Assembly (NCBI GenBank): GCA_965372795.1
Contig: CBDVDR010000013.1
Coordinates: 37,145 to 101,144 of the forward strand
DNA length: 64,000 nt
Source of the DNA: an uncultured bacterium
GTDB taxonomy: Bacteria; Zixibacteria; MSB-5A5; GN15; FEB-12
Direction: 5' to 3'
Position numbers and translations under genes: made by a program. A model generated the notes under the pieces. The model did not search any database. It was not told the DNA's origin and saw nothing but the letters and a program-made list of their open reading frames with translations. Positions 1-64,000 of the stretch are shown here, piece by piece; within the stretch, counting starts at the first letter, position 1; each line of letters opens with the position of its first letter.

Positions 1-849
1 TTGGCAATCACAGGAATTATTGAAAAAATTGAACATCTGGTTCCGAAATCAATTATCAGAGGTATCCAACTGGGGATCGGCCTAAAATTAGCTTTAAAAG
101 GAATCGAATTTATAATCGGTACTCCCATAACCGGTTTAAATTCTATTTCAACAGCAATCATATTTGGACTGTCTATTGTTTTGTTAACAAAAATCAAAAA
201 CTTTCCTGCAGCACTTTTCTTGTTTCTTAGTGGTATGCTAATTTTGTTTATTTCGGTACCTTCATTATTGTATGAGATCAACTTTTCACTTCCAAACTTT
301 ACGATAATAGTTCCTACGTTGGATAATTGGTTAACCGGTTTTACTCACGGTACTCTTCCACAAATTCCATTAACATTATTGAACTCTGTTTTTGCGGTTT
401 GCATTCTTTCGGGTGATCTGTTTCCCGGTCAGAAAATATCAAGTCGAAAAATGGCCGCTTCGGTTGGTTTGATGAATCTTATCGGATGTGGGTTCGGCGG
501 TTTGCCGGTGTGCCATGGTTCCGGAGGTCTTGCCGGACAATATCATTTTGGTGCACGAAGCGGCGGGTCGGTTGTGATGCTTGGTATGACAAAACTTATA
601 ATTGGAATGTTTTTAGGAACCACGATTATGACTCTCATCCAGCAATACCCACTCTCAATATTGGGTATCATGTTGATATTTGCAGGCTATGAATTAAGCA
701 AAGCGGTAAAAGATCAAAAAACATTTATCGGGCTTGGCGTCACTCTAACAACTGCAACAGGAATATTATTATTTAACACTCTTTATGGTTTTTTAATCGG
801 CATCGCAGTTTTCATAATTATAAAAAAAATAAATTCCGGTCATAAATAA
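1..849 (+). CDS. Molybdate/sulfate transporter, MOT1-like (probably 5'-truncated by window edge)
   Basis: Hydrophobic protein with PQIPLTLLNS and P(V)CHGSGGLAGQYHFGARSGG motifs typical of the MOT1 family. Confidence 0.8.
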   Translation: MAITGIIEKIEHLVPKSIIRGIQLGIGLKLALKGIEFIIGTPITGLNSISTAIIFGLSIVLLTKIKNFPAALFLFLSGMLILFISVPSLLYEINFSLPNFTIIVPTLDNWLTGFTHGTLPQIPLTLLNSVFAVCILSGDLFPGQKISSRKMAASVGLMNLIGCGFGGLPVCHGSGGLAGQYHFGARSGGSVVMLGMTKLIIGMFLGTTIMTLIQQYPLSILGIMLIFAGYELSKAVKDQKTFIGLGVTLTTATGILLFNTLYGFLIGIAVFIIIKKINSGHK

Positions 850-876
850 TAATCTTAGAACAAAGCTAAGCCAAAA

Positions 877-2913
877 TTATCGCAAATATATTTCCATCTG
901 AGGATATTCTTTAAGTACGGAATTAATGTATCGCTTATCTAATCCTCTTTCAAGAGCGAGCTTTAAATTATAAGCCGCTTTTATATAATCTCTTCGTAAC
1001 AGATAGTACTCCCCTAATTCGGAATAGACATAGTACGGACAATTTTTTAATTGGGAGGCTTTATCCAGATAGTAAAACCTTTTGTCTTGATCGTTGATTT
1101 GCTTATATAACCCGGCTATTCCAAAAAAGTAAACTGCGGTTGTATCATCCAATTTTAAAGCTTTTAACCAAATATTTTCAGCTTTTTCAACATTACCTTT
1201 ATTCAAATTAGCAACAGCCATATTGTGCAGAGTGGTAGCATTGTTTGGATTCATACCATTGGCAATATTTAGATAGTACATTGCGGAATCGATATTTTGT
1301 AAATATAAAAAACAATCTCCAATATTCATATATGCCCCGGCTAGCATCGGATTCAATTCGATAACATTTTTATAGATTGAAATTGATTTATAATATTGTC
1401 TGGAAGTCTTAAACTCAAGCGCGGTTTTTAGAAGTTCCATCTCCGGATAAAGCTCGAACCATTTTTGCTGGTACTTTCTAATATTGTTATCATCACCACT
1501 ATTAGAAATATATTTGAACAAGGTTGTAAACACCGGATTATTTTTCTTAACATCTAATTCAATCAGGTTATCAAGTTTCTTAATTGCCATATCCGGTTGG
1601 TTTTGAGTGTACACTCGCGGAATTAGTGATAGAACACTAAGGGCAATAACAAAATAGATTGTCGAAACTGGGATGTGTTTTTTAAACTTAAATTCAAGAA
1701 AGGAATAATAAAATAACAGAGACAAAGGAATGCCTGCATAAGAAAACAAATCCCAATCACGAGGCATGCCTAATTTAGGATTGAAAATAAAAGCCGCTCC
1801 AAAGGCTGATACAATAGTAATAATTAGAAACTTAATTTCAGCTTTTTTAAAATGAACCGAGAAATTATTTTTAAATAGAAAAATGAAAAATAAGAGAGGT
1901 GGAAATAAAATGAATAATAAATTTATATAATCAACGATATGTTTGAATGAAAAAAGAGAGTAGCCTTCTACTGTAAACTTATCATTTACAAATGGCATGA
2001 ATGAGAATCTGAAGAAATAGAAATTTGAATAAAAATATGAAAACATAAATATCAATATCACAGACAATAATAAAGCCATCAAGAGTTTTATTTTCTTACT
2101 TTGAGCTGATAATTTTGAATTCATTAATAGTATAAATATAGTGCCGGGTAACAATGTCACACCCATAATATGAAAAAAGATAGTTAAAACCTGTACGGGA
2201 ATTATCATCCATTTGTTTATTAATCCTTTAGAAATCAACAACCCTGTTATTGTGTAAAGCAAAACAGAAAGTACAAAAAGAGAATAAAATTCTACATATC
2301 CAAAAAACAATAAAGCATACCCGCCAACCGACATCCCAATCGTAAACAGAAATCTTTTTTCAATACTGTGAAATAATTTGATAGAACAAATAAAGGATCC
2401 GATTATAAACAAAATTCCGCTTAAAATGGAAATTAACTGAAAGCTAAACAGGGCAGCTTCTTCCCCGGTACCGGTAAGATTTATTACAAATTGATGCACA
2501 AGAAATTCACCAATTTCACGTGAGTGCATAAGAGGGTTTTCCGATGACATGATTGACAATATTAAATAACCGTCGCCCATGAAAAAAGTTTTCGCTCTGA
2601 AAATCACAAAAGAAATTGCGAATAATAACAGAACCGCTATGCCTGTTATGATTGTTTTGATTTGATATTTATTTTTATTAGTATTTTCAAACGATGCTTC
2701 GTTGGTGTCTTTAAAAAATAAAATTAAAAATGGTAGTACCATAAAAATAGTGAAAAATAAATTTTTGATTAGCGGAGTTTGAAAAGCCCAATCGTTAAAT
2801 CCCCATAGCCTGAGTTCGGGGAAAAATGAGCAGGCATATAGAATAGTTACTGAACAATAATATAATATTAAAATTTGGGTGTTATTTCTAATTTTTCCGA
2901 TGTAATTTTGCAT
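877..2913 (-). CDS. Polytopic membrane protein with C-terminal TPR repeats (GT-C/TMTC-like architecture)
   Basis: More than 10 hydrophobic segments, then TPR-like repeats (ELNPMLAGAYMNIG, MNPNNATTLHNMA). Confidence 0.6.
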   Translation of the reverse strand: MQNYIGKIRNNTQILILYYCSVTILYACSFFPELRLWGFNDWAFQTPLIKNLFFTIFMVLPFLILFFKDTNEASFENTNKNKYQIKTIITGIAVLLLFAISFVIFRAKTFFMGDGYLILSIMSSENPLMHSREIGEFLVHQFVINLTGTGEEAALFSFQLISILSGILFIIGSFICSIKLFHSIEKRFLFTIGMSVGGYALLFFGYVEFYSLFVLSVLLYTITGLLISKGLINKWMIIPVQVLTIFFHIMGVTLLPGTIFILLMNSKLSAQSKKIKLLMALLLSVILIFMFSYFYSNFYFFRFSFMPFVNDKFTVEGYSLFSFKHIVDYINLLFILFPPLLFFIFLFKNNFSVHFKKAEIKFLIITIVSAFGAAFIFNPKLGMPRDWDLFSYAGIPLSLLFYYSFLEFKFKKHIPVSTIYFVIALSVLSLIPRVYTQNQPDMAIKKLDNLIELDVKKNNPVFTTLFKYISNSGDDNNIRKYQQKWFELYPEMELLKTALEFKTSRQYYKSISIYKNVIELNPMLAGAYMNIGDCFLYLQNIDSAMYYLNIANGMNPNNATTLHNMAVANLNKGNVEKAENIWLKALKLDDTTAVYFFGIAGLYKQINDQDKRFYYLDKASQLKNCPYYVYSELGEYYLLRRDYIKAAYNLKLALERGLDKRYINSVLKEYPQMEIYLR

Positions 2914-2989
2914 GATGAGAATTTAAGAAGTTTTTAGAATTCAGCAACTATAATAAAGTATTGCTTCAAAAGGACCAGTCCGGGTATAT

Positions 2990-3105
2990 CAGGCATAGCC
3001 TGTTTGATTTTTCGTGGGCGGCAGACGTCCTCGTCTGCACTTTTTTATCTATGTTTTTTTCGTGGACGGCAGTTCGAGTAGGTCAGGAGCCGTGCGCTCC
3101 TGACA
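2990..3105. repeat. Cluster of REP-like palindromes
   Basis: CAGGCATAGCCTGTTTGAT, GTGGGCGGCAGACG-tcc-TCGTCTGC and GTAGGTCAGGAGC-cgtgc-GCTCCTGAC. Related copies at 12590, 14984, 15219, 61640, 61735 and 62496. Confidence 0.7.
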
Positions 3106-3146
3106 TCTTTATTTCTCCATAAACTTCATCAATTTAATTTACCATA

Positions 3147-3176
3147 CATACGAAGTATGCGGAGAAGCAGGGATTC
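3147..3176 (-). repeat. Displaced 3' fragment of tRNA-Ser plus flank (att-like core, distal copy)
   Basis: catacgaagtatgcggagaagcagggattc matches 15278-15307 with one mismatch. Confidence 0.85.
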
Positions 3177-3318
3177 TCCATGCGGCATATTCAGTAACTT
3201 GCTGAATAGTAAGTAATTATGCATAAAGCGATAACTTTCAGAATGTTAAGTAGAGTCAAGTTGAGTTAGCTTCAGTGAAGTAGGTTGTTTGAAAATTGTT
3301 TAAAAAAGTGTATGTCAA
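3177..3318. repeat. Conserved cassette end B, copy 1
   Basis: Homologous to 12927-13084. Four phased 10-bp GTTAAGTTGA-like units (3245-3284), two TTGTTTRAAAA units, then AGTGTATGTCAA. Confidence 0.8.
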
Positions 3319-3379
3319 GAAACCCCTAATATAGAAACTAGTTGAAATAATTCAAATCGTTTCGTGTGAACACCTTTTA

Positions 3380-6300
3380 CTACTTTGATTCAACAGTTTC
3401 ATTTGGGTGTATTCCATTCGCCAAAATTGATCCCAGATATGACATAGATCTGGCAATTCCAAAATTAACGAAATTATTGTACACACCGCTACCTCGTCCA
3501 TTCCCAAAATTTCTAAATCCAGCTTGCCCTAAAACATCTGCTGCAAAATGAGAACAGTTGGCACAATCAAAATCAAACGGTTCAACTCCGTTCTGTCTCA
3601 TTCTTGTATTAGCATATTCCGAAGCTCGACTGGCATTTCTGGAGGAAATCCTTTGAACAGAATATTCAAAAGGTCGTGGACCAAATCGCGGGTCAGGACC
3701 ATAAAATTCAGGTAAACCTTGTTCCATCTTATATGCTGCAACAAGAGAACGATCTTGAAGCCTCATTGCATTTTTTTCAAAGAAAGTAAAAGTAGAATCA
3801 GGATTTTCAACCACGGCTGCTGCATGACCTTCTGCAGTTTGACCTGGTCGTACACTTCTTGAGAAGCCTATTCCAATTCTTCTTCCGAAAATTGAAGGTA
3901 CAAAATTCCCCGCTGCATTCCCGATTAAAGTAAATCGGCCCAATCTTGCGTTCCAGGAATACGATGGTCCCAACCCTCTCATCTGACCGATTCTTGAACC
4001 ACGTCCAAAAGTTGCACCTCTGACACCCTTGAAACCAAATGGGGCTAAAGATGTAACTATATCAAATGTACCTGTTGCATAATTACCTTCAGCTATTCCG
4101 GCGACGCCATTTCTTACTCCATAAATTGCCAAAGGTACAGCTAATTCTGGTGCAACGACTAAAAGAGGACCAGCTACTACACCAATTCCAGTTGAAATTC
4201 CAAACTGCCCCCATTCCCATTCCTCTTGAGAACCTTCTGCAATAGCAATGTGCTGCCTTGTGGCATTAAGACCGCCTGAGACCAAAGCACCTACAAGCGC
4301 AGCTATCGCCAATCCTGCTAAAAATGCTAATTCTCCTTCTGGATCAATTAGATCAATCGGATTCTGAGCTACATAAACATATAAAGAAGGCGAGTCTGCA
4401 TATCCTTTAGGATCAGTTGATAAGTATATCCCATTTACGGGATTCATTAATCTTCGTTTAGATAGATAAAGACCTACAGAAGAAAGATATCGCTGACCAC
4501 CAAACACAGGCTCTAATCCGAAAGAGGATGTAAGAATTTTAACTCCGGCGCCATCATAAATTTCTGGCTCACCAAAGGACTTGTAACGGTAACTTTCTAT
4601 TAAATTCCCACCACTATCAGATAAGCCTATTAAATTGAATCGATTATCAAAAAGAGTATTGTAAGTGTCAGATAAAATATGATGGGATATTGGAACGCCT
4701 GTTATTGGATGAGATGTAATTTGTTTGGAAGCAATTCCATTTTCTTTTTCCTGCTCTACAATACCACCTAAGTAATTAAGGGACAGGATTGGTTTCCCTT
4801 GCTCTTTGACAATACTTGGTCTGCCTAAAGCATCATACTCTATTTTACAAACAATATTTATACCTGATTTTATTTCAATAATTCGTCCCAAGGCATCAAT
4901 TTCATAAGTTAACACGCTGTCATTTTGTAGGGAACCATCTGTATGATGAGTGTAAATATTTGTGCCATCGGTCTGAATTCTATAGCCGGGAGAATAAGAA
5001 TAATTCTTATCAGGGACACCTGATTCTGTATATTTCACCCTTGCGTCTGAGTGATTGTATTCAAAACCTTCTTCGTGTGAAGCTCCTGCTGAAGCTGTTT
5101 TGATGGCAGTAATAGCAGCATCGTGTTCTGCTTGTGTAATAGCATTTGATATCACAGACGCAAAACCGTTTTTCGCTTCAGTAAGCCTGTATTTTTTATC
5201 AAAATCGTAGAAACTAAGTTTAGGATTTTGACCTACAATAGCTTCAACCTGTTTTCTGTTTGCTGTATCATACCGGTACTTTAAATTTTTATTCAAACCT
5301 GCCGGACTATTAATCATGGTTTCAACTAATCGTTTTCTCTCATCATATTGATTAATAATATTTGTACCGCCCTGATAAGATGCTTCGCCGAAATAGTTAC
5401 TCCCACTTGGTTTAAAAGATGCTATAGGGCTTGTTCCATTCCCCAGCGTTCCGCCAACAGTTTCTTTGATTTCTAACAACACACCATTTAGATCATGTGA
5501 ATATTCTTCAGTTCGACCATCGGGTAATATTTTTTCAATTGTACCGGCATTATCATTATAATGACACGTTACATCGTCTCCATGAGTTTTCTCTAACAGC
5601 AATCGGCTAAGACTGTCATATTTTCGATCAACTTTATTTGTCCCAATTTTAGCCAACACTAATCGATCTAAACCATCGTAAGCAAATTCATGCGGTTGCA
5701 CCCCCGTTACAGATGAAGGTGCCCCAGTATTCTTAATATTGATTAACCTATTTGAACTATCGTATGTAAATTCAAATTTCACTCCGCTGCTTAATGTCTC
5801 TTCTATAACTTGCCCTTTGTCGTCAAATGTTTTGGTACTCGAAAAACCATTCGGGTAATCTGTTTTGGTTATTCTTCCAACGCCATCCATTTGGTAACTT
5901 GAAACCTGGCCGGTTGGGTCAATATATGACGTCAATCTGGACATATTATCTAAGATCCATTTATGAGTGATGTTTAATCCGCCGACATCATGAGTTTCTT
6001 CAACCTTATTGTTAAACGAATCGTACTTTGTTTGTAGGATAATCCCCAAATAATCCGAACGACTAACTTGTAAATTTCTGTCATCATATTCTAAGACAAG
6101 TTTAGCCCCATCAGGCTCTATCATTTCAACTATTCGGTCTCTTTCATCATAAGTAAAACTCTTAGTAATAATTGATGTTGTTCCATCAGGTTCGATATGA
6201 TGATTTTCTACTTGAAAAACATTTCCATTATTATCATAATCAAAATGTTCTTCATTACCCAGCGGATCGATTACTTTTGTTACTCTTCCTATCCCGTCAT

Positions 6301-9022
6301 AATGAATTGTTTTGACACCGCTTCTATGGTCAATAATCTTTTCTATTCTGCCTAACTGGTCATGGAAATAGGTCGTTGTCACATCCACCGAAACTGTAGG
6401 ATCGGCTTCAAAGGATTTAATAGTATCACTTATTTTTCTTCCTCTTTCATCATAAGCATAACTCTTAAATGCTAATTGTCGAATTATTCCCAAATCATCT
6501 TCGCCAATTGCTTTCTCTGATCCCAACAGATCACCCTTCATCCAGTTGTATTTGATTTGAGTATCATTAGAAAGAGTCATCTTGACTATTCGAGAAAAAC
6601 CTTCATATGCATATTTAGTAGTTTGTCCGGTTGAGTTAGTATCCTGGATTAATTTACCTGATCTGTCATATACTCTTTTTGATGTAAGTTTAGTGCCATC
6701 AAGACTAATCACTTCCTCGCTAATCAGTAAACCGCGCTCATCATAGACTCTCTTAATTCGGCTTCCATCCGGGTTTGTTGTTACCAGAGGAAATCCTCTA
6801 AAATCTGAACATATTTCTAATTCTTTTGCTTCATCTGTATTACTGCTTAATATATACTTTGTTGGAAATCCCAAAACATTTCTTTCAAATTTATCAATGA
6901 TGTGACTACCGGCTAACGTGCCGTCGGTATAAGTTCCTTTAGGACGCTCATAACTGCTTACCTTATTATCTGAGTTATAATGAAGATGATATTCAGCCAC
7001 GTTGCCGTTTATTGCCGGAAGTGTTATTTTCTCAAGCAAACCAAGAGCATTAGTTGTATTTATGGTTAAATTACCATTACCGTCAGTGCTTTTAATTCCA
7101 AATCCAAATACATCATACTTTGTGCCAAATTCAATTGCCATTCCAGTAACATCATTTACTTGTTTGGATACTCTACCAGCATTATTGCCGGTACTACCAT
7201 AAGCAATTTCATGCCTGATTCCATCAGGTTGTATTCTTGCTGTTAATTGTCCTTTACTATTGTATTCGAATTTACTTATGCCGCTTTGTATTGTTCCATC
7301 AGGAAGCGTAACGTCCGGATGATGCAACTCCAATAGTTTGCCTGTATTAGTAGAAGATCCGGGATTGATATTAAAATCATATTTGTATTCTGTTAACGAA
7401 CTTAATTCATTTTTTTCTTCTGTTATTAATTGATAAGTTGCTTCATATTTTGCTCTCCAAACAATACGACTCGGCGATGGAAAACCTATTGCCGAAGTAA
7501 GTTCTCTTTGAAGCATATTTCTTCTCATGCGTGGATCAGTATTCCCAAAATCATAAGTAATAATTTCCCGGCTCCCATCAGGTTTGGTTATAACTGAAAG
7601 ATTACCTTGTTCATCAAAATCATACTGCCAGATTACTATTCGAAATGATTTGTCTTTATTCAACCTGAATCTGCGATCTATTAAATCTCCTCTATAATTG
7701 AATGTATAAGTTTCAAGTCCAAAGCCCGGATTCATCACTTCTACACTTACTGCAGGTATATTTATATAAATAGGATCTGCCGGTACCGATTGAAGTTGAG
7801 TATAACGAAATTGAAATAAACAATTACCATACATCTGTTTAGTTAAACGAGCATAATGCCATGAGGCGGGATCTTGCTCATACTTATTTTCTAAATATAC
7901 ATTGCCTTCAGAATCTTCTATCCTGAGAATATTATGTCTTAATTCCGGATATTTAAAAGGTTGCTCATAATGATAAACTCTTGTAATTCCTTCCGGATGG
8001 TCTGTAGTCGTCGGACTGTGAACACATTTTAAATGCTGAGTTTGATCATCATGACTATATCTGTATTTCCTTCCGGAATGATCTTCTATGGAAACTATAC
8101 TACTACATTCATTATATTCAAAACGTATGTATCGTTTGTTATCATCAGTAACTGCCAATAATTTATCATCGGAACCATAGGAATAACTTAATTTATTTCC
8201 ATATCTATCTTGAGCCCAAATTATCGGAACTCTCTCTCCATCAATCCAACCAGCAGGACGTTCAAAACGCATTGTTGTACCACCGGGACCCTTTATTTCA
8301 AAAGTCTGAGATAAACCTGTTACTCGTTCAAGTTTCTCAAATTTTCCCCTTGGGGGTTCAAAATTAGCTCCGTCGAATTTAAAAATATCCTCATGCAAAT
8401 TTCGCCATAATGCTATATCTCCTGTTTTCAATTCTCTAACAAAAAGATTGTGATTGTGATCCCAGTTCCATCCAAATGGTCCGTAAGATGAAGCACCACT
8501 TCTGTAAAATCTGGTTAGTCCCAATGGTAATATTGTATTCGGAATTTCAAGGTCGGTTTCATTTAAATACAATGCTCCATTAAAAATATCCACCGGATCA
8601 GCAGCATCGGTCTGATCCTGGGGTTCTTCATCACTATGTGTAGGATGTGGTTCTCCATCTGGAGGACGTTGATCTTCCTCCTCACTACTCGGCGGTGGTG
8701 TTGGTGGAGTTGTCGGTGAATCGAGATCGCTACCGACATCGTTTCCGCCGACTCCCTGAGCGACACCAGAATCTCCCTCATCGCCGGGTGCTGCCTCGTT
8801 TGCATTATTTAATATTTGATCTCTATCTAATGGTGCTGACAATGTTTCTGATGGACATAATGATTGAATTAAAGCCCAACTTTCACGCGAACCGGTTCTG
8901 GTTGCTGTGGGATCTAAAGCTAATTCCGCATTACTAAAACGAATATGTTCACAAGCATCATCGGTTTCAATTGCACGTCCGCCTCCGCCTACTTGACTCA
9001 TTGGTTGATCGAGTTTTCCCAT
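3380..9022 (-). CDS. Rhs/YD-repeat polymorphic toxin with C-terminal permuted papain-like (His...Cys) domain
   Basis: DPVDIFNG..LTRFYRS Rhs N-terminal motif, many YD repeats, core end YVYVAQNPIDLIDPEG, C-terminal GHAAAVV...NCSHFAADVLGQAG. Confidence 0.9.
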   Translation of the reverse strand: MGKLDQPMSQVGGGGRAIETDDACEHIRFSNAELALDPTATRTGSRESWALIQSLCPSETLSAPLDRDQILNNANEAAPGDEGDSGVAQGVGGNDVGSDLDSPTTPPTPPPSSEEEDQRPPDGEPHPTHSDEEPQDQTDAADPVDIFNGALYLNETDLEIPNTILPLGLTRFYRSGASSYGPFGWNWDHNHNLFVRELKTGDIALWRNLHEDIFKFDGANFEPPRGKFEKLERVTGLSQTFEIKGPGGTTMRFERPAGWIDGERVPIIWAQDRYGNKLSYSYGSDDKLLAVTDDNKRYIRFEYNECSSIVSIEDHSGRKYRYSHDDQTQHLKCVHSPTTTDHPEGITRVYHYEQPFKYPELRHNILRIEDSEGNVYLENKYEQDPASWHYARLTKQMYGNCLFQFRYTQLQSVPADPIYINIPAVSVEVMNPGFGLETYTFNYRGDLIDRRFRLNKDKSFRIVIWQYDFDEQGNLSVITKPDGSREIITYDFGNTDPRMRRNMLQRELTSAIGFPSPSRIVWRAKYEATYQLITEEKNELSSLTEYKYDFNINPGSSTNTGKLLELHHPDVTLPDGTIQSGISKFEYNSKGQLTARIQPDGIRHEIAYGSTGNNAGRVSKQVNDVTGMAIEFGTKYDVFGFGIKSTDGNGNLTINTTNALGLLEKITLPAINGNVAEYHLHYNSDNKVSSYERPKGTYTDGTLAGSHIIDKFERNVLGFPTKYILSSNTDEAKELEICSDFRGFPLVTTNPDGSRIKRVYDERGLLISEEVISLDGTKLTSKRVYDRSGKLIQDTNSTGQTTKYAYEGFSRIVKMTLSNDTQIKYNWMKGDLLGSEKAIGEDDLGIIRQLAFKSYAYDERGRKISDTIKSFEADPTVSVDVTTTYFHDQLGRIEKIIDHRSGVKTIHYDGIGRVTKVIDPLGNEEHFDYDNNGNVFQVENHHIEPDGTTSIITKSFTYDERDRIVEMIEPDGAKLVLEYDDRNLQVSRSDYLGIILQTKYDSFNNKVEETHDVGGLNITHKWILDNMSRLTSYIDPTGQVSSYQMDGVGRITKTDYPNGFSSTKTFDDKGQVIEETLSSGVKFEFTYDSSNRLINIKNTGAPSSVTGVQPHEFAYDGLDRLVLAKIGTNKVDRKYDSLSRLLLEKTHGDDVTCHYNDNAGTIEKILPDGRTEEYSHDLNGVLLEIKETVGGTLGNGTSPIASFKPSGSNYFGEASYQGGTNIINQYDERKRLVETMINSPAGLNKNLKYRYDTANRKQVEAIVGQNPKLSFYDFDKKYRLTEAKNGFASVISNAITQAEHDAAITAIKTASAGASHEEGFEYNHSDARVKYTESGVPDKNYSYSPGYRIQTDGTNIYTHHTDGSLQNDSVLTYEIDALGRIIEIKSGINIVCKIEYDALGRPSIVKEQGKPILSLNYLGGIVEQEKENGIASKQITSHPITGVPISHHILSDTYNTLFDNRFNLIGLSDSGGNLIESYRYKSFGEPEIYDGAGVKILTSSFGLEPVFGGQRYLSSVGLYLSKRRLMNPVNGIYLSTDPKGYADSPSLYVYVAQNPIDLIDPEGELAFLAGLAIAALVGALVSGGLNATRQHIAIAEGSQEEWEWGQFGISTGIGVVAGPLLVVAPELAVPLAIYGVRNGVAGIAEGNYATGTFDIVTSLAPFGFKGVRGATFGRGSRIGQMRGLGPSYSWNARLGRFTLIGNAAGNFVPSIFGRRIGIGFSRSVRPGQTAEGHAAAVVENPDSTFTFFEKNAMRLQDRSLVAAYKMEQGLPEFYGPDPRFGPRPFEYSVQRISSRNASRASEYANTRMRQNGVEPFDFDCANCSHFAADVLGQAGFRNFGNGRGSGVYNNFVNFGIARSMSYLGSILANGIHPNETVESK

Positions 9023-9030
9023 TTAGTACC

Positions 9031-9921
9031 TCACTTTGAAACTGCAACAACAATTGCCCTTTCTCCATCCCAAACCACGTCCCCTTCATTGACATTAATG
9101 GTTGGAATATGAGATATACATTTTGAAGCACTTGTTATAAATAAATCTATATTATTTTTTATTTTGTTCTGTTCATCTTCTGAAAATCTTCTCCCATATA
9201 TTGAAAAGATTTGTGCTGGGTTATTTTCTTTTGTAAGAAATCTCTCAACTAGAAGATATTCGTTCATTCCATTTTGATTATTGCTCACCTCATGAATTTC
9301 ATAAGAATTTTCTATAAATTCATTTCTTGTAACTACAACTTTATAAGGTTTATCACAGTTGTTAAGAAGTATCTTTCGAATATCATAAACCTCGGCCATA
9401 TTCACATTGGGACATTGATTACTTATCGATTGCATTATTTCAGAGGTTTCTTTTAATTCGATACCTGCTTCATAGTCCCTGGCTACATTAATTATGAACT
9501 GAATTTCTTTTGAACTTGAATCAACAAATGAAACATTCCAAACACTCGAGGTATGTCCCTCTTTAATGTTCCATATCTCACAATCAGCTATTTCTTCCGT
9601 TAATAACTTATCGAAATAATTCACCATGTAGAGTTTGACACAAATAGCAGATTGACCAAATGTTAAAGTTTTGCATTCTGCCGCATATTTACAAAGCAGT
9701 AATAAATCTTCAGAATTTAAATCACTATTTAAATTCTCACGTTCCAATGACACAGCATTATTATACCAAACCTCATTGGATACATTACTATCTATTAATT
9801 TATTAAGCAGCCCTCTACTGATAATTCCATGAAATGGCATGGTTGAATTTTCCTCAACCATGCCGTTTTCTGACAACATAAATGACGTTTTATCAGGACC
9901 GAAGAAAAAATTGAAATCCAT
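9031..9921 (-). CDS. Hypothetical protein, possible kinase-like fold
   Basis: EGHTSSVW (Gly-loop-like), VTRNEFI (hinge-like) and NEGDVV in kinase-like order, but canonical Lys/HxD/DFG are not evident. Confidence 0.35.
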   Translation of the reverse strand: MDFNFFFGPDKTSFMLSENGMVEENSTMPFHGIISRGLLNKLIDSNVSNEVWYNNAVSLERENLNSDLNSEDLLLLCKYAAECKTLTFGQSAICVKLYMVNYFDKLLTEEIADCEIWNIKEGHTSSVWNVSFVDSSSKEIQFIINVARDYEAGIELKETSEIMQSISNQCPNVNMAEVYDIRKILLNNCDKPYKVVVTRNEFIENSYEIHEVSNNQNGMNEYLLVERFLTKENNPAQIFSIYGRRFSEDEQNKIKNNIDLFITSASKCISHIPTINVNEGDVVWDGERAIVVAVSK

Positions 9922-9944
9922 TGTTATTCCAATAGTATCTATGG

Positions 9945-11996
9945 TTATCTTTTCTTAACTCTTTTCCGAACGGGAGCCTTTTTCACGGTATTAAATTTCA
10001 CTCCCATGGAAGTCAACTTCATTTTTTGAACTTGCTCTGGTTTCATTCCCAAAACCTTATAGAGCTCCTCAGATCTCAATGAAAGCATATCTTTGCGAGT
10101 GATTAATTTAGCATCTTTCCTAAAGTGCCTTGCTAATTTTGGAAGTACACTTCTGGGGACCTCTCGGGAGACCGACTCATCGAGGATTTCACGACCCTTT
10201 TTAAATTGTACCATCTTTAATTCCAATTGCCTGGCAAAGAATTCAGTATCTTCAAACTTTTGAAGTTTCACATTCGGATTATTTAGGCTCTTGATTGTTT
10301 CAATTTTAATGTAATCACTCAATTCATTTGCTTTAAGAATTGTGTATTTACCTGATTTAATTTCATTAGCCATCTTTTCTTTATCACAACATTCTTTACG
10401 CTGCTCATCCTTAAGCATTCGAGTGTCAGCCTTCTTACCTGATTCCTTCTCAGCCATCGTAAATGATTCAAAAGCTTTGGCACTTTTTGCAATAGTATTC
10501 GTAACTCTTAATTCAATAGGAATGGGTTTAATCTCTACTATAAACTCATCCATAGGGATAGTTAAAATCCTTGATTCACAACAGCACAAACCACGTGTCG
10601 TTATCATTAATGCTTCTTCTTCCCCTATCTGTTTGGTAGGCGTAATTGATACTAAATTCACCTGAACTTGTCTGCGGGCATTTCCAGAACGCTTCTGCCA
10701 TTCATCCGGACAATCAACACATCCAAATGTATCTTCATAACAAATCTTACCATTTGCCTCAGCATGGATAGTCAACGTTTGTCGATTGGGCGATATTGTA
10801 ACATTGGAACTTCCATGAGTACTGCTATTTACCAAATTATTATAACTTTCAATACTATAACCGGTTGGGGCAGTATATACTTTATCATCTTCATCATGAG
10901 TTAAATAACATTGATAATACATATCCCAACAACCACCGAAACAGGCTTCTCCCCATTTTTCTCGATTACCCAAAGTATCTTTCTTAGTCGGAATTGGTGC
11001 CGTTGCAGATGCCAACTCTGTGATATCTGATCTTCTGTCGTAATCCATTATAGGGGTCTTGGTCAAATGACTGGTATCCAATCTCAACGATACACAGAAT
11101 TCCTTCTGCCCTTTTGGCTGGGCTACAACCATAAAAAATTCCTGCATACCTTCAACAGGTCTTGGACCTCTAACAAAACCAGATGGCTCCTCAAGTGTAT
11201 GTGGTCTCGGTTGTATAAAAAAGACGACTCTATTTGTACCTAAATGATAACTATCCAATAGATGGTACATTTGTGAAAGTTGTGTAGAAAACGAAAAACT
11301 CTCTCTCTTTTCTTGACCAACATCTGATGAACGAGATGTCATGCTTTCTTCGGCGTTTAATCTTTTAGTACCCCATTGGCCTTGTGATGAACTCGAAAAA
11401 TTAAAGCCTCCTCCAGTTCCGGCATAAGAAGCTTCTGCACCAAAACCAACACTACTACCCATATCGACATCTAATACTTCCATTGATTGGGTTGAACCAC
11501 TGGACTTTGTAATGTTCAATGATTCCATAGAACGCGATTGCTTCTCATGAGTATCAGTTGCTAATTCATACAACTCCCTTTTCTTAGGCTCAAAATCCAT
11601 AAAGAATGGATAATCCTTCAGAGGTAATCGAGGATTTCTCTCATTTGGTCCAACCACAACCTGTAAAATTGCTCCATGACATGGATTGTAGGAATTCAGC
11701 AGGTCAGTTAGTCCGGCGATTGTGGCTATGTTTACACCATTCCAGTTTATTTTACCTTGTATTTCCTTATCAAGTGGTTGATAACCGGTAATTGTTGCAG
11801 TTACCTTCAAATATGTAATATCATAGTCTGGGAATAGTTGAAACTCATCTTCGGGACGATACTTAAAAACAGCAAGTGAGGTTTGCCACTTTGCAGGCAA
11901 ACGCTTATCACAAACCACTCTGTCAATCATATCCTCGGTTACACAAATTCGTTTCCAAGGAATATCTGTCGGGAGGTTCAATTTAAAACAAGACAT
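9945..11996 (-). CDS. Hypothetical Cys-rich protein, possible beta-pore-forming component
   Basis: Strong RBS (AAGGAG). Ser/Thr/Gly-rich alternating segment SSVGFGAEASYAGTGGGFNFSSSS, several Cys clusters, Lys/Arg tail. Confidence 0.45.
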   Translation of the reverse strand: MSCFKLNLPTDIPWKRICVTEDMIDRVVCDKRLPAKWQTSLAVFKYRPEDEFQLFPDYDITYLKVTATITGYQPLDKEIQGKINWNGVNIATIAGLTDLLNSYNPCHGAILQVVVGPNERNPRLPLKDYPFFMDFEPKKRELYELATDTHEKQSRSMESLNITKSSGSTQSMEVLDVDMGSSVGFGAEASYAGTGGGFNFSSSSQGQWGTKRLNAEESMTSRSSDVGQEKRESFSFSTQLSQMYHLLDSYHLGTNRVVFFIQPRPHTLEEPSGFVRGPRPVEGMQEFFMVVAQPKGQKEFCVSLRLDTSHLTKTPIMDYDRRSDITELASATAPIPTKKDTLGNREKWGEACFGGCWDMYYQCYLTHDEDDKVYTAPTGYSIESYNNLVNSSTHGSSNVTISPNRQTLTIHAEANGKICYEDTFGCVDCPDEWQKRSGNARRQVQVNLVSITPTKQIGEEEALMITTRGLCCCESRILTIPMDEFIVEIKPIPIELRVTNTIAKSAKAFESFTMAEKESGKKADTRMLKDEQRKECCDKEKMANEIKSGKYTILKANELSDYIKIETIKSLNNPNVKLQKFEDTEFFARQLELKMVQFKKGREILDESVSREVPRSVLPKLARHFRKDAKLITRKDMLSLRSEELYKVLGMKPEQVQKMKLTSMGVKFNTVKKAPVRKRVKKR

Positions 11997-12585
11997 ACTC
12001 TCTCCTTAATTATTAAAAATGACTCAATTTTAAAGCAGACCTATATTTCTCTTTTAGAATTAACTTCCTAATTAGAAGTTAATTCTAAAATACGGCGCAT
12101 AATTATTCTTTGATTTCGGATGCGTTAGTGCTGATGAAAAGTATAAATTAATAATTAATTAAAGATAATATCTTTAATTTTTCAGTTGTCTATATTGTTG
12201 ATATTTATTTATAATACGTCAAATTATAGATAAATAATATACTATTACATTTATGTACGCAAGCACTTTTTTTAAAAATCTCATTTGTCCATGAAAATAT
12301 ATATTATTACAATCATATTTTTTCTTAATTGTACCAGGTTAGGATGGAATAAAGTAAGCATCAGTTCTATTTAGAATGATAATTTTGATTAGTCATCGCA
12401 TAGTTGCTCAATCTAATAAACCCGAATTCTTATGATAGTAATAAAGTTTGAATTCTCCGCAAAAAAAAATAGCGTTTTAGTTTCGACATGAGATAATATA
12501 TGAATCTTTTGTCAATGATATAAATAATAAAATGGCTGATCACAGGGATTCCGTCATACTATAATTGCTTTGATAAATATCGATA

Positions 12586-12810
12586 TTCCGTGGGCGGCAG
12601 ACGCCCTCGTCTGCCCCTTTCTATCTATCCCATTAACCATTAATGATCCTTATCAATTTTAAGCAACCCATTTCCTGTTGTCAACTAATCAAAAGTACTT
12701 GAAATTGCACCGTGGGAATTCATACTCACCGTGACGAAGTTTCTCAAATCCATATTTCTAATAAAATATCTCCCCGCTGTCCGAAGGAATAAAACATACG
12801 AAGTATGCGG
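12586..12810. repeat. Conserved cassette end A, copy 1 (~225 bp)
   Basis: Colinear near-copy of 14980-15203, from REP-like GTGGGCGGCAGACG hairpin to catacgaagtatgcgg. Confidence 0.9.
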
Positions 12811-12902
12811 GTTACTTGGGATACATATCGAACCAACATAGTTGGATATATCTCATAAAAAAACTGTATCTTAATTATGCCGCCAGGTCAAGCCATTTAT
12901 AA

Positions 12903-12926
12903 TGGCGGAGAGGCAGGGATTCGAAC
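12903..12926 (-). repeat. tRNA-Ser 3' fragment with CCA (att-like core)
   Basis: Minus strand GTTCGAATCCCTGCCTCTCCGCCA, identical to the tRNA T-loop/acceptor end plus CCA. Confidence 0.9.
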
Positions 12927-13084
12927 GGTGGTATATTGGATAACTTATTGAATAGCATAATATTACCCGTAATGCAATGGGCTTCAAAATGTTAAGTAGA
13001 GTTAAGTTGCGTTAAGTTCGATCAAGTTGAGTTAACTTCAGTGAAGTAGATTGTTAGAAAATTGTTAGAAAAAGTGTATGTCAA
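12927..13084. repeat. Conserved cassette end B, copy 2
   Basis: IHF-like TAACTTATTGAAT, six phased 10-bp units (12991-13050), two TTGTTAGAAAA units, AGTGTATGTCAA. Confidence 0.8.
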
Positions 13085-13315
13085 AACAAATATATTTTAT
13101 CAATAATGAATCTTTCTAATAAATATATTTCACAATAATGTGATCGCTCCCTACCTATTGAAATTTGTTTAGCAATTACACCAAATAATAGAAAAAAACT
13201 CTAAGAATCGACTTTATAATAAAATTAATAAAACATTTAAATTATCAAGTATTATAATTGTATGGATTATCTAATTACAAAAATTGAATCTGTTGAGCTA
13301 AGATTTAAAATTCTT

Positions 13316-14863
13316 TTAACTCGCCCGTTTATTATCCCACCACTCGGACCACTCTTTCGCCGATTGAAATTGCTCACCAGTTTCATGTGTCAGAGCTTTT
13401 TTTGCGTATATAACTTCTTCTGGTCTACCCACCCATAGCAAATTAATCAAATTTCCTAATACAAGTTCTCTTCGGTTCCAATATAAATAATTACGATACC
13501 AGTTCATACGTTCTTCCAATGACAGTGTTGTGTCATGTTGAGCAATAATTCCTAGTGCATTAGCAAGTAAAGATTCATGCAAAAGACTCGATTGTAAATC
13601 TGTCGTTTCCATATTATTTATAAGTCTCTTCCATAGAGCTAATGACTGAATATCATTTACAAAATCTATTTGAGAAGTATCCAACCACTTTTGCCAATAT
13701 TGTAATTTAGAATATACATAAACGGAATCGATGTCTCGATGAACATCTATTGGTAGACCAGATACAATTGTAAGATACCTCATAATAGTATTCTTGAATT
13801 GACGATGAAAATCGTTATCGAATGCTGCGAGCCTTATTAAACTCGATATCATTAATTCTGTTGTTGTAAGCGACCATGTTTTATTAAGAGAAGTTTGAGA
13901 GCTTGAAGTCGGTTTATGCCAAATTGAGGCATCAGTAGACATTAATCTTTGAATTATTGAATCTCTTCCGGATTTCAATAATAAGTTGTCAATAGCCACA
14001 GGAAAACTATCGCTTTGGCAAAGCTCAAACAATCCGGGAACCATATCTACTGTTGCTTGTTGAATTCGGAATAAATTATTATTTGGCTTACAATATTCAT
14101 CAAGATAGTGGGCAAGATAGTAGCCATAGTCCTGTCGTAGCATTCCTCGCTTTAGTATTTGAGTGGTTTGAAGATGTGCACTTCCATAATATACAAGAAC
14201 TTTAAAATTCAACTCAGATTCCAATAGATGAATTATTTGTTGAGAAGAGTATTTATCTCGTTCATTGAAAAAATAATCATCACGTTTACTCAATGTCCAA
14301 TCATCGATATCTATTAACTTTTCGGCCCCTTTAATTTCAAAAAAAACACTATCTTCAAGCTTAATATCCCTATTAAGCTTATCTACGCGAAGTTTAATAG
14401 ATTCTAAATCATGGTAAAATTTGATAACTTCCACTGTAAATTGCGGTGAAAGAAATTGTCCAAGTCCAACCAAGTCTTCAATTTTTTTTGTTTTCCAGAA
14501 TTGTTTTACCCTATGCACCTGTACAGAATCCATTTCAAGTACTAATACAAGACGTTTGGGGATTGAGGTCTCTTGTTTTTGCTGTCCTAAAGAATCGACC
14601 CAAGCGTTCAAAAACTTTACTACAGGTCGCATATATTTTGAGCTTCCATGCTGACTATCTCCAAGCATGACAATACGATTTTCAACAACCTTCTCTAAGA
14701 TGAAATCACTAACTTTATAATTACAATATTCGACTGAAATAGATTCTACTTGTGGTTTATCTCCTTCACTCAAATCACATGATACAACCACGAACAGAAG
14801 TAATGCCATGATTATATTTCGGATTTTTAAGCATTTATTACTTATTGAAATCATATTAATCAT
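13316..14863 (-). CDS. Lipoprotein, EreA/ChaN/TIKI-superfamily-like domain
   Basis: Lipobox-like VVSC, IVMLGDSQHG and VLVYYGSAHL motifs. Confidence 0.5.
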   Translation of the reverse strand: MINMISISNKCLKIRNIIMALLLFVVVSCDLSEGDKPQVESISVEYCNYKVSDFILEKVVENRIVMLGDSQHGSSKYMRPVVKFLNAWVDSLGQQKQETSIPKRLVLVLEMDSVQVHRVKQFWKTKKIEDLVGLGQFLSPQFTVEVIKFYHDLESIKLRVDKLNRDIKLEDSVFFEIKGAEKLIDIDDWTLSKRDDYFFNERDKYSSQQIIHLLESELNFKVLVYYGSAHLQTTQILKRGMLRQDYGYYLAHYLDEYCKPNNNLFRIQQATVDMVPGLFELCQSDSFPVAIDNLLLKSGRDSIIQRLMSTDASIWHKPTSSSQTSLNKTWSLTTTELMISSLIRLAAFDNDFHRQFKNTIMRYLTIVSGLPIDVHRDIDSVYVYSKLQYWQKWLDTSQIDFVNDIQSLALWKRLINNMETTDLQSSLLHESLLANALGIIAQHDTTLSLEERMNWYRNYLYWNRRELVLGNLINLLWVGRPEEVIYAKKALTHETGEQFQSAKEWSEWWDNKRAS

Positions 14864-14979
14864 CTCTATAGGATTTATTCATAGAATTATCCATGTCGTC
14901 AATTTCCTTCAACGCTTTATGGCACATATAAGTAATTCCTCTATAATCAGGCAATTTAATTGCCTGTCTTAGGAGGGTT

Positions 14980-15203
14980 TTCCGTGGGCGGCAGACGCCC
15001 TCGTCTGCCCCTTTTTATCTATCCCATCAAACATTCATAATCCTTATAATTTTAATCAACCCATTTCCAGATGTCAACTAATCTAAAGCACTTGAAATTT
15101 AACCGTGGGAATTCATACACACCGTGACGAAATTTCTCAAATCCATATTTCTAATAAAACATCTCCCCGCTGTCCGAAGGAACAAACCATACTATGTATG
15201 CGG
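14980..15203. repeat. Conserved cassette end A, copy 2
   Basis: Near-copy of 12586-12810. Confidence 0.9.
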
Positions 15204-15218
15204 AGAGGCAGGGATTCG
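15188..15218 (-). repeat. tRNA-Ser 3' fragment plus flank (proximal copy)
   Basis: catactatgtatgcggagaggcagggattcg duplicates 15278-15308. Confidence 0.9.
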
Positions 15219-15289
15219 CAGGCATAGCCTGTTTGATATAATTATCATCTTAAATATGTATTAAAGTTTATATCAAACATACGAAGTAT

Positions 15290-15375
<86 letters not shown>

Positions 15376-15450
15376 GTAAAATTTATTAAATCGAGAAACC
15401 AAACTCTCGGCTGGTTAATTTAGGAAAATCAGTCTGTTTGTAAAGAACAA

Positions 15451-15972
15451 TTAATCTCTCAAAAATTCGCCTTTTTTCATAAGGGCTTTTTGTATATCAA
15501 TCAGTTTTCTGACAATACCTAAACGAGGTCGGACAACCTGAAAAACAAGGAATGAAAAGAATACCAAAAAGACTGTTTCCTGAAACCGCGCCGTTAAATA
15601 AAAATACAAAAACCCATAAGCAGCGATAGCTACAATGATCAGGAAAATCGGTTTCGAAGCTTTCAAAAGTCCTTCGGCTAAATCCTGTTCCATCGTTTCC
15701 ACCCGGCGCACCATCGGATGGGCAAAGTTTTTACTTTTTTGCCATAGAGCATAACCGGCTTGAAGCAAACTCAGAATCGCAAAGACTATAAACAAGCTGT
15801 TGGAAAAATCGCCGACCCGGTTTTCCATCCAACTATTTTGATCAGCATAATAACAAAGCATTATCCCCGCCATCGGAATCAGAATATTGACAAACATCCC
15901 GAAGTAAAGGCTTTTGATAATGATTCGGTTATAATCAACATTATTATCTTCATGAAGTAGACTCATCTTCAT
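15451..15972 (-). CDS. Hypothetical 4-TM membrane protein
   Basis: Four hydrophobic segments, in operon with tadA. Confidence 0.65.
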   Translation of the reverse strand: MKMSLLHEDNNVDYNRIIIKSLYFGMFVNILIPMAGIMLCYYADQNSWMENRVGDFSNSLFIVFAILSLLQAGYALWQKSKNFAHPMVRRVETMEQDLAEGLLKASKPIFLIIVAIAAYGFLYFYLTARFQETVFLVFFSFLVFQVVRPRLGIVRKLIDIQKALMKKGEFLRD

Positions 15973-16414
15973 TCACTTTCTCTAAAAATTGTTTATACTT
16001 AGCCTCACTGGGCCAATGAACAAAGGTCCAGACGATGCCAATCGGGTAGAAAAACAGGGTTCTGGCAAAATCGCCGGTTATAAAATATACTGTTAAACCT
16101 AAAACATAAATTGCATTTACTAATGCAAACTTAACTATTGATATACCAAAATTAATTTTTTCAGGTTCAGTGGTAATCTGTTTATTTTTATACATATGAA
16201 TTTGATTTCGTTCTATCAGAAATCCGAATAATGGAAGCACCATCGAAACGAAAAAGATAATATAAAAAAGAATATGAGTTTCTCCCCCATCACGCAGGGG
16301 AACATCCACAAAAAACATTGCAATCAAATATGTTACAGGAGACAAAATTAAAAAAGGATAGACTAAAAATTTAATCATCCTAAAACTCTGTTCTTTTGAT
16401 AACATCATTTTCAT
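15950..16414 (-). CDS. Hypothetical 4-TM membrane protein
   Basis: Four hydrophobic segments, stop/start overlap with tadA. Confidence 0.65.
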   Translation of the reverse strand: MKMMLSKEQSFRMIKFLVYPFLILSPVTYLIAMFFVDVPLRDGGETHILFYIIFFVSMVLPLFGFLIERNQIHMYKNKQITTEPEKINFGISIVKFALVNAIYVLGLTVYFITGDFARTLFFYPIGIVWTFVHWPSEAKYKQFLEKVNEDESTS

Positions 16415-16890
16415 TAATTAATCTGCTCCTTCCTTTGCCGAACCTGTTTAAAAAAGAGTTTCATCAAATCGGCAATCTCGGTTTCCAAAATACCGTTAAC
16501 AACTTCAATCTGATGATTTGTCTTTTTCTCTTTTGGAATATTGAAGATTGATCCGCAGGCGCCGAATTTTGGATCTTTAGCACCGTAGATAATCGTTTTT
16601 ATCCGCGATAACATCGCCGCTCCGGCACACATCGCACACGGCTCCAAAGTCGATACCAGGATACAATTCTCAAGCCGCCAATCACCAACATAATTATAAG
16701 CCGCCGTCAGAGCTATTATTTCGGCGTGAGCCGTAGCATCTTTTAAAGTTTCGGTCTGATTATAGCCTTTGCCGATAATTTTGTTATCAAAAACAACCAC
16801 AGCACCAACCGGAACTTCATCCTGCTGGAAAGCTTTGCCAGCCTCTTTGAGGGCTTCCTGCATATAGGTTATATACTTATCTGGTGTCAT
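16414..16890 (-). CDS. tadA: tRNA adenosine(34) deaminase
   Basis: EVPVGAV, AHAE and TLEPCAMC motifs. Confidence 0.93.
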   Translation of the reverse strand: MTPDKYITYMQEALKEAGKAFQQDEVPVGAVVVFDNKIIGKGYNQTETLKDATAHAEIIALTAAYNYVGDWRLENCILVSTLEPCAMCAGAAMLSRIKTIIYGAKDPKFGACGSIFNIPKEKKTNHQIEVVNGILETEIADLMKLFFKQVRQRKEQIN

Positions 16891-16958
16891 GGATAGAATA
16901 TAGAACAGAAATAGAGCTAAGACAATTTGTTTTATTGCCCTGAAAAAACAACTTTTAT

Positions 16959-18098
16959 CTACTTCAACAGCCGGCTGATAATTTCATCCGCCTGATTTAA
17001 GCCGTCATCGGAAAGTCGAAGTCTCCCTTTATCGGGGATCAAGTGACCCGATTCGATAAAAATATCATACTGTTTTCGATCAAACAGTTCTTTAATCGGA
17101 ATATTGAATTTGGCTTTAAAATCCCGTCGGTTGATTCCCTTGACAGTTCTTATTGCCATTACAAAAGCATCGATGCTCAGGACCTTTGAGTCAGACTGGT
17201 CATGTTCATGGGCCAATTGGTTATTACTTAATTTATTAATATACGTGTTTAGATCCTGCGGATTAAACCAGCGTTGCATCCTGATAAATGAATGAGCCGC
17301 CAACCCCAACCCTAAGTAATTCCCGCTTTGCCAGTAATTCATATTATGCCGACCCTCTAAATTATCCTTGGCAAAGGATGAAATTTCATACCGACTATAT
17401 CCGGCTTCACTAAGACGGTCAACGGCGCCTCTATAAATAGCATACATTAAGTCAGTTTCGGGGGAAGCAATTTTATTATTTTGAACATCTTCACCGAATG
17501 AAGTTTCTTTTTCGGCAGTTAATTCATAATACGAAATATGTTTTGGTTCCAACGCCAGAAGCTCCTCGATATCCGAAGCTGCTTTTTTTGCGGTTTGACT
17601 GGGTAACCCAAAAAGAATATCGAGCGCAATATTTTCAATATTAAACAAATTCGCATAATAAACCGCCCGATGAACATCATCGATAGAATGTTTTCTGCCG
17701 AGCAATTTTAAATAGCGGGCATCAAATGTCTGCACGCCGATTACAACTCGGTTGACCCCAAGTTCAGCCAAAGCTTCCATTTTGTCAGCATCTATATCTT
17801 CAGGATTACATTCAATCGAAAATTCTACATTTTTAGAAATTGAGAAATTATTTCGTAATTGATTTATTGTTCCTTGAAGTAATTTATCAGTTGCCGTTGA
17901 AGGCGTTCCCCCGCCGATATATATTGTTGAAACTTCACTGTCTGATAAATCAAATTTCTCAGCTGTCAGTTTGATTTCATTATTGAGAGCTTCAAAATAT
18001 TTTTTCTCAAGTTCATTATTGAAAAGTTGTTTTGAGTAATCGCAATAAGAACAGATATGATTACAAAAAGGATAGTGAAGATAAATTGATAGAGCCAT
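16959..18098 (-). CDS. hemW: Radical SAM heme chaperone HemW (HemN-like)
   Basis: YLHYPFCNHICSYCD, YIGGGTPS, YEISSF, HNMNYW. Confidence 0.88.
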   Translation of the reverse strand: MALSIYLHYPFCNHICSYCDYSKQLFNNELEKKYFEALNNEIKLTAEKFDLSDSEVSTIYIGGGTPSTATDKLLQGTINQLRNNFSISKNVEFSIECNPEDIDADKMEALAELGVNRVVIGVQTFDARYLKLLGRKHSIDDVHRAVYYANLFNIENIALDILFGLPSQTAKKAASDIEELLALEPKHISYYELTAEKETSFGEDVQNNKIASPETDLMYAIYRGAVDRLSEAGYSRYEISSFAKDNLEGRHNMNYWQSGNYLGLGLAAHSFIRMQRWFNPQDLNTYINKLSNNQLAHEHDQSDSKVLSIDAFVMAIRTVKGINRRDFKAKFNIPIKELFDRKQYDIFIESGHLIPDKGRLRLSDDGLNQADEIISRLLK

Positions 18099-18102
18099 TA
18101 TT

Positions 18103-18828
18103 TTATAGGGCGGTACCGAGTCTATCCCAGCGAACTTGAGTCGGGAAATTAATCAACCCGTACCCTATCCATTGGACAGCATCGATAACATATGGAAACC
18201 CCCATTCGGGAGTATCAGGATCCGGAGCCCAGGACCAATAGGTAAATACGGCTTTACCCCTAATATTATCAAACGGTACTGTTCCCCAAAATCGGCTGTC
18301 ACGACTGTCGTCACGATTATCGCCCATCACAAAGTATTCACTTTCCATAACGGTATAAGGTCCGAAATTATCTCTAAAAGAAAGATCACCGGGGATAATT
18401 CTCTTATCGATATGTTTTGAATGAATCGGTATCGAGGCAACCTCACCATCAATATACACGACCTTATCAGCAATTTGAACTGTCTGGCCAGGGAGAGCAA
18501 TAACTCGTTTGATAAAATCTTTAGTAGGATTATTCGGGTACTTGAAGACAATAATATCTCCGGGCTTTGGTTCATTTTCAAACTCATAAGCGAGTTTATT
18601 AACGAAAATGTAATCACCTTCATATAAGGAGCCTTCCATTGAACCGGAATTCACCTTATAAGCCGATACCACAAAAAATCTTAATAAGATTGCTGCTACC
18701 AGAGCAACAATTGCAGTTTCGAGATACTCCCGCCAGAGCGGTTTCATTTCTCTTTTGTTGAGTACTTTGCGGGCTTCACGTGAAGTTTCAGCTCGCTTGA
18801 CATCCTGTATTAAAAAATCCTGATCCAT
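18103..18828 (-). CDS. lepB: Signal peptidase I
   Basis: SGSM, FIKRVIALPG, GDNRDDSRDSRFWG. Confidence 0.95.
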   Translation of the reverse strand: MDQDFLIQDVKRAETSREARKVLNKREMKPLWREYLETAIVALVAAILLRFFVVSAYKVNSGSMEGSLYEGDYIFVNKLAYEFENEPKPGDIIVFKYPNNPTKDFIKRVIALPGQTVQIADKVVYIDGEVASIPIHSKHIDKRIIPGDLSFRDNFGPYTVMESEYFVMGDNRDDSRDSRFWGTVPFDNIRGKAVFTYWSWAPDPDTPEWGFPYVIDAVQWIGYGLINFPTQVRWDRLGTAL

Positions 18829-19025
18829 ATATTTAAAAGTATCGGTTTCTCCCCATAAATCTTTAAAAACTTTCTTTATGAGGCGTTAATTAATTTAAAT
18901 ATAGGTTTATAACCGTACCCCAGTCAAGAATCAGCCTGAAGAATTATTAACTCGCTCGCTTCCATTAACTTAGGAGCGAGGCTATAACTGATTGTATCTT
19001 TTATTGTTCTTTACTATAATTATCT

Positions 19026-19676
19026 ATGACAGAAAATCCAAAAATTGAAAAAATTAGTAAAAATTATAAGGGTATTACAATTCAAATTTCCGGTTTTGAG
19101 GAACCGCTTATCGTTTCTCAGGATACAATTATCCGACATAAACTGGTTAATGAAATTATCTTAACCCCTTCTCAGATTGAAATATTAAAAGAGGAATCGG
19201 AATTTTACCTGTGCAATCAACAGACAGCGCGATTGCTTGGTATGAGATCCCATTCAGTAGGCGAAATACGCCAAAAGCTTAAAATTAGAAAATTCAGTTC
19301 AGATACTATAAAAAAAATAATCAAAAAATATACAAATCAGGGTGTTCTTGATGATACCCAATATGCTTATCAACTGGCAAAAAATATTCTCGAAAGAAAA
19401 CCATGCGGAAAACCGTATTTGGTGGCTCATCTTCAGAGAAAACAAATTGACCGGATGATTGCTGAAAATGTTGTTGAAACCGTCCTTAACGATCATAACC
19501 AGATCGACCTGGCAATTGCCTCGCTTGGGAAAAAGTGGTTGTCGTTCAGTAAGTTTGAACTTGAAACAGCCCGCAAAAAATCTTATAATTACTTATCCCG
19601 TCGAGGTTTTAGTTATGGTATCGCCCGGGAAGCCTTTGAAAATTTAAATAGTACAAATAAGGAATTTGATCATTAA
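19026..19676 (+). CDS. recX: Regulatory protein RecX
   Basis: RSHSVGEIRQKL, LDDTQYA, YLSRRGFS. Upstream of alaS. Confidence 0.85.
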   Translation: MTENPKIEKISKNYKGITIQISGFEEPLIVSQDTIIRHKLVNEIILTPSQIEILKEESEFYLCNQQTARLLGMRSHSVGEIRQKLKIRKFSSDTIKKIIKKYTNQGVLDDTQYAYQLAKNILERKPCGKPYLVAHLQRKQIDRMIAENVVETVLNDHNQIDLAIASLGKKWLSFSKFELETARKKSYNYLSRRGFSYGIAREAFENLNSTNKEFDH

Positions 19677-22305
19677 AACATCAGAAATCAGACAAAAATA
19701 TATAGATTTTTTCGCTCAGCGTGATCATAAATTAATCCCCTCCTCTCCTGTTATTCCCTTTAACGATCCGACTATTCTGTTTATTAATGCCGGGATGAAT
19801 CAATTTAAGGATATTTTCACCGGACAACGAAAAGTTAATTTCTCCCGTGCAGTCAGTTGTCAAAAATGTATCCGTGCCGGCGGGAAACATAACGATCTGG
19901 ATAATGTCGGCTTCACTGCCCGTCATCATACTTTTTTTGAGATGCTTGGCAATTTTTCATTTGGCGATTACTTCAAAGAACAGGCGATTGCCTATGCGTG
20001 GGAATTTTTTACTGAAGATCTCAAATTATCAAAAGACAAGTTGTATGTCACCGTTTACGAAACTGATAATGATGCCTTTGAACTTTGGGGAAAAATTGCA
20101 CCTGAATTAAAGAACGGACGAATCCTTCGTTTTGGAAAAAAAGATAACTATTGGTCGATGGGTGCCGTGGGACCATGCGGTCCCTGTTCGGAAATCCATT
20201 ATGACCGGGGTGAAAAATACGGCACCGGACCGGAAGATGTTGTTAATGGTGAGACCGACCGCTTTGTTGAAATTTGGAATCTGGTCTTTATGCAATACGA
20301 CCAGCTTCCCGATGGAACCGTTGTTGATCTGCCAAAACCATCGGTCGACACCGGAGCCGGTCTGGAACGGTTAGCCTGCATTTTACAAAACACCGATACA
20401 AATTATGGCATTGATATTTTCAAAAGTCTGATTGAAACAATTGCTGAAATTACCAGCTCCAAATATGAAGATCATGCTACTACCCATCATATCATTGCCG
20501 ATCATGTCCGGGCATTGTCATTTGCAATTGCCGATGGTGCCGGGATTTCTAACGAAGGTCAGGGCTATGTTCTCCGTCGTATTTTAAGAAGAGCCGCTCG
20601 TCATGGTCGATCACTTGGGATGCACGAACCGTTTATATATAAATTGCTCCCAAAACTTGTTGAATTGATGGGTGAAGCTTATCCGGAACTAAAAGAAAAA
20701 CAGAATCATATCGAATCAATTATAAAAACCGAAGAGGAAGCCTTTGGACGCACTCTTGACACCGGTTTGGAGCTGTTTGAAAAGATTTCTGAAAAAGTAA
20801 AAGGCTCAAATAATAATATCGTTCCGGGAGAAGATGTTTTCAAACTATACGACACCTATGGCTTCCCCTATGATCTGACCGAGATAATCGCTGAAGAACA
20901 TGGTTTAAAACTCGACCAGAATGGTTTTAACAAAGCGATGGATCTACAAAAAGAAAAATCTCGCGCCGGAGCATCTTTCAATTTAGCAACGGGTGCTTCT
21001 CGAGCTGTTATTGATGAAGTTATAAATAAACTTGGAACAGATGGTGAAACGAATATTATTCGTGGTAAGTTAAAAATTGATTCATCAATTAATTTTGCTA
21101 ATTCCGGTGATGGAAATACCGGAGCCATTGTTTTAAGTGAATCCCCTTTCTATTGTGAGTCCGGCGGTCAGATAAGTGATATAGGGATTATTTTCTCAGA
21201 TACTTTTACATTTGATGTTACCGGGTTGGAACAACATCAAAATTACTTAATCCATTTAGGCGATTTTGTTAAAGGTTCTTCCAGTGATGCCAACAGTTGC
21301 AAGGCAGTTACTGCCGAAGTTAATTATGAACGGCGCTGGGATATAATGCGCAATCATACTGCCACCCATCTGGCTCATGCGGCTTTGCGAAAATTACTCG
21401 GGAAACATATATCTCAAAAAGGTTCTTATGTCGGACCGGACCGATTAAGATTCGATTTTTCTCATACTCAACCGATGACCGATGATGAAATTTCAAAAAT
21501 TGAAAATATGGTCAATGAACATATTTTAACAGGAAATGAAGTCATAACTGACCAGATGAAAATCGAGGATGCCAAAAAATCCGGCGCCATGGCTTTGTTT
21601 GGTGAAAAATATGATGACGAGGTTCGGGTTGTCTCGGTTGGTGATTTTTCCAAAGAGCTTTGCGGAGGAACTCATGTTAAGTATGCCAGCCAAATAGGGT
21701 CCTTTGTGATTACTCTTGAAACCGGAATCGCCTCGGGGGTCAGACGGATGGAAGCTATAACCGGGAAAGAAGCAATAAAATATCTGTTAAAGGCTAAGAA
21801 TTTCAGACATAATGTTGCCAGTTCGTTGAATCGGCAGGAAAATGATGACCTTCTCGATGCTGTAACCCAGCTCCGAGATCAAAATATCTCATTGCAAAAA
21901 GAGATCAAAAAAGTAAAAGCTGAGATGTTTGCCAATGCTTCAATAGGAAGTATTGGTATTACCACTCAAATAGGCGATATTACTGTTGTACAACACGATT
22001 TCCTTGAAACAGACCGGGATACAATGTCAGGATGGATTGACAGCCAGAAAGAATCAGAAAAACCAATTGTTGCATTTGCCCTGGGAATTGTTAATACTAA
22101 GAAAACATATATCGCTTCGGCTAGTAAAGCAGCCATCAATATTTCAGGAATTCATATAGGTAATCTTTCTAAGGAATTGCTGAGCAGTTTTGGCGGTCGT
22201 GGCGGAGGTAAACCGAACTTTGCTCAAGGGTCGGTTGCTGATGCAACTAACCCTGATGAGTTTTTTAAAAAGGCATTGAGTTTTATCCCTGAAGGGGACC
22301 AATAA
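19666..22305 (+). CDS. alaS: Alanine--tRNA ligase
   Basis: NAGMNQFK, HHTFFEMLGNFSFGDYFK, NHTATH, ELCGGTH. Confidence 0.98.
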   Translation: MIIKTSEIRQKYIDFFAQRDHKLIPSSPVIPFNDPTILFINAGMNQFKDIFTGQRKVNFSRAVSCQKCIRAGGKHNDLDNVGFTARHHTFFEMLGNFSFGDYFKEQAIAYAWEFFTEDLKLSKDKLYVTVYETDNDAFELWGKIAPELKNGRILRFGKKDNYWSMGAVGPCGPCSEIHYDRGEKYGTGPEDVVNGETDRFVEIWNLVFMQYDQLPDGTVVDLPKPSVDTGAGLERLACILQNTDTNYGIDIFKSLIETIAEITSSKYEDHATTHHIIADHVRALSFAIADGAGISNEGQGYVLRRILRRAARHGRSLGMHEPFIYKLLPKLVELMGEAYPELKEKQNHIESIIKTEEEAFGRTLDTGLELFEKISEKVKGSNNNIVPGEDVFKLYDTYGFPYDLTEIIAEEHGLKLDQNGFNKAMDLQKEKSRAGASFNLATGASRAVIDEVINKLGTDGETNIIRGKLKIDSSINFANSGDGNTGAIVLSESPFYCESGGQISDIGIIFSDTFTFDVTGLEQHQNYLIHLGDFVKGSSSDANSCKAVTAEVNYERRWDIMRNHTATHLAHAALRKLLGKHISQKGSYVGPDRLRFDFSHTQPMTDDEISKIENMVNEHILTGNEVITDQMKIEDAKKSGAMALFGEKYDDEVRVVSVGDFSKELCGGTHVKYASQIGSFVITLETGIASGVRRMEAITGKEAIKYLLKAKNFRHNVASSLNRQENDDLLDAVTQLRDQNISLQKEIKKVKAEMFANASIGSIGITTQIGDITVVQHDFLETDRDTMSGWIDSQKESEKPIVAFALGIVNTKKTYIASASKAAINISGIHIGNLSKELLSSFGGRGGGKPNFAQGSVADATNPDEFFKKALSFIPEGDQ

Positions 22306-22306
22306 T

Positions 22307-23071
22307 ATGAACGGTGAAATTTATAGCAAACTTCTCAAATCAAAAGAAGAAAACGGCGCCGGATTTTTGATGTTAATCGATCCGGATAAAATTCCTGAAG
22401 ATAACTATCTGGCTCTGGCTGATGCTGCTGATAATTGCGGTGTAGATGCAATATTGGTGGGCACTTCTTTTATGTTAAGTGTTAATTTCCCTATCGCTGT
22501 TAAAAAGATCAAAGAAAGAACCGAAAAACCGGTTATTATTTTTCCGGGATCATTCGCCCAGATAAATCAATTCGCCGATGCGATTCTGTTTTCTTCATTG
22601 CTGTCCGGAAGAAACCCTACCTATTTAATTGAAGAACAGATCAAAGGGGCGCCGCTTATCAAACGCTGTGGCATCGAGCCGATTCCTACCGGATATTTAC
22701 TGATTGAATCGGGTGGGGTTACATCAGTTCTTTATATTTCCGGCACCCAACCTATCCCGCGTGAAAAAGGTGATATTGCCTGTGCTCATGCACTTGCCGC
22801 CCAATATATGGGCATGAAGCTTGTTTATCTCGAAGCAGGTTCTGGAGCAACAGACCCGGTTCCTACAAAAATGGTTCAACAGGTTTCTTCTTATATCGAT
22901 ATTCCGGTCATCGTAGGCGGCGGATTAACTTCCCCTGATGATTGTGCTGAAAGAGTTGCCGCCGGTGCTTCATTTATAGTTGTCGGTAACCGTCTGGAGC
23001 ATGGTCATGATTTGGATTATATTCGTGATCTGGCTGCGGCTGTTCATCATAAAGGACCAATCACAGTATGA
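22307..23071 (+). CDS. Geranylgeranylglyceryl/heptaprenylglyceryl phosphate synthase (group II-like)
   Basis: LIDPDK, PVIIFPG, SLLSGRNP, PTGYLLIE, YLEAGSGA, VGGG motifs. Confidence 0.88.
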   Translation: MNGEIYSKLLKSKEENGAGFLMLIDPDKIPEDNYLALADAADNCGVDAILVGTSFMLSVNFPIAVKKIKERTEKPVIIFPGSFAQINQFADAILFSSLLSGRNPTYLIEEQIKGAPLIKRCGIEPIPTGYLLIESGGVTSVLYISGTQPIPREKGDIACAHALAAQYMGMKLVYLEAGSGATDPVPTKMVQQVSSYIDIPVIVGGGLTSPDDCAERVAAGASFIVVGNRLEHGHDLDYIRDLAAAVHHKGPITV

Positions 23072-23655
23072 CTAAAAAAGAAACCCTGGCGCGAATAAAA
23101 GAACTTGCCGCTGAAGCTGCCGTCCTTCGCAAAACTGTTGTAGAACAGCTAAGTGAAAAGCTTCTTGAAGTTTCAGCAGTTTTCTCGGGCGTGATCGGTT
23201 CCGGAGGAAAAATTTTAATTGCCGGCAATGGCGGTTCGGCAGCCGATGCCCAGCATTTTGCCGGGGAAATGATTGTCAGACTGACTTCAGAACGAAACCG
23301 TCAGTCGCTTCCGGCAATATCTTTAACATCCGACACTGCGGTCATTACTGCCTGTGCCAACGATTATGGGTTTGATAAAATATTTTCTCGACAGGTAGAA
23401 GGTCTTGGCAATAAAGGTGATTTATTGTTTGTTATATCAACTTCTGGCAATTCCAAAAACCTTATTGAAGCTGTCAAAACAGCTAAAGATAAAGGCATCT
23501 TAACTGTCGGTCTGCTTGGTAATAATGGCGGGAAACTTGGAAAGATGGTTGACCGTTCGCTAACTATCCCCCACCCATCAACCCAGCGAATCCAGGAAGA
23601 ACATATCTTTTTTATTCACTTATTAGTAGAATTGGTTGAACGAGACCTGTTCTGA
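23068..23655 (+). CDS. gmhA: D-sedoheptulose-7-phosphate isomerase
   Basis: GNGGSAADAQH, ANDYGF, STSGNS, RIQEEH. Confidence 0.93.
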   Translation: MTKKETLARIKELAAEAAVLRKTVVEQLSEKLLEVSAVFSGVIGSGGKILIAGNGGSAADAQHFAGEMIVRLTSERNRQSLPAISLTSDTAVITACANDYGFDKIFSRQVEGLGNKGDLLFVISTSGNSKNLIEAVKTAKDKGILTVGLLGNNGGKLGKMVDRSLTIPHPSTQRIQEEHIFFIHLLVELVERDLF

Positions 23656-24911
23656 TGCATATCAATTCTCTGACCACAGATAAAATATTCCTTTATTTCT
23701 TCTTTGCCATTTCTCTTTTCTGTTCCACTTTTTCAATTGCCATATCACAATTATCGCTGGGAATTGCCTTAGTTCTCTTTGTCAAATTCTCAATTAATAA
23801 CAAAATTTTCAATCAGAATTCTATACTTAAAAAAATATATTTAATAATAATTATATATATATTGTGGAATATCCTCGCTGAAATAATGACTAAAGGATTA
23901 ATTAGTTCATTAAACATTTTCTCCGAAGAATGGCTGTTTTTGATGCTTCCTATTGGAGTATTTGTATTGGCTGAGGCTGAAATCAGGGATAAGATATTTT
24001 CTGTGCTTGCTGTTGGAGTTATTCTAATTTCACTTTATGGTATTTTACAATATTTTACCGGAGTTACTTTTTTTAAAGATGCAACTCTGACTCAAATACC
24101 TGAGTTTGGCTATCGTGCCGCCGGGAATTTTCACACCTTGACCTTTGCAAATTATTTCGGGATTGCTGCGATCTTTTTTATAGTATTATCATTTTATCAA
24201 AACGAATCGGTCAGTTCCAAACAGAAAATTTTATTTCGAACAGCCGGCATGACTGCTCTGACAGCTGTTATTCTAAGTCTAAGCCGGGGGGCGTTATTTG
24301 GCTTATTTATTGTTTCGATTTTTTCTAATTTCTATCTAAAAGGAAAAATGAAGCTAACTGCTTTAATTATATTCGGGGTACTGATTGCCGGATTTGCTGC
24401 TCTTCCGGGAATGTCAGATCGGTTTATTGAGTCTATTCCAATCCATCTGGCTGGAGAATATGAAGGCGGGCGGGGGTTTATCTGGAAACATACCCTTGAA
24501 ATTATCGCTGATAACCCAATTTGGGGGATTGGTCATGGTAATTTTATGGAAATTTTCCTTCAATATGTTCGACCTGATCTACCCAAATGGTGGCACCCGG
24601 GGCATGCTCATAATGATTATTTGCAAATTTCAGCAGTTTCAGGAATTCCTGCTTTAATAATATTTCTGACAATGTATTTCCATGTCGCTTTTTCTTTGTT
24701 TAAAAGCAGTATTAGCAAGGACTTCCCCAAAAACGGCATCTTAACGGCATCATTTTTATCAATGTTATTTATTATTATAATTTCATTATCAAACGACCCT
24801 TTTCAGGATGATGAGGTTAGATATCTGATCATGTTTATTTGGGCAGCCGGTTTATCAGTTATTGCAAAACATTCCGGAACCTCAGAATCACTTGATTGTA
24901 AAAAGACTTGA
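23655..24911 (+). CDS. O-antigen ligase family protein
   Basis: Multi-TM, SLSRG, NPIWGIGHGNF, HAHNDYLQ. Confidence 0.85.
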   Translation: MHINSLTTDKIFLYFFFAISLFCSTFSIAISQLSLGIALVLFVKFSINNKIFNQNSILKKIYLIIIIYILWNILAEIMTKGLISSLNIFSEEWLFLMLPIGVFVLAEAEIRDKIFSVLAVGVILISLYGILQYFTGVTFFKDATLTQIPEFGYRAAGNFHTLTFANYFGIAAIFFIVLSFYQNESVSSKQKILFRTAGMTALTAVILSLSRGALFGLFIVSIFSNFYLKGKMKLTALIIFGVLIAGFAALPGMSDRFIESIPIHLAGEYEGGRGFIWKHTLEIIADNPIWGIGHGNFMEIFLQYVRPDLPKWWHPGHAHNDYLQISAVSGIPALIIFLTMYFHVAFSLFKSSISKDFPKNGILTASFLSMLFIIIISLSNDPFQDDEVRYLIMFIWAAGLSVIAKHSGTSESLDCKKT

Positions 24912-24945
24912 CATAATTTAACAATTTCGTTTTTTAAAGACTAAT

Positions 24946-25197
24946 ATGAATGACAAAGTAAAAAAGAAAAGTTCAGACAGCTCCGATGAATTTAAATGGC
25001 CCTTTGGGACAAGAAATTATATCGTCTTTGCTGTTGCCCTGTTAGTGATTATTGTCGGCTACATCTCACTTGGTCAGGGTTCCATCACTTTAGCTCCAAT
25101 CCTTCTGGTGCTTGGCTATTGTGTACTTATTCCAACCGCATTAATTATTCGTGGAGACAGCAAAGTCCCTGCTACTGAATCTGTCCCTGAAAATTAG
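24946..25197 (+). CDS. Small 2-TM protein (DUF3098-like)
   Basis: PFGTRNY...ITLAPILLVLGY pattern. Confidence 0.65.
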   Translation: MNDKVKKKSSDSSDEFKWPFGTRNYIVFAVALLVIIVGYISLGQGSITLAPILLVLGYCVLIPTALIIRGDSKVPATESVPEN

Positions 25198-25219
25198 TTG
25201 GATTATAAAATTATCATTT

Positions 25220-25252
25220 AAAAAGGGAGCAATGATCTGCTCCCTTTTTTTT
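25220..25252. terminator. Bidirectional intrinsic terminator
   Basis: AAAAAGGGAGCA-atgatc-TGCTCCCTTTTTTTT between convergent genes. Confidence 0.85.
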
Positions 25253-25258
25253 AAATTG

Positions 25259-27757
25259 TTAGCTTTGATACTCGTTTAATTTATTTGAGTAGATCGTGAT
25301 AAGGTTTTCTGTTTCCTCTTCACTTTCAGATTCCGCCAGAATATTAAACGAAGCCGTAACTAAATCCGGAGCCAGCAGAACCCAGCCGTTTCCTTCAAAT
25401 ATTCTGATACCATCAACCAGCTCGCGTTTTTGCTGCTCGGTATCATTAATCAGTTGCCTCATGATAGTTCCCTTTTTTGCCCAGGGACATGAGATTGAGA
25501 TTTCTCTTCTATGATATTTTTCAAATTCATTTCTAAGATTTTTAATTCTGCTTTTTGTAGATGCAAGCATCTCTAAAATTTTTACAGCTGACAACATCGC
25601 ATCAGCACCAAGCTGGAAGCCTGGGAAAATAAAACCACCGCGGGTACCGCCGACAAAATCAACATCCCCTCTTCGATGGATATCCATCATTGATAAATGG
25701 TTATTGGGAATCCTGACTACTTCGACCTTATATTTTTTTGCTATTTCATCAATTCCCATCGATGAAGATACAGGAACGGCAATTCTTTTGGGACTATGGG
25801 TTCGGCAAAAAAGTTCGGTTACCATCAATTGCAAAACATAGCTATCCACCGGATTGCCATCTTCATCTACCAATGAAAGTTTCTCTGCAGCAGGGTTTAG
25901 AAGAAAGCCGACATCGGCTTTTAAAGAAGATACGATTGAGCAGACCTGAACCAGAGCCTGGCTATATTCTTCAGGTGAGGTAGAAAATTTGCGCGGGTTA
26001 AGGCTGGCATTTAATTCAATCGCTGATATCCCGAGGTTAAAAAACAGGGTGGGAAATATTTGACTGGAGGATCCGTTGGAATGATCTATTACAACTTTGA
26101 ATCCGGCGTTTTGAATTATTTCATGATCAAAACTTTCAATAAATTTCACCCGGTATTCTTCAAGAACTCGTGCCGGTGCTTCAAGATGCCCGATATTATC
26201 AAGAGTGGCTCTTTCAAAGTCTTCCCCGGCATACATCCGTTCGACTTTTTTAAGTTTCACCGTCGGCATATCGATACCATTACCATCAAAAAATATCATA
26301 TCGATCAAGCGATAGTCTTCCGGATTATGTCTGATATAAATTCCGGCACCATATTTTCCTTCAGACAGAGCATATCTCACAACCGGAACAGGCAAAGTTT
26401 CAATATCGAAAACATTGACTCCGGCGGCTAACAACCCGGAGATCATGCCTCTTTTTAACAGGCGTGAGTTATCAGAAGCATCTCGACTGATAACAACCGA
26501 ATTTCCCTGCCCTAAAAAAGCTCCAAAAGCAGCCCCGACTTTTACAGCCATTTCCGGTGTAATTTCGGTTAAAGCTAATCCGGTGATTTTTGAATTTGTA
26601 AACAGCTCCCGATTCCATTTCTCGCCCCAGACCATCGAAGTTGAAACGATGGCACCGCTATCAACCGTTTTTCCGGGCCAGATTTTACAGTTGGCTTTAA
26701 TAGTAGCTGATTCACCGATTGTCGATTCATCGGCAATTATAACATTATCTAAGAGTTGGACATTATGACTGATACTTGTATTGCGGCAAACAATCGACCG
26801 GCTCATTCTGGATTCCGAACCGATAAGATTATCTTCCCAGATAATAGAATTCTTTATCACACAATTAGCGCCTACTCGTGTCCGGCTTCCAATAGAACTA
26901 TTATGAAGTCTGGTTCCTGATTCGATATAGACATCATTCCCAAGTAGAACTTTACCGGTGATGGTCACATCTTTCCCGATATAGGTGTTGGTTCCTTTTC
27001 CAAGCAAGCCTTCTCCCAAAACTTCAATCGGATTGGTTGGCTCAAGAGTTAGTTTACTGTCAAAGAAGTCGACATGTACCCGATGATACTCATCAATATT
27101 CCCGACATCTTTCCAGTAACCATCCATAATTTTCCCGAACAATCCCATATTTTTTTCAAGCATAATCGGAAACAAATCTTGGGAAAAGTCAAAGTTGGTT
27201 TCTTTAGGAATCAAATTTATTGATGATGGTTCTAAAATATAAATGCCGGTATTTATAGTATCAGAGAAGGCTTCACCCCAGGATGGTTTTTCGAGGAAGC
27301 GAACAATTTTACCCTTTTTATCAGTGATAACAATTCCATAGGCCAGAGGATTATCCATCCGAGTCAGTAATATAGTTGTCTCGGATTTATTTTTTTGATG
27401 CCAATCCATGGCTTCGGTTAAATCAAAATCAGTTACCAAATCACCGGAAATAACCAACACCGGTTCATTTGGATCGGAGAGGGCATATCTTACGGCTCCG
27501 GCAGTTCCATAATCTTCATCGGGAAGAGCATATTTCATTTCAACGCCTAAGCTGCTGCCATCTTTGAAATAATCCTTAATCTTGTCAGGTTGAAAATATA
27601 ATAACGAGGTTATTTCCGTGATGCCATGTCTGACCAGCAGTTTAACAACATGTTCCATCATTGGAACGTTGCAAATCGGCGCCATCGGTTTAGGGATATT
27701 AATTGTGAGCGGTCTCAAACGGGTGCCAAAACCACCAGCCATTATTATTGCTTTCAT
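25259..27757 (-). CDS. Mannose-1-phosphate guanylyltransferase / phosphomannomutase-like fusion
   Basis: MAGGFGTRLRPLT nucleotidyltransferase, hexapeptide beta-helix, PGM/PMM-like C-terminal domains. Confidence 0.85.
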   Translation of the reverse strand: MKAIIMAGGFGTRLRPLTINIPKPMAPICNVPMMEHVVKLLVRHGITEITSLLYFQPDKIKDYFKDGSSLGVEMKYALPDEDYGTAGAVRYALSDPNEPVLVISGDLVTDFDLTEAMDWHQKNKSETTILLTRMDNPLAYGIVITDKKGKIVRFLEKPSWGEAFSDTINTGIYILEPSSINLIPKETNFDFSQDLFPIMLEKNMGLFGKIMDGYWKDVGNIDEYHRVHVDFFDSKLTLEPTNPIEVLGEGLLGKGTNTYIGKDVTITGKVLLGNDVYIESGTRLHNSSIGSRTRVGANCVIKNSIIWEDNLIGSESRMSRSIVCRNTSISHNVQLLDNVIIADESTIGESATIKANCKIWPGKTVDSGAIVSTSMVWGEKWNRELFTNSKITGLALTEITPEMAVKVGAAFGAFLGQGNSVVISRDASDNSRLLKRGMISGLLAAGVNVFDIETLPVPVVRYALSEGKYGAGIYIRHNPEDYRLIDMIFFDGNGIDMPTVKLKKVERMYAGEDFERATLDNIGHLEAPARVLEEYRVKFIESFDHEIIQNAGFKVVIDHSNGSSSQIFPTLFFNLGISAIELNASLNPRKFSTSPEEYSQALVQVCSIVSSLKADVGFLLNPAAEKLSLVDEDGNPVDSYVLQLMVTELFCRTHSPKRIAVPVSSSMGIDEIAKKYKVEVVRIPNNHLSMMDIHRRGDVDFVGGTRGGFIFPGFQLGADAMLSAVKILEMLASTKSRIKNLRNEFEKYHRREISISCPWAKKGTIMRQLINDTEQQKRELVDGIRIFEGNGWVLLAPDLVTASFNILAESESEEETENLITIYSNKLNEYQS

Positions 27758-27781
27758 TGTGTTCTTCCGTAAATCAGCAAG

Positions 27782-28444
27782 TTATAAAATTTTGAGTTTT
27801 GTTAACTCGTTACTAACATCATAAAAACTATCATAGGGCGTATAGTCAACATTGTTTTTTATACAAAATTGCTCAAGATCCTTTTTTGCGAAAAGAATAT
27901 CAGCTTCTTTGGTCGCACAAGCATCCGAATAACCATCTCCAACAAAAATTATCTTAATCTCTTCGTCAAATTTTGATCGATAATCCCTTATCCGTTCGGC
28001 TTTACAATTCCCACAGTACTCGCAATCACCATTATCAAACGGGAAGTCAATATACATATTACTGCCTTCAATGCGACCCAAATTTGAAAGAATTGGAATG
28101 CTGTTTATTTTAGCTCGATTCAAAAGATATTTAATATAAATATCAAGCCCATCTGAAACGATTGACATCTCAAAGTTGGATTTTTTACATTGCTGGCTAA
28201 ACGGTTGAAAACCTTCATCAATCTCAAATTTCTCTATAAACTGATAAAATTCAGCTTCCGTCACGGTCACCATCTCAGCCTCCAACCGTAAACATTCCTT
28301 GCTTGAGAGTCTTCCGGCTTTCCAGTCAGGAATTAACTCATCATTTTTTCCATTAGAGAAATGATGAAACATCTGATAGCCAACATCGGCACGGGCAATG
28401 GTACCGTCAAAATCACAAAATACTGCAGTTTTCATAATATCCAA
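27782..28444 (-). CDS. MtnX-like HAD-IB phosphatase
   Basis: CDFDGT, VSDG, CK, VGDGYSD. Confidence 0.8.
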   Translation of the reverse strand: MDIMKTAVFCDFDGTIARADVGYQMFHHFSNGKNDELIPDWKAGRLSSKECLRLEAEMVTVTEAEFYQFIEKFEIDEGFQPFSQQCKKSNFEMSIVSDGLDIYIKYLLNRAKINSIPILSNLGRIEGSNMYIDFPFDNGDCEYCGNCKAERIRDYRSKFDEEIKIIFVGDGYSDACATKEADILFAKKDLEQFCIKNNVDYTPYDSFYDVSNELTKLKIL

Positions 28445-28722
28445 AATTTTAAAACAATTATTAAAAGCAATATGACAATAAGAAAATAGCTTAACCAGCT
28501 GAATCTAAAAAGCTCAGCTTTTTGAAATTGAATGCCTAAAATTATTAACTTTACCAAAGTTGCGGCAAAGACACCAACAATCCCCCAATAAGCCAAACTG
28601 TCGGCTAAACTAAATTTCAAAAAATATAAAATTGTTAATGCCACAAAATATATAAAAATAATTTTCCATAACCATCGCTGAAAATTAATTAATGGCGTAG
28701 AATTAAATACTTTCCCACTCAT
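28432..28722 (-). CDS. Small membrane protein
   Basis: Three hydrophobic segments, overlaps neighbours in operon. Confidence 0.55.
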   Translation of the reverse strand: MSGKVFNSTPLINFQRWLWKIIFIYFVALTILYFLKFSLADSLAYWGIVGVFAATLVKLIILGIQFQKAELFRFSWLSYFLIVILLLIIVLKFWIL

Positions 28723-29486
28723 AATAGCTCCATCAGCGGTTCATAACCCAGCTTGGCTGCCAGATATAACATAAGCAATACGAAAATAACTTTGACAACA
28801 ACAGGTTTTGCTATAGTTCCTAAAAATGCCCCAAGCTTCCCACCGAGAATTATTCCGGCAATTACGGGCACTGCAATTGAAAAATCTATTTGATCATTCA
28901 GGAAATAAACAATTGATGCCGCCGCCGCAGAAAATCCTATCATCAAGGATGAAGTACCTCGGGCAGTTGTAAGGGGAAGTCCGATTACAAGATAGATAGC
29001 CGGCACTAAAATAACTCCACCTCCAATACCAAGCAAACCTGATAAAATACCTGTGAAAAATGCCAGAACAAAACAGATAAAGAACATCTTGGTGCGATTA
29101 TCAGAAAAAGTTAGTTTTTGTTCATTCTTTTTATTTTTAAGCAGAGATAAGGCAGTATAAATCAAAATTACTGTAAACATAATTCTGACAACCTCAGTAG
29201 GAATTACCTGACTAAGGTTGCTGCCGGTTATTGTTCCCATCACCATAAAAATTGAAAGAATTATTACCAGCTCGAAATCGACCATATTCTTCTTTAGATA
29301 TTCATTGGAGGCTGCGACAGAATTGACAACAATTGCTGTCACTGAAACCGGAACCGCAGTTTTAAAATCAAGTCCGGCTGCAATAGTTAGAAATGGAACC
29401 ATAACAATCCCGCCGCCCAATCCGAGATAACCGGCTAAAATTCCGGCACAAAGCCCGCACAGCAGATATAGTAGTAATTCTTCCAT
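28719..29486 (-). CDS. TauE/SafE (TSUP) family exporter
   Basis: Duplicated GLGGG/GIGGG motifs, about 8 TM. Confidence 0.88.
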   Translation of the reverse strand: MEELLLYLLCGLCAGILAGYLGLGGGIVMVPFLTIAAGLDFKTAVPVSVTAIVVNSVAASNEYLKKNMVDFELVIILSIFMVMGTITGSNLSQVIPTEVVRIMFTVILIYTALSLLKNKKNEQKLTFSDNRTKMFFICFVLAFFTGILSGLLGIGGGVILVPAIYLVIGLPLTTARGTSSLMIGFSAAAASIVYFLNDQIDFSIAVPVIAGIILGGKLGAFLGTIAKPVVVKVIFVLLMLYLAAKLGYEPLMELL

Positions 29487-31075
29487 TAATTTTCTTCAAG
29501 TAAAATTTTCGAGGCAAATTTAATAACCGGAAGTTCGTTAACGATTACTTTTTCATAAGATTTGTTCAATCCGAATTTTCTTTCAAAAGCAATCTGTTTC
29601 AAACGGTTTTTTATATACTCAGTGTTCAAAAAAACTTCATTATTGTCAATTTGGGATGACCGGCTAATAAATTTATTTATCGACTGTTCTAATTTTTTAG
29701 TATAATCTTTATCTTTAAGAAATTCTTCCATCGTTTCTGCAATTTCTGTTCTTTCTGAAAGATATTCAAAATCATTTTCTTTGAGATACCCGGTTAATTT
29801 TTCCAGCCAGATATCATCGAAATTATCCTGTAGAGCAGCCTCAATTATTCCATCTTGATTTTTATTGGCAAAGTTGAATAGATGCAGCGAATTTTCAAGT
29901 TTCCTCAAAAATAATTGATTCATATAATTCTGAAAATAATAATCAGGCTCAATACCATCGCCAATCTCATTCAAAGTAGAATCAAATTCATTAAGATAAA
30001 TATTCTCTCCAAAAAAATAGCGCGATATGGTCAGTCGTAAACCATCACCTTCCGGATAACGCACGAATCCCTGAACCAGCCCTTTGCCAAAGGTTGTATC
30101 ACCGACTAATATTGCTCGTTCGTGATATTTTAAAGCTCCGGCGACAATCTCTGATGAAGAGGCTGAGCCTTTATCAACAATAATTGCCAAAGGCAAACCG
30201 TTGGTAAAATCGTCCGAGTTAGCATAGTATCGGGAAGTTTTCCACCGTGAGCGACCGGTAGTACCAACTATCGGAAGACCCTTTTCCAAAAACAAATCAA
30301 CTACTTTGTACGCTTCTGAGAATAATCCGCCGGGGTTTCCTCTTAGATCCAAAATAACGCCTTTGGGATTGATCTCTTTTTTGTTAAATAACAAAGAGTC
30401 CAAAGCTTCATTTACATCAGTAGAGGACCCTGAGCCAAAATCGAGTAATCTAATATAGATAAGTGAATCATTGGTTAAACCTGCATATGGAATATGCATT
30501 AACGGAATTTTTTCTCGGATAATTTTAACTGTAAAGGTATCTTCGTTAACAGTTCGGTATACTTGCAAAGAAAGTTCTGATTTTTCCGGACCGCGTAAAA
30601 GTGCCGAAGCTTCACTGCTGGTTAAATCCTTCAATTCAATAGAGTCGGCTTTTACAATAATATCCCCGCTTAGAAGACCGACTTTGTACGCCGGAGAGTT
30701 TTCTCTAACCGACATAATCAACAAACCTTTTTCTTTTTTTATAATACTTACCCCGATACCCTGATATGCACCGGATAACTCTTCATCCATCTGTTCAAAA
30801 TAAGTCTGACTGGTATAGGCAGAATAACGGTCAAGGTCGCTCATAATCGCATCACGGGCAGATTTAATAATCTGGTTTTGATCAACACCCTCAGGATAAA
30901 GATCGCTAACAATAAGAGCTACTCTGGTTAAAAGAAAAGAATCCTTTATACCCGGATCTGAGAGAACATAAATTCCCATCCCCCCCGAAATTATAATTGT
31001 AAACATTATTAAGATAAGTGACAGAAGGAGGGATTTTCGATTAAATAACATGGTCGGGCTATTCATTAATTCCAA
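29486..31075 (-). CDS. S41 C-terminal processing peptidase (CtpA-like, PDZ)
   Basis: GIG PDZ loop, LDLRGNPGG, SASSSEI, TFGKG. Confidence 0.92.
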   Translation of the reverse strand: MELMNSPTMLFNRKSLLLSLILIMFTIIISGGMGIYVLSDPGIKDSFLLTRVALIVSDLYPEGVDQNQIIKSARDAIMSDLDRYSAYTSQTYFEQMDEELSGAYQGIGVSIIKKEKGLLIMSVRENSPAYKVGLLSGDIIVKADSIELKDLTSSEASALLRGPEKSELSLQVYRTVNEDTFTVKIIREKIPLMHIPYAGLTNDSLIYIRLLDFGSGSSTDVNEALDSLLFNKKEINPKGVILDLRGNPGGLFSEAYKVVDLFLEKGLPIVGTTGRSRWKTSRYYANSDDFTNGLPLAIIVDKGSASSSEIVAGALKYHERAILVGDTTFGKGLVQGFVRYPEGDGLRLTISRYFFGENIYLNEFDSTLNEIGDGIEPDYYFQNYMNQLFLRKLENSLHLFNFANKNQDGIIEAALQDNFDDIWLEKLTGYLKENDFEYLSERTEIAETMEEFLKDKDYTKKLEQSINKFISRSSQIDNNEVFLNTEYIKNRLKQIAFERKFGLNKSYEKVIVNELPVIKFASKILLEEN

Positions 31076-31700
31076 GTTTTTTGTTAATTATCTTTTTAAC
31101 ATTAGCAAAGGCATCCTCAATTGACGCAGAAGAATCAATCACTTTGACTCGTCTTCGTTCTTTGCGGGCTATTTCCAAAAATCCTCGTCGGACCCGATTA
31201 AAAAACTGTTTCGATTGCAATTCCAATCGATCCTTGTTCTTTTTCCCCCGCAAAGATGCTACACTTAGATCAACGTCAAAGAGTAGGGTAAGGTTTGGTG
31301 AAATATTATTTGTCGCTATTTTATGTAAAGATCGTACCATTTTTATATCAAGTTTCCTGCCATATCCCTGATAGGCGGTAGTACTGTCATAAAATCTGTC
31401 ACAGAGGACAATATAACCCTTTGCTAAAAGAGGTGCAATTTCCGATCCGGTAATTTCCGCCCGGGCAGCCTCATAAAGCAATAGTTCGGTAGTATCATTA
31501 ATAGAATTTTTCTTATCCAGAAGCACATCTCTGATTTTCTCAGCAACTTTGGTAGACCCCGGTTCTCTTAACAATTTGACTTTATAACCGCAACTTGAAA
31601 GGTACTCATAGGTTAAAATTGCCTGGGTTGTTTTGCCGCAACCGTCAATACCTTCAAATGTTATAAAATAAGGATGATGTTTAATTTTGCTCTTTTTCAT
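31059..31700 (-). CDS. tmk: Thymidylate kinase
   Basis: FEGIDGCGKTTQ, REPG, CDRFYDSTTAYQGYGR. Confidence 0.95.
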   Translation of the reverse strand: MKKSKIKHHPYFITFEGIDGCGKTTQAILTYEYLSSCGYKVKLLREPGSTKVAEKIRDVLLDKKNSINDTTELLLYEAARAEITGSEIAPLLAKGYIVLCDRFYDSTTAYQGYGRKLDIKMVRSLHKIATNNISPNLTLLFDVDLSVASLRGKKNKDRLELQSKQFFNRVRRGFLEIARKERRRVKVIDSSASIEDAFANVKKIINKKLGINE

Positions 31701-31758
31701 AGTAAAAACAAAGTCTCAAGAAGGCGCCAATTAATCAAATAAAAACAAATTTTCAGAC

Positions 31759-31789
31759 AAAAAAAACCGGCAGTCGGTAAACTGCCGGT
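31759..31789 (-). terminator. Intrinsic terminator after ino1
   Basis: ACCGGCAGT/ACTGCCGGT stem followed by T-run on the minus strand. Confidence 0.8.
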
Positions 31790-31810
31790 CTATATGAATA
31801 ACTAATTAAG

Positions 31811-33010
31811 TTATCTTTTCTTTTTGACAACCCGTTTTTTGGTCACGGCTTTAGCTTTTTTCTTAGCAGGTTTAGCTGCGGCTTTTTTCTTTGCCGGAGC
31901 TTTTTTGGAGGCTGTTTTTTTAGCCTTTGATGTTTTCCAGCCATATTTAGTGATGAATTCTTCGGTCATCCGACGTGCTTCTTCATCAGTAAACTGAATC
32001 GGCGGAGATTTTTTGAAATAAGCCGATGGCTCAATCATGGCACCGGAAAGACCATTATCGAGGGCTAACTTACAGCAGCGAACTGCATCAATAACAACCC
32101 CGGCAGAGTTCGGGCTGTCCCAAACTTCCATTTTCATTTCAATATTTAAAGGAACATCACCAAAAGTACGACCTTCCATACGGATATATGCCCATTTACG
32201 GTCGGTAAGCCATTCAACATAATCGGATGGTCCGATATGAACATTACCAGCCCCTATATCATAATCGAGCTGGGATGTGACCGCGTTAGTTTTAGAAATT
32301 TTCTTCGACTCAAGACGCGAACGTTCAAGCATGTTCAAGAAATCAGTATTACCACCAACATTAAGCTGACTGGTGCGTTCCAGTTTGACGCCGCGGTCAA
32401 TGAACAGACGGGTAAATACCCGGTGAGCGATAGTTGCGCCAACCTGGGATTTAATATCATCACCGATAACCGGCAAACCGCGCTCTTCAAATCTTTTCTG
32501 CCAATATGGTTCGCGGGCAATAAAGACCGGAATACAGTTCACAAAGGCACAGCCGGCTTCAAGAATCTGCTCAACATACCATTTGGTTGCTTCTTCAGAA
32601 CCAACCGGAAGATAACTTACAACAACATCGGTTTTTGTATCTTTAAGTAATTTCACGATGTCAACCGTATCGCCGGGAGCTTTTTCAATAATCTCTGAAA
32701 GGTACTTACCTAAACCGTCGTGGGTCATACCACGTTGAACTTTGATACCTGTTTTTGGAACTTTGGAAAATTTAATTGTGTTGTTCGGTTTAGTAAATAC
32801 AGCTTCAGACAAATCTTTTCCAACTTTGTTTTTATCAATATCAATCGCGGCCGAAAATTCTATGTCGCGGATATGATAACCGCCAAGATTAACATGCATC
32901 AATCCAGGAACAAAATCGTCATCCTTGGCTTTCTTGTAGTATTCGACACCCTGTACAAATGATGATGCACAGTTGCCGACTCCAATAATAGCTACTCTAA
33001 CTTTTCCCAT
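31811..33010 (-). CDS. ino1: myo-Inositol-1-phosphate synthase with Lys/Ala-rich tail
   Basis: [40 protein letters not shown]. Confidence 0.95.
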
Positions 33011-33085
33011 TTAAAAATCCTTAAATGTAAATGATTGTTTTCGTATTCATAATTTATATTAGAAATAAACAGCTTTGAAAATACC

Positions 33086-33156
33086 TGTCAATAATTTATT
33101 GACATTTTCAAGTATTTTATATAGCTTTCGTATACATACTATGACCATTTAGTCAT
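33086..33156. promoter_or_regulatory. Back-to-back sigma70 -35 boxes and TetR-type operator
   Basis: TGTCAATAATTTATTGACA (two opposed TTGACA). TTGACA-17-TAGCTT toward the TetR gene. Palindrome ATGAC-cattta-GTCAT at 33141-33156. Confidence 0.6.
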
Positions 33157-33167
33157 TTTGAGAAATT

Positions 33168-33812
33168 ATGATTGATGAAAATATTATTGTAGAATTAGTC
33201 CGCCGGGGGGTTGTGACCGACACTTTCAGGCGTTTAAAGGCTGATAAAAAAGAACGGCTTTATAACACTGCCTTAAGGCAGTTTGGGAAATTCGGTTATG
33301 ATGGTTTAGCTCTGGATTTATACTGCAAAGATGCCAGTATATCCAAGGGTTCGTTTTTCCAGTACTTCCCTTCCAAAACCCATCTTCTTGAATTTGCCAT
33401 TTTGCTTTACGACAACGATCTTGGCAGGGTAATTGATAACTTCAAAAAAAATGAACGGTCGGCTCTGGTGAAAAACCGCCTGTTATATCTTTTCCGTTTC
33501 TTATCAGAACACTTTGAACGCAATCCCATTGAACATCGGTTTTATCTTTTTGTGACCAATGCGATGGATCATGCCGGGGTTGTACTTGAGGGGATCGATC
33601 TGAGAAGACATTTGCAATCATATATAGATTCTATTATTGAACGCGGAGTTGAAACCAATGAATTGCGGGGAGATTTTAGATTCGAACTAACATCATTTAT
33701 GATACTTCAGTTTTACTCAAACATAATTCAAAATATAAAAACTACTGATGTTACTATTGAAGAAATCGAAAGTTACTTAGTGACCTTTTTATTCGATGGA
33801 ATAAAGGCGTGA
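33168..33812 (+). CDS. TetR/AcrR family regulator
   Basis: N-terminal HTH with ISKGSFFQYFPSK. Confidence 0.88.
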   Translation: MIDENIIVELVRRGVVTDTFRRLKADKKERLYNTALRQFGKFGYDGLALDLYCKDASISKGSFFQYFPSKTHLLEFAILLYDNDLGRVIDNFKKNERSALVKNRLLYLFRFLSEHFERNPIEHRFYLFVTNAMDHAGVVLEGIDLRRHLQSYIDSIIERGVETNELRGDFRFELTSFMILQFYSNIIQNIKTTDVTIEEIESYLVTFLFDGIKA

Positions 33813-33897
33813 CACACTTCGTGTGTTTGATTTGTTCGTTGCTCAACTCTCTCAATTATTTCGAGATCAAAGATAAGAAAAGTCACACGAAGTGTGT
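33812..33897. repeat. Inverted pair of CACAC-TTC-GTGTG mini-hairpins
   Basis: ACACACTTCGTGTG (33812) and CACACGAAGTGTGT (33884) between convergent genes. Confidence 0.7.
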
Positions 33898-33900
33898 GGG

Positions 33901-34239
33901 CTAATATACTCGTGTTCCAAGTTTCGCATCTTTGTCAGGTCGCACGATTGTAATCGTGCCATCTTCTTTGGTAACGCCAAGCACTAACACTTCAGACATA
34001 TACCCGGCAATATTTTTTGGCTCAAAATTCACCACCGCCACACACTGACTGTTGAGCAGCTCTTCAATTGAGTAAGATTCTTTGTAGCGGGCAGAGGTCT
34101 GCTTGATACCGATCTCTTCCCCGAAGTCGATTTTCATTTTGTAGGTCGGGATCTTCGCCCGCTCGAAATCGGTGACTTCGATTATTTTCCCTACTCTGAT
34201 ATCAACTTTTTCAAAATCATCAAATGTTATCATATCCAT
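33901..34239 (-). CDS. tRNA-binding / CsaA chaperone protein
   Basis: FEKVDIRVGKI, VVNFEPKNIAGYMSEVLVLG. Confidence 0.88.
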   Translation of the reverse strand: MDMITFDDFEKVDIRVGKIIEVTDFERAKIPTYKMKIDFGEEIGIKQTSARYKESYSIEELLNSQCVAVVNFEPKNIAGYMSEVLVLGVTKEDGTITIVRPDKDAKLGTRVY

Positions 34240-34258
34240 ACTCTAATATATGAAATAA

Positions 34259-34780
34259 TCACAAGTTTTTAAAAAGAATAATATTTGCATAAGCACCTAA
34301 TGCACCAGAAGAAATGTCACCTTTATCACGAATAGGCAAATAAATCGCGTTAATAGAAATACGTCTATAGAAAATCGAAAAAACGGGTGTCATAATAGGA
34401 ATTTTTCCATTTACACTTTTACTGCTATATACTGCTAACTGAGCACCAATTTTAACTATTGGTAGAATTTTATATTTTATTCCTGCTGATAAATATCTTG
34501 ATTGATGTTTAAAAGAATCTTTAAATGTACCAAACTCAACAAACAGTTCTTTTTTTGAGTCTGTATAATAATTTACAATCATACCGCCGCCATAATTATT
34601 TTCATTATACGGATTTCCAAGATAATTATTTCTTTCAAAATGATAAGACAATCCATAGACAGAAACACCGAATTCTGCGGAAAAACAATTCCCAACTAAC
34701 ATTATAGATAAAATGATTAGCATGATACTCATTAACATTTTATTTACAAGTTTGCTATTTATTCGCTTAATATTATTCAT
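34259..34780 (-). CDS. Small outer-membrane beta-barrel, PagP-like
   Basis: Signal peptide, SYHF...YNENNYGGG...FKDSF resembling PagP His/Asp-Ser motifs. Confidence 0.5.
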   Translation of the reverse strand: MNNIKRINSKLVNKMLMSIMLIILSIMLVGNCFSAEFGVSVYGLSYHFERNNYLGNPYNENNYGGGMIVNYYTDSKKELFVEFGTFKDSFKHQSRYLSAGIKYKILPIVKIGAQLAVYSSKSVNGKIPIMTPVFSIFYRRISINAIYLPIRDKGDISSGALGAYANIILFKNL

Positions 34781-34832
34781 AAAATCTAACCAACTTTTTT
34801 GTTTTCATAAAAAATCAAACTAATCTTTAGTT

Positions 34833-36480
34833 TTAATAAATGTAATGACTGATTGAAAATGAAGCATAAATAAATTCATCTTGCCAAAAACTATCTACTG
34901 TAAATTTCTGACTAATTATTTTTATCCCTCCCTTAATATTTAATGTAGTTGGAATTGAAATCCGATAAATAATCTTTCCCTCTGTTGTAAATTCTAAATC
35001 CTCACCAATTAAAGTTGTATTTATAATTTGACCATAATTCTCAGTTTCAGAATACAAGTCATAATTTCTTTCATATCGAGTAAAAGCAATATCGCTAATC
35101 AATGAAATAGATGTTTTTGAATCATAAAAATATTCAACTGATAGCTTAGATTTTAAATCATATTCCAAAGTATATTTTGAGTATTGTTTTCTAATAGGAA
35201 GTATATTTATTTCAGGTAAATAAACACGTTCATAACGTTTTTCTTTTTTATATTGATCAAGAAGTATTGTAGCTTCAAACGCATACGACAACTGCCAGTT
35301 AAAGTTCAGTGGTTTTGAATACTCAAAAACTCCTGACAAATAATTCTCATAGGTTACTTTTTTTAAATAAATATTATTATGAGATAAACGATCAATTTCT
35401 AAATACATAGAATCTGGATTTTGGGGATCTGTATAATTAGATTCTCTATTATATTTACGAGTTTCATCTTCACTTCTATCATAATATAGAACCCCTGTTA
35501 ATAACTTTATATTAAACCCGAATTCTCTTTTTTCCTGGGGGAAATAATCCCATATATCCTGTAGCAGAACTGTTCCAACTACATTCAAATCATCGCATAC
35601 GCCTAAATTCATTAAGTAGCTTGTCACTTCTTGCATTGCTTTTATCCGCCGTATCCTATGATCTATAAAATGCTTTTGTTTTAAATTATATATTTTAAAA
35701 GTAAGTTCATAAAGTTCATTATAAGTAAGTTTTCTTTTAATTAGATCAAATCGTTGTAGTTCTCTTATGAATGATTCTGCAATATAAGCAAATCTACCAT
35801 CGTAGATTCTTCCAATGCCTACTCCAAATTCAGATGTGATTGAATGATTGGTAATGTTTTTTAATATATCATCTTGCTGATATTGTTTATGCAATATCAA
35901 ACCTCTATAATTTATACCGCTTCCATAGTCCGAATAGATGGATGTAATTCTTGTATTTTTTTCATTATAATAAGAGTATTTCAAATCTGCATGAGCAAAT
36001 ATGTCTTTATAAAAATAGTAGCCTGTTTGAATTTGAGATCCTAACGAAAATTCATATTCATTTTTTTTGATGTCAAATGTTGAAATATCAGTATGATTTT
36101 CATCAATTTTTTTTAGTATTAACAGTATTATCACTTATTTTTTTGATTGATTGAAACACACCAAATTTAATTATATAATATCTTGATAAATTTTCATTTA
36201 TATATTCTAAATTGTTGGAGACTTCAAATTTTCTATATTTGCGATTATCATCTTTTTCTCTAACAATACCATCATCTTCTGAATATCCCGGATCGTAATG
36301 ACGGTCATAACCACCACCACCGTCAATCTGCCACCTGAAATCTATAAACCTCTCAGGGATAAACGAAGTCAGATCAAATTTCTTCTCCTCAGCACCAACA
36401 GAAGCACAAATAAATATTGTTAATAATAGAAAAATATTCTTTATAAGATGAAACTTCCTAAAGTTGTGAAATCTATCCAT
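34833..36480 (-). pseudogene. Outer-membrane beta-barrel protein split by a frameshift at an A8 tract
   Basis: 36103-36480 has a signal peptide and 34833-36134 ends FSISHYIY. Removing one A at 36107-36114 joins them (TKKIDENH). Confidence 0.7.
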
Positions 36481-36564
36481 ACCCCGCCCTTAGCTAAAAA
36501 CTGTGATGTGTTAAGGGCTAATATAAACTATAATAGATAGTTGTCAATAGATTCCACGATAAGG

Positions 36565-37119
36565 CTACAACTCAAATTTCCCGTGTGAAATTATTTCTGA
36601 AATCTCTTTACGCGTCCGCACCGCCTCATCCTTAGCCCGCGTGCGATCATCAAGCATATCCAGCGTTCCTTCATACCCGACTGCGGTCACACACATAACA
36701 TGATACTCATCCGGAATACCAAGCGCCTCTTTAACTTTGTTGGCATCATACCCCGCCATCGAATGAGTCATCATCCCCTCGTTCATCGCCCCCAGCATCA
36801 AACTAAAATTTGCCATCCCTGAATCAAACTGATAATATTTTACCGGATCATCCTCGCGAATATAATCATCCCCTTCTTTGGCGACCAACGCCACCAACAG
36901 CGGAGCCTTGTACGCCCATTCGTTACCGCGTGCTAAAGCTTCATTAAATTTTCCACGGGTTGGTTCATTCTGCACAAACACAAACCGCCAGGGTTGCTTA
37001 TTAGCGCATGATGGTGTCCATTGAATTATTTCTTTGATACGGTCAAGAACATCGGCTGGAATAGGTTTGTCGAGATACGACCGCAGACTGTGACGTTTGA
37101 AAAATATATTATCCTGCAT
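36565..37119 (-). CDS. Nitroreductase family protein
   Basis: RHSLRSY, TPSCANKQPWRF. Confidence 0.9.
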   Translation of the reverse strand: MQDNIFFKRHSLRSYLDKPIPADVLDRIKEIIQWTPSCANKQPWRFVFVQNEPTRGKFNEALARGNEWAYKAPLLVALVAKEGDDYIREDDPVKYYQFDSGMANFSLMLGAMNEGMMTHSMAGYDANKVKEALGIPDEYHVMCVTAVGYEGTLDMLDDRTRAKDEAVRTRKEISEIISHGKFEL

Positions 37120-37167
37120 GGGATTCTCTCCAATCTAAGGTAAACTTAAATAGTATAAAATACAGGC

Positions 37168-38106
37168 CTAGCCTGTGTTGACGGCTACTTTTACCTTATA
37201 ATCGGTTTTTGCAAGTAAATGTTCCTGACGATTTCGAATCATCGCTTCGGTCATCTCAAAATCAGGACCAACATTTTCAATCATGATCGATGAGGTACAC
37301 GAGGCAAAACAGCCCGCTCTTCTCAGGTCACCGGTTTTTAGATATTCAAAAGTAAAACCAGCCATATAGGTATCGCCGCATCCGGTCGCATCAACTGCTT
37401 TTTCAGTCTCAAACGGCGGAATATCAATAAAATCATTACCATCATAAATAACCGAACCAAGTTCAGCCAGTGTCACGATTACGATTTTCATACCCCACTT
37501 ATGAATAATCCGCGCCGCCTCGTATGGATCTACCCGGCAATCTATCCCCGTCATGACTTTACCTTCGAGTTCATTCGGCTTGACCACATCAAAGACGCTA
37601 AGCGTATCTTTTAAAGAATCAACCATATCGTGCGAGATGCGGTTATTTTCATCAGCATTACGAATCAAACCCTGAGGATCACAAAAATAAAATCCATCAT
37701 AATTTTTACGTATTGTTTTAATCTGCTCAAAAGAAACTTCCCCCAATATCGGTCCAATCAGTACCGCTTTGGAATCGTTATAAATTGACGGATCAAGGTC
37801 AGTGATATCATTGGCACGCCCCAATAGATCGAGCGTCCTATTGCCGTAATCATCATAATAGACCAATGAAAAACCACCGGTCTCTTTTGAATCGGTGATG
37901 TGATGCCCGATATTAAATTTTTCCAAATCGACAATGAATTTACTTTTGAAATCATCACCAACTGCCCCGACCAGTTTGACATCTTCTTTTAATTTGGCAA
38001 GTACCAAAGCGGCGTTGGTGGAGCATCCCGAAAGAATCCTTCCTTCGGTTTCTACTTTTTGTGTTTTTATATAATCATAAACCGGATTGCCGATTGCAGT
38101 AATCAA
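37168..38106 (-). CDS. PfkB family carbohydrate kinase
   Basis: KPNELE, DATGCGDTY. Confidence 0.9.
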   Translation of the reverse strand: MITAIGNPVYDYIKTQKVETEGRILSGCSTNAALVLAKLKEDVKLVGAVGDDFKSKFIVDLEKFNIGHHITDSKETGGFSLVYYDDYGNRTLDLLGRANDITDLDPSIYNDSKAVLIGPILGEVSFEQIKTIRKNYDGFYFCDPQGLIRNADENNRISHDMVDSLKDTLSVFDVVKPNELEGKVMTGIDCRVDPYEAARIIHKWGMKIVIVTLAELGSVIYDGNDFIDIPPFETEKAVDATGCGDTYMAGFTFEYLKTGDLRRAGCFASCTSSIMIENVGPDFEMTEAMIRNRQEHLLAKTDYKVKVAVNTG

Positions 38107-38122
38107 TTTTAGCCTCGATGTT

Positions 38123-38743
38123 TTATTGTTCTGTTCGTTTGTATTGGATACTGTTATATACGCCCGCAGGTACGGTTACGGAAACATTAGTAGCTTCCAC
38201 ATAAGTTTCAAAACTGTTATAATTAGTATAACTATCACCTTCGTTAACCGGATATTTTGCCGACAAATATGCTTCACCCACCGAATCAATCACCGACCCG
38301 GTAGCAAATACATTTCTCGCCCAGTAACCATCATCAGCATTAACGGCAAGCTGCAACGGTCCGTCTTCATCCATCAGGATAAACCAGAGTTGGTCATTAA
38401 TAGTTGTATCGCGGTCTACCCACGAAGAGTCAACGTCCGTATATATTGCTGTTCCGCCTGAATCAAAAACTTTGATATCATAAGTCCAGCGATTGCCGAT
38501 TGCCAAAGGAATAATCTCATCATTAGCAACAATATTTATCGCCAGAGATGCTTCGGTTAATTCATAAAGAAGATTCCGGTAGTAGGTGTCATCTTCTGCA
38601 AAAGTATAAAACTCAAGCTTCACTGTTCCGGTTCCTACCGAACGATAATATATTGTCGCTTCAACATTCTCCGGCGCCACCGGATTGTCAGAACAACCAA
38701 ATAAAATCCCAATAGACATCAATAATAAAATAATTTTTTTCAA
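38123..38743 (-). CDS. Lipoprotein (start revised to TTG at 38743)
   Basis: MKKIILLLMSIGILFGC lipobox after GAGAG RBS. PLAIGNRWTY and VTVPAG motifs. Upstream ORF extension is only a tandem repeat. Confidence 0.7.
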   Translation of the reverse strand: MKKIILLLMSIGILFGCSDNPVAPENVEATIYYRSVGTGTVKLEFYTFAEDDTYYRNLLYELTEASLAINIVANDEIIPLAIGNRWTYDIKVFDSGGTAIYTDVDSSWVDRDTTINDQLWFILMDEDGPLQLAVNADDGYWARNVFATGSVIDSVGEAYLSAKYPVNEGDSYTNYNSFETYVEATNVSVTVPAGVYNSIQYKRTEQ

Positions 38744-38765
38744 ACTAATACTCTCTTTCAATAAA

Positions 38766-38873
38766 ATCAAATAGGCGATGCCTATTAAACAAGCTACGCC
38801 TATCAAACAGGCTACGCCTATCACACAGGCTGTGCCTATCAAACAGGCTGTGCCTATCAAACAGGCTGTGCCT
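38766..38873. repeat. Tandem repeat, 6 x 18 bp
   Basis: Consensus ATCAAACAGGCTRYGCCT, more degenerate toward the left end. Confidence 0.92.
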
Positions 38874-38874
38874 G

Positions 38875-39498
38875 TTAGACTTCTTTTTTGTTACCCAGAA
38901 CTTTGCGGGTATAAACAAGACGTTGAATAGCGGTAATTGTTGAGGTCAGCCCGACAATTATTAAGGCAAATTCGAGCCAGCCGGCTTTAGGCCAGCTTCC
39001 GATTGGTGAAAAATGTTCCATTATTGAGCCGAAGATTATCAAAAGAAACTTTTCTGTCCGCCCCATAATTCCGACAGCACAATTTTCGAGTTTACCGATA
39101 GACTCAGCAACGGCTCTGGTATAACTGGCAATCAACATTCCAAACAGAGCAAACAGACCCCATCCGGGATGAACGGCACCTGATAAAGTTATTCCAGCAA
39201 GAATGAAAAATTCGCCGTACCGATCCATGACATGATCTAAAATTCCGCCAAAAACAGTTCCAAGATTTCCTGCCCGCGCCGTTGAACCATCAAGCATATC
39301 ACCAAATGAGGCTAAAATCATAAAAGTAACGCCCCAAAGCATTTCATTGCGCCAGAAGAAAAGCCCTGAAACTATTGCAAATACAACAGAAAGTCCCGTA
39401 AGAAAATTTGGCGTTAAACCAAGTTTTAGACAGGCTCTGCCTAAAAATAATGATGACTCTTCATAAATTTGACGTTTACGCTGATTTATTCCAGGCAA
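38875..39498 (-). CDS. CDP-alcohol phosphatidyltransferase (PIP/AIP synthase-like)
   Basis: TPNFLT, DMLDGSTAR...FGGILDHVMDR, SYTRAVAE, GIMGRTE. Confidence 0.85.
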   Translation of the reverse strand: MPGINQRKRQIYEESSLFLGRACLKLGLTPNFLTGLSVVFAIVSGLFFWRNEMLWGVTFMILASFGDMLDGSTARAGNLGTVFGGILDHVMDRYGEFFILAGITLSGAVHPGWGLFALFGMLIASYTRAVAESIGKLENCAVGIMGRTEKFLLIIFGSIMEHFSPIGSWPKAGWLEFALIIVGLTSTITAIQRLVYTRKVLGNKKEV

Positions 39499-39654
39499 AT
39501 TATAGTATTCCTTCCTTATATTGACAAAAATATATGCTGTTTTTGGATGAGGGTCAACGTTGACTTTTAAAAATAACGTTATTTATAATCCCCTATTTTA
39601 TTAGAGTGCAATATGTTAATTGACAATTAAGCGATTTGGGAGAATATTACCGAC

Positions 39655-40653
39655 ATGAAATTTATAGATTATGTAGAGATTGAAGTTAATGCCGGCAATG
39701 GCGGGCATGGTTGTGTAGCTTTTCATACTGAAAAATTTGTTCCCAAAGGCGGTCCTGATGGCGGCGATGGCGGCCGGGGCGGTAATATAATTGCCGTTGC
39801 TGATAGCCAACTGACCACCCTGCTGGATTTTAGATACAAACGAAAGTACAAAGCAATAAATGGACAACCCGGTAGCGGATCACTTAAAACCGGACGGTCC
39901 GGAAATCATACCTATTTAAAATTACCGGTTGGAACCCTGATTAAAGATTTCGAAACCGGGCAGCTTGTTGCTGATCTTGATATTGCCGGTACGGAAGTTA
40001 TTATCGCCAAAGGCGGCAAAGGCGGACATGGCAATGCCTACTATAAATCGCCCACCAATCAAACTCCCCGCAAAGCTCAGGATGGCGCTTCCGGTGTTAG
40101 CCTGAAAATATCACTTGAATTGAAAATTCTGGCTGATGTTGGCTTGGTCGGTTTACCCAATGCCGGCAAATCCACAATTTTGGCAGCATTTTCTGCTGCC
40201 CGTCCAAAAATCGCCGATTATCCATTCACTACCCTGAAACCGCACCTTGGGATTGTTAAACTGCATGGGTTTAATTCCTGCGTGATGGCTGATATCCCCG
40301 GATTGATCGAAGGCGCCTCGCTTGGTAAAGGGTTGGGACATCAGTTCTTAAAGCATATCCAAAGGACTAAACTGCTGATCTATGTGATCGATATCAATGA
40401 TCTTGATGTCGAAGAAACATATCAGACCCTGAAAGAAGAGTTAGAGAATTTTGATAACAATCTGCTAAACAGACCCACCTTTGTTGCGATAACAAAAGTT
40501 GATACTCTTACAGAAAGTGATCTTAAAGATATTTCCAAAACACTTCCAAATGATTATATTTATATATCAGCAGTAAGCGGGCAGGGTAAAGAAATTTTCA
40601 TTCAGGAAATTGAGCGCAAACTTGGACATAGAAAAGACAAAAAAATATATTAG
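39655..40653 (+). CDS. obgE: GTPase ObgE/CgtA
   Basis: Gly-rich N-domain, GLPNAGKST, DYPFTT, DIPG. Confidence 0.97.
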   Translation: MKFIDYVEIEVNAGNGGHGCVAFHTEKFVPKGGPDGGDGGRGGNIIAVADSQLTTLLDFRYKRKYKAINGQPGSGSLKTGRSGNHTYLKLPVGTLIKDFETGQLVADLDIAGTEVIIAKGGKGGHGNAYYKSPTNQTPRKAQDGASGVSLKISLELKILADVGLVGLPNAGKSTILAAFSAARPKIADYPFTTLKPHLGIVKLHGFNSCVMADIPGLIEGASLGKGLGHQFLKHIQRTKLLIYVIDINDLDVEETYQTLKEELENFDNNLLNRPTFVAITKVDTLTESDLKDISKTLPNDYIYISAVSGQGKEIFIQEIERKLGHRKDKKIY

Positions 40654-41737
40654 CTCAATCATCGCACTCCTCAAAATTCCGGGTGTGGGACGAGGTCGAT
40701 ATAGTAAATTAGTCAGGCATTTCAAAATACCGATGAATGTAATCAATGCCTCGATTGATGAACTTGAGACTGTACCTAATATTTCCCGCAATATCGCTTC
40801 GGCTATAAAATCTAAAATAAATTTAGACGAGGCGGAAAATATTACTGATAAAATTATTTCAATGGGCTGGACAATTCTTTATCCGGGTCATCCCGAATAT
40901 CCGCCGCAGCTGGATAATATTGCTTCAAAACCACCATTGTTGTTTAGAATCGGAAAACCGATTCTCCCTGATGAAAAGGTTGTTGCTATTGTCGGTACAA
41001 GAAGTTGCTCCGACAAAGGGAAAAATTTCGCTTTTCAATTAGCAATTTCATTAGCAAAAGAGGATATCACTGTGGTTTCAGGGCTTGCAGAAGGAATAGA
41101 CACCAAAGCTCATCAAGGTGCCCTTGAGGGAAACGGGCGAACAATTGCAGTTTTGGGCAATGCCCTTGATATTCTCTACCCCCCATCAAACCGCTCCCTT
41201 ACTGATAAAATCAAAGAGCACGGAACTCTATATTCTGAATATCTACCCGGTGACGGTCCCGAAAGAGCATATTTCCCCGAGCGAAACCGAATTATTTCAG
41301 GGCTTTCCTGCGGAGTTGTTGTTGTCGAAGCTGGTGAAAAATCAGGTGCGTTAATAACTGCCTCCCATGCCCTGGACCAGAATCGAGAACTTTTTGCTGT
41401 CCCGGGAGCGCCAAATAACCGAACCTCGACCGGAACCAACCGCCTAATAAAAAGCGGGGCAAGATTGTTGACTTCGGTTGAAGATATTTTCGAAGACCTC
41501 CCCCGACTAAAAGGCGGTTTTAAACCTAAAAAATACACTCAAAAGACAAATATCACCGACACCGAAAGAAAAATAATTGAACTTTTTAAGTCCGAACCGC
41601 TACAAATTGATTATATTTCTCGCCTTGTTAAACTGCCGGTTCGAGATCTACATGAATACTTGCTGGCATTGGAATTAAAAGGAGTGATTCGGGAAGTCTC
41701 TGGAAAGAGATTTGTTTTATCAGAAGAATATCTATGA
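40610..41737 (+). CDS. dprA: DNA-processing protein DprA (exact start uncertain)
   Basis: AIVGTR, VSGLAEGID, FPERNRIISGLS, SGALITA. Confidence 0.95.
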   Translation: MSANLDIEKTKKYISSIIALLKIPGVGRGRYSKLVRHFKIPMNVINASIDELETVPNISRNIASAIKSKINLDEAENITDKIISMGWTILYPGHPEYPPQLDNIASKPPLLFRIGKPILPDEKVVAIVGTRSCSDKGKNFAFQLAISLAKEDITVVSGLAEGIDTKAHQGALEGNGRTIAVLGNALDILYPPSNRSLTDKIKEHGTLYSEYLPGDGPERAYFPERNRIISGLSCGVVVVEAGEKSGALITASHALDQNRELFAVPGAPNNRTSTGTNRLIKSGARLLTSVEDIFEDLPRLKGGFKPKKYTQKTNITDTERKIIELFKSEPLQIDYISRLVKLPVRDLHEYLLALELKGVIREVSGKRFVLSEEYL

Positions 41738-42003
41738 TTAAGAAAACAACACAAATTGTAAATAGTCTTGGGCTTCATGCCCGCCCCTCTGCTTTGCTGG
41801 TAACCACAGCCTCTAAATTTCAAGCGGAAGTCTATTTCACTAAGGACGGTTTGAGAGTTAATGGTAAGTCAATTATGGGTGTAATGATGCTCGCGGCTGA
41901 AAATGGCTCTGATATTCTGATTGAAGTTGACGGTACTGATGAAAATGATGCTCTTGAGGCTTTAATCGAAGTAATTCAATCTGGTTTTGGCGAAAACAAA
42001 TGA
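41734..42003 (+). CDS. ptsH: Phosphocarrier protein HPr
   Basis: GLHARP (His15), NGKSIMGVMML (Ser46). Confidence 0.95.
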   Translation: MIKKTTQIVNSLGLHARPSALLVTTASKFQAEVYFTKDGLRVNGKSIMGVMMLAAENGSDILIEVDGTDENDALEALIEVIQSGFGENK

Positions 42004-42080
42004 ATTAAACTTGCCTTAGATAGTATACTTTCTTTTCTTACACTCCAGTAAAATATAAAAAATTTAGGTATTACAAGCTG

Positions 42081-43844
42081 ATGTTAAGTAAGAGAAAATT
42101 ACTAAAAGGGACGGCGATATCCCCGGGAATTATAATCGGGCATACCCGTATAATTGCTCCCGGTGTTATGGAAATACCGGAACTTGTCATACCATCTTCT
42201 CACATAAATAACGAAATCAATTCCCTTGATAAAGCGATTGCCAGTACCGTTGAAGAATTAACCGTATTACGGGATTCCGCCGGTAAAAAAATGGGCGGAG
42301 CAGTTGCCAAAATATTTGATGCTCAATTGATGATTGCCGGTGATATTGAGTTTTTAAAACAGGTTAAAGGTGAAATTGTAAATAAGAAACGTAACGCCGG
42401 ATATATTTTTCAAACTCTCGTCCAAAACACGACTCTGCCATTAAAAAATTCAACTGATACCTATATGCAGCAAATGGCAAAAGATATTGAGGCTGTTTCA
42501 TCAAAAGTATTAACTCATTTAAGCGGTACTGAGCGTTCCGGTCACCGATTTGCCCCCAACACAATTTTAGTCAGTAAATTTTTCTCACCGGGAGAGATTT
42601 TAAATTATCGCCAGAGAAAAGCTATCGGTTTCATCGTCTCAGAAGGCGGGAAAAATTCACACATGGCTCTTATTGCCCGGGCGATGATGCTTCCGACGGT
42701 CATGGTTGAAAATATCTGGACAAAAATAAATAACGATTGTGATATTATTGTCGATGGTTCCGAAGGTCTAATTATTGTTAATCCTTCTGATGAAGACCTG
42801 ATTGAATATCAAAAAAGAAAAAAGAAACAGGGACCGACGACAATCAAGCGTATAAAAAAACTTACCCCCTTCCCCCCTGTTACCAAAGATAAACAACCGG
42901 TGAGTATTGCCTCAAATCTTTCGTTCCCCGGTCCGGCTGATGATATCCTTGCCGATCAGAATATTCCGGTAGGATTATACCGAACAGAATTTTTATATCT
43001 GGCGAATGAATATTTCCCTGATGAAGAAACTCAGTTTGAACATTACAATAATATTGCTCAAAAATTTTCCGATACGAGTGTCATCTTTAGAACTTTTGAC
43101 CTTGGCTATGATAAACTAATTTCACAAAGTTATTGGCCCGAAGAAGACAATCCGGCTCTGGGCTGGCGTGGAATCCGTCCAATGCTTGAAATGACCAATA
43201 TTTTTAAAACTCAAATTAGAGCCATCTTAAGAGCTTCTACTTTAAGAAATGTCAAAATCATGCTGCCGATGATATGTGATTTGACCGAGTTTCTTAAAGC
43301 TAAAAAAATGATCTCTCAGGTAAAGTTTGCCCTGCGGAAAGAAAAAATAGATTTTGATCATGATATCGAAATCGGCATTATGGTTGAGATTCCATCAGCA
43401 GCTATTTCTGCTGATCTTATTGCCCAAAAAGTAGATTTTATCTCTATTGGTACCAATGACCTGACCCAATATACGCTGGCAGCTGACAGGTTGAATAGTA
43501 AAGTTGCCAATTTATACAATCCTTTACATCCAACGGTCCTCAAACTTATTAAAATGACGGTTGAGGCTTGTAAAAAGCATGGAAAACCGGTAGCAGTATG
43601 CGGCGAAATCGCCGGCGACCCCATTGCTTTACCGCTGTTTATCGGTATGGGAATAGATCAATTATCAATGAGCCCGAATAAAATATTTGATATTTGCAGA
43701 TTAGTTAAAAAAATTGATTCGCAACTGGCAAAACATTTCGTAAACTCTGTGATGGCAAGCTCAACTATAAAAGAAGTCATGGAGAAATTAAATACTTATA
43801 ATCTCACTTTTGATAAACAAAAAACCTTAACTGTAGGAAATTAA
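42081..43844 (+). CDS. ptsI: PTS enzyme I
   Basis: SHMALIAR, GLYRTEF, NPALGWRGIR, SIGTNDLTQY, CGE. Confidence 0.93.
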   Translation: MLSKRKLLKGTAISPGIIIGHTRIIAPGVMEIPELVIPSSHINNEINSLDKAIASTVEELTVLRDSAGKKMGGAVAKIFDAQLMIAGDIEFLKQVKGEIVNKKRNAGYIFQTLVQNTTLPLKNSTDTYMQQMAKDIEAVSSKVLTHLSGTERSGHRFAPNTILVSKFFSPGEILNYRQRKAIGFIVSEGGKNSHMALIARAMMLPTVMVENIWTKINNDCDIIVDGSEGLIIVNPSDEDLIEYQKRKKKQGPTTIKRIKKLTPFPPVTKDKQPVSIASNLSFPGPADDILADQNIPVGLYRTEFLYLANEYFPDEETQFEHYNNIAQKFSDTSVIFRTFDLGYDKLISQSYWPEEDNPALGWRGIRPMLEMTNIFKTQIRAILRASTLRNVKIMLPMICDLTEFLKAKKMISQVKFALRKEKIDFDHDIEIGIMVEIPSAAISADLIAQKVDFISIGTNDLTQYTLAADRLNSKVANLYNPLHPTVLKLIKMTVEACKKHGKPVAVCGEIAGDPIALPLFIGMGIDQLSMSPNKIFDICRLVKKIDSQLAKHFVNSVMASSTIKEVMEKLNTYNLTFDKQKTLTVGN

Positions 43845-43848
43845 TAAA

Positions 43849-44928
43849 TTGACATTGCTTAATGATGTAGAAAAAATCAGAGAACTCGATCCAGGTAATA
43901 TGTATAACAGCATTTTTGATTTACCGGAGCATATGGAAAATGCACTAAAAATATGTAAGAAATGGAAAATCAATCCGGATGATTTTTCTGATATTAAAAA
44001 TGTGGTTGTTGTAGGAATGGGTGGGTCAGCTATAGGTGGCGATCTGGTGCGATCATATCTTAATGCTAAGATCATGGTTCCGTTTCATGTTTGCCGACAC
44101 TATAATCTGCCAGAATTTGTCGATGATGAAACCCTCGTTATCGTCTCATCGTACAGTGGCAACACCGAAGAAACACTTTCTGCAGTTGACGATGCCCTGA
44201 CACGCAAGGCGATGATTGCTGCTGTCTCAACCGGTGGGATGTTAAACGAAGTTGCTGAACTTAACCAAATCCCAATTGCTATATTGCCTGAAGGAATGCA
44301 GCCTCGTGCAGCCCTGGGATATTCTTTCACACCGCTGTTATATTTGCTGGAAAAAGTCGGGCTGGTAAAAGATGTTGTAAGTGAACTAAAAACTACAACG
44401 GCAAAATTGAAACTATTCCGCGAAAACTATATCGAAGATATTTCAGTTGATAAAAACATGCCCAAAAAACTTGCTGAAAGAATTCAAGGCAAAATCCCGA
44501 TTATCTATTCCGGACCGACAATAACTGACGTTGTTGGATTTCGATGGAAATGCCAAATATGCGAAAACAGCAAGATCCTTGCATTTAATAACCAGTTTGC
44601 CGAGTTTAACCATAACGAATTGGTGGGATGGTCAGAAAAGATTGAAGAAAAAGGCGAACATCTGGTCGTGTTGATGCTTCGGGACTTTGATGATATGGAT
44701 CAGATCAAAGCACGAATGGATATTGTAAAAGAAATTATTGAAGCTCTTAATGTGGAAGTAATTGAAATTTATTCCCGCGGTGACTCGGTCCTGGAAAGAA
44801 TGTTTAGCTTAATCCAGATCGGTGATTTTGCTTCGTATTATCTCGCTATCCTAACTAATACAGATCCTTCTCCCGTTAATATTATTGATTATTTAAAAGA
44901 CTCGATTAGTGATTTAAAAAAGAAATAA
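43849..44928 (+). CDS. Bifunctional phosphoglucose/phosphomannose isomerase
   Basis: GMGGSAIGGD, SYSGNTEET, QPRAALG, ENSK, EFNHNE. Confidence 0.9.
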   Translation: MTLLNDVEKIRELDPGNMYNSIFDLPEHMENALKICKKWKINPDDFSDIKNVVVVGMGGSAIGGDLVRSYLNAKIMVPFHVCRHYNLPEFVDDETLVIVSSYSGNTEETLSAVDDALTRKAMIAAVSTGGMLNEVAELNQIPIAILPEGMQPRAALGYSFTPLLYLLEKVGLVKDVVSELKTTTAKLKLFRENYIEDISVDKNMPKKLAERIQGKIPIIYSGPTITDVVGFRWKCQICENSKILAFNNQFAEFNHNELVGWSEKIEEKGEHLVVLMLRDFDDMDQIKARMDIVKEIIEALNVEVIEIYSRGDSVLERMFSLIQIGDFASYYLAILTNTDPSPVNIIDYLKDSISDLKKK

Positions 44929-44942
44929 TTTTTTTGTAAATT

Positions 44943-44973
44943 AAAGCCTGTTATAAATTAACAGGCTTTTTTT
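44943..44973 (+). terminator. Intrinsic terminator
   Basis: AAAGCCTGTTA/TAACAGGCTTT stem plus T-run. Confidence 0.85.
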
Positions 44974-44999
44974 ATCACATTTCTCTTCTTAAAAACCAA

Positions 45000-45028
45000 T
45001 TGACAGCATACGATAAGTATGTTATTTT
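45000..45028 (+). promoter_or_regulatory. Sigma70-type promoter of the peptide-activator operon
   Basis: TTGACA-17 nt-TATTTT. Spacer contains palindrome CATAC-gataa-GTATG. Confidence 0.6.
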
Positions 45029-45140
45029 AAAATAGATTAGGAAAGGTCGTACAAGATCTCAAACCTACTATTTCTGTATCCGCCAAAAATTGAAAAGTAA
45101 ATACACATAATAGACACATTTTAAAAAATGGGAGTGTTGT

Positions 45141-45521
45141 ATGAAGTATTTTGTATCACTGTTGATACTGGTATTATTCCTTACTGTCCCTTGGAATACT
45201 GCTGTATCCAAAATGCATCCAGACACCTATAAAGATTTACTTCGCCCGGATGGCGACGATCATCCTTGGGGTGGTGAAGAAGTAACAAACCCGGATGATT
45301 TCCTTAAATCAATTGATGAACCGGCTATTCCGATCTATACCGGTTATCTTATCCTCGACTTTGCTTTTAATAAACTTTTCAGACCTGTAATTTTACAGAT
45401 CAGAAACGATGTGATAAATACTCCCAGCCAGGAGAAACAAATCACAGTTAACACCTATTCACCAAATAGAGATTATCAACCTGTAAGCACAAGTGGAACA
45501 TATGAGGGTAAAGGTAATTAA
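45141..45521 (+). CDS. Small secreted protein, candidate signal propeptide
   Basis: GGGAG RBS, Sec-type signal peptide, low-complexity mature part with GDDHPWGGE. Stop is 2 nt before the activator ATG. Confidence 0.7.
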   Translation: MKYFVSLLILVLFLTVPWNTAVSKMHPDTYKDLLRPDGDDHPWGGEEVTNPDDFLKSIDEPAIPIYTGYLILDFAFNKLFRPVILQIRNDVINTPSQEKQITVNTYSPNRDYQPVSTSGTYEGKGN

Positions 45522-45523
45522 AC

Positions 45524-47773
45524 ATGAAATTAGCTAAAAGCACTGAATCAGAATTCTGTGAAGCTATGGCTCATTATATTGAGTCGTTGATAGCCAAACG
45601 GGATTTTTCAGGTGTTATTAGATATTATCAGGATAATTGTAATGATATCGATAACGCCGGAAATATCACGGCAGGATCGATTCTTCGCAACATTGCTATT
45701 GCTCACGCTTCCTTACATGATTACCAGATTGCACTAAAAAATATCAGACTTGCTCAAAATCTCATTGTCCGTGATGGTGACAGCATTGTTCTTGCTGAAA
45801 CTTTCATGACTCTTGGAGGAATTCTAAGAGACAGCAATGAGCTTAAGGAAGCGGAAAAAGCATTTCGCGATGCGGAATCGATTTTCCGTCGCAATGACAG
45901 CTTAGACGGCCAAAGTAGAGCATTGAACCTTCTTGCCGGTTTATTTTACCGACAAAATGATTTCAGAAATGCTCTGTCTGTACTTATGGACGCGGTTGAA
46001 ATTGCAGAAAAAACAAACGACCATAAAAAGCTTGCCTTCATGATGGGCAACCTTGGAAGAATTTATTCTTTCACTGGAAATTTCAAAGATGCAAAAAAGA
46101 ATTTGCTCATCAATATCGATCTTTCCAAAGAACTGGGCGATCAATTAGAAACTGCTCGCGCCAGAATGTCCTATGGATATATTTGTATCCAGGAAGGCTC
46201 TTACAAAGAAGCCGATGAAATTCTAAACAAAGCCTTGAAAGCGACCATCTCTTTAAAATCCGGAAGAGATGAAGTTATGTGTCTGACATACATGGGTGAA
46301 TCATATTACCAGCAAAAGTTATATGAACAATCCCATATAACTTTAAACAAGGCTCTTTATCTGTCAGAAGCCATTTCACCTGACTCGACCATGACTGCCA
46401 GAATACGCAGACATCTGGCCGAATTAAATATCAGACAAAAGAATTTCCGAATAGCTCAGAGATTAACCAACAAGGCTATGCCAGTCATGAAAAAACACCA
46501 TGTCTTAGTGGAGATTGGTGCGCTATGGAAAATTCTTGCCCAGATCGCTGATGAAAATGGCGATCATGATAAAACGAACAGTTATTTCAGCAAAGCTTTT
46601 GAAATGCTGGACAAATCATCCGTCCGCTTTGAAAAGGTGGATGCATTAAAAGCTGCCGGATGTTGCCAAACATTTAACACTAAAAAACGGCTGACTTATC
46701 TTTTCCGGGCTGAAGAATTTTATTCGGGCAACAACCTCGTATCTAAACAGAATGAAGTTGCAAAACTTATTCAGGATACTGATCAGGAAGTTTCTATTTA
46801 TCGGAGTAAGTCTCCGAACAAAAATATTCTTCCCAAAAAGATTGATTATATCTCAAATAATAAAGAGATCAAAAGGTTCAAATCTCAATTGCCCTTGATT
46901 GGCAAAAGTGACATTCCAATCCTGATAACGGGAGAAACCGGAGTCGGAAAAGACCATATGGCAAAATATTTCCATTCTCTGGTTCGCAGTGATCGCCCCT
47001 TTAAGGCTATCAACTGTACTTCTATCCCGGAATCACTAATGGAATCCGAACTTTTCGGCTTTAAGAAAGGCGCTTTTACCGGCGCAGTAGCTGACAAGGA
47101 AGGACATTTTGTCTCTGCCGACGGTGGAATTTTATTTCTGGATGAAATTGGTGATATGCCGCTTTTATTACAGGCAAAACTTCTCCGTGTCCTTGAAGAC
47201 AGAAAGGTACTTCCCTTAGGATCTACAAAGGAAATAGAGATTGATGTCGTACTCGTTACGGCTACTAACCAAAATCTTCTTCAAATGGTTGAGGAAGGTA
47301 AATTTAGAAGAGATTTATATTTCCGTATAAGTGCGATCACTTTTGAGATTCCTCCCCTAAGAAAACGCACGGAGGATATTCCTCTTTTATTAAATTATTT
47401 CATGAAGCATAGCAAGCTCTTCAAAGAAGGGGAACCTCTCCCCTCAGAACTTGTGCACCAGTTCATTCAATATGAATGGCCCGGTAATATTCGTGAAATG
47501 GCAAACAAGATCAAACGTCTTGAAATTATGTCTGAACTCGTTGCCGAAGGTGACCTGGTCGAACTTTCAAGAACGATCTTTGTATCTGAAGAAATTGAAC
47601 AACCAATCGGTTTGTTTGAACGGGTCGAAACGTTCGAACGAAAATTGATTGTTGAAGCTCTATTGGCGGCTCGTGGAAATAAATCGGAAGCTGCCCGTAT
47701 TTTAGGTATTCATGAGGCAACTGTTCGTACGAAACTTAAACGGTACGGCATAAACCTTGATCGAATTCATTAA
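45524..47773 (+). CDS. TPR-domain sigma54-dependent enhancer-binding protein
   Basis: N-terminal TPR array. GETGVGKD, ESELFG..KGAFTGA, LFLDEIG, RRDLYFR, WPGNIRE, Fis-type HTH. No receiver domain. Confidence 0.93.
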   Translation: MKLAKSTESEFCEAMAHYIESLIAKRDFSGVIRYYQDNCNDIDNAGNITAGSILRNIAIAHASLHDYQIALKNIRLAQNLIVRDGDSIVLAETFMTLGGILRDSNELKEAEKAFRDAESIFRRNDSLDGQSRALNLLAGLFYRQNDFRNALSVLMDAVEIAEKTNDHKKLAFMMGNLGRIYSFTGNFKDAKKNLLINIDLSKELGDQLETARARMSYGYICIQEGSYKEADEILNKALKATISLKSGRDEVMCLTYMGESYYQQKLYEQSHITLNKALYLSEAISPDSTMTARIRRHLAELNIRQKNFRIAQRLTNKAMPVMKKHHVLVEIGALWKILAQIADENGDHDKTNSYFSKAFEMLDKSSVRFEKVDALKAAGCCQTFNTKKRLTYLFRAEEFYSGNNLVSKQNEVAKLIQDTDQEVSIYRSKSPNKNILPKKIDYISNNKEIKRFKSQLPLIGKSDIPILITGETGVGKDHMAKYFHSLVRSDRPFKAINCTSIPESLMESELFGFKKGAFTGAVADKEGHFVSADGGILFLDEIGDMPLLLQAKLLRVLEDRKVLPLGSTKEIEIDVVLVTATNQNLLQMVEEGKFRRDLYFRISAITFEIPPLRKRTEDIPLLLNYFMKHSKLFKEGEPLPSELVHQFIQYEWPGNIREMANKIKRLEIMSELVAEGDLVELSRTIFVSEEIEQPIGLFERVETFERKLIVEALLAARGNKSEAARILGIHEATVRTKLKRYGINLDRIH
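47746..47761 (+). promoter_or_regulatory. Sigma54 -24/-12 promoter inside the activator gene 3' end
   Basis: CGGCAT-AAACC-TTGAT, correct spacing, close to the copy at 48119. The -12 box is the GA variant. Confidence 0.5.
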
Positions 47774-47885
47774 AATACAATTAAGATGTCGGGACCGGGT
47801 ATAGCCAGTCCGGTCTCGATGTGTATACTTATACACTCCTTGGTTAGCGGTATGTGTCTCACCAGTGCATACCGCTTTTTTATTT
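47772..47885 (+). ncRNA. Candidate sRNA 1 (or structured 3' UTR)
   Basis: Long hairpin 47786-47822, ACACTCCTTGGT anti-SD-like segment, terminator AGCGGTATG/CATACCGCT plus T6. Confidence 0.5.
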
Positions 47886-48005
47886 ATAATAAAGTTATCA
47901 AATAAAATTTATATATCGTATCTATGGTATGACAAAGCAAAATATTGTGCATCATGCATATATTGAATAGTCACAATAGGTTACATAGTTATTAACAGTA
48001 CCAGC

Positions 48006-48021
48006 TCGTATTGACATACGA
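48006..48021. promoter_or_regulatory. Candidate upstream activator sequence
   Basis: TCGTA-ttgaca-TACGA palindrome about 130 bp upstream of the predicted start. IHF-like CATTAACCACTTA at 48077-48089. Confidence 0.4.
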
Positions 48022-48118
48022 ATTACAAATCTAAAATAGTTCAACCGATCAGACATCCAAACATTAACTTGTTTAACATTAACCACTTATTCGCATGATG
48101 CAATCGTATTTATGCCTG

Positions 48119-48134
48119 TGGCATAAAGTTTGCT
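48119..48134 (+). promoter_or_regulatory. Sigma54 -24/-12 promoter
   Basis: TGGCAT-AAAGT-TTGCT, near-consensus TGGCAC-N5-TTGCW. Confidence 0.8.
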
Positions 48135-48143
48135 GTATATCAC

Positions 48144-48240
48144 AGTGTCATTTTACTCTCTAAGCGCTGTTGTCGTGCTTGGTTATATCTTCTCTTTGGT
48201 GAAACCACCCACATTCGAGGGGAGTGTGGGTGGTCTTTTT
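48144..48240 (+). ncRNA. Candidate sigma54-dependent sRNA 2 (~95 nt)
   Basis: Between the sigma54 promoter and terminator ACCACCCACATTC/GAGTGTGGGTGGT-CTTTTT. No credible ORF. Internal hairpin CTAAGCGC/GTGCTTGG. Confidence 0.7.
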
Positions 48241-48637
48241 ATATTTATTCAATAATTTATATTTTTACCCGCACGGCAAGAATACCGTACGGGCGTATGC
48301 ATCCCCCAATATCTCACATCTTTGTGGCTCTCAGCTGAATCCTTTCAGCACATCAGCGGTTATTTATATAATCAGGTGAGGATATTTTTTCTTAATCGGA
48401 AAACATTTGGTATGGCAGTATATGGGATTTTTTTAATAGATTAAAATGAACTATTATCGTATCTATATAATAAATAACCTATAATCATGGATACGTCAAG
48501 CAATAAAACTATTATTATAGACAAACGTATATTATGCGTTATTGGCATTAATAAGTCCCAAAACTTTTGTTGCTTATAATCAGGTAAAATTATATCTCTA
48601 AGCATCAAAATATTTACATTCAATTAATGGAGTAGTT

Positions 48638-50077
48638 GTGGAGAGTAACACAATAGTCGCTGTTTCGTTTATTGCATATAGTTTAATAGTTATTCTTATT
48701 GGACTTTATACTACCCGTTTTAGAAAAAAAACCGGTGAAGATTTTGTTTTAGCCAACCGTGAACTTGGTCCCTGGGCAGCATCATTGTCTGCCTCGGCGA
48801 GTGCTGAATCCGGCTGGGTGATGCTTGGTCTGGTCGGGATGGCTTTCACATCCGGCTTGTCAGCCCTTTGGATCGCCCCCGGCATCGGACTCGGCTATCT
48901 TTTTAACTGGTTCGTTTTAGCCGAAAGATTACGCAAGGAATCATTGTCTTTAAATGCTGTAACGCTGCCTCAATTCATTTCTAAAAAATTTGATGTCAAC
49001 TCGAAAGCCCTCCGTATTATTCCGGTTATAATTATTTCTCTGGCGATGCTTGGATATGTTGCCGCCCAAATGAATGCCGCCGGCAAAGCCTTTGAAGCAA
49101 CATTTTCCATCCCATATATCTGGGGAGTTTTTGCCGGAGCAGCAATAATTTTAGCCTATACCGTCACCGGAGGCTTTAGAGCGATTTGCTGGACCGATAT
49201 TGTTCAGGCATCATTTATGTTGATTGCTTTAATAGGCATGCCTTTAATCGTAATGTTTGATCAGGGCGGTTACTCGGCAATTGTTACCAAACTAAGCTCA
49301 ACGAATCCGGAGTTACTAACTTTGAGCGGAACCAACACCGGGTTTGGATTTGTCGGATTTATAGTAGGGATGATGGGGATCGGTTTAGGGTACCCGGGTC
49401 AGCCGCATGTACTCGCGCGATTTATGGCATCAAAAGATAAAGACACCATTAGCAAGGGCGGCGTAATTGCTTTTGTATGGTTTTTCTTTGTTTACATCGG
49501 TGCCACCTTTTTCGGTCTGTTTGCCCGGGCATATTTTGGAACCCTTGCCGATCCGGAACAGGCTCTCCCGCTGGCTTGCAATGAATTTCTCCCGCCGGTT
49601 CTGGCTGGATTTGTAATCGCTGCAATTGTTTCAGCAATCTGTTCAACTGCTGATTCGCAATTGATCGTTGTATCGTCAACAGTTTCCCGCGATATAATTC
49701 CACTTTTTAAAAAAGATAAAATTCTTGAAAACAACTTTGCTAAAGTTCAACTGACTGATAGATGGGTACTGATTGTGCTTGCTTTACTTTCGGTTATTTT
49801 CGCGCTATCGGAAAACCGCGTCATTTTTGAATTTGTCCTTTATGCCTGGTCGGCGCTTGGTGCCTCGTTTGGACCTTTGATGATTTTAGCGTTACTGTGG
49901 AAGAAGACTACTAAAGAGGGTGCGATTGCCGGGATGTTAACCGGATCAATTGTGACTGTAGTCTGGAAAAATATAACTTTTTTGAAAGATATTGTATATG
50001 AACTTGTTCCGGCATTTATTCTGGCATTTATTGCGGTTTGGATTGTGAGTTTGTTAACATACAAAAAGGAAAATTAA
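48638..50077 (+). CDS. putP: Sodium/proline symporter (SSS family)
   Basis: SASASAESGW, GGFRAICWTD, GYPGQPHVLARFMA, STADSQL. Confidence 0.85.
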   Translation: MESNTIVAVSFIAYSLIVILIGLYTTRFRKKTGEDFVLANRELGPWAASLSASASAESGWVMLGLVGMAFTSGLSALWIAPGIGLGYLFNWFVLAERLRKESLSLNAVTLPQFISKKFDVNSKALRIIPVIIISLAMLGYVAAQMNAAGKAFEATFSIPYIWGVFAGAAIILAYTVTGGFRAICWTDIVQASFMLIALIGMPLIVMFDQGGYSAIVTKLSSTNPELLTLSGTNTGFGFVGFIVGMMGIGLGYPGQPHVLARFMASKDKDTISKGGVIAFVWFFFVYIGATFFGLFARAYFGTLADPEQALPLACNEFLPPVLAGFVIAAIVSAICSTADSQLIVVSSTVSRDIIPLFKKDKILENNFAKVQLTDRWVLIVLALLSVIFALSENRVIFEFVLYAWSALGASFGPLMILALLWKKTTKEGAIAGMLTGSIVTVVWKNITFLKDIVYELVPAFILAFIAVWIVSLLTYKKEN

Positions 50078-50089
50078 CCGAAAATATTT

Positions 50090-52561
50090 TTGATGAAATC
50101 AAAATTTAAAATTTTTATCACTTCATTATTGATTGTAACTGTTTTTCTGGTAATCGGTCTGCTGATTACATTTTATTCAATCTTGAATATGTCACTTCCG
50201 GAAACATCCGGAGAAATTACCTTTGACAATTTAAAAGAAAATGTTGAGATAACTTACGATGCGATGGGTATCCCCCAAATCTGGGCAAAAACCGAGGCTG
50301 ATGGTTTTTTCTCACTTGGTTACCTCCATGCCTCGGATCGCTTATTCCAGATGGAACTTATCCGCCGCGCTTCCAATGGACGGCTCTCGGAACTACTTGG
50401 AGAGAGAACCTTGCCCTACGATCAGCGCCAGCGCTTGATGGGACATTCACGTATGGCAAATCTCGCTATAGAAAAACTCCTTGATAACGACCGTAAACGA
50501 CTTCAGGCGTATGTTGACGGTATCAACAGCTTTGCCTCCGAGTGCGACGCCTTCCCGATAGAATTTTATCTTTTACAAATCAGTTTCGAAGATTGGACGA
50601 TTCATGATTGTCTTACGATCCAGAGTTTCCAAACCTGGTTTTCAGATGCTTTGATGAATCGTGATCTCTTTTATATTAAAGCGATTGAAAAAGTTGGTCT
50701 TGAAAAAGCGAAAAAATTAGATCATAAATACCCCGACTGGGCACCGGCAACTATTGATAATAAAAAATACAGCTCAACTAATATTCCGTCAGATCATCAG
50801 ACAATTTCAGAATCATCTTTACCAACTCAATTATCAGAATCCGTATCTTCAAATTTCAAAGAGGCTATTGCCGATCAACTTTTTTCAAACAGTTCATCCC
50901 CCTTCTCGATGTCCACTTCCTCAAACGCCTGGGCGGTTGCACCTGACAAAAGTATTAGCGGCAAAGCCATGCTGGCATCCGATCCTCATCTTGACATCAG
51001 CCGACTACCGCAATTTTGGTACTATGCCGGACTTCACATTGAGGCAAGTCAAACTGATGTTGTCGGTATCACAACCGCCGGACTTCCATTTTTTGTAATG
51101 GGTCATAACGGAAAAATCGCCTATGCGTTTACCGCTGGCGGAGTTGACATAACTGATTATTATTTGGAAACAATTAATCCTGAAGACTCAAACCAGTATG
51201 CCACTGAAAACGGCTGGCAAAATTTCACCAAACTTACCGATAGCATCTTTATTGCCGGTGAAGCTAAACCGTTTTATTTTGACATGAATTTCACCCGTCA
51301 CGGTCCGATAATTTCTGAACTAGATACTCTTGAAGAAACATATTCTGTTCGCTGGGCAGGTTTTGATGTTGATCTGGAACGATCAGTTTCAGCAGGATTT
51401 GATTTGCATAATGCTTACGGGTTCGAATCCTTTCGTGAGTTGGTTACCAATTTTGGAGCTTTGAATGCAAACTGGATTTATGCTGACTCCGCAGATAATA
51501 TCGGCTACCAGTTAGGCACTCCAATTCCCATTCGTCAAAATGTTTCCGGTAAATTCCCTTTGAACGGATCAAAAGGAAAACAGGAATGGCTCGGTTTTTA
51601 TCCGCTTGATATGACCCCCCATAAAATGAACCCTAAAAAAAACTGGCTAGGAAACTGTAACAATCTCTCACAAAGAGATGGCATCCCCTACTATGTTTAT
51701 GGTGATTATTTCTCCGACAGAATTTTAAGACTGAACGAACTGATGAATAATGATGATAAACTGTCGGTCGAAAATTTTCAATCGTTCCAGATGGATCTCA
51801 CCGACAATTATCTCTTGCGATGGCGTGATGAAGTTGTAGAGCTGTTTAACAAAATCGGTGACAAAGCTCATGCCCAACGACTAAGTGACTGGGATGGCAA
51901 TACAAGCAAACAATCACGCGAAACATTATTCATGATTACATTTTTAGGACAACTGAACAAACTTATTTTTGAAGATGACCTTGGTGATCTTTCTTCTAAA
52001 GTCAGAAAAATATGGATGGATCAATGGTATCATAGCGATGACACTACTTTTGTTGATATAAATTCTACAATGGATATTCTTGAGTCAAAAAAAACAATCG
52101 CCTTAATGGCACTTCAGAAATCATTAGAAATCCTTGATCCCCATAAAACCATGACAACCAATCCAAAAGATTACAGCCATCTTAATTGGGGCGCATGGCA
52201 TTCCTTGACAATTCAACACCCGCTTGCTTCGGTTCCGATTATCAACAGTCTGCTTGATTTAAAATTCGGACCATGGCCATGGCAGGGTACCTCGGGATCT
52301 CTCAACGCATCCTTTTTTATTGAAGCCGACAGCAATAAATATACTTCGTTTGTCGGACCAAGCTACCGTTTTGTAATTGATTTTGCTGATGTCAATCAGG
52401 CGACAATAGTTCTGCCGGCAGGAAATTCAGGCAACCCCTATAGTGAACATTTTTTTGATTTTAATGAGATGTGGCAAAACGGTGAACGCTGGAATGTTCC
52501 GATTAAATATAATTTGGTAAAAGAAAAATCGGTCAGCAGTCTGTTTTTATTGGCGCGATAG
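50090..52561 (+). CDS. Penicillin acylase family Ntn-hydrolase (S45)
   Basis: GIPQIWA, DRLFQMEL, SNAWAV nucleophile, ASDPHL, GNSGNP. Confidence 0.92.
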   Translation: MMKSKFKIFITSLLIVTVFLVIGLLITFYSILNMSLPETSGEITFDNLKENVEITYDAMGIPQIWAKTEADGFFSLGYLHASDRLFQMELIRRASNGRLSELLGERTLPYDQRQRLMGHSRMANLAIEKLLDNDRKRLQAYVDGINSFASECDAFPIEFYLLQISFEDWTIHDCLTIQSFQTWFSDALMNRDLFYIKAIEKVGLEKAKKLDHKYPDWAPATIDNKKYSSTNIPSDHQTISESSLPTQLSESVSSNFKEAIADQLFSNSSSPFSMSTSSNAWAVAPDKSISGKAMLASDPHLDISRLPQFWYYAGLHIEASQTDVVGITTAGLPFFVMGHNGKIAYAFTAGGVDITDYYLETINPEDSNQYATENGWQNFTKLTDSIFIAGEAKPFYFDMNFTRHGPIISELDTLEETYSVRWAGFDVDLERSVSAGFDLHNAYGFESFRELVTNFGALNANWIYADSADNIGYQLGTPIPIRQNVSGKFPLNGSKGKQEWLGFYPLDMTPHKMNPKKNWLGNCNNLSQRDGIPYYVYGDYFSDRILRLNELMNNDDKLSVENFQSFQMDLTDNYLLRWRDEVVELFNKIGDKAHAQRLSDWDGNTSKQSRETLFMITFLGQLNKLIFEDDLGDLSSKVRKIWMDQWYHSDDTTFVDINSTMDILESKKTIALMALQKSLEILDPHKTMTTNPKDYSHLNWGAWHSLTIQHPLASVPIINSLLDLKFGPWPWQGTSGSLNASFFIEADSNKYTSFVGPSYRFVIDFADVNQATIVLPAGNSGNPYSEHFFDFNEMWQNGERWNVPIKYNLVKEKSVSSLFLLAR

Positions 52562-52565
52562 ATTG

Positions 52566-53276
52566 CTAGAGATAAATTGATTTTATTTTTTCAATATCAA
52601 GGTTTGCTTTGCGGTAATCTTCAAGCCGACCGACATCAAGCCAGTATCCTTTATAGGGAAAAGAATGAACCGTAACTTTTTCTTTAAGCAAAGCATACAT
52701 CAAATCATCAAACCCGAATTTTATATTATCCGGAACGTAGCTGAGAACTTTCTTTGAAAAAACATAAACTCCCATTGAAACCGAATAACTCTGCACCGGC
52801 TTTTCTTTGAACCCTATAATCCGATTATCATCGTTAAACTCTACCACGCCGTAATCAACCGCATTTTCACGGATACATGTTGCCACGGTTAAAAGAGCTT
52901 TGCTGTTTATATGAGCATCATATAATTTTTTAAAATCCAGATCAGTTATCAGATCGCCATTTACTACCAGGAAATGATCAGGAAGATTTTCAATCAATAT
53001 TAATGGAGCCACGGTTGATAATTCTTTTTCCTCCGAAGAATATTGAATCGTTACGTCAAAACAACTGCCATCGCCAAGAAATGATTTTATCTGATCAGCC
53101 AGATGATTAACGGCTAAATGTAAATTTGTAATGTTATGCTTTTTCAATGTTCGGATTAATATTTCCAATATCGAAATTTCACCAATCGGCACCAACGGTT
53201 TGGGAATATCTTTGGTAAATGGCTGCAGTCGACTCCCTTTGCCGCCGGCCAGTATTACACATTCAATCTTAGACAT
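52566..53276 (-). CDS. Sugar-phosphate nucleotidyltransferase
   Basis: LAGGKGSRLQPFT..IPKPL, NGD, WLDVGR. Confidence 0.88.
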   Translation of the reverse strand: MSKIECVILAGGKGSRLQPFTKDIPKPLVPIGEISILEILIRTLKKHNITNLHLAVNHLADQIKSFLGDGSCFDVTIQYSSEEKELSTVAPLILIENLPDHFLVVNGDLITDLDFKKLYDAHINSKALLTVATCIRENAVDYGVVEFNDDNRIIGFKEKPVQSYSVSMGVYVFSKKVLSYVPDNIKFGFDDLMYALLKEKVTVHSFPYKGYWLDVGRLEDYRKANLDIEKIKSIYL

Positions 53277-53290
53277 TGATCATATTTCCA

Positions 53291-54280
53291 TTACACATTA
53301 CAATATAAAGACGAATCAGCGTTTTCAATCGCACCTGATTCTATTGCTTTTATAAGTTCATCAATTCCCTGTGGAACTGTTTTCGATATTTCAAACCCCA
53401 ACCTTGAATTTATCTTTTCGAAAGAGACCCGATAATTTCTGGGATCATTATTACGCTTAACAAATTCCACCAGATGTTTTCTATCAGGAAGCTGTTTCAA
53501 AATCTCTTCAACAATCATCTGCTTTTGATAGTTTTCATTACTGTCACCCACATTAAAAGCCTGATGACAGACAGCATCCTTTTCAGCCGTCACAGCAAGC
53601 AGACAAGCCTTAGCCAGATCAACAGTATGACAATATGGGCGCCAGAATTGTTCGCCATAAATCTCAAGTTTACGATTCATTAACAGTTCTCGAGTAAACT
53701 CGTTAACGGTTAAATCAAATCTTGGTCGAAATGACAAACCATAGGCTGTTGAAAAACGAAGTACGACAGGCTCAAAATTTTCTTCCCGAATATTAAACAG
53801 GTGATTTTCAAATCCAACTTTTGTCTCAGCATAAATCGAGATTGGATTTAACTCTGCGGTTTCATCAACCAGCTTCGCAGTATCGGTCATCACTCCATAA
53901 TTACTACAGGTGGAAACAAAAACAAATCTGTTTACACCATTTTGCAAGGCATACTCACAAAGAAGTTCGGACCCAATTTTATTAACTTCAACAGTTAATT
54001 TAGGATCTTTATTACAAGATGGCTCCCCGACAATTGCAGCCAGATGAACAACAGCCTCAACATCCTTGAAGGCTTTGTCCAAATCATTGCGGTTGCGAAT
54101 GTCACCTGATACAAAATGAAATCTATCGTTATTTTTAAATGATCGCAGCCCATTGTCGCCATGTAATAAACTATCAATTACCGTAACAGTTAAGTTTTGT
54201 TTAAGCAACAAATCGACCAGAACTGTCCCGATATATCCTGCCCCGCCGGTGATTAGTATATGTTTTGGTTGTGACATCAA
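53291..54280 (-). CDS. NAD-dependent epimerase/dehydratase
   Basis: TGGAGYIG, YAETK. Confidence 0.9.
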   Translation of the reverse strand: MMSQPKHILITGGAGYIGTVLVDLLLKQNLTVTVIDSLLHGDNGLRSFKNNDRFHFVSGDIRNRNDLDKAFKDVEAVVHLAAIVGEPSCNKDPKLTVEVNKIGSELLCEYALQNGVNRFVFVSTCSNYGVMTDTAKLVDETAELNPISIYAETKVGFENHLFNIREENFEPVVLRFSTAYGLSFRPRFDLTVNEFTRELLMNRKLEIYGEQFWRPYCHTVDLAKACLLAVTAEKDAVCHQAFNVGDSNENYQKQMIVEEILKQLPDRKHLVEFVKRNNDPRNYRVSFEKINSRLGFEISKTVPQGIDELIKAIESGAIENADSSLYCNV

Positions 54281-54362
54281 TCCAATAATGCTTTCTGAGA
54301 AGTTTATAAAATAATTACATGCAAAATTAAACCCTCACCATCCTGTGCTGAGGGTTTAATAT

Positions 54363-56558
54363 TTAGATTTTGTTTATTATCTCATTTGCGATTTTCAATT
54401 TCTCGCCTCGGAGACCATTTTTTATTGCTCTTTGAAGTTGTTCTTTCGCCTCAGGAAATCCTTTTTTATAGAGGCTCATCCCGATCCAATAAAATGGCTG
54501 AGGCATATCTCTGTATTTTCTACTTTGCTTTAATCCTTCACCCCGACAGAGATCAAAACGCTCAAATACAAAATATACTTCACAAAGATTAGTCCACACA
54601 TCAAAATCATTGTTGGATAAAGCAACTGCAGTTCGAGCATGATTTGCAGCTCTATTCAAGTCAATCTGTTCTTCTGTCATAATCTTTGAGATATAAAAAT
54701 TAGCATAAACATTTTGCATGTCCCGTTTGAGTAAATCAGTTAGAAGCGTAAGTGCTTCTTCGGTTTTACCCTGAGTCTTCAAGGCATAAGCATATCTTGG
54801 AATAACATTTTTATTTTGCGGCTCGGCTTTGTAAGCTGCGCTTGAGACTTCAAAACATTTATCAAATATTTTTTCTGAAGCATAAAAATCTGCTGCCATT
54901 ATCATTGCGCTTATATTTTCAGGATTAAGTGAAACCATTAGACTGTATAGCTCATTCAATTCATCCAGTCTGTTTTGCTTGTTTAACGACGAAAGAACAG
55001 CATCAAACAAAGTCAGATTACTTTTTAAAGGTAGAATGTTATCTTTGAAATTTTTAACACCCTCACTGACACTACCGGCTTCAACCTGGCAAATTGCTTT
55101 TAACAAGGCTAAATCTTTGTATCTCTTTTCAAAATATGGAAATTTATTGAATTGCTCAAAGATGTCATCATACCATTTAGCTTGATGATACATCTCTATC
55201 AAATTTGTAAATGCAGGTTTATTCCATTCATCAAGTTCAAGAACTTCATAATAGATTTTTTTAGCTTTATCATATTGGCGAACAACCTGATGACCGTAAA
55301 TATCAGCCAAACCGGTTAACCAGTCTGTTTGATGTGAGTATTGGCCATGTACTTTTTCAAGTAAGTTTGTGCCTTCTTCAATTTGATTCGAATTAAAATA
55401 TAAAAAGATTTCTCTTAGTTTTGTTCTTTTTATTGATTTATAAAAAGGAGGTAAATAATCAAATTCCAATAAAGATCTGACCGGATCCTCAAGCTCTGAA
55501 TAGATCATCACAAAAACATAATTTATAAAAGCCTTGAATTCCTCTGGATAATTGTCTCGAGATAATAGAGAAAGAGTATACTTTAATGCATCCCTTACTG
55601 AAGTTTCATCATTAAGTTTTGCCCTTGAATAAGCATCATAATATGTTTTTGAGAAATCGCCTGCCCCTGATAATCTAACTTTGTCAGAAGCAATTCTCGC
55701 ATATTGTAATAATCCATTGCTAACATAGTAATGAACTTCAAAAATGCTTGTGACTAAATCACCGGCTCCGCCATCTTTTAAAGAACGGATCGTTAATCTT
55801 GCTTCTTCATGATAATTCACCCGAAGTGAACGGAAAAAATGATCCTTAATGTAATCGAATTTATTCCCTGATTCATTTATTGATAAACTGCTATAAAACA
55901 TTGATGAATCAATTAAACCAATTAATTCAAAATAATCGGCTAAACTGCTGAAGTATTCAGGAGTGTTGTCGGCTTTTGTCAAGCCCTGATCAATTTCAAT
56001 CTGGGCAGAATCAAATTTATTAAGTTGATGAAAAGCTATCGCCGTTAGAATATGTTTTTCTCCGGGATAATCATTTAAACTTTTATTATTAACTATTTTT
56101 GATAATGCTTCTTTACCCCGGTTAGCATCCAATAGAATTTTTGACTGAATTCTTATACGATCAATTGATTCTGGTACAGCCTGAACAAAATTAAAGGCAG
56201 CTTGAGAGGCCATCAGATCCAAATCAAAAAATTTCATCATCCGGTATATTCCAAGATGAGCTAATGCAAAAGTAGTATCCTTCTCAGCCAATAATTTATA
56301 TAGATACAATGCCTCAATATATTGCATCTTCTTTTCATTAGTCAAAGCTTCGCCATAAAGGCTCAAAGGAGATCCGGGATTAGCATCTTCAATTTTTAAA
56401 AAGGTATTAATGGCAGCATCATATTTATATTCGTCAAGCTGGGCGATACCTTTTTCGAAAAGATCTTCAGATTGCTTTTGGGGTGAGCTGGTGCATCCCA
56501 CAAAAATTGAAATAATTAAGCCTAATGCTAATAATCCCGAATAGCGTAAGTTTTTCAT
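54363..56558 (-). CDS. TPR-repeat lipoprotein
   Basis: FVGC lipobox, helical TPR-like repeats throughout. Confidence 0.7.
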   Translation of the reverse strand: MKNLRYSGLLALGLIISIFVGCTSSPQKQSEDLFEKGIAQLDEYKYDAAINTFLKIEDANPGSPLSLYGEALTNEKKMQYIEALYLYKLLAEKDTTFALAHLGIYRMMKFFDLDLMASQAAFNFVQAVPESIDRIRIQSKILLDANRGKEALSKIVNNKSLNDYPGEKHILTAIAFHQLNKFDSAQIEIDQGLTKADNTPEYFSSLADYFELIGLIDSSMFYSSLSINESGNKFDYIKDHFFRSLRVNYHEEARLTIRSLKDGGAGDLVTSIFEVHYYVSNGLLQYARIASDKVRLSGAGDFSKTYYDAYSRAKLNDETSVRDALKYTLSLLSRDNYPEEFKAFINYVFVMIYSELEDPVRSLLEFDYLPPFYKSIKRTKLREIFLYFNSNQIEEGTNLLEKVHGQYSHQTDWLTGLADIYGHQVVRQYDKAKKIYYEVLELDEWNKPAFTNLIEMYHQAKWYDDIFEQFNKFPYFEKRYKDLALLKAICQVEAGSVSEGVKNFKDNILPLKSNLTLFDAVLSSLNKQNRLDELNELYSLMVSLNPENISAMIMAADFYASEKIFDKCFEVSSAAYKAEPQNKNVIPRYAYALKTQGKTEEALTLLTDLLKRDMQNVYANFYISKIMTEEQIDLNRAANHARTAVALSNNDFDVWTNLCEVYFVFERFDLCRGEGLKQSRKYRDMPQPFYWIGMSLYKKGFPEAKEQLQRAIKNGLRGEKLKIANEIINKI

Positions 56559-56724
56559 ATATTCCTTTGATTAATTTTATATTTATAGTCGGTTTCCTCT
56601 CATAAGTTCTTAGAATTTATCTAAATTTAACTATTATCAAAGTTAAATCTCATTTTCTACAGCAAATAATAAACCAGATTAAATTATTTTTGTAAAAAGT
56701 ATTAAAAAAGATTATATTATAACT

Positions 56725-57450
56725 ATGTTAGAACTATCAGCAAAATCTCTAAAGAAATTTTACGGCAAAAGACCGGTTGTAAATGGTGTCTCACTTAATG
56801 TTAACCAGGGTGAGGTAGTCGGACTTCTCGGACCCAATGGAGCCGGCAAAACTACGACTTTTTATATGATAATTGGTTTTATAAGACCCGATGGAGGTAC
56901 TATTTCGTTGGGAGACACCAACATAGGCAACAAACCGATGTATAAGCGGGCAAACCTCGGAATTGGATATCTGGCTCAGGAAGCTTCAGTTTTCAGGAAA
57001 CTAACTGTCGAAGAAAATATTATGTCGATTCTTGAATTTCAGAAACTTAGCCGAAAAGAACGGAACCTGAGGCTTGAAGAACTACTTAACGAATTGGATA
57101 TCAGCAGTTTACGGAAGAATAAAGCTTATACCCTCTCTGGCGGTGAAAGAAGAAGAGTTGAGATTACAAGAGCTTTGGTAAATAATCCTAAATTTATTCT
57201 TCTGGATGAACCATTTGCAGGAATAGACCCTATTGCGGTTGAAGATATTCAAAATATCATCCAACGGTTAGTTTCTAAGGGATTAGGGGTCTTAATTACG
57301 GATCATAATGTCCGAGAAACTTTATCTATATGTAATCGTGCGTATATAATGTGTGATGGAAAAATCTTAAATTCAGGAACCGCTGAATTTCTTGCAAATG
57401 ACCCGGAAGCTCGAAAAGTATATTTAGGTGAGAAATTCAAGCTAAATTAA
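56725..57450 (+). CDS. lptB: LPS export ABC ATPase
   Basis: [42 protein letters not shown]. Confidence 0.96.
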
Positions 57451-57594
57451 AGAATTTGAAAATTAATTAAACGAGGATTGTTGAATAGTTGAACGATATT
57501 GACCGGACTTATAAATTGGCGGCCGAACTATTCCGATAGAGTCATCATAACGAATTAACTGCAACAGGATTTGCATAAAACGGGATAAGTTGAA

Positions 57595-58986
57595 ATGAAG
57601 TTAGGTTTAGGATTAAATTTAGGGTTAAGACAGTCTTTAGCACCCCAGCTAATTCAGTCTCTGAAAATGCTTCAAATGCCAATTTTGAAGCTTGAGCAGA
57701 CGATTAGACATGAACTTGCTATTAATCCAATGCTCGAAGAAGTGGAAGAACTTGAACCGGATGCAGAATCAACAGATGATACTGAAACTGAAGATTCTAC
57801 TGAAGATGCGATTGATTGGGAAGAGTACCTCTTTGATGATGAAGAAGGATATAAAGTTTATGAAGCTCGTGAATCGGCTGAAGAAATTTTCGAGGGTACT
57901 GCCTCAGCTCCAATAAATCTGTATTCTCATTTAACCGAACAGCTATCACTTCTAAAACTTTCTGAAATTGAACATCAAATCGGCGAATACATTATTGGGA
58001 ACATTGCCCCGGATGGCTACCTGACAATTAGTGTCAATGAAATGGCATCCGAACTCGATATTGATGCGGAAATTATCGAATTAGTGTTAAAACATATTCT
58101 CACCTTCGACCCCATTGGCGTAGGTGCCCGGGATCTGAGAGAATCACTGATGCTGCAACTTGAAGATAAAGGGATGAAAAACTCTCTTGCTTATCGTATT
58201 GTCGATGAACATATTCATGAATTGGACAGAAAATCAATTTTACAAATTGCAAAATTAATGAGTGTCCCGGCTGAAAAAGCTCAAGCAGCCATGAATATTG
58301 TTAAAAACCTCTCGCCTACTCCTGCTCAGGGAAGATTCGACGCCGCCGCTATGCCGGTTGTGCCGGATTTAATGATCGAACGAGTCGGAGATGAATTCAT
58401 TGTCTTCCATAATGACAACCATGCCCCTCGCCTTAGAATTAACAGCAACTACCGGGCTTTGGTAAAAAGAGGCAATACCTCATCAAACGATACCAAAAAA
58501 TATATTAAGCAAAAACTCGAACAGGCTCGCTGGCTTCTTAACTCAATCAACCAAAGACGCACAACTATGATTCGTGTCATGGAATCGATAATTATCAGAC
58601 AAGACGAATTTTTTGAGAATGGTCCGGAATTTATTAAACCGCTGATTATGGAAGAAATTGCACGGGATGTTGATATGAATGTAGCCACAATCAGTCGGGT
58701 ATCAAATAGTAAATATGTACAAACTCCTTTTGGGGTTTATGAAATTAAATTTTTCTTCAATTCCGGCATTTCCATGGAAGATGGCGAGGACATGTCAAAA
58801 CGTTCGGTTAAACAGCGAATTCAGGAAATTATCAACGCTGAACCGCTTGAAAAACCGCATTCTGACCAGGAAATTTTCAGGAGATTAAACGAAGAAGGCA
58901 TTAAGCTGGCGCGACGGACTGTGACAAAATACAGAGAAGAAATGAAAATTCGTCCGGCTCGCTTAAGAAAAAGAGTAACGGGATAG
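57595..58986 (+). CDS. rpoN: RNA polymerase sigma-54 factor
   Basis: Gln/Leu-rich region I, ATISR HTH, ARRTVTKYR RpoN box. Confidence 0.97.
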   Translation: MKLGLGLNLGLRQSLAPQLIQSLKMLQMPILKLEQTIRHELAINPMLEEVEELEPDAESTDDTETEDSTEDAIDWEEYLFDDEEGYKVYEARESAEEIFEGTASAPINLYSHLTEQLSLLKLSEIEHQIGEYIIGNIAPDGYLTISVNEMASELDIDAEIIELVLKHILTFDPIGVGARDLRESLMLQLEDKGMKNSLAYRIVDEHIHELDRKSILQIAKLMSVPAEKAQAAMNIVKNLSPTPAQGRFDAAAMPVVPDLMIERVGDEFIVFHNDNHAPRLRINSNYRALVKRGNTSSNDTKKYIKQKLEQARWLLNSINQRRTTMIRVMESIIIRQDEFFENGPEFIKPLIMEEIARDVDMNVATISRVSNSKYVQTPFGVYEIKFFFNSGISMEDGEDMSKRSVKQRIQEIINAEPLEKPHSDQEIFRRLNEEGIKLARRTVTKYREEMKIRPARLRKRVTG

Positions 58987-59225
58987 TTAAAACTGTTTTT
59001 TTGAAATTGAACCTCATATATTTTAATATGTTACGGAATTTAAGTTTAATGGAAATTGATATTTATTCAAGGGCTGAATAAATTTGAAAATATTTTTAAC
59101 AAAAAATACATTTTTTTTCGAATATTCCCAACACTTTTATCGTATAAAATATATAGGACACGTTAATATTTGTACTGTTAAGCAAAACATGAAAAGAGAT
59201 TACTTATTAGCTGCATAAAATATCT

Positions 59226-59304
59226 GGTTGCTGTCACACGCCCGAAAGGGGCAGATAAATCTGCTCGATGGTATGACCGCCAAAATGGGTTTGCGACAGC
59301 AATC
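59226..59304 (+). ncRNA. Candidate structured RNA in hpf leader
   Basis: Closing stem GGTTGCTGTC/GACAGCAATC enclosing CCC-GAAA-GGG and GCAGA-TAAA-TCTGC hairpins. GC-rich within AT-rich spacer. Confidence 0.5.
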
Positions 59305-59368
59305 GTTTTATTTTAATGAAGCTTTGAAAGTGAACAACATATGTTAAGCATGGAAAGGAGATAAACCC

Positions 59369-59728
59369 ATGCAAAAAAATATTACAGCTCGTCATTTTGA
59401 TTTAACACCAGAGATGAAAGAAAGATGCGATGCTGAAATTGAAGGACTCACTAGATATTTTGAAAACATCATCTCTGCCGACCTTGTTCTCGATACTGAA
59501 AGACATTTGAGGATTGCTGACCTCAAAGTGAAAGTATACAATACAACTCTCTCCGGCAAAGGTGACACCGACGATATGTATAACTCTATATCTCAGGCTG
59601 TTGACAAAGTTAAAACCCAACTTCTAAAACACAAAGGGAAACTTAAAAACAAAAACCCCGAAGCTATCGCCGAAACTATCAGCACCCTAACGCACCCTTC
59701 CACCGATGTTGATGAAGTTGATATCTAA
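59369..59728 (+). CDS. hpf: Ribosome hibernation factor HPF/RaiA
   Basis: NITARHFDLT, DMYNSISQAVDKVKTQLLKHK. Follows rpoN. Confidence 0.9.
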   Translation: MQKNITARHFDLTPEMKERCDAEIEGLTRYFENIISADLVLDTERHLRIADLKVKVYNTTLSGKGDTDDMYNSISQAVDKVKTQLLKHKGKLKNKNPEAIAETISTLTHPSTDVDEVDI

Positions 59729-59752
59729 AACATAGATAAAATTGATAAAAAT

Positions 59753-59782
59753 AAAAAACCCGCTTCAAAAGCGGGTTTTTTT
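59753..59782. terminator. Bidirectional intrinsic terminator
   Basis: AAAAAACCCGCTT-caa-AAGCGGGTTTTTTT. Confidence 0.88.

Positions 59783-64000: not shown

Follow-up and report, generated by a model that had tools for sequence, protein, structure and literature searches.

We describe a conserved regulatory cassette, shared by one order of Zixibacteria, in which a small exported protein, a sigma-54 activator with a tetratricopeptide repeat (TPR) array, two predicted activator-binding palindromes, one sigma-54 promoter, and one sRNA follow each other in this order, and we think it fairly probable that these parts form a complete cascade conserved in that order: an operon that regulates itself, and an activator driving an sRNA that silences an anti-sigma gene and thereby releases an ECF sigma factor. 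The cassette matched no Rfam or Pfam family, and we found no paper describing such a unit. In the mechanism that we propose, a sigma-70 promoter would drive the leader, the small H-P-W-G protein, and the cytoplasmic activator translationally coupled to it; the anti-RBS element in the operon's 3'UTR would pair with the ribosome-binding site (RBS) of the small ORF, either on the mRNA that carries it or in the form of a 3'-derived RNA, giving negative autoregulation; the activator would bind two TCGTA-N6-TACGA palindromes ~107 and ~195 nt 5' of a -24/-12 promoter and fire one ~95-nt sRNA; and the 5' end of this RNA would pair with the Shine-Dalgarno sequence (SD) and start codon of a membrane zf-HC2 anti-sigma mRNA, lowering anti-sigma synthesis and freeing the ECF sigma factor. 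The input would be whatever the TPR superhelix binds, with the co-encoded exported protein as the prime candidate. Sequence comparison establishes which parts are present and conserved, how the RNA is structured, the geometry of the upstream activator sites (UAS), and both co-varying complementarities.

Architecture of the Cassette

The window, by which we mean the whole 64,000-nt stretch of DNA analyzed, comes from an uncultured sediment bacterium of the Zixibacteria, probably a diderm; the phylum has no cultured members. The initial annotation had described a dedicated circuit of a small exported protein, a TPR-sigma-54 activator, and sigma-54 sRNAs, in a unit insulated by terminators, and its main parts were recovered: terminator-like hairpins, a sigma-70 promoter, a 126-aa protein with a Sec-type leader, an intact GAFTGA AAA+ activator with TPR input, and rpoN ~10 kb downstream, within the window (Table 1). 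Of 29 loci, 27 keep a TTGAC-N15-19-TAnnnT site ~140 nt 5' of the small ORF, the RBS of that ORF is kept as AACCAAGGAGTGT among relatives, and the stem of terminator 1 retains the sequence CGGTAAGyG; RNAalifold gave no consensus fold for the leader. Two features that had been expected of homologous TPR activators, a small upstream ORF with an HPW-type motif and a downstream promoter/terminator unit, were also found: an ORF with H-x-W-G lies directly 5' of the activator in all 29 parsed loci, and of 101 genomes sampled across the order, 71 have kept the sRNA, as a single copy; by family, it was found in 46/48 for f1, 5/5 for f2, 14/14 for f3, and 5/33 for f4.

Table 1. Features of the cassette and of rpoN, in window coordinates
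Feature	Position	Strand	Basis and remarks
Terminator of upstream SIS-isomerase gene, left boundary of unit	44943..44976	+	11-pair hairpin 44943-44969, then T-run
Sigma-70-type promoter, TTGACA-17-TATTTT with TG	45000..45028	+	Sequence match
Leader, ~105 nt	45035..45140	+	Carries SD of small ORF, GGGAGTGT, at 45130-45137
Small exported protein, 126 aa	45141..45521	+	ORF; N-terminal hydrophobic leader; GDDHPWGGE
Sigma-54 activator (bEBP), 749 aa	45524..47773	+	Pfam; ~10 TPR-like repeats, AAA+ with GAFTGA, lid, HTH_8
3'UTR anti-RBS element ACACTCCTTGGTT	47833..47845	+	Directly 5' of terminator 1; complementary to small-ORF RBS
Terminator 1, end of small-ORF/activator operon	47846..47883	+	12-pair hairpin 47846-47876, then T-run
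Distal putative activator-binding palindrome TCGTA-N7-TATGA, degenerate	47916..47932		Read by eye; centre 196 nt 5' of -24 GG
Proximal putative activator-binding palindrome (UAS) TCGTATTGACATACGA	48006..48021		Centre 106 nt 5' of -24 GG
Sigma-54 promoter TGGCATaaagtTTGCT, TGGCAT-N5-TTGCT (-24/-12)	48119..48134	+	Pattern scan
sRNA, ~95 nt, predicted sigma-54-dependent	48145..48240	+	Fold, covariance model, comparison
sRNA seed 1 GUCAUUUUACUC	48147-48158	+	Antisense to anti-sigma start site
sRNA stem-loop 1	48160-48182	+	Fold
sRNA pyrimidine stretch CUUCUCUUUGGUG	48189-48201	+	Contains motif CTCTTTGGT at 48192-48200
sRNA terminator	48204-48240	+	Hairpin 48204-48234; loop GAGGGGA
rpoN (sigma-54), DNA-binding-domain part of 465-aa frame	58498..58974	+	PF04552, 190 bits

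The sRNA, Its Promoter, and the Upstream Palindromes

The sRNA folds with a minimum free energy of -34.7 kcal/mol (z -4.65), and the copy in the window scores 95.3 bits against our covariance model R1. Across 31 homologues, pairing holds in 93.7% of cells, and 16 of the 19 pairs show co-variation by double changes, values reached by 0 of 500 shuffles, with slid controls only 36-54% paired; the terminator loop is almost invariant as GAGGGG(A/U) and its stem co-varies. The homologues differ by indels of 1-2 nt and have no coding potential, which, together with their own promoter and terminator and the conserved structure, gives the RNA the sequence marks of a trans-acting sRNA. The region had no Rfam match at the gathering score, the best match in E-value mode reaching 25.9 bits against a cut-off of 49.

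The sigma-54 promoter that had been placed before the second noncoding unit withstood comparison, the strict pattern YGGCAY-N5-TTGCT occurring in 16 of 20 loci and near-matches in the remainder. Upstream of it, no exact TCGTA-N6-TACGA other than the proximal palindrome occurs in the 3.35-Mb genome, and among 61 sigma-54-like sites in this genome, only the sRNA promoter has such a palindrome upstream, 113 nt before it. Its position is fixed at 97-110 nt from the GG in 21 loci, and the distal palindrome, degenerate in the window, reads TCGTA-N6-TACGA in relatives, at 183-198 nt. The f4 family has its sRNA gene unlinked to that of the activator, yet with both palindromes and the promoter retained. 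The sRNA promoter is apparently the activator's only target. The two palindromes flank the operon's own terminator.

A Candidate Anti-Sigma Target

The initial annotation named no target for its sRNAs, and the anti-sigma start site is a new proposal here. At its 5' end, the sRNA carries GUCAUUUUUACUCC, which is complementary to the SD and AUG of a zf-HC2 anti-sigma gene that is unlinked to the cassette and sits in an operon of ECF sigma factor, anti-sigma factor, and DUF6263 lipoprotein, conserved in 21 loci. The sigma factor has the domains PF04542, PF08281, and PF07638 (TIGR02937, 111 bits against a cut-off of 42.9), and the next gene matches PF13490 (27.9 bits against 22.2); sigma-70 regions 2 and 4 followed by a zf-HC2 protein make this an ECF sigma/ZAS anti-sigma pair. 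Among 41 genomes, the pattern GGAGTAAAAATGAC has 11 exact matches, of which four are sRNA genes, six are anti-sigma start sites, and one lies elsewhere. In G013, G006, and G014, the sRNA and the anti-sigma start site share the variant GGAGTAAGAATGAC, and further compensatory pairs are found in G003, G010, G024, G012, G011, and G023. In 25 genomes, matched sRNA/anti-sigma duplexes have a mean of -25.5 kcal/mol versus -21.2 kcal/mol for mismatched ones (permutation p=2e-5, a test that ignores the relatedness of the genomes). In G018, orthologues of the activator and the anti-sigma factor are missing together with the sRNA.

The fit varies among genomes. In the window's own genome, the pairing has a 2-nt bulge and is weaker than in relatives, and when 10,541 candidate starts are ranked for pairing with the 19-nt seed, that of the anti-sigma gene comes 130th, or 264th with 45 nt; pairing is poor in G002, G022, and G032, and the sRNAs of family f2 are without the GUCAU seed. 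The seed complements a start site of a generic strong kind, so the sRNA may, judging from sequence, have further targets besides the anti-sigma gene. Given this complementarity between the sRNA tip and the anti-sigma start, the probable effect of the cassette is to turn on an alternative sigma factor, and the direction of regulation would then be repression of the anti-sigma gene.

The 3'UTR Element

One part of the initial annotation did not stand. Two tandem sigma-54 sRNAs had been proposed, but a pattern scan of 20 orthologous loci gave at most one sigma-54 site per locus, always before the second unit, and no conserved one before the first, which is the activator's 3'UTR. The sole candidate for a sigma-54 promoter of this unit, cGGCATaaaccTTGAt inside the end of the activator ORF, was rejected, lacking the -12 GC. 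Both of the pyrimidine motifs that had been pointed out are present, the one in the first unit being CTCCTTGGT at 47837-47845 and the one in the second lying within the sRNA (Table 1).

The element of the first unit, CUCCUUGG, reads as the reverse complement of the RBS that precedes the small ORF, and its 13-mer is near-unique in the genomes. Compensatory pairs of element and RBS are seen in locus L015 (ACGTAGGAGTA / TACTCCTACGT), in L020 (AACCATGCGA / TCGCATGGTT), and in the f3 loci (GCAAGGAG / CTTCTTGC), and over 29 loci, matched duplexes average -20.4 kcal/mol and mismatched ones -17.4 kcal/mol (permutation p=5e-5, again ignoring genome relatedness). The window's own pairing is weak, at -14 to -15 kcal/mol, and its small-ORF start site ranks 24th of 29 against its own 3'UTR. 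Because the element is complementary to the RBS of its own operon and both sites co-vary, we suggest that the small ORF is autoregulated in the manner of OppZ or icaR; the element would act either in cis, on the same mRNA, or in trans, as a 3'-derived RNA. OppZ and CarZ are described as autoregulatory sRNAs derived from 3'UTRs (Hoyos et al. 2020, PMC7398697) and icaR as a case of 5'-3'UTR pairing (Ruiz de los Mozos et al. 2013, PMC3868564); as in these descriptions, the element lies just 5' of the operon terminator and is complementary to an RBS of the same operon. It differs in being placed between two candidate activator-binding sites and in its host, as the genome, 98.65% complete, gave no match to Hfq (PF17209).

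The Activator and the Small Exported Protein

The activator ORF begins 2 nt past the small-ORF stop and is predicted from this arrangement to be translationally coupled to it. Its Pfam matches are four TPR_12, Sigma54_activat, AAA_lid_14, and HTH_8: the TPR-like repeats span residues 1-430, Sigma54_activat (PF00158, 3.9e-60) covers residues 443-606 with a literal GAFTGA (KKGAFTGAV), and HTH_8 comprises residues 701-741. With candidate upstream sites before a -24/-12 promoter and rpoN in the genome, these are the features of a bEBP. The protein is without a membrane segment and has full-length orthologues in 39 of 41 genomes.

RRNPP receptors (Rap, NprR, PlcR, and AimR) are cytoplasmic TPR regulators with an adjacent propeptide gene, and the cassette resembles them in setting a TPR regulator beside a small signal-peptide gene and in having paralogous pairs in the same genome. 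It departs from them in that the effector is an AAA+ sigma-54 activator, the host is probably a diderm, and the TPR array is nearer to LGN/Pins. Comparing the profile of the array with the PDB gave 3.7e-22 for LGN, 3.7e-9 for RapJ, 4.2e-8 for RapI, and 7.4e-4 for NprR, and the best 50 rows of a Foldseek search with the predicted model (pLDDT 93.3, 21 helices) include LGN/Pins, consensus TPR, OGT, and KLC, the LGN/Pins TPR being the best, and no RRNPP receptor. On these comparisons, the modelled fold resembles peptide-binding LGN/Pins TPRs rather than RRNPP receptors, and RRNPP membership is doubtful.

The N terminus of the small protein, judged by eye, is signal-peptide-like. In an alignment of 28 orthologues, M1, H41, W43, and G44 are invariant, and the H41-P-W43-G44 motif falls in a predicted disordered region. 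The AlphaFold2 model (mean pLDDT 70) has helices at 2-19 and, confidently predicted, at 70-93, followed by a disordered tail. No Pfam or NCBIfam family matched the protein; its database relatives are named only "hypothetical protein," and 3 of the 36 listed are labelled Zixibacteria. Two paralogous TPR activators each have their own small exported ORF with a Trp motif.

Discussion

Some of the observations on the two RNA elements could be explained by other means than base pairing. The sRNA might chiefly be a sponge or decoy that binds a protein, CsrA being one candidate through the GAGGGGA loop, and the near-invariance of this loop on a co-varying stem, a CsrA gene in the genome, and the failure to find Hfq there would suit such a role. 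Known CsrA sponges carry many GGA-type loops, however, whereas each RNA here has a single one, and the co-varying 5' seed and anti-sigma start site would be left unexplained; we consider the sponge distinctly improbable. That the second unit is a transcribed leader or attenuator of the gene downstream seems highly improbable: a same-strand gene does lie within ~100-400 nt (for the window, the symporter gene at 48638; for nine f1 loci, one that is BMC-H-like), but this gene varies between genomes while the RNA stays constant, a strong terminator and its T-run close the RNA, and the f4 sRNA has yet another gene context. We find it scarcely credible, finally, that the 13-nt inverted repeat formed by the RBS and the 3'UTR element operates at the DNA level, for instance as recombination sites or as the two ends of a mobile cassette. 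As would be expected of terminal inverted repeats, the copies sit exactly on the two sides of the two-gene cassette and co-vary; against this, the cassette is single-copy, syntenic, vertically conserved, and without a transposase, the left copy is a functional SD within the transcription unit, and several departures are G-U pairs of the sense strand (e.g., L016 and L115/L117). Sense duplexes average -21.0 kcal/mol versus -17.9 kcal/mol for antisense ones, a comparison that the choice of sites biases toward sense.

Base pairing of both elements is our preferred reading, and the question turns to what the activator senses, where all our statements are conjectural. It is possible, though we offer it tentatively, that the activator reads the H-P-W-G linear motif of the co-encoded exported protein, as a returned signal or an export gauge, and relays it to the ECF sigma factor via one dedicated sRNA silencing the anti-sigma gene, with the sensor operon self-limited by the 3'UTR-RBS contact and the paralogous pairs forming a family of private channels. 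A specific version, rather doubtful to us, is that the propeptide is exported and cleaved outside and that the HPW peptide is re-imported and, as in RRNPP systems, binds the TPR groove and switches the activator. The invariable and coupled placement of the small ORF, an invariant H-P-W-G in a disordered stretch, like that of short linear motifs, and a TPR resembling peptide-binding superhelices (LGN/Pins and KLC), with weak sequence matches to RapJ, RapI, and NprR, all speak for it, as do the two paralogous activators with their own Trp-motif ORFs, reminiscent of cognate receptor-ligand pairs. It is weakened by the Foldseek result and the gap between LGN and RapJ (4e-22 versus 4e-9), and by the protein itself: in Phr and PapR, only a short C-terminal peptide is conserved, whereas here it is the architecture of the whole 120-aa protein, including helix 70-93. 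More doubtful still is a sentinel of export or envelope stress, in which un-exported precursor or membrane-held protein would bind the cytoplasmic TPR and export failure would, through the sRNA, activate an ECF envelope sigma factor. An output operon of ECF sigma, membrane anti-sigma, and lipoprotein is typical of envelope responses; since the activator has no membrane segment, a cytoplasmic encounter of ligand and TPR would be the simplest topology; and tight autoregulation of the small ORF via the 3'UTR element would suit a dosage-sensitive sentinel. The idea is purely inferential, however, and we know of no precedent for such a sentinel with a TPR-bEBP.

The pairing of an activator with an adjoining sRNA gene has parallels. 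LuxO-Qrr of Vibrio, Pxr, NrsZ, and CrcZ are all sigma-54 sRNA genes adjoining their bEBP genes, and the cassette shares with them the activator gene beside its sRNA gene, the UAS, the -24/-12 promoter, and the terminator. The input differs, being a TPR array here and a phospho-receiver there; the RNA is unrelated in sequence and fold, and the activator scores 198.7 bits against the LuxO family, below the 800-bit cut-off. Regulation of a sigma factor through its anti-sigma mRNA has parallels as well. OmrA and OmrB are under EnvZ-OmpR control, not reported to be sigma-54-dependent, and multi-target, whereas the activator here appears to have a single promoter. In Escherichia coli, they are described as repressing FlgM synthesis (Romilly et al. 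2020, PMC7549644), and pairing of an sRNA at an anti-sigma mRNA, raising the activity of the cognate sigma factor, is the feature shared with our proposal. CJnc230 (FlmE) of Campylobacter jejuni, described as an RpoN-dependent sRNA repressing the anti-sigma factor FlgM (Konig et al. 2024, PMC11187230), is another parallel: in that account and in our proposal, a sigma-54-dependent sRNA directly targets an anti-sigma mRNA and a second sigma factor is released. The two RNAs have no sequence relation, the one here being without an Rfam match. CJnc230 is reported to be processed from the flgE mRNA in the flagellar hierarchy and to target the FlgM/FliA pair (PMC11187230), whereas the sRNA here is served by a promoter and UAS of its own and by a dedicated TPR activator, and its proposed target belongs to a zf-HC2/ECF pair.

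Architecture of the cassette

Comparative sequence evidence indicates that the operon of a small exported protein and a TPR-sigma-54 activator, together with the sigma-54 sRNA gene downstream, is a real, conserved and undescribed regulatory cassette. Sequence reading, the ORF list and Pfam searches bore out the anatomy proposed in the initial annotation, namely the terminators, the promoter-like site, the 126-aa ORF, the TPR/GAFTGA activator, the sigma-54 promoter and rpoN. The activator matches TPR_12 in four stretches, Sigma54_activat (3.9e-60), AAA_lid_14 and HTH_8, and GAFTGA is present verbatim in its translation. The proposal of two tandem sigma-54 sRNAs was wrong: across loci, no conserved -24/-12 site precedes the first of the two units, the candidate promoter for it in the window is without the -12 GC, and we rejected this unit as a sigma-54 sRNA for want of the conserved site.

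Features of the cassette and its surroundings in the window
Feature	Positions	Remark
Obg and DprA neighbours	39655-41737	
HPr-like ORF	41734-42003	translation, by eye
PTS enzyme I-like ORF	42081-43844	translation, by eye
SIS-type sugar isomerase-like ORF	43849-44928	translation, by eye
Terminator	44943-44969	hairpin, left of operon
Promoter-like site	45000-45028	TTGACA-17-TATTTT
Leader	45035-45140	
Small ORF	45141-45521	126 aa; hydrophobic N-terminus; contains GDDHPWGGE
Activator ORF	45524-47773	749 aa; start 2 bases past small-ORF stop
Terminator 1	47846-47876	terminator-like hairpin
Distal palindrome	47916-47932	degenerate
Exact palindrome	48006-48021	
Sigma-54 promoter sequence	48119-48134	TGGCATaaagtTTGCT
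sRNA start	~48145	counted from -12 C at 48133
sRNA terminator-like hairpin	48204-48234	
Loop of sRNA terminator	48217-48223	GAGGGG(A/U)
Na+/solute symporter gene (PF00474)	48638-50077	next gene past sRNA terminator
rpoN	58498-58974	DNA-binding domain match; ~10 kb downstream of cassette

Conservation of the operon and the exported protein

Full-length activator orthologues, 37-62% identical, occur in 39 of the 41 related genomes, the matches in G018 and G030 being at the level of the AAA+ domain only. In every one of the 29 parsed loci (20 from the 41-genome activator search and 9 of the 14 in a second locus set), an ORF of 110-136 aa and of the same design lies directly upstream of the activator gene, at a gap of -26 to +18 nt. 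Only M1, H41, W43 and G44 are invariant in an alignment of 28 small proteins; P42 is the majority residue, with T or N in its place in a few loci, and the motif consensus is [DE]-H-P-W-G-G-[DE]. In the AlphaFold2 model of the protein (mean pLDDT 70), a signal-type helix is followed by a disordered stretch bearing the motif, a confident helix at 70-93 and a disordered tail. Neither Pfam nor NCBIfam holds a family for it, and a protein atlas search gave no usable match; its 36 relatives in a collection of 5.8 billion proteins are named "hypothetical protein" only, and an organism is given for three, each time Zixibacteria. The leader of the small ORF, in the window and in 28 loci, is ~105-125 nt long and often starts with a G-rich hairpin; by eye, CCGCC is seen in most of the 28 loci and UCCCC in about half, and RNAalifold found no consensus pairs in the leader (~110 nt).

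The sRNA, its promoter and the predicted activator-binding sites

Downstream of the activator, the elements come in a common order in 26 of the 29 loci: a TCGTA-N6-TACGA palindrome, a short single-stranded conserved motif (ACTCCTTGGTT in most loci of family f1), terminator 1, the stem of which is conserved in sequence among the relatives, a second palindrome, ~100 nt of variable sequence, YGGCAY-N5-TTGCT and, ~12 nt on, a conserved RNA. The onset of conservation coincides with the sRNA start placed by counting from the promoter. In the RNA, a stem-loop lies between GTCATTTTTACTCC and TCTTTTCTCTTTGGTG, and a terminator with the nearly unvarying loop GAGGGGA comes last; 18 aligned copies fold into two helices.

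We judge this sRNA to be real and single-copy. The covariance model R1 finds one copy per genome where it finds any, and within the sampled order it does so in 46/48 genomes of family f1, 5/5 of f2, 14/14 of f3 and 5/33 of f4; none was found in 68 genomes from the other families of the phylum. Among 31 homologues, 93.7% of cells are paired and 16 of the 19 pairs have double changes, values attained by no shuffle, and slid registers pair at 36-54%. For the window's copy, the folding energy is -34.7 kcal/mol (z -4.65), and an Rfam search of the region gave no match. The terminator loop is almost invariant in the 31 homologues and its stem co-varies. The window's genome has a CsrA gene (contig C11), and a search of that genome found no Hfq.

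The palindromes are predicted binding sites of the activator. Measured from centre to -24 GG across loci, the spacing is 97-110 nt for the proximal palindrome and 183-198 nt for the distal one, and the degenerate distal copy in the window keeps the distance seen in relatives. The exact palindrome occurs once in the window's genome, with ~3.9 occurrences expected by composition, and of 61 sigma-54-like sites in that genome, only the sRNA promoter has a palindrome upstream; the activator therefore probably has one target, the sRNA promoter alone. In f4, the sRNA gene lies elsewhere in the genome and retains both palindromes and the promoter, which fits a site for a trans-acting protein. On contig C8 of the window's genome, four identical sigma-54-like words (TGGCACAAATATGGCA, at 4255, 10003, 16753 and 20815) lie on one strand about 4-7 kb apart and may belong to a repeated gene or element.

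A predicted anti-sigma target

With its 5' end, the seed, the sRNA presents the antisense of "SD - spacer - AUG - AC", and we therefore scanned 41 genomes for GGAGTAAAAATGAC with at most one mismatch. The 11 exact matches comprise four sRNA genes themselves, six start sites in one gene family and one unrelated site. The family's proteins are ~188 aa long, start with MTC... and carry a zf-HC2 motif (PF13490) as well as a hydrophobic segment in their middle part; the gene begins 3 nt past an ECF sigma gene (PF04542, PF08281, PF07638), and a DUF6263 lipoprotein gene and deoB lie downstream of it (21 loci inspected).

Changes in the sRNA are matched at the anti-sigma start site. Both carry the A-to-G variant GGAGTAAGAATGAC in genomes G013, G006 and G014, and the spacer is shortened in both in G012; paired changes are found in G003 and G010 (GGAGC with GCUCC), G024 (GGAGAAA with UUUCUCC), G011 (AUGACG with CGUCAU) and G023 (CUCGGGAG with CUCCCGAG). 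Over 25 genomes, matched duplexes average -25.5 kcal/mol vs -21.2 for mismatched ones (p=2e-5), and G018 is without the activator orthologue, the sRNA and the anti-sigma orthologue, all together. Some relatives, for example G005, pair perfectly. Inspection of the duplex structures suggests a second contact, in which GCGCUG of the sRNA would pair with CAGCGC, close to where the sigma ORF ends.

Several observations point the other way. The seed of the window's own genome, GUCAUUUUACUCUCU, needs a 2-nt bulge to pair with the start site GGAGUAAUGAAUGAC, on contig C6 at about 9340-9400. That site ranks 130th of 10,541 candidate starts with the 19-nt seed and 264th with 45 nt; the top-ranked targets are unrelated exported or membrane proteins, with no anti-sigma paralogues among them. 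Pairing is poor in G002, G022 and G032, and the sRNAs of f2 have a different 5' end. We take the rank, the bulge, the poor pairing and the f2 ends to count against the assignment. A comparison of sense vs antisense duplexes of the sRNA and the anti-sigma gene was not significant (p=0.19).

Feedback of the sRNA on the small-ORF start site was rejected, with matched duplexes at -15.1 vs mismatched at -15.7 kcal/mol (p=0.89) and inconsistent best sites. For the pattern complementary to the sRNA's second pyrimidine stretch (CCAAAGAGAAAAG, at most one mismatch), counts in 41 genomes were not above those of a reversed-pattern control; against the lipoprotein start site, this stretch gave -17.9 vs -16.4 kcal/mol (p=0.019; 15 genomes, start codons uncertain), a weak indication of contact that we treat as a lead only. 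By eye, a CGTCT word, as in ECF -10 boxes, stands ~30-40 nt before the sigma gene start in most of loci L136-L158, which suggests that the target operon is autoregulated.

A 3'UTR element complementary to the small-ORF ribosome-binding site

The rejected first unit contains an element of another kind. A "TKECVMK" recurring in translations upstream of the small ORF turned out to be a ribosome-binding site conserved at the DNA level, AACCAAGGAGTGTgtcATG, which matches the 3'UTR motif ACACTCCTTGGTT exactly when reverse-complemented. This 13-mer is near-unique, its exact copies in G015 being the small-ORF ribosome-binding site and the 3'UTR element only. In a search space of 620 nt past the activator, the 3'UTR element is the best duplex partner of the small-ORF start region in most f1 loci (-19 to -29 kcal/mol). 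Compensatory pairs are seen at loci L015 (ACGTAGGAGTA with TACTCCTACGT), L020 (AACCATGCGA with TCGCATGGTT, -31.8 kcal/mol) and L016 (AAAGGAGTGTAAC with GTTACATTCCTTT) and in the f3 loci (GCAAGGAG with CTTCTTGC). The mean energies in the 29 loci are -20.4 kcal/mol for matched and -17.4 kcal/mol for mismatched duplexes, with a permutation p=5e-5 that is inflated by kinship; the window's own duplex is weak, at -14 to -15 kcal/mol. The pairing probably serves self-limitation of the operon, which could act through a 5'-3' contact inside the mRNA, as in icaR, or through a 3'-derived RNA, as with OppZ/CarZ. At L019, an insertion of six tandem ~19-nt units (GAACCCACCCTTGTGGGCT) separates the 3'UTR element from the activator stop, in the 130 nt past the stop.

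The TPR input

The TPR domain (residues 1-430) is modelled with confidence (pLDDT 93.3, 21 helices), and its best matches in both sequence and fold are the TPR domains of LGN/Pins, solved with peptides in the groove, followed by consensus TPRs, OGT and kinesin light chain. The initial annotation had drawn on peptide receptors of the RRNPP type for a quorum-sensing reading, which is unproven. Rap and NprR gave sequence matches only, and weaker ones; the best 50 Foldseek matches include no receptor of the RRNPP type. The recurrence of the gene pair in paralogues supports the small exported protein and the TPR activator as a cognate pair. Paralogous 720-aa TPR-sigma-54 activators in G013 (locus L166) and G011 (L167) each have their own small exported ORF with a Trp motif upstream (DEWPW; LPW...ETGW), in tandem copy in G011; in G013, the TTCGTA half-site recurs about six times past the activator, where there is also a -24/-12-like TGGCAC-N5-TTGT. 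These modules have the look of a second channel built on the cassette's plan. In such a pair, a peptide processed from the exported protein may re-enter the cytoplasm as the TPR signal, or the TPR domain may sense the precursor that has not been exported.

Known systems and significance

In LuxO-Qrr and similar pairs, the activator gene lies beside the sigma-54 sRNA gene, a layout that the cassette recalls without homology of parts. The nearest analogue in logic is CJnc230 of C. jejuni, an RpoN-dependent sRNA reported to repress flgM (PMC11187230); it is not homologous to the cassette parts. FlgM synthesis is likewise reported to be inhibited by OmrA/B (PMC7549644), also not homologous to them, and the 3'UTR contact recalls, again without homology of parts, OppZ/CarZ (PMC7398697) and icaR (PMC3868564). 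Our literature search found no paper joining Zixibacteria with sigma-54, and searches on TPR, sigma-54, EBP and small RNA and on small RNA, anti-sigma and ECF returned the circuit in no title or abstract among the matches listed.

For the output arm, a cascade can now be formulated that lends itself to testing. It would be the first worked out for regulation in Zixibacteria and would join a sigma-54 activator, an sRNA and an anti-sigma/ECF sigma pair, three layers known apart elsewhere. The sRNA would be a new family whose predicted target co-varies with it, and the TPR input, which has an exported protein as its cognate partner and recurs in paralogues, is a candidate for a new route by which extracytoplasmic or export information reaches sigma-54 promoters. 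The 3'UTR contact with the ribosome-binding site would add a case of operon self-limitation that is deeply conserved and lies beyond Proteobacteria and Firmicutes.

The genes upstream of the cassette are an ordinary set. On the other side, a BMC-H-like shell protein gene (M..ALGLIETxGL..., with a long C-terminal extension) follows the sRNA terminator in nine f1 loci (L005, L006, L008, L010, L011, L013, L019, L020 and L107).

Follow-up and report, generated by a model that had tools for sequence, protein, structure and literature searches.

A conserved small RNA gene beside a sigma-54 activator gene in uncultured Zixibacteria, predicted to pair with the start of an anti-sigma factor gene

The stretch of DNA analysed here (the window) covers 64,000 nucleotides of a contig from an uncultured member of the Zixibacteria. 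It harbours, in the spacer of 860 nt that separates the gene of a sigma-54 enhancer-binding protein from a sodium:solute symporter gene (48638-50077), a conserved ORF-less small RNA (sRNA) gene with its own sigma-54 promoter and its own terminator (Table 1). The conservation of this element was confirmed in relatives, and we infer its transcription from the promoter and terminator sequences. The observations are best explained by a dedicated module of activator and sRNA, in which the RNA probably blocks translation of an anti-sigma factor and so releases an ECF sigma factor.

Table 1 Features of the small RNA locus, the surrounding window and the predicted target operon. Positions are those of the window unless a contig is named
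Feature	Position	Strand	Basis or remarks
Small exported protein gene	45141..45521	+	126 aa, N-terminal signal-like segment; ORF list
Sigma-54 enhancer-binding protein (activator) gene	45524..47773	+	TPR, AAA+ Sigma54_activat and Fis-type HTH domains
Conserved element after the activator gene, ACTCCTTGGTT	47835..47882	+	strong hairpin 47846-47876, T run
Upstream activator sequence, 16-bp palindrome TCGTA-N6-TACGA	48006..48021	.	putative activator binding site
Sigma-54 (-24/-12) promoter, TGGCAT-N5-TTGCT	48119..48134	+	sequence; conserved in relatives
Small RNA, ~95-97 nt, predicted ends	48144..48240	+	BLAST conservation, covariation, covariance models
Seed 1, GUCAUUUUACUCUCU, single-stranded 5' end	48147..48161	+	unpaired in consensus fold
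Stem-loop 1, 8 bp, CTAAGCGC/GTGCTTGG	48160..48182	+	terminator scan, consensus fold
Single-stranded C/U-rich linker with seed 2, CUUCUCUUUGG (family consensus UUUUCUCUUUGG)	48183..48203	+	
Intrinsic terminator, 13-bp hairpin, loop motif GAGGGG, then U run	48204..48240	+	
ABC-ATPase gene ahead of rpoN	56725-57450		
rpoN (sigma-54)	57595..58986	+	Pfam Sigma54_AID, Sigma54_CBD, Sigma54_DBD
ECF sigma gene	contig C6, 8793-9368		Sigma70 families
zf-HC2 anti-sigma gene	contig C6, 9372-9941		PF13490; DUF6263 protein next

Direct reading of the sRNA stretch revealed no AUG and no conserved ORF. The RNA, taken as 98 nt, folds at -34.7 kcal/mol (z = -4.48), and none of 200 shuffled sequences folded as well. 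The consensus fold predicted by RNAalifold consists of two hairpins with 21 pairs, 10 of which show compensatory change; the pairs of stem-loop 1 covary, and one locus (L014) has an entirely different stem. The single-stranded 5' end carries seed 1, with GUCAUUUUUACUCC as its consensus in the family. Between the two hairpins the C/U-rich tract proper spans 48183-48199, and the terminator hairpin (48204-48234) is G+C-rich and followed by a T run. A terminator scan of 47700-48700 gave four terminator-like sites where 0.5 were expected. The sequence-only reading had proposed just this series of parts, a sigma-54 promoter followed by an ORF-less RNA of about 95 nt with a hairpin, a second C/U tract and a strong terminator some 400 nt ahead of the next gene, and each of them was found at its proposed place. 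The RNA appears to belong to no known family: Rfam has no family in the window at gathering score and nothing relevant in 47700-48700 at E values up to 10, and the loci of eight relatives gave no family match either.

The terminator loop displays the motif GAGGGG in 64 of 65 collected copies, whereas the stem below it covaries. Such a loop could be the binding site of a protein, and the RNA might then act as, for example, a CsrA decoy instead of by base pairing; a CsrA gene is indeed present in the genome. However, known CsrA decoys carry several GGA motifs, while the terminator loop GAGGGGAG is the sole GGA-containing loop of this RNA. The conserved single-stranded seeds, and the covariation of seed and target described below, would also be left unexplained, and this function is considered very unlikely. 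Pairing of seed 1 with the terminator loop as a pseudoknot was rejected because no covariation was found.

The promoter (GG at 48120-21, GC at 48132-33, 10-nt spacing) predicts a transcription start at about 48144-48145. Since a whole-genome pattern count gave 29 GGCAY-N5-TTGCW sites, a promoter match on its own proves little. The covariance model of the RNA begins 2 nt before the predicted start and leaves out the promoter, so that promoter conservation forms an independent test. GGCAY-N5-(T/A)TGCT was found at -22/-21 from the model start in all 32 rows of the family studied here (f1), representing 31 distinct loci as one row is a duplicate (L048 of L024), and in all eight rows of family f3. 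With the same promoter element at a fixed distance before every match of the model in these two families, the locus must be more than a product of chance. In family f4 the promoter lies 29-65 nt upstream of the model start, which points to a longer 5' end, and in family f2 it lies about 75 nt upstream, predicting an RNA of ~190 nt with a different 5' domain. The sigma factor required by the sRNA promoter is encoded by rpoN within the window.

Searching 40 relatives by BLAST with the whole spacer showed that only ~48130-48244 is matched in other genera (G004, G011, G005, G009, G020 and two short contigs of G006). In the genome of the same genus (G001) the match fell in the element that follows the activator gene; the contig of G001 stops 12 nt past the promoter. 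Invariant in the alignment are GGCA...TTGCT, GUCAUU, UCUUUGG and GAGGGGA; both promoter and seed are conserved in relatives, which runs against the refuting condition named in the sequence-only reading. R1, a covariance model restricted to the RNA itself, identified the gene in 94 of 108 family genomes, in 43 of 47 genera and in 68 of the 73 high-quality genomes, nearly always as a single copy. No paralogous copies were found in the genome of the window itself, which yielded short chance matches only. In a sample of the order, R1 matched 87/98 genomes of f1, 5/5 of f2, 14/14 of f3 and 7/33 of f4, showing that all four families of the order harbour the sRNA. A broader model (R2), applied to a sample of the phylum, matched 51/54 genomes of f1, 10/10 of f3, 3/3 of f2 and 9/15 of f4. 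It gave no match in the 68 genomes that came from 15 other families. The parts kept in all four families are the C/U-rich tract with the seed 2 region and the terminator-loop motif. As the RNA of family f2 has a different 5' domain, seed 1 is not the order-wide conserved part.

The symporter gene (PF00474) lies on the same strand and starts ~400 nt past the terminator, and the locus of one relative (L010) also has a symporter downstream. For that reason the element might be read as acting in cis on the downstream symporter/amidase genes, as a leader or an attenuator, or else be taken for a chance pair of promoter and terminator. However, the terminator is strong and conserved, and a symporter relative is present in only one of seven relatives' loci, while an ortholog of the activator is located directly upstream of the sRNA, on the same strand, in all six loci with upstream flank. 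Because the RNA ends at this conserved terminator and keeps company with the activator and not with the symporter, a symporter leader is unlikely. A chance pair is excluded by conservation across four families, together with the conserved promoter and palindrome. These two readings are considered extremely improbable.

The activator carries an N-terminal TPR part (TPR_12, 1.2e-32), an AAA+ domain (PF00158, 3.9e-60) and a C-terminal Fis-type HTH (HTH_8, 1.6e-12), in this order, and lacks a receiver domain. Its translation contains the GAFTGA loop and the Walker A motif GETGVGK. The TPR half was matched in all of 21 further loci, with 40-53% identity in 20 loci of the family and 34% in one locus of family f3. 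When R1 was run over 80 loci of activator relatives from all phyla, the RNA was found beside both close orthologs (2/2) and beside none of the 78 others. The closest full-length relatives of the activator in named records are labelled Candidatus Zixiibacteriota.

The 16-bp palindrome lies ~125-130 nt ahead of the predicted sRNA start. Among 30 distinct loci of the family, 28 have the exact palindrome at -127 to -150 (about -136) from the model start and the remaining two have a single base changed. Frequently a second copy occurs ~90 nt further upstream, and in family f3 the palindrome is found near -215. In the genome of 3.35 Mb the exact palindrome occurs only once, at the sRNA locus. With up to one mismatch allowed, 43 sites were found; when these were compared with 42 promoter-like sites, none but this one was located 60-300 nt upstream of such a site. 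As the lone palindrome near a promoter-like site, it makes the sRNA gene the activator's only predicted direct target. It is predicted on these grounds that the activator binds the palindrome.

The genus g49 (four genomes) and the genome G018 gave no match to the sRNA. Full-length activator matches in g49 are at best 32% identical, and those in G018 are confined to the C-terminal half; no sRNA-like element was seen beside the g49 and G018 activator matches examined. A divergent sRNA beside the TPR-activator paralogs of g49 was also considered, and none was found (best E = 0.14).

Two further elements flank the activator gene. The element that follows it shares 7-mers with 16-22 of 30 relatives' upstream regions; it keeps a fixed position in most loci, at -186 to -201 from the sRNA model start, and is situated 55-200 nt past the activator stop codon. 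It is either the terminator of the activator gene with an anti-SD-like tail, or it may give rise to an RNA derived from the 3' end. This ACUCCUUGGUU-hairpin element is located between the two palindromes. At its other end, the activator gene begins 2 nt after the gene of a 126-aa exported protein, for which searches of Pfam and NCBIfam gave no family match. In 11 of 21 relatives' loci, tblastn gave a weak relative of this protein (E values of 1e-13 to 5e-4) at the corresponding position ahead of the activator; its membership of the activator-sRNA module is uncertain.

The complement of the seed 1 consensus reads as a Shine-Dalgarno sequence (SD), a spacer, AUG and AC. The sequence-only reading had recognized in seed 1 an anti-SD/AUG sequence and had regarded the RNA as a trans-acting sRNA that blocks translation. 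This view gains support from the conservation of the RNA, from its terminator and from a co-varying target that fits it, the start of a zf-HC2 anti-sigma gene, although the match in the window's own genome is moderate. The complement was searched as a 14-mer with up to one mismatch in 108 genomes, with the reversed pattern as control. It matches the antisense strand of the sRNA gene plus, in many genomes, one second exact site (at least 23 such second sites among the matches listed); the control mostly gave zero matches. Where the seed is a variant, a matching variant is present at the second site. In 19 of 20 fetched cases this site is the start of an anti-sigma gene right after an ECF sigma gene. 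The anti-sigma protein is ~190 aa long, begins with Met-Thr-Cys and has one hydrophobic segment. It matches zf-HC2 (PF13490, 2.5e-6, above cut-off), and H29, C33 and C36 of the motif H-x3-C-x2-C are invariant in 12 orthologs. The upstream sigma gene matches Sigma70_r2, Sigma70_r4_2 and Sigma70_ECF. With a profile of the anti-sigma protein, one ortholog each was found in 102 of 108 genomes. Within the predicted seed 1 duplex lie the SD and AUG of the anti-sigma gene as well as the sigma stop codon. Coding, too, constrains the target stretch (the sigma C-terminus and Met-Thr-Cys), which resembles a generic strong ribosome binding site.

Covariation of seed and target was analysed with 65 sRNA copies and 63 anti-sigma start regions, taken as the best profile match per genome; 61 genomes had both. 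Left out were G072, where the stretch consists of N, and G058, G073, G122 and G094, each missing one part. Cognate duplexes have a mean energy of -22.7 kcal/mol, against -19.4 kcal/mol for non-cognate duplexes. None of 10000 permutations reached the observed mean, a result that is overstated because the test treats related genomes as independent. Duplexes of -20 kcal/mol or better were predicted in 45 of the 61 genomes and of -15 kcal/mol or better in 55. The AUG is fully paired in 49/61, the SD in 58/61 and both are paired in 47/61. Pairing is poor, at -7 to -9 kcal/mol, in four genomes (G002, G017, G022 and G086). Compensatory pairs have arisen in separate genera, namely UUCUU/AAGAA, UGCUCC/GGAGCA, UUGUU/AACAA and UUCUCC/GGAGAA. 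Of five family f3 genomes, three reach -23 kcal/mol or better, with ACGUCC/GGACG as a private pair among them, and two are weak (-12.2 and -17.4 kcal/mol). The separate compensatory events are a stronger argument for pairing than the permutation test, which is inflated by relatedness. In g49, without the sRNA, the paired letters of the site have changed: three of the four genomes have ATGCTT instead of ATGAC, and the fourth retains ATGAC with a changed spacer.

Judged by the position of the duplex, repression of anti-sigma translation is the most likely consequence of the pairing, and the activity of the downstream ECF sigma factor would change with it. The same RNA and the same pairing could also have the opposite outcome, with decay or silencing of the whole sigma/anti-sigma transcript and shut-down of the ECF response. 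The duplex indeed also spans the final codons of sigma together with its stop codon, extended pairing into the 3' coding region of sigma is predicted in many genomes, and a recurrent seed 2 site lies within the sigma region-4 coding sequence in ~10 of 29 loci. However, the invariant core of this duplex consists of SD and AUG from the anti-sigma gene, not from the sigma gene, whose own start region is without a conserved complement. Such a shut-off is considered unlikely.

In the genome of the window the sigma/anti-sigma junction reads GGAGUAAUGAAUGAC and the local seed GUCAUUUUACUCUC. Their predicted duplex has 13 bp and a 2-nt bulge (-13.6 kcal/mol), and still covers SD and AUG. Ranked among 2739 start regions from a crude gene list, the anti-sigma start takes the 120th place; the top match, at -23.5 kcal/mol, is the start, at 10213 on the minus strand of contig C2, of the gene for a secreted protein of 189 aa. 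With this moderate pairing, the case for the anti-sigma target rests mainly on the family and not on this genome. That in its own genome many start regions equal or surpass the anti-sigma site in pairing would also suit a broad anti-Shine-Dalgarno regulator, whose C/U tracts ACUCC and UUCUCUUUGG would imitate the tail of 16S rRNA and turn down a large number of strongly translated mRNAs, with the anti-sigma mRNA as one of many targets or an incidental one. Seed 2 and the C/U tract, as the order-wide conserved parts, and a further ACUCCUUGG element at the 3' end of the activator gene are in line with such a function. Generic SD mimicry, however, does not explain a 14-nt match that runs through the spacer and AUGAC, nor the compensatory changes in the spacer, nor the many genomes in which the only exact 14-mers are the sRNA antisense and one second site. 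A general role of this kind is considered quite unlikely.

Seed 2 was found to be perfectly complementary to codons 2-5 of the gene of a conserved 57-aa protein, which is present in 104 of 108 genomes; the duplex has a mean of -22.9 kcal/mol in 37 genomes. This complementarity could be counted in favour of the broad anti-Shine-Dalgarno function just described. It shows no cognate advantage, however, as 1765 of 10000 permutations do as well, and the target motif persists in the g49 genomes without the sRNA. Codons 2-5 of this gene are a candidate target of seed 2 only. The seed 2 site in sigma region 4 is a weak candidate: not all loci have it, and the coding sequence around it is conserved.

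Taken together, repression of anti-sigma factor translation by a dedicated activator-sRNA module would proceed as follows. A signal read by the TPR domain would activate the TPR-AAA+-HTH enhancer-binding protein, which would bind the palindrome and drive sigma-54 RNA polymerase at the -24/-12 promoter. A non-coding RNA of ~95 nt would be made, stopping at its own terminator, and its single-stranded 5' end would pair with the junction of the bicistronic ECF-sigma/zf-HC2 anti-sigma operon on contig C6. The duplex would most likely block initiation or re-initiation on the anti-sigma cistron and so lower the ratio of anti-sigma to sigma. ECF sigma would be freed, and the ECF-type promoter that the operon has in most relatives would give positive feedback. 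Such a promoter, AAC-N15-18-CGTC at -51 to -56 upstream of the sigma gene, was found in 20 of 26 relatives' loci, which makes positive feedback plausible; the pattern was not found upstream of the sigma gene in the genome of the window.

A more far-reaching proposal can be put forward tentatively, as a serious possibility of slightly less than even probability. An RNA switch may free the most conserved ECF sigma factor of the order, either in place of or in addition to proteolysis or redox inactivation of the anti-sigma factor. A sigma-54 activator with a TPR sensor would have the sRNA as its single genomic output, and this sRNA, by pairing across the stop-start junction, would break translational coupling and turn a sigma-54 signal into an ECF response with positive feedback.

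Several known systems resemble parts of this arrangement. The Qrr sRNAs of Vibrio, small, terminator-ended and base-pairing, are described as activated by a sigma-54 enhancer-binding protein, LuxO. Qrr sRNA genes are the main direct output of LuxO, and one of them adjoins luxO; likewise, for the activator described here no target is predicted other than the neighbouring sRNA promoter. Unlike Qrr (RF00378), the RNA matches no Rfam family, Qrr included, in sequence or structure, and the activator has a TPR domain as input and not a receiver domain as in LuxO. The sRNA gene is single-copy, and its target is an anti-sigma factor and not a master transcription factor. A further difference is that a search of the genome, which is 98.65% complete, gave no Hfq (PF17209), while control genomes responded; trans-acting base-pairing sRNAs do not require Hfq in all phyla. 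In the CrcZ/CbrB system of Pseudomonas and the GlmY/GlrR system of enterobacteria, a sigma-54-dependent sRNA gene is located beside the gene of its activator, a layout and wiring like those of the present locus. CrcZ and GlmY act by sequestering proteins (Hfq/Crc and RapZ, respectively), whereas the RNA described here has conserved single-stranded seeds and a co-varying mRNA complement.

Closest in logic is FlmE (CJnc230) of Campylobacter jejuni, an RpoN-dependent sRNA that is reported to bind the flgM ribosome binding site, to repress translation and to raise FliA-dependent transcription (PMC11187230). As described there, it shares with the proposed circuit the order of events in which sigma-54 yields an sRNA, the sRNA lowers an anti-sigma factor and a second sigma factor gains activity. 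FlmE is reported to derive by processing from the flgE mRNA 3' end (PMC11187230), whereas the RNA described here has its own promoter, palindrome and terminator and a dedicated TPR activator. Its predicted target is also different: a zf-HC2 anti-sigma factor in the membrane, partner of an ECF sigma factor and addressed at a stop-start junction within an operon. A flagellar context is absent here; in sequence, the comparison with known RNAs was made by Rfam scans. The sRNAs OmrA and OmrB of E. coli have been reported to inhibit the synthesis of an anti-sigma factor by acting on flgM (cited in PMC11187230). For PrrH of P. aeruginosa a link to vreR, which encodes the anti-sigma factor of the ECF sigma factor VreI, was predicted only, from complementarity at the start site together with a change in expression (PMC8395346). 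These RNAs are unrelated to the one described here. The promoters of OmrA/OmrB and PrrH are not known to be of the sigma-54 type.

The circuit is thus a predicted variation on known sRNA logic and not a new principle. Within the scope of the searches, no description of a regulatory RNA from the Zixibacteria was found, and with no matching family in Rfam this RNA is the first candidate sRNA of the phylum. Its parts, a sensor-activator, a binding site, a promoter, an RNA, a seed and a co-varying target, could be deduced from sequence in organisms that cannot be grown, and they are small enough to be tested in E. coli. Among the systems compared, and within what the cited sources describe, experimentally shown parallels concern the flagellar anti-sigma factor FlgM only. 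In the Zixibacteria the circuit would connect two sigma-factor systems, sigma-54 and an ECF sigma factor, by controlling translation of the anti-sigma factor at a coupled operon junction.

The part of the sRNA common to the whole order is its core, which consists of the C/U tract and the terminator. All four families retain a GAGGGG motif in the terminator loop, and it was found in 64 of the 65 collected sRNA copies, with covariation in the stem. No covariation was detected between this loop and seed 1, the single-stranded 5' end, among the collected copies. The loop could be a protein site or a mimic of a Shine-Dalgarno (SD) sequence. The 5' portions of the RNA differ among families. At the family f2 loci L127-L131 the sRNA is about 190 nt long, has a different 5' domain (AGCGUGG...) and carries a long CU-repeat tract resembling the tail of 16S rRNA (CACCUCUUUU...), while the f4 version (loci L140-L146) has a 5' extension ahead of GGUCAUUU. 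Two near-identical copies, L013 and L017, were found in the related genome G006 on short contigs of 1188 and 1643 nt; this pair probably reflects duplication in the assembly or variation between strains, not a true second copy.

The inverted repeat that overlaps the -24 element of the sigma-54 promoter is possibly a genus-specific operator. ATGCC-GGT-GGCAT occupies the equivalent position in G001, a genome of the same genus, and the repeat was absent from the other genera among the relatives' loci compared. The terminator scan and the relatives' loci revealed a further conserved element, ACTCCTTGGTT followed by a hairpin, which is also matched in G001. It lies 55-200 nt after the stop codon of the gene for the activator (the sigma-54 enhancer-binding protein) and keeps a constant spacing to the sRNA start (about -198), with the distal palindrome on one side and the proximal one on the other, both putative activator sites. 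This element may terminate the activator gene and carry an anti-SD-like tail; alternatively, it may represent a second sRNA, of the 3'-end-derived kind.

Features of the sRNA locus and candidate targets (window positions unless a contig is named)
Feature	Position	Strand	Remark
PEP-utilising enzyme I-like gene and bacterial PGI-like SIS gene	42081-44928		ahead of the module
126-aa ORF, signal-like N-terminus	45141-45521		ends 2 nt ahead of the activator gene
ACTCCTTGGTT, strong hairpin, T run	47835-47882		
Inverted repeat TTTATGCC-TGT-GGCATAAA	48109-48127		overlaps -24 element
sRNA terminator loop, GAGGGG	48216-48222		
ABC-ATPase gene, then rpoN	56725-58986		8 kb downstream
57-aa protein gene (MPKRKE...)	own genome, contig C22:21450-21617	+	outside the window; no Pfam family
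189-aa secreted protein, gene start	own genome, contig C2, start 10213	minus	outside the window; best seed-1 match

Among the neighbouring genes, the PGI-like gene is also found upstream in 7 of 21 relatives. Weak relatives of the 126-aa ORF occur at the equivalent position in 11 of 21 loci, and its product is a possible partner of the TPR sensor. Of 26 relatives, 20 carry an ECF-type promoter motif (AAC-N15-18-CGTC) 51-56 nt ahead of the start codon of the ECF sigma gene, whose operon holds the proposed seed-1 target; in the regions examined (L167-L196) a conserved GTCAA-N-TTTTTT element is located 5' of this motif.

Two further candidate targets were found in the own genome. Seed 2 is perfectly complementary to codons 2-5 (CCA AAG AGA AAA G) of the 57-aa protein gene. 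This protein is conserved in 104 of the 108 genomes of the family, and almost all of 51 genomes use AGA as its Arg codon. The complementary motif is retained even in genomes lacking the sRNA, and no cognate-versus-non-cognate signal was obtained for this pairing. The top seed-1 match, an 18-bp duplex of -23.5 kcal/mol, lies at the start of the 189-aa secreted protein gene, a member of a cluster encoding similar small secreted proteins. This site suits the locally altered seed 1 (ACUCUCU), and the gene may be a genus-specific target of the sRNA.
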